Assembly: GCA_000388065.2 (NCBI GenBank)
Contig: KB932213.1
From: Fonticula alba ATCC 38817
Taxonomy: Eukaryota > Protista > Nucleariida
Direction: 5' to 3' (one strand)
DNA: 43,143 nucleotides
Shown: positions 1-43,143 of the stretch, one piece after another
How positions within the stretch are numbered: the stretch's first letter is position 1
Layout: every line of letters begins with the position of its first letter
Translations under genes and position numbers: made by a program
The notes under the pieces: generated by a model
The model's input: the letters and a program-made list of their open reading frames with translations, nothing else
Told to the model about the DNA's origin: nothing
Database searches by the model: none

Positions 1-864
1 GGGTGTCCCCGGGGGAAGCAGGCGCCTTTCCTTCCCCCGCCGTCGGACGCAGGCCTTTACAGACGCTACTTCCGGGCCTTGGGTGTCCCCGGGGGCGCGC
101 CGGCGAGATGCTTCCCTGCCGACTGGAGATCTGGGCGCCTCGGTCCACGGCGGGCGGGGGATGTCTCGCTGGGCGGCCCCGGCATGGGCAGGCGCCTGGC
201 CCATGGTGGGCAGCCAGCCCGGGCGGCGCGGGCGCCATCCTCGCTGGCCTGGCCCCGGACGCCGAGGCCGGCCCTCGCGCGCCCCGGGGCCCGGTAGATG
301 CCCGTCCGGCGCCGCGGGGCGTACGTCCTGCGGGGCGCCGGGGCCCGAGACGTCAGGGCCCGGTCCTCCGGCTGTGGCTCGCCGGCAGCCGCAGGCCGGC
401 CGAGTCGGAGCCCCCGGACGGGCGTCCCGTCGCCCGGTGGCCTTCGTGGCCGTGATGCAGCCATCGGGACGGGGGTCCGGTGCAGCGATGTGGCCCTGTG
501 GCCGGGCGGCGGTGGATGACCTCGAACATGAAGTGGGGGGGAGGCGGGGGCTTGGCCTCGGCCGACGCTGCAGGCGGCGCGCTCGCACGGGCCGGCCGCA
601 CGGCTGTCCGGATCGGCCGCGGGACCCGGCTGCGCCCCTCTGCGCGGGGCCCGCCTCTCGGAGCCTGGCCGACTGCGCGTGCCCGTGCCTCCCCGGTGTG
701 GTGTCTCGCGCGAGCATGCACGCCGGCAGCCCGACGCGGGGCCTCCCCCGGGGATCGGGTGGCGTGTGTGGCTGCCCGCCCTCGACCGGGGGGCCCTCTC
801 CGGCGACCTGGCCGTGCCGGCACACGCGAACATTTTTAAGCGGCGGCCGGATGCCCCTCCCCAT

Positions 865-938
865 GGCCGCGTAGCTCAATTGGATAGAGCACCTGACTAC
901 GGATCAGGAGGTTGTGTGTTCGAGCCGCATCGTGGTCA
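865..938 (+). tRNA. tRNA-Arg(ACG): tRNA-Arg, anticodon ACG
   Basis: Cloverleaf: acceptor stem GGCCGCG/CGTGGTC plus A, D-arm GCTC..GAGC, anticodon stem CCTGA/TCAGG with loop CT-ACG-GA, T-loop TTCGAGC. A T-rich Pol III terminator follows at 941-950. Confidence 0.97.
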
Positions 939-985
939 ACTTTCATTTTTGCGGCCATGGTCAGGGGACGCGGCGCAAAAGGGAA

Positions 986-1058
986 TTCCCATACCGGGAC
1001 TCGAACCCGGGTCTCGTGGGTGAGAGCCACGTATCCTAACCACCTAGACTATATGGGA
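986..1058 (-). tRNA. tRNA-Glu(CTC): tRNA-Glu, anticodon CTC
   Basis: The reverse complement reads TCCCATATAGTCTAGGTGGTTAGGATACGTGGCTCTCACCCACGAGACCCGGGTTCGAGTCCCGGTATGGGAA. Acceptor TCCCATA/TATGGGA, anticodon stem CGTGG/CCACG with loop CT-CTC-AC. T4 lies downstream (aaaa at 977-980 on +). Confidence 0.97.
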
Positions 1059-1566
1059 CCGTATGGGATGCCCCGGCGGCCGGGACCTTTTAGCCGGATG
1101 TGCCTGAGGGCGGTCCACCGTGCCGCCCCCCGATGACGTGCCGCCCCGGCCGCACGCCGGGCGACCGGCGACGAGGCCGCGCCTCGACCGGGCCATCCTC
1201 CCGGCGGGCTTCTCTCGGGTCTGTGCCAGGCATGATGGCTGTGACTTGCGCGCGCGGCCCGATGAGCCGCGGGCCGCGCGCGGATGTCCTGCCTCGCGGA
1301 TGCCCTGGCTGCCTGTCGCACGCGGGAGACATGGGGCTCCCGGGGCCGGGGTACCCCCCCGGCACTGGCCGGCGCGGTGGATCCCCCTCGGCCTGCATCA
1401 TGGCGAGGCGGCGCCGCTGGCGGGCCTCCTGGCATCGGGGCTTGGGGGGCGGCAAGGCATCGGGAAGCCGGCCCGCGGCCTGCCCTTCCGCAATGGAAGG
1501 TCCCTGTGGTGGGGAGGTGCCTTCACTCCGGTGCCCCCCCTGGCAGGCCGAAGGTGAGGTGCCGTC

Positions 1567-1695
1567 AGGGCGAGGGGTAGTGTCTTTGCCGAGGGCGAGG
1601 GGTTGTGTCTTTGCCGAGGGCGAGAGGTTGTGTCTTTGCCGAGGGCGAGGGGTTGTATCTTTGTTGAGGGCGAGGGGTGGTGTCCTTGTGGAGGG
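1567..1695. repeat. 25-bp minisatellite, about 5 copies (consensus GAGGGCGAGGGGTTGTGTCTTTGCC)
   Basis: The TGTCTTTGCC core recurs at 1581, 1606, 1631, 1656 (variant) and 1681 (variant), an exact 25-nt period with no spacers. Confidence 0.92.
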
Positions 1696-2497
1696 CTCGG
1701 CGTGGCCGGGCCAGCGGGATCGGGTCGGTTGGGATGCACCCTTTGGCCGCAGGAGGCGCCGGCTTTCCGGCCCGCGCACCTCCACCACCACCCCGTAGGC
1801 CGGACAGGGCAGGCACGTTCCCGGCCGACACCCGTCCGGCAAGCGGCGCACCGGGGGCGGCCACGACATGCGTGCTGCCCGCCCGGGACCGGCCGTGGGC
1901 GGGCCACATATCCGAGCATGCGGCCCGGCCGCAAGGCGGGCACCATGCCCACCGAGGCCCGGTGCCCGCACCCGCACCGGCGGACGAGCGTGCGGTCGAG
2001 GCACCGGGCCGAGGTGGTGGTCGTCGCGCCGGGGTCTCGACCGGCGGACAAAATGCCCAGCACCCTCGGTCGCGCGCGCGCCGGCACGGGCGGCCCTCGG
2101 GGCAGGATGCCGTCGCCGGACGGTGGCCGCCGAGCGATCGGCCACATGCCAACGCCCAGCGCGCGGGCCGGACCGCCGGTGTTGGGCGCGCGGCCTGCGC
2201 CATTTGGGCCTGCGGCGCCCCCGTCCCCGGAGGGCCGGCACTCTCGAACCCGCCTCCACCCGCACCCGCATCCCCACACGCCCCTGCATGGCCTGGGGTT
2301 GTTGCTTTGTTTTTTTTTTTCTGTTTTTTTTTATTACCTGCCTCATCTTGCCTGTCGGTACCGCCCCGCGATCGAGGATGGACGACGGCCGCCCGACAAG
2401 CCGGGCTTCGGGGAGTGCCGCGGCGCGCGAGCCGGGCACGCTGGCCCCGGGGCCATCCCCCACGATGGGCACGCCTGCCCGACGAGTAAGGTGCGTT

Positions 2498-2524
2498 CCG
2501 CCGCCGCCGCCGCCGCCGCCGCCG
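2498..2524. repeat. (CCG)9 microsatellite
   Basis: Nine perfect CCG units immediately after a GTGCGT donor-like site at 2491. Confidence 0.9.
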
Positions 2525-2603
2525 CACCGCGGGCCCTGCCTTCGCTCGATCCTCCGCGGGCCGAACGTCTGTCCTGTCTGACGGTTATGGTCCGACATTT
2601 GCC

Positions 2604-5600
2604 ATGGCCGGGCGGCTGGTGGATCTGGCCACCAGTAGCCACAGCGCGTCCGGGCTGCAGGCCGCCTGCTTTGTGGTGGGCCTGGCCGGCGGGTGCGACC
2701 CCCCGGCTGGGCACCAGCAGACGCTGGCCTTCGCGGCGCTGCAGGCCGCAGCCGGTGGGCATCTGGCCGGGCGGCGGGAGCCGCTGCGCCTGGGCGAGGT
2801 GCGTACAGACGGCTGACATGTGCCTCTGCCGTGTCCGGCCCCTGGCTGACGCGTGGCTCCCCCTTGGCCGGAGGCCAGACCTTGTCCCTGGAGGTCGAGG
2901 GTCTTCCGGTGGAGCTGAGCCCGGTTGAGCTCCGCACGGCCGGCGGGGCCACTCGGTCCGGGTCGCTGGCCCCGGGCGCCGAGCTGCTTCTGATCGCCGG
3001 CCCGACGGGGGGCCTGGCCCTGTCGCGTGCGCCGGTGGTGGCGGCACTTCCCTTCCTGGCGCATGCCCCGGCCGACCCGGGCGAAGGGCCCTTTCACATG
3101 GTCAGCCCCTGGCACTGGCCGGAGACCAGCCTCGACGTGCTGCTGGCGCCGGCTGGCGGGCCGGTGGCCCGGGCCCTGGCCGCCCGGCGGCCGGGCACCC
3201 CGGACGGGCGCCTCTACGCATCGCACGCCGGGCGGGTGTATGAAATCCGGTACGGCCGCCTGGTGGGCCCCGGGGAGCGGGGGGGGGAGCCACCGGCGCC
3301 GCTGACTCGCTAACCTTGGGGGTCCCCCTCCTGCCTCGCCTCGCGGGCGCCGGGCGCGCGCGCGTGTGGCCCAGCGTCTGCATGGGGGGCTCGGTTGCCG
3401 GGCTGTCCTTGCGCATGAGCGAGCGCCTGCTCCTCTCGCTGGGCCTGCAGGGCCGCCCGATGGTGCTGGCCCCGTGCGCGGCGCCGCCGGACCTGGCCGT
3501 CGTGTGGCTGGAGACAGATGCGCCCATCCGGCAAATCGACCGGGAGGCCGTCCTGTCGGCGGTGGCGGGCGCGCCGCTGCACGTGGACGAGGTACCTGCC
3601 GGGAGGGGGGGGGAGGGGGGCGGAAAAGGGCATTCGCCCTGGCCGGCCTCGCTGCCGACAGGAAAGAACATGGCTGGCTACTGACGCTCCTTTCCGGCCG
3701 GTGGGCGCACACATGGGCAGGTGGTGCGCTTCGCGGGGCTACGCTTCTCGGCTCGGGTGGTCCGGCTGATGGGTCGCGACTTGCGGCCCGTCTCCACCGG
3801 GGTGGCCGTGTACCCGGGGCCCGGGCACACCATCCTCCATGTGCAGACTCCGTGCGGGGACCCGGGCGACCTGCATCAGCTGGTGACCCTGCAGCCGAGC
3901 GACCCCCGGCGGGAGGCGCTCCTGCTGGAGCCGATGGTCCCGGACCGGGGGATGGCCGCCACCGAGCAGACGCTACTCGTGTCGGCGGGGGTCTTTCGGC
4001 AGGTTGCCAGCTCGGAGGCCCTGTGCCAGGGGGTCGCGCGGTTCCTTTGTCGGGGGATGCTGCTGGACGTGCGGTACGTGCTCCGGGGGGGCAGGACAGG
4101 GGGGGGGGGGGCGCGCGGGGGCGACCGGAAGGGGGCGGAGCGGCCTTCCTCGGTGGAACTGACGCATGCGTTGTCAGCCCCGGCGATGGGATGCGGCCAT
4201 ATGCCATCGCCATCCCGACGGGGGCACGACGGGCGCTGGGCCCGTTCGGGACCGCCCCGCTGGCATTGACCCCGGCCCCGGCGGTGGCGGTGGCCGCGTC
4301 GGTCGAGGTGTCCTTCGGCCCCGAGGCCATGCCGGCCGGGGGGCCACTGCCGGATATGCATCGCTTGAGAGGGGACTTCCTGCGGGCGCACCGCCAGACG
4401 ACCATGCACTTGGGCCAGGTACATGCAGCGATGGTGGCGATGGTAGTCAGCGAGGCAGGTCCAGGGGAGGGGGGGGGGGCACCACGCGCCTTGCCGGCGA
4501 CTGACCCTCCGCTCTGCGGGGCGGTGGCCAGGCGCTGCCCTTCCGGTCGGGCGATGTCGACCTGCTTGCCACCGTCCGGCGAGTTGTCTGGTCGGGCACG
4601 CCAGGGGTCGATCGCCCGGTGGGGCTTCTGCCGGCCGAGGCCTCGGATGGGTGTGCCTGCCTGCAGGTCACCGGCACGGGCCCCCCGGTGTCCGGCGGGC
4701 CGGAGTCGGGGAGCGGCCCGGCCGGGCCCGGTGTGCCGGCGGACGCCGCGCGCCGGTGGCTGCTGGTCGGGGACGCCGCCGCCGGCCCGGGGCTCCTCGG
4801 TCTGGAGGCCAGTGCCAGCCCGCCGGAGGGGCTGGCCCCCGGCCGGGCGTCCGTCAGCATCGGCGACCACCGGCTCCTGTGCGCCCTGGCGGCCGGCGGG
4901 CCGGATGTCTTCCTCCAGGTGAACGGCCACCTGCTGCTGGTTTAGTGCGTGGCACTGCTGGGGCCGGGGGGTGGGTCTAGGAGGCAGGGGCCCGGATGCG
5001 GGGACTACAAAGCACGCATGCGCAGGGCCACTCTGACACGGCAGGGCGCCACAGTCCGGACCCGCACCCGGGGGGCCGGTCGGCGGCCGGCAGTCGAATT
5101 GTCCTCAGCCAGTGGGACTTTGGGTGTATCTTCGGCCAGCAGCAGGTGCTCTGGGCCGCGGTCAGCATGGCCCCGCCGGTGGTGGATCTGGTGGAGGTGG
5201 ACCTGTCCCCGGGGCCGGCTGCCGCTGGGCCCATCTCCCACTCGGCCTTGGTGGCGTCCTTTCGCCAGGCGCTCCAGGGCACGGTCCTGTCCGTGGGTCA
5301 GGTACACACCCATGGGCGAGGGCGCACCCTGTGTGGTCCTTGGCCCCTTTCTTTTTCCTCCCGCAGGGCTCGCGCCATGCATGCACGTCTCCCGGGCCTG
5401 CCCTGCTGACCCGTGTCCATGACGGCCATTGCCCCGCCAGGCGGTCGAGCTGCCGACGCCGGGCGCCACGCTTCCGGGCCACATCTCCAGCCTGGTGGAT
5501 GGGGACCTGCGGCCACTGAAGGCCGGGCTCCTGGCCGCGGGGGACACCTTCGTCTATATGAACGCCCGGGGCGCGGGGTATGGCGTGCTGGATTGCCCGC

Positions 5601-7122
5601 TGTCGGCCCTGATCCGGATGCCACTGCTGGATGCGTACATTCGCCTGCCGGTAGCCGGCGCCCCGGACGTGGACATGAGCCGGGTGAGCCTGCGGCGGCC
5701 GGACATCCGGGTATCGGCGCGGACGATGGGCTCCCTGCGGGCGCACTTCCTCGAGGGCCGACGGCCGATCTTCCTCAACGAGGACTATCAGCTCCGGTGC
5801 GTGGTGCCACCGGCATGGGGCAGCTACATTCGGGGGGCATGGGGGGGGGGGGGGCAAGACGCCGGGCGGCGGGCACGCCATGGCCATATGCTGACCGCCC
5901 CTTTGTGTCGGCAGCCCGGTGGAGGATGGCCGGCTGAGGCTGCGGCACAATCGCGTCCTCCTCGGGCAGGACCTCCTGCCCCCGGCCGGGCCCTACTCTT
6001 TGATGGACACCGAGCCGCCGGAGGTGCTGTCGGTCACCTGCGAGGTGTTCCCGGATGGGGCCGGCCCGCGCTCGGGGCTGGATGTGCGGCTGCTGGAAGA
6101 CGCGCTGCTGCGCGCCCTCCCGCCGGACAATGTCATCCGGGCGAATGTGGTGCGTGCTGGGACGGCTCCCGGGGCACGGGCCAAAGCATGGGCTCTCTCT
6201 CTCTCTCTCTCTCCCTCTCACATATGCACACATGCACGCCCGACGCGGCGCCTGGCGCCCTGTGGCCCCGGCCGGACGCCAGAAGTACTCCGTCCTGCTG
6301 GACCCCCTGGACCGGTCCTCGCGGGTGGACATTTCCGTCCTGTGGATGGAGGGCGCGCGGAAGAACTCCTGCCAGCTGGCGGTCGTGGTGCCGGGGCTGA
6401 CATGGTTCACCTTCAGGCAGCCGCGCCGGGGCCCGGAGGCGCTCGCCTCGCCGGGCCCGCTCCTGGCCCCGGGCCAGCCGCACAAGCTGGTGGTCCGCTG
6501 CAATCCCCGGTGGATGGCCGTCCTCCGGGCGGAGTTCATCCCCACCGGGACCTTGCTGTATGGCGGGCTGATGCTCCCGCGGGATGTGTTCCAGTCGCTG
6601 GGGGAGGCCCTCGGGGAGGCCGCCCCGCCGGAGTGCATGGCCCTTTGGTGCTGCTCGCGGGTGTTCCTGGCCCGGCTGGCCGACACGCACGACACGCCGG
6701 GGGTGGTGCGCCTGTCGGAGGACTTCCGGTCGCATGTGCTGAGCTACCCGGACCTCGGGCCGTACATCACGCACTACCACCAGCCGGAGGCCCTCCGCCT
6801 GAAGGTGGTGCACATGCGGGTGGAAGCGACGGCCGCCGGCCGGGTGGCTGCCCCGGCGGAGGGGGGTCCGAGCCGGGACCAATTGCAAGCGGCCCTGCCG
6901 GCGGCCTTCCCCGACGGGAGCATGGTCCTGCTGGAGCGGCGCCCGGCGCCCGGGCTGCCGGTCACCCTCACGCCGGAGCTGCTGACCGATGGCCAGGGCT
7001 GGCAGATTTCGTGCGGCTTCTTCCACCCGGCCAAGACCCGCGTGCTCTTCTCCGGCCGCGGGGTGGCTGCCTCGTGGCGGCTGGCCGAGGGGGCCCGGGA
7101 CCCGGCGGCCGGTCCACGCTGA
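2604..7122 (+). CDS. Gene A: spliced protein of about 1155 aa, tandem array of Cdc48/p97/NSF-like N-domains (double-psi barrel plus Nc subdomain), no ATPase domain
   Basis: Hand-built exons: 2604-2798, 2879-3249, 3375-3591, 3721-4073, 4178-4418, 4532-4944, 5055-5301, 5441-5796, 5915-6149, 6283-7122 (3468 nt, 1156 codons with stop). All introns are GT-AG, most with a CTGAC/CTAAC branch motif, and junctions match paralogue B. Repeat VDLVEVDL..SALVASFRQALQGTVLSVGQ|AVEL..GLL resembles the NSF Nc subdomain; LMLPRDVFQSL..PGVVRLSEDFRSHV resembles the p97 double-psi barrel (from memory). The 5' end is uncertain (alternative ATG at 2378). Exon structure is well supported; the fold call is inference. 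Confidence 0.8.
6193..6212. repeat. (CT)10 microsatellite in the last intron of gene A
   Basis: Direct reading; it lies inside intron 6150-6282. Confidence 0.9.
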
Positions 7123-7575
7123 GCGGCGGGCCTGCCGGGCGGCGGTGTCGAACTCCAGAAGGGCCAGAATACATGCATTCCGCAGATGGGCGTCTTCCGG
7201 GGGGGGGGACGGGGTGAGGGGAGCCCGGGCACGCGAGCGCGCATGCGGGCGCCCGTGATGTCCCATGCGCGCCTGCCGCTGCGTGGGCAGCTGTCTCAGG
7301 GGGCCGGGGCCGCGCCCGCCGGCCGGGCCTCGGCGGTGGGAATGATCGGGGCTCGCCATCTCATCGGAAAGGGCCCGGGCGCGCGCTGCGGGCGGCGGCC
7401 CATTTTTTGCGGCCCTCCCCGGGACCGGATGCATGGGGCTGGCGGTCTTTTTGTTGTGCCTTTTGTCCGCTGCCCTTTTTTCTTTTTCTGCCCCGCCTTG
7501 TGTGCTGCCCCTGGTGCGATGGGGCCGAAGGCGTCGGATCGCCCCTGGCCATCACTTGGTCCGGGTGGTGCGGCG

Positions 7576-10500
7576 ATGCGCCAGGATTGGAGTGAGACGG
7601 CCCCGCCGGGCGAGCTGCCACCGGCGCCGGGCGAACACCACAGGCTGGCGGCCGCCGGGCGGCAAGTGGACCTGGCCGCCGGGGAGCCGATCCTCGAAGC
7701 GCGGCGCGTGGCCCTTTGCCCGCGTGCTGCCCTGGGGGGGGGGGAGGCGCCCTTTCTCATGCTGCTGTGGTCCCGGTCCTGGTCCGCGGGCCGAGGCCGG
7801 GGGGGGAGGGCGGCTCCCGCGCGGGCCGGCCGACTTCGGGGCGATGCCGACACGCTGGAAGCCCGGCCGGTGGAGGCGGCCCGGCTGGAGGCGGCTTGCT
7901 TGGCCGTGTCGGCCGCGTGCCAGGACGGCCTGGCTGCGAGCCGGGTGCCCCTGGTTCCCTTCGCCGCGCTGGAGGCGGCGCTCCGGGGCGCCCTTGCTGG
8001 GCGCGGCCGGCCGTTGCGCATGGCCGAGGTGCGTCCGCCGGCTCGGGGGGGGGGGGGTTCGGTGTCGCGGGCTTCGCCCGTTCGTTCGGGGCGGTGCGGC
8101 GGGTCGCGTCCTCCGCTGTGTCCGGCCCCCTTGTGCCCGGGGGGCGCATGCAGCAGGCGTGTGGCGCGCGGCTCGGAGGGCCGCAAGCACGGCTGCCCGC
8201 ACCGGGGGCTCCCGGAGCCTGGCCGCATTCCGCTGACCCGGCGCCGACCCTCGACTTGGTGGTCGACGAAGTGGCGCCAAGTCTGGGGGTGGCTGCGCTT
8301 CGCGCGGCCAACGGGCCCACCGGGTGCGGCCTATTCGGCCCCGGGGCCCGAGTCATCCTGGCGGTGCAGTCGGCGGGCAACATGTCGCTGGCGGATGCCC
8401 CGGTGGTCGTGGGCCTGGTCCCGCCCGAGGGGGTGGCCAGCGGGGCCGGCCCTCCCCCGAGGCAGCTGCATGTGGTCGGGGCCAGCCACTGCCCGGAGGC
8501 CAGCCTCGATGTGCCGTTGGCTCCGGTGGGCGGCCCAGCCGCGCGGGTCCTGGCCACCCGGCGGCCGGAGCGGCCTGGCGCATCGTTCTACGTGTCCGGC
8601 GGACAGCGTGTCCTTGAGATCCGGTGCGCTTGTCGAGCAGACGCTTCCGGGGGGGAAGCCCGAACGAAGGGCGGGGGCATCGCATCGCTCGCGCATCCCG
8701 ACACATGGGGCCCGGCATCCGCCCGCGCGCTGCCCTGCCGGGCGCCTCCCTGCGAGCGGGGGAGCGTCTGCTGATGGGGCCCGGCTCGCGCGGGCACCCG
8801 CGGCTGCGTGTGCCGTGCGACGCGCCGCCGGGGCTGGCTGTAATTTGCCTGGAGACCGACTTGGTGTCTCCGCAGCTGGATGAGCCCCGCCGGATGGCCA
8901 TGCTGGCTGGGGCGCCACTTCGCGTGGGCAACGTGCGTCTGGGAGGATGCCTGTGTTTGGCTTCCCCCCTTGGCCGTGCTATCGCCATGCCCTGTCCTGT
9001 GCCCTGGACCATGCGCCGGCCCGCGTCCTGGTTCGCGTCCTCGTTTGACTTGGCTCACCGTCCCCTGCTCCCCTCATACACACTCACACACACACGCACA
9101 CACACACACACACATCGGTCCGGCCTGACGCCAGGACATTCGCCTGTCCGCGCACAGGCGCCTGGTTCGGGTGGCGCGGCTCGTGGACCGGGACTTCAAT
9201 GATGTCCAGTCCGGCGTGGCGCACGGCGCTCCCGAGGCAACCATCATTCATGTGTGGGCCACGCAGGGCGAGCTGCAAGAGCCCCGGGCGCTGGCGGCCC
9301 GGCGGTCGTGCGCCACCCGGCCGGCGGCGGTATCGCTGGAACTCCTGCCCGGGGAGCCGGGCGGTGCGCGCGGCACGCTCTAAGTACCGCCGGCGGCCTT
9401 CCGGCGAGGCGAGTCGCCGGATGCCTTGTCGCGCGGGGTTGCCCGTTTCACCGCGCGCGGGGCTCTGTTCGATGTATGGTGCGAATGTGGTCTGCCTCCT
9501 GGGCGGGGCTGTGCCCTTGGTCTCTCATCCGGGGAGCCTTTCCTTGCCCGGTGGAGGAAGGCAGGGGGGGGGGATCGGCCGTCAGGGCCGGAGACTGACG
9601 TGCCGCAGCCCCAGCCACCTGGTGGCCCGCTTCGCCATTGCCATGCACCCCCCAGGACCTCAGCGCCATCGGGCCCATGCGTATGGCCCCTTGGGCGATG
9701 TTTCCGGCTGCGGGACTGCCGGTGCCCGCGTCGGTGGGGCTGACATTCGCCCTGGACGCGGGACCTGGCGCCTGGGAGCCGTGTTGCGAGGAGCAGCCGT
9801 CCCGGGCCTTCTTGGCCGCGCACGCCGGTGCCACCATGCGCGTGGATCGGGCACACAAGCCGGCGTATTGGGATCCTCCTGCCATGCCGCCCGGCTCGGC
9901 TGCTTCTCACCCCGCCACCCCGACTGGCCATAGCTCCTGCCCTTTGAGTCCCGGAGCGCCACGGTGTTGGCCACGGTCCGGCGGGTCACTTGGCCCGGCG
10001 GGGGGCCCCGGCGGAACGCCCGGTCGGGCGACTGCCCGATGGGCAGCCGGCCGGCGCGCGTCTCACGGTGGTGCCCCGGAGCATCGGTCTCTCCGGGGCC
10101 CGGCGGTGGCTGCTGGTCGTCACGGCGTCCGGTGGCGACGTCGCGTGCGCTGCTGTCTGCCTGGATGTCGGCGTCAGCTCGCGCGCCGGGGCCGTCCCGG
10201 GACGTGCCACCGTCAGTCCCTCCGCCTATCGGGAGCTGCGTGGCCGACTGCCCGGGGGGCGAGGATGCCTTCCTGCTGTCGGGCAATGGGCATGAATTAC
10301 GGCTTGCGTGCGCTGGCGCTGCTTCTCCCCGCATGGGGGCCCGCGAACATGCGTGCTCACCTCCCGTGTCCCTGTGGACGTTGCTCTTGCCTGCCCCGCC
10401 ACCAGCCCCGACCCGGCTCCTCACGGCGACATGCCGCCGCACCGGGTCACCCTCGGGGCATGGGACGCCGAGCGCCTGTCCGGCCGGCATGCCCTGCACT

Positions 10501-12353
10501 GTGCCACCGCCAGCATGCCACCGCCCCAGGTGGCTCGGGCCGAGGCGCACCTCTCCTCGGGCTCGAGGGCCTTCGGTGACATCCGATACGCCAGCGTCAT
10601 GGGAAGCCTGCTGCGGCTGGTGGATGGCAGGATCCTGTCCGTGGGCCAGGTATGCGGGCACCGTGCTGAGTCCCCCGGCCCGGGGCACCCACTCCCCCTC
10701 TTTTTTTTTCTCCCGGCAGCTGGCTGACCCTCGGCTGGGTCGCTTGCGCCGGGAGGGGGGGGGGACATACGCGCAGGAATTCGATCTCCCGGCCGGGGCC
10801 GGGACCCTGCGCGCGCGCATGTCCCAAATGCTGGATGCCCGGTTGCGGCCGCTGCTGTCCGGGGTCCTGTCCATGCGTCGGCGGGTGGCGTTCCTGTATT
10901 TGAGCGTGCCACAGTGGGAGTTCCGTCTGCTGGGCGTGCCGGCGACGGTGCTGCTGCGGCTGCCGCCTCTGGCCTATGGCATCCGGCTGCCGGTGTACGC
11001 CGAGCGCGTCCCCCGGACCTTGGGGCGCGATGACATCCAAGTGCCGGGGCGGACAGTGCGCCTGCTCCGGGCGCACCTCCTTCAGGGCCACTCACCTGTC
11101 TTCCTCAATGGGCATTGGCAAATGACGTCCGTCGCCATGTGCCCCCCCCGGCCGCAGGGGCATGTGCCACGGGCGGTGGGAGCCGCGTGCCGGGGCGGGG
11201 CCGACCTTGGCGGGGCGGCGGCGACCGGGCGGGAGGTTGTCGCGAAAGGCTGACCCCCTTTGCCGGATGGCGGGCCGGCGCGCCGGGAGCAGGCCCCACT
11301 GTGACCCGGCCTTCGGCCTGCCAGACGACCACCTTCTCTTGGGGTCGGACATGCGCCCGACCCCCGACAACACCCTGATCTTGGAGGCGGCGCAGCCGCC
11401 GGAGCTGCTGGCCGTCGCCTGCCTCCTGAAGGCAGACCAGGGGCTTGGCCAGGGGCGGCGGTTGGACCCCGGCCAGCTGGAGGCCCAGCTGTACCAGGGC
11501 CTTCCCGAGGGGAATGTCCTCCAGAAGCACCAGGTCCGCAGGCATGAAGGCCGCCCGGTGGGCTTTGGCCCGCTGGGGGCGTGTGACCAACTTGCTGCGC
11601 CGTACTCCGGCAACGCACCGTCATGCTGCGCGGCGAGGCGGGCGCCCTGGACCACGGGCGCCCGCGACGGGTGGGCGTGGCGTCCACCTGGCAGGCGGAC
11701 ACGGGGTATGCTTGTCGGCCGGCGGGTGTCCTGCTGCCGGGGCGCACGCGGGTGCTCCTTTGGACGGCGGATGGCGAATGGGGCCTGGCCGCGCGGCCGC
11801 ATGGTGTTCCTGGGGGGCCGACTCGGTGGGGGGTCTGAGGCCCTTGTGCCCGCTGCTGGGCCTGTCGAGCGATGTTTTCCCATCCCTGTGCCATGCGCTT
11901 GGGCTTTCGGACTGGCTGCTCGGCGGGTATCTCTTCCTCCAGTGTAACTCCCGGCTCTTTCTGGCTCGGCAGGGGCGGATGTGCACCCTGTCCCGGGGGT
12001 GGTGCGCCTTTGCCGGGGCTTCCATGCGTATGTCTGCTCGGCCGCCGAGGGGGTCACGCTCCTGCACCATGCGCGGCCGCCGTATTGCTGGAGGTGGTCC
12101 ACATGCGCGTGGATCGGGGCCGAGGCCGATGTCCATCTCCCCGGGCCTGGTGCGGGACCTGCGGGCGGCCTTCATGGATGGCAGTGTGGCCTTGCTGGAG
12201 CGGCGGGCCGCTGGCGCCGGGTACTGGGCGGTCCTTGTGCCGGAGCTGCTCCTCGATGCCGATGGCATGGCCATGCCCTGTGGCATGCTTCGACCGGGGA
12301 GGACGCGCCTGTGCGTGCGCATCCCCCGGGCCCGGAGCCGACTTCGCCGTTGA
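7576..12353 (+). pseudogene. Gene B: degenerate tandem paralogue of gene A
   Basis: Colinear peptide matches to A: HCPEASLDVPLAPVGGPAARVL vs HWPETSLDVLLAPAGGPVARAL; LLPFESRSATVLATVRRVTW vs ALPFRSGDVDLLATVRRVVW; AAFMDGSVALLERR vs AAFPDGSMVLLERR. Intron positions are shared. Lesions: in-frame TAA at 9381-9383; frame switches near 9650, 10000, 10255, 11820, 11975, 12080 and 12140; non-AG acceptors at 8245-46, 8714-15 and 11609-10; GC donor at 9851-52. Confidence 0.85.
9078..9114. repeat. Imperfect (CA)n microsatellite in an intron of gene B
   Basis: Direct reading; it lies in intron 8933-9134. Confidence 0.85.
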
Positions 12354-13075
12354 GTGTTGCCTACGTGTGGGAGGCCGCCGGGCCCGGTGGCTGATCCCCG
12401 GCCGGGGAGCCGGACGATACGTCGGTGGCGCGGCTCGTGCTTTGTCGCGGGCTTCAGGCGGGCTTATGTGCCCGTGGTTGAGAGGTGCTGAGGGCGGGGG
12501 ACAGGGAGCCGACAGGGCTGAGTGACTGGCAGATCGGGGGGGGGGTCTTCAGGGCGGCGGACCTGAAGAGCAACATGACTTGGGAGGCAGCATCGAAGGG
12601 CCGACATGGGTTCTTCGTCCGGGTCCGCCCTGGCTGCTTGTGGGTCTGTCGTCGACGAGGCCTGTTCGGGGGAGGGTTCTCTGCCGGCTGCGGATGCCCG
12701 GCGACTGTCTGAGTCATTTCGCGTGCATGAAGTACCGGCAATGGAAGGCCGGTGGCCGGTGGCGGCAATCGGCGACGATGGTGGTCGCCCGGATGGAGGC
12801 GTGCTATGCGCTGGGCTGTGGCAGAGCCTCCGGGATGTGTGGCGCTGCCCAGCCTGTCACATTTCCATCTCTGGGCCGGGGCAAGGGTAAGGCTCTGGGC
12901 CGGCACCCTCCCCCCAGCGAGGCACATCTTGTATGGTTGTGTGTGGCCGAGAGAGTGCGAGTGCAGTCTCCAGGGCAGGGCAGAGGGACGCGAGGGGGTC
13001 GGGCAAAAGAGGCGAGGGTGGGCTGAGGGGCCGATGAAGGCCGGCATGCGTCAACAAAGAGCCCGCCGGGGCTGT

Positions 13076-13076
<1 letters not shown>

Positions 13077-13108
<32 letters not shown>
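13077..13108. repeat. (CA)16 microsatellite
   Basis: Direct reading. Confidence 0.92.
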
Positions 13109-13110
<2 letters not shown>

Positions 13111-13417
13111 GGACATCAGTGATGCTGGGCGATCCGCACCCCCGGCCACCACACGGCGGGCGTGGCATGGATGTCCGGCCAGGCGGATCCTTTCATCTGA
13201 TCGAGGCCTGCCTGTCCGGAGTCGGGGCCGGCGGGGATGCACATGGGGGGTGCACTGGCGCATCGACCTGCGTTGAGGCGCACACGGGCGCCCGGTTGCA
13301 TGGGTGTCGCGGCGCGTGAGCGCCCGTGTTTTGGTGCGTGTGTCCCCCGGGGCGCGGAACAGGCCGCTGGGCGCCCGAGTGGAGGCCGGGAAGATGGCGC
13401 GCGTGGCAAAAGAAGGA

Positions 13418-13490
13418 AGCCCACTGTGGGGCTCGAACCCACGACCCTGGGATTAAGAGTCCCATGCTCTACCAACTGAGCTAAACAGGC
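13418..13490 (-). tRNA. tRNA-Lys(CTT): tRNA-Lys, anticodon CTT
   Basis: The reverse complement reads GCCTGTTTAGCTCAGTTGGTAGAGCATGGGACTCTTAATCCCAGGGTCGTGGGTTCGAGCCCCACAGTGGGCT. Anticodon stem TGGGA/TCCCA with loop CT-CTT-AA; a T-tract follows downstream. Confidence 0.95.
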
Positions 13491-15568
13491 TTGTGGTTAT
13501 GCGCACTCGCGCGGACCTAAAAAGGCCTGGTCTTGCGCGGGCGCCAAGGCCGCCAGCCGGACAGAGACGCCCTGTGGGAGGAGGAAAAAAAGCCTCGCGA
13601 CCCGGCCGACACATGGGGTCGGGTGGCCGGGGCTGGGTGCCTCGTTTCCTCTTCCATGGCACCGGCTTCTGCCCGCCGGGAAGAGCCCCCGGCAGGGGGC
13701 CGGGTGCTGGATTGACCAAGACAGAGCAGGGCCAGCGGGTCGGGCGATGGCGTTCGCCGGCCTACCTGCCGAGGGCGCACCGGATCGCCGGATGCCCGGC
13801 GCCGGGGGGCGGTGTACTGTGGCACGAGGCGATCGGTGACCCTCGGGTGGGCATTGGCCTCGCCGGTGCTCGAGTGTGGGGGCCCTGCTGGGCGGGTTTT
13901 TGCAGACCGGCCTCGCACCTCGGGCGAGATCCACAGGAGCCATGCGCGCGCCCGTTGGGGTGTCGGGCTCCTCGGGAAAAAGGCACGGTAGGGAGGGAGT
14001 CGGGCCCCGCCTCGCACGAGGCTGCCACAGAGCGAGCGGCCTTGTCGGGGGCACGCCCATGCCGCGGCGGTCGGCCGGGTGAGGTGGGCAGATGGGTACC
14101 ATTGCCAGGGACACCAACAGCCAGGCGCCTCGGGTCAAGATCGCGGAATGGGGCGCTGAACGAGGGTGGCGGGGTGGGTGGCTTCCCAGGACGGGAGGGC
14201 CGACAGGGCACGCTTAAGGGGGGGCTACCGTCTTGAGAGCACACACCGCATGGGGGGTTGCTTTGGGACGCTGGCGCGGGCGCACGGGCGCGTGTAGGGC
14301 CTCTCACGCGAGGCGCATCGCTTGGATGCGGCCCCCTGTGTGCTGGGTGTCCCTCAGAATGCATGATCCGGCACAGGCACCGGCGCCCAGGCGGAGGGCT
14401 CGAAGGCCCGGCCGAGTTTTCCCGGGGCTGCGCGGCGGCGGGCCACTGCTGCCCGTGCGTCTGCCAGCATCGACGTGGCCTTCCATGGCAGTGCGCCACG
14501 CTGGAGTGCCCCGAGGGGGCATCATCCTCGGCCAGGGCTCCTAGCGTCTACGGTGCCTGCCACAGCAGTGTAAACGGGGGGGGGGGCAGAATATCCTCGA
14601 CATCGACACCATGCCGATTGGGGGCGTCCGCACTGATTGAGGACCACTGTCATCGATGTGCATCTTCTCTGAGGGGGGGGCGGCGTGGAGCGACAGGTGG
14701 GTGCGCGGTGATATGTCCCCAGTGCGGCGATGGGCGTGATAGGGGGGGATTGCGGCGCCGGAGCCACACATGCAGGGGCGCGGGCGTGCCAGGGGCACAG
14801 TGGTGCGATGAGGCGCGGGAAAGGGGTGCGGGGTGTATTTGCCCGAAGTCCCGAGGCAGGTGCGGCTGCCTGCACATCGAACAAAGCCCCGAGCCGGGTG
14901 CACGACTCCCGGGCCAGTTGTAGTGCGTTCGGCGTGGGTGGAATGTGCCGGGGGCCCAGTCCGTCTCCAACCGCGGGGCCGTCCTCGGTAAGATCAGCAG
15001 CAGGTGGGTGGGTGCACCCCGTGCAAGGGCGGAGAGGGGGGATCTGGAGCGCTTGCCTGGGCTGCTTGCCGGAGATCGACCACGTCCCAGAGCGGAGACG
15101 CAGCTTGTTGAGGGTGTGGGAGAGGCGCAACAGGTGGAGCAGCATCGAGAGCTGACACCGAGGCGCAGGGGAGCGACCCGGCAAAGGGGAGGGCGGGGCA
15201 GTTCGGGCCGGCCCCGGCGGCCTGGGCTGAGGCCCACGCGCCGGGTGGGGCATTCCCCGCCGGCCGGGGCCATCCTCCCGGCATGGGGCAAGCCTCGCCA
15301 AGGGAGGAAACCCGTGGCCCTGGCGAGAAGTGGACCGGGGCCAGGAGGCCAAAGGGGGGCTCTAAAGGGGGCAGGCGACGAGGACGACAGAAGAGAAAGA
15401 AGCGGACCCAGAAGCCAGGCAGGCTCCCCGGGAGATTTAGGCGGAGGGATGCCCCCGTCCCTGGGGCGGTAGACGCCGGGGACCGTGGCCTCGGTTGCCA
15501 GCGGGGCGACGCATCCCCGCCTTGTGCAGGGCCACGGAGCCTGACACGGATCACCAGCGGGAACGGCC

Positions 15569-15588
15569 GGGGGGGGGGGGGGGGGGGG
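15569..15588. repeat. G20 homopolymer upstream of gene C
   Basis: Direct reading. Confidence 0.85.
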
Positions 15589-16291
15589 AGGCCAAGAGCC
15601 GCTCGCTGGGGAACACCCGGCTCGGAGATTGGGACTGGCGGGCCAATTGCCCGTGAGTTGGCATCTCGCAGTGGAACACGACGAACAGGCGCCCACACCG
15701 GGAAAGGCCCGCCCGAGGGCCAAACGGGGAATAAATAATGCCCGGAATTTGCCCAAGTGCCGGCGCCTGTGTGGCACGTGGCACACCAATGCGCCACACG
15801 GAGGCGCGCGGCCCAACTGTGGGGGGTGATTGTTCGCGCGCATGGGTCCCACCTCCGGCCGGGAACTCGGCCCCCGCCATACCAGTCATCGGGGAGTGGG
15901 GATCAGCCTGGGCCGGAACCCGGGTCCCAACATCCCCCCGCCCCCCCCCCATCCTCTCGGGAAGTGCCCCCCTGGACGACGGACTGTTGGGGCTTGGTGC
16001 CGGCGTGGGACCCCGCGCGGCCGGCGGCGCGGGCCCTTGCGGAGGCCGGCAACGCCTGCGCCCGGCAGGCGCGTCTGCGGACCCTCGGACCGGGAATGCC
16101 GGACAGCCAGGGGAGGACACGCACACGCCAGCCAAGTGCCTACTGTCACCGCCAACAAGAGCCGCCGGGTCCTGGGCGTTGGCGAGAGGCGCCGGCGGAC
16201 ACATCCACCTCCGCTCGCCTCGCCTCCTCCACTACTCTTTTGCGCTTGCTTCTTTTGACGGCCATCACTGGATGGAATGCAGTGTCACCCC

Positions 16292-19200
16292 ATGGTGGAC
16301 CCCCGGGCCGCGACGGCCGGGAGCCGTCGGCACCCGCCGGGTGGTCGCCTGGCCGTCCTGGTGCTATGGCTGCTGCTGGCCATCGCCAGCATCCGCGGCG
16401 AGGACATCTACTTCCATGCGGCGGTCCACCGGGTGTCCAGTACCCCCGGGAAGCTGACCTTCACCCATGCATATGGAGCCCCCTCCTTCGTCGGGTCCCG
16501 GGAAACCAAAACACGCTATACGCTCCAGCGCCAGGTGAATCTCCCGGAGAAGACGCCGGAGAAGCGCTGGGGCCTTTTCTTCGGTGCCGAACGCCTGATG
16601 CTATCCTGTCCGCGGGCTGACAATCCCGGCACGGCGGACCTGATGCTCCTCCCCTGGTCGGCCTACCCGTACTTGGTGGTGGTCGAGCACACCCGGACCA
16701 CGGTTGCCCTGTTCACCGAGGAGGAAGTGTACCAGCTGCCGCGCCCGGACATCGAGCTCCTGGCCGGGATCCCGCTGTCCGGGGATGCCGTCCTGCTCCT
16801 GGGCCTGATCGGCCAGCTGGACCAATCGCGGCTGCCGTTCCTGGCCCGCCTCGATGCCGACGGCCTGACGGTATTTCCCTGGTACCTTGGTCCGATGGAG
16901 GCCGGCCCGGGCTTCGGGGCAGCCGGCACCGGGACGAGTGTCTTCCTGGGGGCCGGCACCCGACTGATCCGGCTCAGCTCGGGTCCGGGTAGTATGACAG
17001 TCGACTTGAAAGAAGTCGAGACCCCCAGTCGGATCTTGGGCCTGGCCGTGACGCGAATCATGACCCCGGCCGCCACGTGCCCCGATGGGCCGGACGTCGT
17101 CGTCCTGCTGGCAGACCAGAAGGTCATGGTGTATTCCTGCTTCGGTGGCACCGGTCCGACGGGCAACCACAGCGTGGACCTGCGGCCGGAGGTGCCGCCC
17201 GCTGGCTCTCGGATCCTGGCCCCGGAGGCCGCCGTCTTGACCGACCGGCCGGCTCCGTTCTACATCCTTTCGCCGGGTGCGGCGGATCCGCGCCTGCGCG
17301 CATGGCAAGTGTCATCCGTGGGGACGCAACTCCGGCTCAGCCGCGTGGCCTTGCCCCCGGTGGCGGCTGATAACCTTGCCGGTGTGGAGCTGGCCCGGCT
17401 GGTCGGCACCGCCGGCGACCCGGTCGAGTGGACCCTGGCAGCGGCGAGCACGGCCCTCTTCTCCTCGGCGGCCTTCCGGTGCCCGGACGACCGGAGCATC
17501 GTCTGTGACAGCGCCAACCAGATGACCGGGCATTCGCGCGGGTGGACCTGCGCGCCGCGCCACGCCGAGTCGCCCTATGTGTCGGCCACGCACCTGTGCG
17601 CCGGGTGCGCCAACGGCTCCTTCCTGGACCGGCCGATCGGTATGTCCCGCCTGGGTGTCCTTCGGCTTGCCTCCCGGCCGGGCCCTCCGGCCCTGCGCGG
17701 CCCTTGTCTTCCGGCTGATCTGGCCCCCTTCTTCGCGGTGCTTCCCTCCTGACCGTCGACATGCCCCCCCCCCTCCTTGAATCAAGACGAGCCACCGCTG
17801 GCCACCAGCATGCACGTGTGTCGTGCTTGTCCGCATGCGAATTGCTTGACCTGCAATTCGGCGAACTGCCTGGTATGCGCGTCGGACTTCCGCCTGGAGG
17901 CAAGTGCCCCGGATGGCAGTACCCGGTGTGTGGCCAGCTGCTCGGCCGGCTTCAGGGAGCTGGCCGGCGTGTGCTGTCCGGAGTCCAGGCACATGGCCCG
18001 GGCCAGCCTCTCGAGCCCGACGGCCGAGTCGCTGCCGGGCCTGGCCCTCGGCGACCGGGTGACCTTCGTCGGCGAATCGTGGCTCTCGGTGGACGAGCTC
18101 ACCGGGCGGCCCATCCTGCCGGGTCTCGGCAGCCCGTCGGTGTCCGGGGTGCTCATCTTCACGGAGCTCCGAAAGAGCTACTTCCTGCCGCGCATGCATG
18201 TGGGCATGGTGGACAAGCCGCCCCTGCGGGAAATCCACCTCTTCGCATCGCCACCGGCGACAATGGTCACCGCCTCGGTGGAGGTGGGCCCCTTCCTGCA
18301 TGCGGGGCAGCTGTTATATTTGGTGTTCGTGTGCACCTCCGAGAAGGCGGCCTACCAGGCCTGGCTGACATGTGCCCAGGCCACCGGGCCCTGCATCGCC
18401 GACGAGCCTCCGGGCCTGGGACAGGGCCCGTCGACCGGCTGTTCCGCGCTTCGGCGTCTGGATGCCGGGGGGTTTGCCCTGAAAAATGCCAGCCTGAATG
18501 GGGCTCGGTACCGGGCCAACCCGGCCACCCGGTCGGTGGAGCTGGTCTCGCCAATGAGCAGCGGGTCGGTCACGCTCCCCGTGGTCCCGGCCACCGGGGC
18601 CCGGGCCGCGCCCGCCCATGGCGCGTGGCTCCTGTGGACCGCCTACGCGCAATTGCCGAGCCTCCTGCCGCAAGCTCTGCTGGAGGGCCTGTTCTTTCGC
18701 CGGGAGCCCTTCGATGGCCGTCTGTTGGCGAACCCGCCGAGCATGGCCAACAATCACCATACCGTGTTGGTTCTCCCTCGGCCGACCCCTTCCGATCCTG
18801 CAGCCCCGATGGAGGTGGTCTTGCCGTATGTTGTCGGGTCCGAGTGGGTGGTCCTCCGGGTGCCCGGGGAAATGCTGGTCAGTGGCCGGCCCTCCGACTT
18901 GCCGTATGGGAAGCAGGTGCTCGGGGTGCTGCCCGGGCCGGTGCCCCCGCCGAAGGCCCCCCATGAGAATGTCCACTTTTATGGGGTCCCCCTCAGCGAC
19001 TTGGCCCTGGGCCCGGAGTATCCCAGCGCGCTGGTGCTCCTGGGTCGGGAGTTTTTCGGGCTGTCGCTGTTGCATTGCCCGAATCGGCCGCGGCAGCCGT
19101 GCGCCCTGCAGCCGGCCGTCTTCGGGGAATTGCCGTCATCCATGCGGATCCCGGAGCAAATGGCCCTCTGGGGCCCGGTGGTGTCGTCAGACTCGGCCCC

Positions 19201-22200
19201 CGCCGCCAGCGCCGCCACCAGCACCGGCCGGTCGCTCAGCTTCTTGGCCTTCTCGCCGGCCACCGGGCCCTTGAACTTCTCGGTGGCGCTGGAATGCCCG
19301 ATTGGGACATTCGGCCCGGCGTGTGACCCGTGCGATGGGCTTTGCGTCGAGTGCACCGGCCCCGGCCCGACGGCATGCACGGCCTGTCGATACTGGCTGG
19401 CCGGGGCCCCGGAAGGGTGCTTGGCCGAATGCCCGGCCGGCACCCTTCCAATGGCCGGCGGCCAGTGCGGATGCCCGGGCCTCTGCGAAGCATGCAGCCT
19501 CAATGGGGCCGGGGAGACCGTGTGCGATCGATGCCTGCCGGGCTATGGCCTCGACATGAGTGGGCCCGAGTTGGACCGGTGCCTGGCGTGCGACGAGGCG
19601 TGCGAGACGTGCGCGCGGCCTGGCGACCCGGGGGCCTGCACCACATGCCCGGCCGCGGCGCCGTGGCTGCATGGGGGGGCCTGTGTGAGCGCCTGCCCGG
19701 CGGGCATGTGGCCTGACAGCGGCGTGTGCCGGGTGTGCGCGCCTGGCTGCTTGGACTGCTCATCGACCGGCCAGTGTGTCCGCTGTGCGGCCAGGCACTT
19801 CCTGCAGCAGGGCGGCCCGGGGTGCATTCCCTGCGATGGGTCCTGCGCGGCGTGTGACAATGGGTCAAGCTGCTCGGCCTGCCAGTCGGGCTTGGTGTTC
19901 CTCGGTGTCGACGAGCAGGTGGCATCCCTGTGTGGCAGTGCCTGCCTGCCAGGGGAGTACATCCACCAGGGCCGGTGTGCCAGGTGCCATGACAGCTGCC
20001 AGCTGTGTGCCGGGGAGGCGACGGCCTGCCAGGTGTGCGCCGAGGGCTTCCGGTGGTCAGATCGGCCGCCAGGAGGAGGTGCCACCGAGCCGTGCGTGCC
20101 TTGCAGCCAGCCGGGATGCACCACCTGCACGGTGGACGCCTGCCTGGCCTGCCGGTGGCCGCTGGTGCTGGATGGCCATGGCGGCTGTGTGGCCGACTGC
20201 CAGGCCGGCACATACTCGAATGGCGAGTCTTGCCAGCCGTGCGATGTGTCCTGTGCCACGTGCATCGGCCCGGCTGCCAGCCAGTGCGACAGCTGTGCCC
20301 CGGGGCTGGACTTCCTGGCGGACGGCCCCGGCCGGGGGGCCTGCATTTCGGGCTGCGTCGATGGGCAGTACCGGCAGGGGGCCACCTGCCAGCCGTGCGA
20401 CGCCGCGTGTGCCACATGCAATGGCCCGTCGGACAGGGATTGCTGGCGCTGTATGGACGGCGTGCTCCAGGGGACCGAGTGTGTGCAGGATTGTGCCACG
20501 GGACATGTGGCCCTCGCCGGGCGGTGCCTCCGGTGCCATGCGTCCTGCGAGGCGTGTGCCGGGACCCGGAGCACCGAGTGCACCACATGCCCGGGCCATT
20601 TGCTGCGACTGCCGGCCAACCCGGGGCTGTCGCACTGCCTGCCATCCTGCCCGGCCTCCTACCACACCTCGGCCTCGGGGTGTGTCGCTTGCGGGGACCA
20701 TTGCACCCGTTGCCCGGAGTCGGTGGATGCCTGTGCCATGTGCAATCGGGGGTGGCTGCTGGCCGGGCCGGCGTGTGTGGCCACTTGCCCGGCCGGGGCT
20801 TCGGCCCAGGGGCCCATGTGTGTTTGGTGTCATGAAGAGTGTGCCACATGCTATGGCCCGGGGGCGGACCAGTGTTTGAGCTGCCCGGCCGGTGCTCCGA
20901 TCTTGTTCGGCGACCGGTGCCATGAGGCCTGCCCGGCGGGGACTTTCACCGAGGATGGCATTTGCATGCCGTGCAGCTCCACCTGCGGCTCCTGCTCCGG
21001 GCCCGGGCCGGAGGCGTGTACGGCGTGCTCCGGCGACCGGGCCCTTCACCAGGGGGCGTGCACATTGGCCTGCCCACGGGGCACCTTTGCCGAGGAGCAT
21101 GTGTGCCTCGAGTGCCGGTCCTCCTGCGCCACTTGCGCCGGGGCGGATGCCTGCACGAGCTGCCCCGGCGGGTACATGCTACAGCCGGATGGGTCTTGCG
21201 CGGCTGCCTGCCCGGAGGGGTGGCATGCGTGCATGGGCTCCGGCCGGTGTGTCGCCTGCCCGGCCGATTGCCTCCGGTGCGAGCTCCTCCGCGGGGAGGA
21301 TTGTCCCACGGGGTGTACCCTTTGCATGGAGGGCTTTGTCCGGACCGGGGACACGTGCGCCCGGGCCTGCCCGGCGGGCCAGTATCAGCATCCGATTGAC
21401 CGGGCGTCCTGCTGGCCGTGTGGCCCCGAGTGCGCCACGTGCTTCGGCTCGGGGGACTTTTGCACGGGCTGCCGGTCGGGCTTCCTGCACCCGAGCCGGG
21501 GCACCTGTGTGGACACCTGCCCGGCGGGCTCGGCCGTGGTTGATGGCATGTGTGTGGGGTGCTTCGCCGGGTGTGAGCGCTGCACGGCGGCCGCCGGCGG
21601 CGGCGAGCTTGAGTGTGCTCTGGAGGATGGACGGCCGCCTGCCTGCCCGGATGTCCGGACCTGTGACCAATGCCTGCCGGGGCTGCTGCTGCTGGAGGCG
21701 ACCTCCTGTGTGGAGGCCTGCCCGGCGGGCTACTACGCCGATGGGGGCCATGACGCGGGCTCTCCGGCCACTTGCCTGCCATGCCACGAAAGTTGCGCGG
21801 ACCTGTGCGTCGGCCCGGGCAGGGCCGATTGCCGGGGTCCCCGAGGCAGGCCCGGCTCGTCCGTGGGCCTGGCCGTGGGCCTGGCCGTGGGGCTCCTGCT
21901 GCTGGCCATCTTGCTGGTGTTGCTGGCGGTGCTGCTACGACGCCACCGGGCGGCAGCTCGGGCCACCGGCTCGAAGAGCCTGGACACGGAGGACGCCACC
22001 ATGCTGAATACCATCGTCGAGTTGGCTCTGCCGGGGGCCCTCCTGGTGAGCGTCGACATGGACTTCCGGCCGCTGGCGGACAAGCAGCTGGGCGCCGGCA
22101 CGCAGGCGTCGGTGTATGCGGCGCAGGCGGTCGGGGCCGGGGTCGGGGCCCGGCTGGGCTGCCCGGACGTGGTGGCCGTGAAGAGGATGAAGGCCGACCC

Positions 22201-22939
22201 CCTGCAGCCGATGCACCACGCCCTCTTCGAGAATGAGGTGGCCTTGATGTGGGTCCTGCGCGACCATCCGAACATTGTCCGGTTGTATGGCTATGGCACC
22301 TCGCCTCCGGCCATTGTGATGGAGCGCTTCGATTGCGACCTGAGCACGCTGCTGCACTCGGAGGTGCCGCTGTCGGTGGCTCAGCTGTGGGACATCTGCC
22401 AGCAGTGGGCCGCCGGGCTGGAGGCCATGCACACACATGGGGTGGCCCACGGCGACCTGAAGCCGGGCAATGTGTTTGTCAGCCAGACGGCTTCTTCCTG
22501 GCGGGCGGCCCTCGGGGACCTGGGCACGTCCAGGAACCTGAGCGCCAGCCGGCTGTCGGCCCTGGTCAACAGCATGCCCGAGCTGAATGCCATGTCGGTG
22601 CGGTATGCGGCGCCGGAGCTGCTGGACGCCTTCCAGCGGTCGGTTCCCCTGGACCCGGGGCTCTTCTTCCCGGTGGACATGTATGCGGCGGGGGTCATGC
22701 TGGGCGAGTGCCTGGCGCGGACTGCTCCCTGGGCTGGCATGAGCATGCAAGACATCAAGTACGCCGTGCGTGGCGGTGCCCGGCCGAGCGTCGAGCTCCT
22801 GGCCCAGGAGGCCCGGGACCTGGTGCAGGCCGCCTGGCAGGAGGACCCCAGCCGGCGGCCGCTCGCAGCCACCTTCCGCCAGCGCTGCGCCGCGCAACAT
22901 GTAGTAGCCGTGAGAAGTCTACCAGCCTCGCCCACATGA
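16292..22939 (+). CDS. Gene C: single-pass receptor kinase of about 2166 aa (signal peptide, two low-Cys ectodomain blocks, furin-like CxxC repeats, TM, TKL-type Ser/Thr kinase)
   Basis: Exons 16292-17639 and 17787-22939, joined by phase-1 intron GTATGT..TCAAG (147 nt); 6501 nt in total. Signal-like segment LAVLVLWLLLAIASIRG. Many CxxCxxxCxxC repeats at about 19300-21830. TM VGLAVGLAVGLLLLAILLVLLAVLL is followed by RRHR. Kinase motifs GAGTQASV, VAVK, ENE, HGDLKPGN, DLG, YAAPE, DMYAAG. ATG 16277 is an alternative in-frame start. Confidence 0.92.
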
Positions 22940-23556
22940 ATCCCCCCTCGGGGCCCGGGGGCGGGCAGAGGCCGGTCGTCGGGCCGTGCATTTTCCTTCG
23001 GGAAGCCCCATGGTCCGTGGCTGGGAAGGGGGTTGCTGGCCGTGTCGTGTGTCCCCCCCCCTTTCATGGGCCGGGGGTCTGTGGTGTAGATGCATGCCGG
23101 GCTTTTGCTCGGTTGCCATGCCGGACGGGGGGAACGCGCGGGGCAGAGCCGAGGGAATGACCAACATTGGTAGTAGATTGTTAGAACAATAAAGCGACAG
23201 CATAGTCCTCTACCGGTGGCACTCCGCCGTGAGTGCCACCGCACCCCGTGTCCGTGCTCCTCCTTCCGCACAGGATCTCCTCCGGCCGGAGGGACCCGGT
23301 TTGTGAGCCCCTGGCTGTTGGCACATTTTGGCACGCAACTCCAGCCATGGAGTTCGCCCGCACCCCCCGAGCCAGCGCATCGCGTGTCCTTCGGAAGGCG
23401 CGGGAAGCGCGGGGGGGTGCCTCGCGGCCCAGTTTACGCTGGGACGCCCGGCGTGGTGCGCCCGTTGCACCCCGATCAAGCGTCTCCCAGACCCGGGGGG
23501 CCCATGCTGTCTGGCATGCGAAAAGCCCTGCTTGAAGGTATCCTTCTCGTGTGTTA

Positions 23557-23700
23557 GAGTGCGTGCGAGTGCGGGCGAGTGCGTGCGAGTGCGTGCGAGT
23601 GCGTGCGAGTGCGGGCGAGCGCGGATGTGCCTGGGTGTGCCTGGGTGTGCGCGGATGTGCCCGGGTGTGCACCTGTGCCCGGGTGTGCACCTGTGCCGCG
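23557..23700. repeat. Compound 10-bp tandem repeats (GAGTGCGTGC about 7 copies, then CTGGGTGTGC/CCGGGTGTGC-type units)
   Basis: The GAGTGCG(T/G)GC unit recurs every 10 nt from 23557 to 23617, followed by related GTGC-containing units. It lies about 240 bp upstream of gene D. Confidence 0.85.
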
Positions 23701-23935
23701 GAACCCCTGTACGCATGTGCGCCTGTGTGCCGGCCACGCCCGGCCCCCGGCCTGCCGCTGCCGCCGCCATCGAGTCGAAACGGGCTACAGCCACCAGGCC
23801 CCCGGGCAGGCGGGACATGCTGACGGTTGATAAGGCCGGTCGATGCGCCGCCTGCACCTCAGCCAGGCTGCCTCTGCTCAGCCTCCCTCCTCCGAATGCC
23901 CCTCCTCCCCGGTCTTCTTTGCTGCCGGTCTCACG

Positions 23936-26900
23936 ATGGCTCTTCCCCGATGCAAGGCGTCGGCCAGGAGTCTCTCGTGGACTCTTGCATTGTTGCTTTT
24001 GCTTCTCTCTGTCTGCATGCCATGTGGCCCGGGCGCTGTCGGTGCCCAGCTCGCCGAGCAAATCGGCGGATCACTCTTTTGGATGCAGTCACCAGGGGAC
24101 ATTTACCCAAGATCGGAAGGCCATGTAGGTCGGCTCGTGTCGGGTCAGCCATCTATGTGGTACACTGTCACACCCTCACGATGGCGCGCCTCCCGACATC
24201 AGATCGACCTGGACACATTCAAGGACATCCGGCATGGATTCTTTTTCCCCAGGACCAGTGAAAACCCCCTGACTGGTGATATGTCCGGTGTGCCGGCCAG
24301 CCCGACCCGCGGTCCCTTGGCTCTCCCCTCGAGCCGCTGGGATCCGCTGTTCCTTTGGCAGCATGGGAGCCAAATTATTTTGTCCACCACAGGCCAGAGC
24401 TACCCCTACTCGGGGCTCAATGGCATGCAAGTCACCCTGCTGGCCGGCCAGGCCATCGGCGTCCATGAGGCCACGGCCCTGGTGCTTCTGGGCTCCGGCA
24501 CCACGGCCACCGCCCGGACGCTCAGCTGGCTGGGGGGAGATTGGTCCGCCCAGTCGCACGCCGTCAGCCAGCCCGTTGGCCTGGGTGTGTCCGGCCTGCC
24601 GGGGAGCTTTCTCCTGGCAACGACCACGGGCTGGTCCTGCCTTCGCCCGGGGAAGGCCCCGGTTGTCCGATCGCTCAACGAACGTCCGACCTCTCTGGTG
24701 GCCACGCGCTTTCTGACCTCGGACCCGGGGCTGATGGACCTCGTCGTGGTCACCGCCAGCCGGCTGCGTGTTTACATCGGCCTCAGTCCGGTGACCTGTG
24801 TGGCGGTGGACGTGCTCGAATCCTCGGCCCTGCCGGCCGATCGCCGGCCGCTGACGACGCACTTCGTCCCGGCGATCCAGGACATGTCCCGTCCCACGGG
24901 CTTCCTGCTCCTTGGCCGTGGAGTGGATGCCCTCTGGCGAGTCAGCTATCTACCGGGGCCGAATGGACCTGCTGATGGGCAGTTCATTTGGCAGCCTTTC
25001 CTGCTGAATTATGCGTCCTTCTTCGATCCTCAAAGCAACTATCCCCCCAACATCGCCAGCTTGAACCTCGGCTCAAGGTGGCAAGAGCACTGGGTCTACA
25101 CTTACGGCAGGCAGACTTTCCTGCTTAGAGAACAGTTCGCATGCAAGACCGATGCCTCGATTGAGTGCTCTGGTCAGAAACCAAGTTGGCGTTGTGCGCC
25201 GGGTCGCCGGCTCGCGCCTCTCCGCTCGCCGTTGGAACTGTGTGCCGGGTGCATCGATGGTCTTTATCCCGTGCATTTGGGTCTGGGTCGATGTACGTGA
25301 TTGGCGGTGTCCTGCTATGCGTCGCTCCTAGGTCGTCTTACTCACACGCACCTCTTCGTCAAGATGACTGCCGGCCGTGCTCGGTGCCAGGCTGTCGGGT
25401 GTGCTCCGACGGCGGGGGATCGTGCACTTCCTGCCACCGTGGATTACTCCTGTGGCGGGACCCTGCCGGCGGGGCGGATACCTGCACGGCCGGCTGCCCT
25501 GACGGCAGCCGCGCATCCGGCCAGGTGTGCGTCGCCTCGGCCCACGTCCCAATGGACATTGATATCACCCCGCTGTCCCACCGGCCGGAGGGGGCCTATG
25601 CTGTGACAACGTGCCCCACGCGCACGTATCTGCGAAGCGGGCGCCTCCATGTGTCGAAGGCGTCACTGACGGCCGCCGAGCCAGGGGCCCTTCTCGCGGG
25701 CATGAGCTCCGGAGCGGTGAGCATGCTGAATGTCGACGCCCTGCGCCAGGATCCGGCGTCCATGTTGGACCATGTGCCGGTCAGCAACTTGCCCAACTTC
25801 TCGGGCGTCCGACAGATCATCGAATTGGATCCATCCATCCGGCAGGGCAATGTGCAGATCAACATCGTTGTTATCGCCAGCCGAGTGCACCATCTGGCTC
25901 TGTCCTGCACGCTACCCGATGTGGGTCCCCATGCCGAGTGCGAGGTGGATATCGTGTCCAAGGAACTGGCGGGCTTGGCTGCGACGACCCCGGCGAGGAA
26001 GGTGGCCCCTTCGGTGGTGGCCTTTGACGGGCACGTGGTTGACTTCCAGGAGGCCGAGCAACAGCCCGTATCGCGCGCTCTCTCGGAAGGTCGAAGCAAA
26101 CACCCTGCCATGGTGATGCATCGCGATCCAGCGACCGGGCATTCGGATGACTGGATTTATCAGTATGATCATCGGTATTGGGGGCTTTATGCCTGTCCGT
26201 GGAAACTATTCCGTCAAGGCGACGCCCGATGCCAGCTCGAGGACCCGCGCTTCCTGCTCTACAATGCAGTGAGCATGTCGGCCCCCCCTTCCGGTGAGGG
26301 CATTCACCCACTTCGGGGGTCTGAGGGCGTGTCTGCCGTCGATGTCAAGCCAGACCGCAGCTGGGTGCTCATTTCGCTGGCGACAGGCTCCCGGTCGCCG
26401 CATCTCCCCTCGGAGGATGTCGTGCATGCGGGCACCCTGCATGAGGGTGGGCGCTTCTTTTGGGCAGCTGAGCATGTTCGCCTGGGCCTGCAGGCACAGG
26501 GCCGCACGCGTGACATCGCCGGCATGGGCATGGTTCTGGCCGAACTGCCGAATTACAACTTCGGCAACTTTGCCATGTGGGGCGTCACCCTGCACGGGGT
26601 GGTGGGATATCCGAGCGCGCTGGTGGTGGTCTTCAACCAGATGGTGGGTGTGTCGCTGATGCATTGCCCTGTCGGCGGCCTTGGACAGTGTCGGCTGGAG
26701 CCGGGACGAATTTCCTCCTTCCACCCTTCGGTGGGCTTTTCCTCGCCCCAGCAGGTCCTGGTGGCCCCGGCCCCTGGCACGTGGACCATGCACGAGGGCA
26801 GGCCGGCGGCGGTGACGCTGCTGCTTTTCGAGCGCGGCCCAAAGGCCCGGCATGGGCTTCTGGTGCGCGTGGGGCTTGGTGCCTGTCCGGCGGGTACATT

Positions 26901-29900
26901 CGGGCCGAGCTGCATTCCCTGCGATGCCCGGTGCCAGACATGTTCCGGTCCCGGGCCGGGGGGGTGCATCGTGCCGCGATGTGGCGCCTTCATGCCCTCG
27001 GATCCGACCACCTGCCTGGCTGCCTGTCCGGCGGGCCTCCATGCCGGGGCAGACGGCTCGTGCAGGTGCCATGAGCAGTGTGCGGCTTGCGGCCGAACGG
27101 CGCACGACTCGTTCGTGTGCAATGTCTGCCCGCCCGGCATGGCCCTGGACCGGGCGCAGCCCCAGGGGGACCGGTGCTTCGCCTGCCACCCCTCCTGCGG
27201 GGAATGCTCGACACCGGCCAGCGCTTCGGGGTGCCTCTCGTGCTCGGGCCCAGGCATGCTCCTGCGTCCGGATGGCACCTGTGGGTCTTCCTGTCCGGCA
27301 GGGACCTGGGCCGATGCGCATACCGGGACGTGTGACCCGTGCATGCCTAACTGCGCCACTTGCACGGGTCCCAGCTCGTGCGGCACGTGTCAAGGGGGGT
27401 ATCTGCTGGAGCCGATATCCGGCTGGTGTATCGCCTGTGCCGATCAGTGTGCCCGGTGCTCAGGCCGCCTGGACGCCTTTCTCGAATGTCGCACAGGATA
27501 CCGTTGGCTCAGCGGGGCGCCGCCCTCTGAAGCTGGGACGCCGGGAACCTGTGTGGCTTGTCCGAGGGGCTGCGCCGATTGCCATGGGAATGGCCAGTGT
27601 GTGTCTTGTGAATCAAACCACATTTTCCAAGCGTCGACGCGCAGCTGCGTCTACGTCTCTCCGCCTGGCTGCGACACATTCAAAGCAAATGGCCTCTGTG
27701 ATCGCTGTATGATGGGGTTTTATTTGGACGCCTCTGCGAATGAATGCAGATCAAGTTGCCCTGCGGGGATGTCGGCCGATGCCGAGCGTGCGACTTGCCA
27801 GCCCTGCCATGCAAGCTGCGCCGAATGCAAGGCACCCGGGGACCCGGGGGCCTGTACATCCTGCGCCGGGGGTAGGGCGCTGCAACCGGACGGCCGAACC
27901 TGTGCGGACACCTGCCCGCGGGGATTCCTCCGGGAAGGGGCCGCCTGCCGGGCGTGCGGCAGCAAGTGCCTGGCCTGCTCGAGGGCTGGCGAGTGTGACG
28001 AATGCCAGCCGGGGCATTACAGCTCGTCGGCGGGCGCCTGCCTGCCCTGCCATGGCTCCTGCGCGACATGTACACAGGCAAGCGCCTGCGACACGTGCCA
28101 CCTGGGCTTGGTGTTCCTGTCCTCGGACCCGGCGATGCCCTCGCTGTGTGGGAGTGTCTGCCCGGCGGGGGAGCGCCCCGGTGCGGACCGGTGCACCGGC
28201 TGCGATGAGAGCTGCACCGTCTGTGCCTCGGCCCGGGGGGACCTGTGTGAGGTGTGTGCGCCGGGCTACCGCTGGGAGGGCGATCCGCCGCCGGCCGGCG
28301 GGAGTAAGGTGTGCGTGGCCTGTGGCCAGGGCTGTCTCTCGTGCACGGCAAGAAAGTGCTTCAGGTGCACCAGCGGGTGGTTCCTGGGGCCGGGGTCGGT
28401 GTGCGTGGCTGCCTGCCCGGCGGGCATGTATGGCGACCTAGTGGAGCATGCCTGCCGGCCCTGTGATGTCAGCTGTGCCACGTGCAGCGGGCCCTGGGCC
28501 CAGCAGTGCACCTCCTGCGCGGCCAACTTGGAGCACCTCCCAGCAGGGGGCCGGCCCGATGGCCGGGGATCGTGCCGGTCCCTGTGTCCGGAGGGCGAGT
28601 TCCGGGAAATGCCCTCCGGCGTGTGCCAGCCGTGCGACCCGGCCTGCGCGGCGTGCAATGGCCCGACGGATGGGGACTGCTGGCGGTGCAGGGGCGGACT
28701 GCTGCAGGGGGGCGCGTGCGTCCAGGCCTGCGCCGCCGGGCATGTGGCCATGAGCGAGCGGTGCCTGGCCTGCCATGTGTCCTGTGCCGAGTGCTCCGGG
28801 GTGCGCTTTGACCAATGCCTGGGTGCCTGCCCGGCCGGGCTGCTGGCCTTCCCGGCCGGGGCGTCGCCGAAGCAGTGTGTGCCCAGTTGCCCGGGGAACT
28901 TTTTCGCCTCCGACGCCGGGTGCACGGCCTGCCCGGCCGATTGCCAGTATTGCCCGGCCGGGCCGGACACGTGCAGTCGCTGCAGCCGGTCGAAGCTCCT
29001 GTCGAAGGGAGCCTGCGTGAGCGTCTGCCCGGCGGGGTCGCTGGACGACCGGGTCCAGTGCTACACATGTGACGGGTCGTGCGCGACGTGCCACGGCCCG
29101 GGGCCGCAGCACTGTCTGGCCTGCGTGGCCAGCGCGCCCTTGGTGTGGGACAGCACCTGCCATGTGTCCTGCCCCCGGGGGACCTTCCGCCGGGATGCCG
29201 AGTGTGTGCGGTGCTTCGACACGTGCGAGACGTGCTCCGGTCCCGGGCCCGGGGATTGCACCAGCTGCCCGGTGGGCCGGGTGCTGGGCATGGACGGGGC
29301 CTGCTTCGGGGATTGTCCCCCGGGGCAGTATGCCGGGGTGGTGCGTGGCGGCCAGCCGGCCTGTCACCCCTGCTCGGCGACATGCGACCAGTGCCTGGGC
29401 CCGGGGGCGGCCGAGTGCACGGCCTGCCGGCCGGGCCAGCTCCTGGAGGATGGCCGCTGTGTGGGCCGCTGCTCGGCCGGGTACTTCGAGTGTGCCGCGG
29501 ATGCGGGCCGCTGTCGAGCTTGCCCGGCCGGGTGCACCGAGTGCATGCATGACCGGTACCGGGGGCCGGGCTGCGAGGCCGCCTGTGGCGCATGCGCGGC
29601 TGGGTGGGTCCTTTCGCCGCGGACCGGTGTCTGCGAGTCGGCCTGCCCGGCGGGGGAATACCTGCCGGGGCCCGGCGAGTCGCACTGTGCCCCATGCGCA
29701 GGGGCGTGCACGACCTGCCACCATCGGGCAGACCGGTGCACCGGGTGCGCCGATGTGGACCTCTGGCTGTGGGTGGACTCCGGCCGGTGTGCGGGCTCTT
29801 GCCCGGCGCAGGGGTACGCCCCACTGGCCAGGGATGGCGTGTGTCTGCCGTGCGTCGACGGGTGTGAGTACTGCTCGGCGAGCGACGAGCATCCGGGCTG

Positions 29901-31876
29901 CCAGTGGCCGGCCACCGGGGGGCTCAGCTGTCCGCGGGCCGACCGCTGCGATGCCTGTGCCTCGGGGCTGCTGCTGCTGCGGGGGGCCGAGTGCGTGGAG
30001 TCCTGTCCGGTGGGATTCTACGCCGATTGGGAGGCGCCGCGGCCCCTGTGCGCGGCCTGCCATGTCGGCTGCACGTACGCGTGCGTCGGGCCGAGCGAGG
30101 AGGAATGCATTCACCCGGGCGGAGGGGCCGCCAGGATGCGCCTCGGTACGTCCGGCCGGGGTTCTGTTTCTTCTTTTCGCCTTCCCCTCAGCTCGCGCCT
30201 TCTAACTGCCAGGGCCCGCTGGCGCCTGGGCGTGGCCATGCCGTGGGCAGTGCTCGGCCTGGGCATCGGCCTGGGCATGTTGCTGGTGCTGCTGGCGCTG
30301 CTGGCGCTGGGTCTCCTGCTGCGGAGGCGCTCTCGCTCGAAGGCGCCCGCGCAAGCGCCGGTGCGTGGGTTCATCGCTCTATCGTATGCAGCCGCACAGG
30401 GCGCGGGGGGGGGGTGTTCATGAAGGCTGACGGCCATGCTGTCGCTCACACTGGGTACCGTCTGCCGGGCAGCCGGATGAGGGTGCGTTCGAGGGACAGC
30501 CGCGCGCGCGCGCGCGCTGGGGGAAGGGGACACCTGCACATGGCGGCGGGGTACTGACGGGTGTCCGTGTGCCGGGCTCAGATTCCACGGTTCTCAATAC
30601 GATCGTCGGTGCGTCATTGCCGCGCCCCCCCCCCCCCCCGGCCCGGGAGGGGGGGTCGGGCCTGCGCGGGTGTCCTCGCGTGCGCGACTCTTCTTTCAAG
30701 GCCCTCTGACCTCGGCCAAATGTGGCATATGACCGCACGGGGGGATGCGCGCAGAGATGTCCCTGCCGGGGGCCATGCTCGTGAGCATGACACACGATGT
30801 TGTGGCCCTGGACGAGGACCACCTCGGGTCCGGGGCCCAGGCGGCGGTGTTCGCCGCGCGGGTCGTCGGGGCGGGGACGTCCTCGCGCCTCGGCTGCATG
30901 GACACCGTGGCCATCAAGCAGATGAAAGGTGCGTCTCGGGGGGAGGCGGATGGGCGGGTGTCGATCCCAGAGCCGAGGCTGCTGCCTTGGGCGCCTGCTA
31001 ACGGCGCATGTCGCTGCTCCTCTCCAGCGGACCGAATGACACCCCTGCAGGTGACGCTCCTGCAGAATGAAATTGCCCTGATGTGGTGCGTAGTACGGGC
31101 GCGGCGGGGGGGGGGGGCCACTTGCCTCGGGAGGGGGCGTCCTCTGACCGGGCCCGGTGCCCTTGCATCGCAGGCTGCTGCGGGAGCACGCGCACATCGT
31201 GCGGATTTACGGGTACAGCGAGGACCCGCCGGCCATCGTGATGGAGCGCTTTGAGGGGGACCTGGCGGGGCTGCTCCACTCGGACCTGTGGCTGGGCCTG
31301 GGCGCGCTGCTGGACCTGGGCTTGCAGTGGGCCACCGGGCTGGAGGCCATGCATGCGAATGGGATTGCCCACTGCGACTTGAAGCCGGGCAATGTTTTCG
31401 TCCGGCGCGGGGCCGATGGGGCGCGCTGGTATGCGGCGCTCGGGGACCTGGGCACCAGCCGGAATTTGAATGCCGACCGGGCGTCGGCCCTTGTGACCGC
31501 GGCGCCGGAGCTCAATGCCCTGACGGCGCGGTACGCGGCGCCGGAGGTCTTGCAGGCCTTCCAGCGCCGGCATGCCCTCCGGGCCGAGCACTACCTGCCC
31601 TCGGACATGTACAGCGCGGGCATCCTCCTGTGGGAGACCATCTCGCGCAGGGTCCCCTGGGAGGGGCTGCGCTTTGGTGGCATCGCGGGGGCCGTGGCGG
31701 CCGGCGATCGGCCGGCCCTTTACCATGCCACGGACCCGGTGGCCCAGGAGGACTCGGCCCTGGGCCGGGGCCTGGCCGACGAGCTGTCCCGACTCTGGTC
31801 AGAGGACCCGGTGAACCGGTCCTCCGCGTCGCACCTGCGGCACCTGTTGGCGGAGCTGGCCGCGACCCTGGCCTAG
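23936..31876 (+). CDS. Gene D: single-pass receptor kinase of about 2420-2441 aa, paralogue of gene C
   Basis: Exons 23936-25292, 25364-30360 (possibly minus a 63-nt intron at 30150-30212), 30473-30482, 30582-30608, 30755-30928, 31028-31085, 31174-31876; 7326 nt, in frame. Signal peptide WTLALLLLLLSVC. CxxC repeats at about 26880-30110. TM AVLGLGIGLGMLLVLLALLALGLLL is followed by RRR. Kinase motifs GSGAQAAV, VAIK, NEI, HCDLKPGN, DLG, YAAPE, DMYSAG align with gene C across every junction. Confidence 0.88.
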
Positions 31877-34800
31877 GGGTGGGGCCCGCCGGTGGGTCCT
31901 GCGCGCCGGGCTCGGGGCGGCCTGCCGGCGCTTGTGCTTTGGGGCCGCCGCGCTTGCCCGATGCGCCAGGGGCGCTCTCGAGGGCGGGCACAGCTCGACC
32001 GGCGCCATGACGGCCCCGGCGGCCGTCCGCTGATGCCCCATCGGACTTTCGGGCGCCGACCCGGTGCAGATACACGCGCGTGTCGGATGTCTTCGGTGTG
32101 GCCTCGCGGCCAACTTGGCGGGGGGTGGATCTCCCCCGGGCGGGCAGGGCGGCCATTTGCGGCGGGAGAGTCGCCTGTGCCCGGGGAGGCTCGGCCGCAC
32201 GCCGCTGCCCGGTGGGGCGATGCGGTGGATTGGGCGGAAGGGCGACGCCGTCCGGGCCGGCGGCTGGTCAGGCGGTTATGCGCCAGCATCAGGCAGGGCG
32301 GAATAGGCGGGTATGTGTGCTGCTGCGGGCGCCGGAGGCGGGGCATGGACAGGCTGTGGGGTGGCCCCTGGCCAAGAAGGCCGGCTCTTGGCCCCCCACG
32401 ACAGGGCACTTGGTTGGCCGCATGGCCCTGGGGAGGATGCCTGGATGTGGGGGAATGCGCTCGGCGTGTCCGATGGGATGGGGTAAGCCCCGGCCTGTGG
32501 GACAGCCGACGGGCCAGGCAGCCGGCCGGGGAGCTCGATTTCGAAGAAGAGGCCCCGCCCCCGGGGTGGGGCTTGCCCGTCGGGAAAGGAAGGCCCCCTC
32601 TCTCCGGGGCCATTTCCGTTCGGCGCCGGGGCGTGGCATTTGGCAGGCGGCTTGCTGGTGGCCTGCGCGGGGGCCTGAGCGGCGTCTCGGCTGCCTGCCG
32701 AGGATGGATGCCGGGGGGTTGTGCGACCCGGGAGATGCGCCGGCACCAGGCACCCGTAGAAAGGGCATGGGGGCAACAGGCCGAGCAGCCTGGCGGCGCA
32801 TGCGCAGGGGAGGGGCCGGGGCAGAGGACCGGTCTCACTTGGGGGGTACCTGTGTGCAGGGTTGTCTGGGCGCATGTTCCGGCGGGGCTCGCCCCCCTAT
32901 GGTCTTGTAGCGCTGCATCCTCCTTGGCCGGGGCGGCACGGCGCGCCGGGGAGGCCGGCATCTGCAGGGGCGCCCGATGACATCGAGCATTTTGGAAGGT
33001 GCCCGGTGGAGAAGGCGGCGGCTATGGTGCCACGGTCCTCCGGGGGTGGGTGTGGGTGCCACCACTCCCCTAACGAGGAGCTCGAGATTGGCGAGGCAAG
33101 CATGGCGAGGCGCCCACCGGCGAGGGGGGTATCCCCGGCCCGAGCCGCCGGGACTGGCCGGCGCTCTGATGGGCGGCTTTATGGAGCCCCAGGTCGAGGG
33201 GCCAAGAGTGAAGGCGCATGGATGCGCTGGGTTGCCATCCAACCACGGTGCTGGGAGGCTCACGGCCTGGCCGGGCAGCGGCCCCTTCCCGGGGGAGGAA
33301 GGCAGGAGACGCATGTCTGATATTGACGGCGGCCGGGTGCGGCACGCATGTCGCCGAGCAAGCGGCGGTGCCAGCCAGTCCCCGATGCGCATACCCGGGA
33401 CAGGTGGCCTGGACGAGAGACGTGTGGCAAGTGACGCTGCTATGGCCTGATGCCGTGCCTGGCCCATGGAGGTCCCGGCGCCCGGGCCATGCGGGCCAGC
33501 CTGGCGGTGGCGGGGCTCGGACGCGTTGACCGCGAGTCCTTCTTGCCCGTCTGTCGCACCCATGAGGCCGCAAGCGACTGATGAGAGCCATCCTGCGTCG
33601 TACGCTCCCTTGGGGTGCTCGCGAACAAGCCTCGGCGTCCGAGCGGGGGGGACCTATCGATTCCCGGGGGCATGGCAGGTACCTTGCTGCAGCGTATGAG
33701 CGATGACGAGGTCCACATGTGCGGGGGGATGGGCCTTCTCTTTGGGGGTGCCTCTCGGACGGGAAGAGACTCGCCACCTGGCGAGGCAGGGGGATGCCCC
33801 TCTATGGATGAGGAGACAGCGGTCCTGGCGGCGGTGCCGGCGACGGCTTTCACGGAAGCCGGCCCCCTTCCCGTCTGGCCACGGGGCGGCAGGCCACTCT
33901 TGGAGAGGCGATCCGAACACGCTTCATGACGGGCTGTGCCGCGGCGAACACCTGACCAGGCTGGCCGGGCGCCAGTCAGAAGGATCCACCTCGGGCGGGG
34001 CCTCCGCAGGGGGCGGCCACAGCCGCGGAGCTGTCCGGGTGTCCGGGCCATGGCGGGGCTACCGGGAGTTGTTTCTGGAGGTGGGGAAGCGCTTCGGTCC
34101 ATGGGGTCCCCTGGTGCGAAGGCCTCTCGGGATGACAATGCCCTTGGCTGTGAGGGGCCGGGTGTGAGTCCGGGAGGTCGATGTGCCGATTGCCGGGCGC
34201 CCCGGGGGGAAGCGGGCGATGGCGGATCGAGCGTCGGGCGCATTTCCAACGAGTCGGCGGGGCGTCATCCCTGGCACGGAAGGCGAGTCGGCTGGGGGAC
34301 GATGGGCGACGCGGGGCCGGGTGCCAAAGGTGGCATCGACGGAGCCCACGCTTTGCCGAGGCGAAAATGTAAGGTAGTGGCATGGGACGCTTGGGCAGCT
34401 GGGGGAATGCTCAACGATTGTAGGAGGGATTGCCGTCAGCCAGGGTAGTGATATGGGCAGAGATCAGTAGCGCCTGGGGGAAAAGAAAAGGCCGGCAGGC
34501 GATCTGTGTGTGTGTTTCGAGTGGCGCGCGGCACATTCAGGGACCAGCTTACCCCGTGTTTGGGCGGCCCATGGCAGAGTCCGAGCCAATGTGAGCATGC
34601 GCAGTGAGCGAAGGGCGGTCCTCCGCCCGGGCGCTGTGGCTTTGCGGGGCCGAAGAGGGGAGGATGCACTGCTTTGCGATTGGTCATGAGGGGGCAGCCA
34701 CTTGGCAAGGCAAGGGGGCAATAAGGATCGGCTCTGGTCGGTGTTCGATGTCGCCGGGTGCTGCAGACTGTTGGTGAACCACGGAGGCCGGCCACTCTCA

Positions 34801-35001
34801 CTGCGGGGGGGGGGGGGGGGCCATGTCTTGATGTGATCTTTTTTTGCTCTCTCGCGCCCTCTTGATCGCCTCATGGCCGAGGGGCGATGGCACCGGTTTG
34901 CCAGGCGGGGGCAGGCCCGGACAGCGAGGTGGAGGTGGGCGGCATAAAGATGGCACGCGGTCAGAAAAATATCCCCGCGGGAGACGGTGCTCCATCCGCC
35001 A

Positions 35002-35074
35002 GGGGGCGTAGCTCAAATGGTAGAGCGGCCGCTTAGCATGCGGCAGGCAGGGGGATCGATACCCTCCGCCTCCA
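35002..35074 (+). tRNA. tRNA-Ala(AGC): tRNA-Ala, anticodon AGC
   Basis: Acceptor GGGGGCG/CGCCTCC with the G3:U70 alanine identity pair. Anticodon stem GCCGC/GCGGC with loop TT-AGC-AT. The ATCGATA T-loop (A54) is typical of eukaryotic tRNA-Ala(AGC). Confidence 0.95.
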
Positions 35075-35133
35075 TGGATTCCCTTTTGGTCGGGGGGGCT
35101 GAGGATGCCAGCGAATGCGTCATCTGCGGGGCG

Positions 35134-35164
<31 letters not shown>

Positions 35165-35170
35165 CGCGCA
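35134..35170. repeat. (GT)n(GC)n alternating purine-pyrimidine tract
   Basis: Direct reading: about 11 GT units run straight into about 7 GC units. Confidence 0.88.
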
Positions 35171-37228
35171 GGGCGATCTGGGCTGTGTGTGAGCCCGCCT
35201 GTACGTGTCCACCGAGAACGGCCTATTGCCACGTCCGTCAGGGCGGGGTGGAGAGGGGCGCGGACTGGCGAATATGTTTTAGGTGGGGGTGGGAGGCGCA
35301 CGGCCCCGCCGGTGGGGGAGGGGCGTTCGCCATGCTCCCTGCCCTTCCCTTTTTTTTATGTTTGTCTCCCCCACCCACACTGCGCACGGTCTCCATGTCC
35401 CTCGTGGCTGCAGGACGGCCGCCGCATCGGGAACGAGGGGCCGGAACCCCAGGCAACCCGACCCGGCAGTGGCTCACGGCGCATCTCCTGTCTCGCGGCA
35501 GGTACATCTGCATGCAGCCGGTCCTCCATGCCCAGCCCGCATTAGGGCGCCGGCCCCTGGGCGGCTCGGCCTGGAGTGTGGGGCCATGGGCGCCGGGGTC
35601 CGGTCGGTGGTCGAGGGCCTCGGCCATGCGGGTGACTTGCGGCCTGTCGGAGGTCCGCCGAGAGCAGAAGCCGGTGTGTCGAGGCGGCCGAGCACCTGGC
35701 TGATGTAGGCTCCGGGCATCCGGCAATCGTGGATCTGCGGCTGGCGGCCCGATGTGCCTGTCCTGGCTGCAGAGGGGGGGGGGCATTGGCCAGGGCCGAG
35801 GTGTCGGCATGTGTGTCGCTGGCGGCTGCGGGGACTGGCGGCGAGGGCACGGGCAGAGCGCCAACCGTCGTGGCTCAACAGCCGGGTCGTCGGGAGCTAG
35901 TGTCCGGTGGCGCATGAGGCGCGGTGAGCTGGAGGAAGGTCCCGGCTGGTGGGTCGCTACTCGGTGCGGCAACTCCCCCGGCCGCAGGGCCTCGGACGAG
36001 GGTCTGGTCGTGGCCGACCGGCGCGCTAGCTCCCCCCCTCCGGGGGGACAGGCGATTGGGGACAGGTCGGCATGCGGGTGCTCGCTGGCGACGAGCGTGG
36101 ACCGCTGTGGTGCCTGGCCCCTGGCCAACTACCGTGGCCTGAGGGGCTGTCGGCGGTGGTGTGCCCGCGTGAGGCGGTGTCTTGCAAAAGGCGTGTTTGG
36201 AACACCAATGGCCGGTGTAGCCTGACCGGTGTCTGGCGCTGGGGACGCGCTCGCCGGCCGGAAAGAGGGTTGAGGGGGGGGGGTGATCGGCCCTCATCCT
36301 CGTGGACAAAGGGCCTGAACGCGGGCGCGCGGGCCCGAGACAAGGGCCGGGTCCCTCGGGTCCATTGCGCGGCACACAAGCGTGGAGAGATGTGCCAACG
36401 CATCGGGCCCGTGCATAATAATGGCCCCGGGCAAAAGCCCGAGAAAGGCCGCATTAATAAATATATCTCTCTGGGTGGCGCGATCGATCGGAGGCGTCTG
36501 GCTGTTCCTGGCACGGGCTTGGCGGGAACGATGGGGCCCTTTTTTTGTTGGCCCGCGCGCGCGCGCGCGGATACTGTCCCTCCCGGGTGCCGCGTGGTTT
36601 TTTTTCGGCTCCATTTTTTTTCGGGGTCATGTTTTCCCCTCCCGCGCCTCTCGCTCCGTGTGTGTTTTTTTTTTGGTTGATCTCGGAGAACAAGCACTCT
36701 TGGCGCCCTCTCGCATGCCCACCTCCCCCAGGTGTGCTTGGCTTCATCGAGCCTCTCTCTCGCTGGGCCCGCACGGCACAAGGCCTTCTCTTATCTTGCC
36801 TCCTGGGGGGGTGCGGGGGTGCTTGTGCGTCCGCGCATTCTCCCGATTCATCCAGCCTCTGCCCGCCTCCGTGGCCCGCGTCTTTCGGCCTGTGGCAGGC
36901 ACCTGGCCGCGCCCCTTGACTGCCTGGGCTCAGCATGACCCTCGGGCTCTGGGCGTCGTTCGCGCCACGGTGCCAGTCCGGTGTGTCCCCCCGTCCCCGT
37001 GACTGGCCCCGCACTCCCTCCCCCTGGAGGGCGCTCTTCGCCCGGCCATGCCCTCGCCGACAGGATGTTCCCTCATCGGGATTGGTTAGTCATCTCCGAG
37101 GAGAGTCCACGGCGCCGGCCACCGTGCGCGATGCCGCCGGCAGCGAGACATGGTGCTGGATCGCCTTTCGTCGGGCATGTGGGTGCGGGGCAAAGGCGGT
37201 CAATCAATAGGGAGGCGGTGCACCCGCT

Positions 37229-37768
37229 NNNNNNNNNNNNNNNNNNNNNNNNNNNNNNNNNNNNNNNNNNNNNNNNNNNNNNNNNNNNNNNNNNNNNNNN
37301 NNNNNNNNNNNNNNNNNNNNNNNNNNNNNNNNNNNNNNNNNNNNNNNNNNNNNNNNNNNNNNNNNNNNNNNNNNNNNNNNNNNNNNNNNNNNNNNNNNNN
37401 NNNNNNNNNNNNNNNNNNNNNNNNNNNNNNNNNNNNNNNNNNNNNNNNNNNNNNNNNNNNNNNNNNNNNNNNNNNNNNNNNNNNNNNNNNNNNNNNNNNN
37501 NNNNNNNNNNNNNNNNNNNNNNNNNNNNNNNNNNNNNNNNNNNNNNNNNNNNNNNNNNNNNNNNNNNNNNNNNNNNNNNNNNNNNNNNNNNNNNNNNNNN
37601 NNNNNNNNNNNNNNNNNNNNNNNNNNNNNNNNNNNNNNNNNNNNNNNNNNNNNNNNNNNNNNNNNNNNNNNNNNNNNNNNNNNNNNNNNNNNNNNNNNNN
37701 NNNNNNNNNNNNNNNNNNNNNNNNNNNNNNNNNNNNNNNNNNNNNNNNNNNNNNNNNNNNNNNNNNNN
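37229..37768. other. Assembly gap (540 N)
   Basis: Run of N. Confidence 1.
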
Positions 37769-39929
37769 TCGCCATGCGCCGGGCAGGTCTCCGGAGATGG
37801 AATGTCGCCCTGCGGACCGGGGCTCTGGCTTAGTCGATACCATGGCAGCGGGTATGTTGCTGTGTTTGAGCCTCGGAGTTTTCCTCCTGTATAGCCGGAA
37901 GGATCGCCGGAGATGCTGGGATGCATGACTGTGCGGATGGGGGTGGAATTCCGGCCGGTGTCTTTCGCGTCAGGAAATGCCCCTGGCTCGTGTTGGCCCC
38001 TCGCGGGGTGGCACTTCCCCACCGAGCTGCACGCGCGCCCTGGGAGCGCGCCATCGATGGCCCGGGGTGCCCCATGCAGATGGGGTAGGGCGCACCGGGT
38101 GGACATCGGCCGAAGGCCCTGCTCGGATTCCCCTGTCGATCCCCGGGAGGCCCTTGGCTTCCAGTGGACGGGCGGTCAACGCGCGAGAGTGGCCAGCAGC
38201 AGGCTGTGGCGGGGAAAAACCGGCACGCAGGGGGGGGGTCTGGCCGCCTCGACCTGGCCAGTACCCCTGCGGGTTCCGAGGTCGGTGTCCTCTTGCGTCG
38301 AGAGCGTGCCTACTTCCCCGCTGGGAGGGGCCACGGGAGGGCAGCAAAGCAAGCTCGGGTGCATGCTTGGATTGCTATGGGCGTCTCGATGCGAAGCGAA
38401 GCGAGCCGAGCAATGACACAGGCCACTTTGCCGGTCGAAGCGCCGTGGAGGTGCTTGCGAGTCCTGCAGGGGCACGACTGACAAAAAGACGGCGATCGTG
38501 CTGGGCCCATGGGTAGCCCGGAAGATCACCGCCAAAGGTTCCTCTGAATGGGCGGAATGCATCCGGGTGGCGGGATGGCGCGTTGGAGGAGGCCACACGC
38601 AAGGCCACAGAGGCGAGTGGGGGAAGGTCCCTGGCCATGGAGCATGAGATGCGTTTCAGACGGACGGAGATCGCACGGGAGGGGGCAGGCCGGTAGGGGT
38701 CCCTGCTGCATGATGCGTGCCGCGGGCAGACATTTCACGACCAGGTACCTTGGAGGACACTGGGCCGAGGGAACCTGCCCGGATCAAGGCTCACTCCAGA
38801 ACGCCGGCGGTAATAGACGCGACAGTACCGATTTTTGATACTGCCATGTGTACAGCTCGTAATTCCATTTTATATAATCACTTGATCATAATTCTGTGGT
38901 GCTAAATGGACGTGATTCCACATCGACTTGGGGCAACTGAGCCGCCGCGTCGTCCGCCTTCTGTCCAAGAGCCGGGCTTCCGCACTTCCCTCCTGGCAGA
39001 TGGCAGACTCGAATGCAGGTCGAAGGGGACTTGACGGGGAGGGGAGTGGATCAATGCTTGGCGCATTGACGCAGATCGCTGGGGCTTGCGAAAGGGCAGG
39101 AGTGCGAGTGGCTGGCCCCGCTCGGGCGGATGTGAGCGCATTTTCAAGCTGTGGTCCCTTGGGAGGCAGTTTGCCCTCCTTCCTGTGGGCATCTCCCTTG
39201 CCTCTCTGCCAGTGATGTTCGGTTTGTCGATCGGTGAACCAGCTCCGCGTCGCTCGATTTGGCTGCCCGGATGCGCTCTGGCGGAAGACGAATGCGCCGG
39301 AGCAGGCGTCCTTTCTCCAGGCCATCGAGGAGGGTGTACTGGGGTATTTCCGGCTGCTGGAGATGGATCGGCTGGGCGGCACGGACGGTGCATTGGGCCG
39401 TTTGACCATGGGGCCCGGGGAGCCGGTGGCTGAGGGCATGATGTCCCGAGAGTGGTGAGATCCGCCGGTGCTGGGGTGCTCCTGGGTGGTGATTGTGTGT
39501 CTGCTATCGCGACGCAGCCGGCGGGTGGTGGTGGTGCATGTGCCGGACGTATCGAAGCTGCTGGTGGGGGATCGGTCATTGATGAATGATCGGCTGATAG
39601 AGTTGGTGAGGATAGCCCCTCGTCGTGTCGAAGGACAAGATGGCCAAGTCACTGGCAAGCGACTGGGCGCGTGGCGTTGATGGGCCAGACTATGGTATTG
39701 GTGCCGTACCCGGGGCTGGTGGGCGTGTCCGGGCTGGTAGGATAAGCTGATTACTCCGGGGTTTGCAGGCAACCTATATCAGCGGTCCACGGGACCGAGA
39801 GGATCGGTCCCTGGGGAGGGAGTATACGCTGCAGGCCCGGCTGTCAGCCTCGGCGGCCATGCATGCGCGGTCGATGTGCGACAGCTCGATCCGGCTGTGC
39901 AGGGGCCCAGGGCCTGGAATGGGAAGACG

Positions 39930-39970
39930 ACGGCCGTCGCCGCTGTACGGCCGTCGCCGCTGTACGGCCG
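39930..39970. repeat. 17-bp tandem duplication (CGGCCGTCGCCGCTGTA x2.4)
   Basis: Direct reading: copies at 39931 and 39948, with a partial copy at 39965. Confidence 0.85.
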
Positions 39971-40374
39971 GGGCTTCGAGAACATGGTACGGGGAATGAC
40001 TGGGCCTGTGACTGGTGTGGATATCGAGGAACTCGTCCGGGCACGCGGGGACGCGTAAGCGGATGCTCAAGTCGCGACTTCCACAACACAAGCGTCTGAG
40101 TGGGAGGGCAATATGGGCGATGGACAACCAGCACATGGATGTTGGCAAGTGAGGAGAGATTGTGCACTTGGGGCATCTGGCACACGCCCGGTGGGCAGCC
40201 GGATGCGGGGCCGACGGTGGTCGAGTGACTGAGCAACGAGCGCGCCCATGGCGCCTCCGTCCAGCACCTTCATGGCCCGCCCTGCGTAAGCTCATTTGCC
40301 AGAGTGTCTGGGGGCAGGAGGCCCCTCGGGTGGCTCGGGCTGGATGGATGGCCATGTCGTTGTGGAGGTCCACC

Positions 40375-40384
40375 NNNNNNNNNN
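40375..40384. other. Assembly gap (10 N)
   Basis: Run of N. Confidence 1.
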
Positions 40385-41180
40385 CCGCCGGCAGCGAGAC
40401 ATGGTGCTGGATCGCCTTTCGTCGGGCATGTGGGTGCGGGGCAAAGGCGGTCAATCAATAGGGAGGCGGTGCACCCGCTGGGCGACTTCTTGGGACAGGT
40501 TCGGAAGGAGCCGGGAACTGGCCTTGCTACGGGCCGGCGGGCTTGAGGCCGCCACGTCCCTTTTCGGAGCGCCCTTCCCCCGCGATTCGCCCGGGCGCAT
40601 GTCGCCCTGCTGGGGATGGACTCTGGCATGGCGGCCGAGTCAGGCGACTTTCCCATGGGTGCGTGGGCCGGTGTGCTTTAACACTCGTGGCCCTGGCAGT
40701 GAGGTTCCTGCGCCGTGCGTGCCTCCCCCGGGGCGCCCGGGGGTCTCGCAGCCGATCGTACATGATGCTGGGGCGTCTGTAACCAATTGGCCGAGTGCCC
40801 TTCTGCCTGGACTATCCTCACGAGGGTCTTGCATTTTCCTCATGAGGGCTTTGCATTTGGCCATGACTGCCGGACACGATCCAGCGACAGGCACCCAACG
40901 ACCCGGGGCAAGGTCCCGGTCGCGGCGCGGCATATGTCGGAAAAGGGCACTACAGCTGGGCGAATGAGGCGGGATATGCTGCAGTGTCGCCACGGGGTGG
41001 GGTTGATGCAGGCTGATCTGGGAGACGATGGCATTGGTGGTCTATTGGAGGGGGGAGAGTGGCCGGGCGCGGTTGCTGCCGGTGTTTAGGATGGGGGCGC
41101 CGGCGGGGCGGCGTGGCCAGGGAGCAGACTCTCTGCCACACAGGCCATCTCCTGAGAGCCGAGACAGTTATCCGGCTATG

Positions 41181-41220
41181 NNNNNNNNNNNNNNNNNNNN
41201 NNNNNNNNNNNNNNNNNNNN
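41181..41220. other. Assembly gap (40 N)
   Basis: Run of N. Confidence 1.
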
Positions 41221-41883
41221 TCGAGGTGTCGCTCAGATCGAAGGAGGGTGGCGGTCGGGGCTCGCGGGCCGGCTAGCCAGTGGGCCTATGGCAGTGTCAT
41301 TCGGCCGCCACATGGTGCTGGCGTGCTGCCGCTGCTTGTGGACTTTTTCCCTGACGATAGCGAGCCCCGGGGGATGGTCTGGCAACGCCCGCGTTGTCAA
41401 TGCCCACGTGGTCCGATGGCTTAGCAAGGCACATCACCGGGGGTGGGGAGGAGGTGCTCAGGGCACATTGAGCGGCCGCCATCGGTCCCGACCCAGTGCC
41501 CAACCTTCCTTCGGGGATGTGCCTTGGACGCTGAGTATGATGGTTATGCTGGTTATGGGCAGCGTCCGAGGCAGGCTCTCTCTCGGTCGCGCCTCTCGCC
41601 CCGAGGGGTCCCGGTGGGGCACTGGAGGGGTGGCCGGGCATTGCTAAAAAGAGGGCCGGATGAGCCTGCAGTGCGGATGCGTGTCGGCACAGTGACGAGG
41701 TGTGCTCGGGGCCGGATCCGGCAGCTGGCGTGCATCTGCGCGCCGGGAGTCGGAGACTCTGCTGCGCAGGTTCTAGTGGTGATTGTGCATGGGTGCGTGT
41801 TTACGTCCGAGCGCCAAGTGTGTGGCCTGCTGGGGGTGCGTTGGTACAGAGGGATTCCTCGAGAGGCATGCCGTGCTGTTTGA

Positions 41884-42443
41884 GATGCATGTGCGTGCCG
41901 GCATGTCACCAAGCAGGCGTGGCTGCACATAAGGGTCCGGATGTGAGCGAGTGACTCCTCCTCCACGGGGCAATGCACGCCGCCGGGTGACACATGCCAA
42001 AAGGTCGCCATGCGCCGGGCAGGTCTCCGGAGATGGAATGTCGCCCTGCGGACCGGGGCTCTGGCTTAGTCGATACCATGGCAGCGGGTATGTTGCTGTG
42101 TTTGACCCTCGGCGTTTTCTTCCCGCATAGCCGGAAGGATGGCCGGAGGTGCTGGGATGCATGGATGCATGTGGGTGCCGGCATGTCACCAAGCAGGCGT
42201 GGCTGCACATAAGGGTCCGGATGTGAGCGAGTGACTCCTCCTCCACGGGGCAATGCACGCCGCCGGGTGACACATGCCAAAAGATCGCCATGCGCCGGGC
42301 AGGTCTCCGGAGATGGAATGTCGCCCTGCGGACCGGGGCTCTGGCTTAGTCGATACCATGGCAGCGGGTATGTTGCTGTGTTTGAGCCTCGGAGTTTTCC
42401 TCCTGTATAGCCGGAAGGATCGCCGGAGATGCTGGGATGCATG
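41884..42443. repeat. 280-bp tandem duplication (2 copies, 9 mismatches)
   Basis: 41884-42163 aligns without gaps to 42164-42443 at offset 280. Confidence 0.93.
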
Positions 42444-43143
42444 ACTGTGCGGATGGGGGTGGAATTCCGGCCGGTGTCTTTCGCGTCAGGAAATGCCCCT
42501 GGCTCGTGTTGGCCCCTCGCGGGGTGGCACTTCCCCACCGAGCTGCACGCGCGCCCTGGGAGCGCGCCATCGATGGCCCGGGGTGCCCCATGCAGATGGG
42601 GTAGGGCGCACCGGGTGGACATCGGCCGAAGGCCCTGCTCGGATTCCCCTGTCGATCCCCGGGAGGCCCTTGGCTTCCAGTGGACGGGCGGTCAACGCGC
42701 GAGAGTGGCCAGCAGCAGGCTGTGGCGGGGAAAAACCGGCACGCAGGGGGGGGGTCTGGCCGCCTCGACCTGGCCAGTACCCCTGCGGGTTCCGAGGTCG
42801 GTGTCCTCTTGCGTCGAGAGCGTGCCTACTTCCCCGCTGGGAGGGGCCACGGGAGGGCAGCAAAGCAAGCTCGGGTGCATGCTTGGATTGCTATGGGCGT
42901 CTCGATGCGAAGCGAAGCGAGCCGAGCAATGACACAGGCCACTTTGCCGGTCGAAGCGCCGTGGAGGTGCTTGCGAGTCCTGCAGGGGCACGACTGACAA
43001 AAAGACGGCGATCGTGCTGGGCCCATGGGTAGCCCGGAAGATCACCGCCAAAGGTTCCTCTGAATGGGCGGAATGCATCCGGGTGGCGGGATGGCGCGTT
43101 GGAGGAGGCCACACGCAAGGCCACAGAGGCGAGTGGGGGAAGG

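Follow-up and report, generated by a model that had tools for sequence, protein, structure and literature searches.

The plus strand of the Fonticula alba DNA analysed here (contig KB932213.1; the window, 43,143 nucleotides in all) carries, at 2604–7122, an intact and transcribed ten-exon gene, gene A, the product of which is soluble and has no nucleotide-binding loop. It has been enlarged by tandem duplications of a cassette that comprises two exons and about 197 codons, with phase-0 borders; the cassette copies have diverged almost beyond recognition, yet each can still be paired with the block at the same place in an adjoining paralogue, B. As to what the repeated module is, the reading adopted, tentatively and with low confidence, is a chain of several modules resembling the N-domain of Cdc48-type unfoldases (Nc and perhaps barrel), without the motor.

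The original prediction of a spliced gene in this region was borne out by an independent exon model, by GT..AG introns and by RNA contigs. The ten exons encode a protein of 1155 residues and 121 kDa, in which all the peptides quoted in that prediction are found. The nine introns are all GT..AG, each with a CTGAC-like branch site, and the GC content by codon position over the ten exons is 0.87–0.95 for GC3 and 0.45–0.61 for GC2, the introns having 0.73. Introns 8 and 9 appear in RNA contigs as joints or loose ends: the loose end GACTATCAGCTCC connects 5796 to 5915 (intron 8), and three RNA runs contain the joint 6149/6283, one of them with an additional, alternative acceptor placed 3 nt downstream. 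That the gene model is an open-reading-frame artefact of 75% GC DNA, with no such protein behind it, might be argued from the six frames, all mostly open in this DNA, and from the five 5′ exons, for which the RNA contigs give no support (none was found over exon 1). This is nevertheless very improbable, given that the joints in the RNA contigs coincide exactly with the two predicted introns, that the difference between GC3 and GC2 holds in ten of ten exons, that conservation with B is restricted to the predicted exons and frames, and that all nine introns are canonical and have branch-site motifs. No membrane span was predicted in the product (highest Kyte–Doolittle 19-residue mean, 1.53), and 64% of its residues are L, A, G, P, V or R.

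Exon 1 contains a helix-strand segment only, ending in EPLRLGE, and is 43% identical to positions 7819–8034 of B. A candidate alternative first exon, read from the sequence and translated in frame, would replace the first 14 residues by 38 others; no RNA support was found for it. A T-rich tract at 2300–2345 lies just ahead of this candidate exon, comparable with the tract at 7405–7495 ahead of the ATG at 7519 in B.

The description of the product as ATPase-less was upheld by the window sequence and the RNA contigs. The Walker A pattern GxxxxGK[ST] is absent from all six frames of the window, in a scan that an intron-split P-loop would escape; the reading frame ends at an in-frame stop (7120–7122); and none of the RNA loose ends points onward. 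Gene A differs from Cdc48, p97 and NSF, in which the N-domain precedes one or two AAA+ domains.

Table 1. Features of gene A and of its tandem paralogue B (positions in the window)
Feature	Position	Strand	Description
Candidate alternative first exon	2378–2490	+	ATG 2378 or 2465; donor AAG/GTGCGT at 2491; acceptor 2644
Exon 1	2604–2798	+	65 aa from ATG 2604 (putative start); donor GAG/GTGCGT at 2799; GC3 0.89
Cassette 1	2879–3591	+	Long exon 2879–3249, short exon 3375–3591, phase-2 intron between; 196 codons; phase-0 borders
Cassette 2	3721–4418	+	Exons 3721–4073 and 4178–4418; 198 codons
Cassette 3	4532–5301	+	Exons 4532–4944 and 5055–5301; 220 codons; RNA contig 5143–5294
Cassette 4	5441–6149	+	Exons 5441–5796 and 5915–6149; 197 codons; RNA contigs 5478–5724 and 5914–6149
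Last exon	6283–7122	+	279 aa and stop; GC3 0.94; RNA contigs to 6915 only
Paralogue B	7519–~12350	+	Colinear with A; 30–50% identity block by block
B counterparts of cassette 1	8244–8624, 8732–8932		Conserved with A
B counterparts of cassette 2	9135–9476, 9656–9850		Conserved with A
B counterparts of cassette 3	9934–10299, 10404–10649		Conserved with A

The repeat is most clearly seen in the gene structure. The intron phases run 0,2,0,2,0,2,0,2,0, with the phase-0 introns after residues 65, 261, 459, 679 and 876 (spacings of 196, 198, 220 and 197) and the phase-2 introns at residues 189, 379, 597 and 798. The four two-exon cassettes measure 588, 594, 660 and 591 nt, as expected of symmetric exon cassettes; since their borders are in phase 0 and their lengths are multiples of three, they can be duplicated without breaking the frame. 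The last exon comprises a fifth complete unit, free of introns, up to GSMVLLE at 6936, followed by a 61-residue tail, a further copy of the segment with which the long exons begin, aligning with the starts of all of them. The six segments of the form xLxxGx that had been likened to Nc stop exactly at the phase-0 introns or, for the one in the last exon, at residue 1094. Gene A shares phase-0 borders and in-frame duplicability with other exon-cassette repeat genes, which have one or two exons per repeat in symmetric phases, but a phase-2 intron divides its cassette into two exons, and its repeat has diverged much further at the protein level than the repeats of LRR or ARM cassettes.

The predicted period of about 197 residues therefore stands in the phase and spacing of the introns, but it is scarcely visible in the sequence itself. 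No period could be seen in a dot plot, and Smith–Waterman comparisons of unit against unit gave scores not above those of shuffles (z > 2.6 in 2 of 21 pairs). With hhalign, unit against unit gave P values of 0.008–0.7, the best alignment being in register in 10 of 15 cases. Hidden Markov models (HMMs) built with one unit left out recovered the omitted copy in place in three of six cases for the first segment, which opens the long exon, and in one of six for the helix-strand segment that closes the short exon, with three more as the second or third match; for each of the remaining two segments, none of five was recovered. A shorter, one-exon period of 98 residues, considered because MAFFT stacked long and short exons together, was rejected: hhalign of long against short exons gave P 0.49, and the four sub-segments did not match one another.

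The paralogue said to lie behind gene A is indeed there, colinear with it over the span given in Table 1. It is probably a pseudogene. An in-frame TAA is found at 9381–9383, no in-phase AG acceptor was found for intron 2, and intron 5 has no donor GT. The frame changes at about 10002–10255 and at 11975, 12079–12082 and 12126–12132, where the corresponding regions of A are single exons, and the four runs with coverage of A gave no RNA contigs on B.

The N-domain of Cdc48, p97, VAT and NSF consists of a six-stranded double-psi β-barrel, Nn, packed on a β-clam, Nc (CDC48_N, PF02359, and CDC48_2, PF02933), and cofactors of the UBX, SHP or VIM type bind in the cleft between the two. The units of gene A share its length of about 180–200 residues, the predicted order of their elements can be superposed one-to-one by eye on that of archaeal Cdc48 N-domains, and a tentative residue-by-residue mapping onto VAT and p97 was likewise made by eye. 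Cdc48, p97, VAT and NSF have one N-domain per chain with AAA+ domains after it, whereas gene A has five to six units and no AAA+. In Pex1 and Pex6 two N-domains stand in a row, of which the second has diverged strongly (PMC5070193, PMC9265785). They show that the N-domain can be duplicated in tandem and its copies diverge until secondary structure alone reveals them, although their two copies invariably precede D1 and D2 ATPase domains, unlike the up to six copies without an ATPase in gene A.

Profile searches for these domains gave the original prediction no support. Searched exon by exon, gene A gave no Pfam match at E ≤ 10 to CDC48_N, CDC48_2, PEX-1N or UFD1 in any exon, including the last, the only one to carry a whole, unsplit unit; no match was found in NCBIfam or in profile searches of PDB sequences either. 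HMMs made from 69 archaeal Cdc48 N-domains scored below zero on the protein, and hmmsearch reported no domain. The barrel-like half, whose query alignment was poor, gave P 0.88 against the 69 archaeal Nn subdomains with hhalign, and its sub-segments P 0.4–0.9. Pfam, hhalign and hmmsearch alike thus gave no sign in the sequence that the units belong to the double-psi barrel family CDC48_N.

The other half behaved differently from the silent Nn half. A profile of the Nc-like region, composed of 11 spliced modules aligning over their full length, matched Nc of the same 69 archaeal N-domains weakly in hhalign (score 19–20, P 0.005–0.007, probability 3–5%). The match is colinear, extends over 71–78 columns with a confident core of 24 and falls in the helix-strand region; among 13 windows along the 727-column Cdc48 alignment the Nc windows came top, the others scoring 9–16. 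All 150 column shuffles scored lower, and the two reversed controls reached 10–12. The extreme composition of the protein favours spurious motif resemblance, and we take this profile match as a weak lead towards Nc and not as membership.

Structure prediction yielded unreliable models. AlphaFold2 runs on 6283–7119 with alignments of 4 and 12 rows gave mean pLDDT values of 36.1 and 36.8. Both of these low-confidence models are mostly β, with helices at residues 100–113 and 198–208 of the last exon, the latter at the position expected for the Nc helix; in the second model three strands follow it. Foldseek with a low-confidence model returned hits only at E > 1, with TM scores of about 0.1.

The predominance of β-structure in these models would suit a different identity, in which the units are concanavalin-like β-sandwich domains of the galectin, SPRY/B30.2 or Neuralized-homology kind, and the protein, unrelated to the N-domains of AAA+ proteins, binds ligands or glycans multivalently. 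When the last exon was searched by language-model features, galectin ranked first each of the three times (0.74 with the entire exon, 0.82 with residues 160–268), and the next matches, Neuralized, SPRY, Methyltransf_FA and TSP_C, are all β-sandwich families. These scores, however, lie below the 0.9 that the tool sets even for a lead, and one third of shuffled proteins reach 0.8; Gal-bind_lectin, SPRY and Neuralized all remained without a Pfam match at E ≤ 10. Every unit moreover has conserved amphipathic helix-like segments, two of them helical in both models, and concanavalin-like sandwiches normally lack such helices. Tandem-repeat galectins and proteins with several Neuralized or SPRY domains likewise string several β-rich modules of 130–200 residues on one chain, and by language-model features they form the clusters nearest to gene A, below threshold; gene A differs from them in the conserved helices of each unit and in the lack of a profile match. 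We consider a β-sandwich identity rather unlikely.

A more serious contender, though still short of an even chance, is that gene A encodes a lineage-restricted, fast-evolving repeat protein. Its module would have no detectable relative in the described fold families and may be new or partly disordered, and the likeness to N-domains would reflect convergence of short β-hairpin and helix motifs in a sequence rich in Ala, Gly, Pro, Leu and Arg. The absence of any family, PDB or metagenome match agrees with this, as do the low pLDDT values, the units that can scarcely be aligned with one another and the decay of the adjoining copy B, as expected for a dispensable young family. No relative turned up in the metagenome scans. 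No homologue of the last exon was found among candidates of 153–488 residues, nor of exon 5 (inside a stop-free carrier of 538 residues) among candidates of 296–941 residues, ranges that leave a full-length protein of about 1155 residues outside; the weight of these negative results for a lineage-restricted origin is thus reduced, the searches having covered proteins under 941 residues. The Nc-specific profile signal, which stands above its controls, also speaks against such an origin, and the strong coding signatures and intact splicing of ten exons point to a folded, selected product.

Under the N-domain-like reading adopted here, each unit would be a mixed α/β module. In the half interrupted by the phase-0 intron, a strand, a loop, an amphipathic helix, a strand with the motif G-x-P-h-x-h-G-D/E and then a three-strand meander would follow one another, an arrangement that may be that of the βαβ(3) Nc subdomain in Cdc48/VAT N-domains. 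Should the remaining half be a diverged barrel, the chain would contain five N-domain-like modules in full and a sixth in part, with no motor, and the putative role of the protein would most plausibly be that of a passive multivalent binding platform and not of an enzyme. A stronger version holds that gene A encodes five to six true Cdc48/p97-type N-domains (barrel and clam) on a chain of their own, without an ATPase; such a chain would imitate, in covalent form, the crown of N-domains on the hexameric unfoldase and could titrate partners of the UBX, SHP, SNAP or ubiquitin type or bring them together, and it would belong to a small and locally duplicating family. We think this unlikely.

If the units are not N-domains, gene A is a clean case of a two-exon, phase-symmetric cassette that multiplied in tandem and whose copies then diverged until nearly random, and together with its decaying sister copy it is useful, though unsurprising, for the study of the birth and loss of repeat proteins. 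If they are N-domains, the gene would present, in many copies and with the motor absent, the module at which unfoldases of the Cdc48 family dock their cofactors. To our knowledge, no earlier protein combines many such docking modules with the lack of a motor. It would then provide a naturally occurring tool for a central machine of proteostasis and a new logic for its regulation, by decoy or scaffold.

Most of the window has a GC content of 63–75% and all six frames are mostly open, so that open reading frames by themselves are no proof of genes here. Gene A was rebuilt independently by comparing the three-frame translations of 2400–7300 with those of 7100–12700, where conserved blocks form a colinear series, every block in a single frame. 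Linking these blocks via in-phase GT..AG pairs gave the ten exons listed in the table, with a coding sequence of 3468 nt and a product of 1155 residues. All ten exons have a GC3 of 0.87–0.95 and a GC2 of 0.45–0.61, and the introns are 0.73 GC; introns in the window are of the GT..AG type with CTGAC branch sites, which marks it as the DNA of a very GC-rich eukaryote. Six residue types (L, A, G, P, V and R) account for 64% of the product; lysine (0.5%) and asparagine (0.7%) are scarce, which may merely reflect GC pressure.

Coordinates of gene A, its paralogue and other features of the window
Feature	Position	Strand	Details
Gene A exon 1	2604–2798	+	
Gene A exon 2	2879–3249	+	
Gene A exon 3	3375–3591	+	
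Gene A exon 4	3721–4073	+	
Gene A exon 5	4178–4418	+	
Gene A exon 6	4532–4944	+	
Gene A exon 7	5055–5301	+	
Gene A exon 8	5441–5796	+	
Gene A exon 9	5915–6149	+	
Gene A exon 10	6283–7122	+	
Paralogue B	7519 to about 12350		
tRNA-Arg (ACG)	864–940		head to head with tRNA-Glu, closely upstream of gene A
tRNA-Glu (CTC)	986–1058		
tRNA-Lys (CTT)	13415–13491		
tRNA-Ala (AGC)	35002–35074		
Tandem repeat	1567–1696		25-nt unit x 5.2, 90% identity; after the tRNA pair and before gene A
T-rich tract	2300–2345		upstream of gene A
Repeat tract	6185–6227		ninth intron of gene A
T-rich tract	7405–7495		upstream of B
(AC)n / (CA)n microsatellites	9078–9114 and 13077–13108		one within the third intron of B
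N run (assembly gap)	37229–37768		causes an apparent GC dip to 30% at 37–38 kb
N run (assembly gap)	40375–40384		
N run (assembly gap)	41181–41220		

RNA contigs from four small runs of one study span 5143–6915 of the gene. One joint omits 6150–6282 (intron 9) and a loose end links 5796 to 5915. Two acceptors, 3 nt from each other, serve intron 9 (joints 6149/6283 and 6149/6286) in contigs of different runs, the further-downstream one being seen in one run. The pair is a NAGNAG-type choice, the longer skip dropping an AAG codon; the product has only some six lysines, this one included. The four runs gave no RNA support for the first five exons, for the final 205 nt of coding sequence or for the 3′ end. 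The contigs of all four end within 15 nt of one another (6901–6915), without loose ends, 205 nt ahead of the stop codon, which could be due to coverage falling off where the sequence is very rich in GC, or to a branch in the assembly graph. The gene and the motifs named in the original prediction are real.

Behind gene A, its colinear tandem paralogue B matches it block by block at 30–50% identity in DNA of 72–75% GC. Its first exon is longer, with extra sequence before the first helix–strand segment that has no counterpart in gene A. B carries an in-frame TAA at 9381–9383, has no in-phase AG for intron 2 and no GT at the position of the intron-5 donor of gene A, and changes frame at about 10002–10255, 11975, 12079–12082 and 12126–12132, all within regions that are single exons in gene A. 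The four runs that cover gene A gave no contigs over 7100–12700, a silent stretch that doubles as a control for those of gene A. Because of these defects and the absence of RNA, B is most simply read as a pseudogene, and probably is a copy in decay, provided that the assembly is free of indel errors in this stretch.

A T-rich tract lies upstream of gene A. ATGs come after it at 2378 and 2465, then a good donor at 2491, for which 2644 offers an acceptor, an arrangement that suggests an alternative first exon exchanging 14 residues for 38. B is arranged likewise, with a T-rich tract and then an ATG at 7519. These pyrimidine tracts, closely upstream of the likely starts of both paralogues, could be a promoter or 5′ element conserved between them; the surrounding DNA is otherwise 75% GC.

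The predicted period of about 197 residues is real as gene architecture, since intron phases run 0,2,0,2,0,2,0,2,0, long exons (353–413 nt) alternate with short ones (217–247 nt), and the four long–short pairs (588, 594, 660 and 591 nt) form in-frame cassettes with phase-0 introns at both borders. The last exon holds a fifth, intronless unit and a 61-residue tail, and the first exon only a unit's end. In the protein sequence, however, the period is nearly erased and its detection only marginal: unit-against-unit local alignments scored no higher than shuffles, and the dot plot showed no period. Comparing units by hhalign, with both the A and the B copy standing for each unit, gave P 0.008–0.7, with 10 of 15 best alignments in register. 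When profiles built without a given unit were asked to recover it in place, the segment at the long-exon start was found for three of six copies and the helix–strand segment for one (three more ranked second or third); the remaining two segments were recovered in place for no copy. A 98-residue period, prompted by MAFFT stacking long on short exons, was rejected: long against short exons gave P 0.49 by hhalign, and the four sub-segments are unlike one another.

The units had been proposed to be Cdc48/p97-type N-domains, each a double-psi barrel followed by an Nc subdomain, with no ATPase attached. The last point holds: a search of the 43-kb window in six frames found no Walker A motif (GxxxxGK[ST]), and gene A ends in a TGA at 7120–7122, the next coding sequence being B. 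As to the fold, none of the ten exons matched a Pfam domain at E ≤ 10, and neither NCBIfam nor PDB-sequence profile searches with short-exon, long-exon and last-exon alignments returned anything. No relatives were found in metagenome contigs or among proteins of 153–941 residues, a range below the 1155 of the gene A product. AlphaFold2 models of the last exon reached a mean pLDDT of 36.1 when the alignment had four rows and 36.8 when it had twelve, and Foldseek with this low-pLDDT model returned only noise. An unrelated or new fold is possible for these units, if somewhat less likely than not.

Beta-sandwich domains, which we regard as unlikely, are suggested by language-model features: the last exon and two of its parts lie nearest to galectin (0.74–0.82), followed by the Neuralized, SPRY, Methyltransf_FA and TSP_C clusters, all of them beta-sandwiches. 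However, shuffled proteins often reach this range, and each unit has conserved helix-like segments, which suit such folds poorly.

For the N-domain reading, profiles of spliced sequences were compared by hhalign with archaeal Cdc48; from 120 archaeal loci with the motif EM[IV]ELPLxHPELF, 69 N-domains of 170–240 residues, belonging to proteins longer than 650 residues, were extracted. Eleven Nc-like modules, each an ‘APP-x-h-x-V’ strand, a helix and, across the phase-0 intron, a three-strand meander, align mutually along their full length. Their best match (score 19–20, P 0.005–0.007) pairs the helix and ‘G-x-P-h-x-x-G-D/E’ strand with the Nc helix and ‘gRPv-kGD’ strand, and grows colinearly to 71–78 columns under relaxed settings. 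In a 13-window scan of the 727-column Cdc48 alignment, the two Nc windows scored 19.7–19.8 and the others 9–16. Across 150 column-shuffled queries the score averaged 7.1 and never rose above 14.3, short of the observed value; reversed controls gave 11.9 (query) and 10.1 (template). The Nc half of the proposal thus retains a weak but specific profile signal, whereas the barrel-like half gave none against archaeal Cdc48 (P 0.4–0.9). The gene A protein scored below zero with archaeal N-domain HMMs. By eye, unit 5 can be matched element for element with an archaeal N-domain, which does not amount to a test.

Taken together, it is possible but rather unlikely that the units are Cdc48/p97-type N-domains. 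We know of no precedent for an N-domain array without a motor. For N-domains that are both in tandem and highly diverged, Pex1 and Pex6 provide one (PMC5070193).
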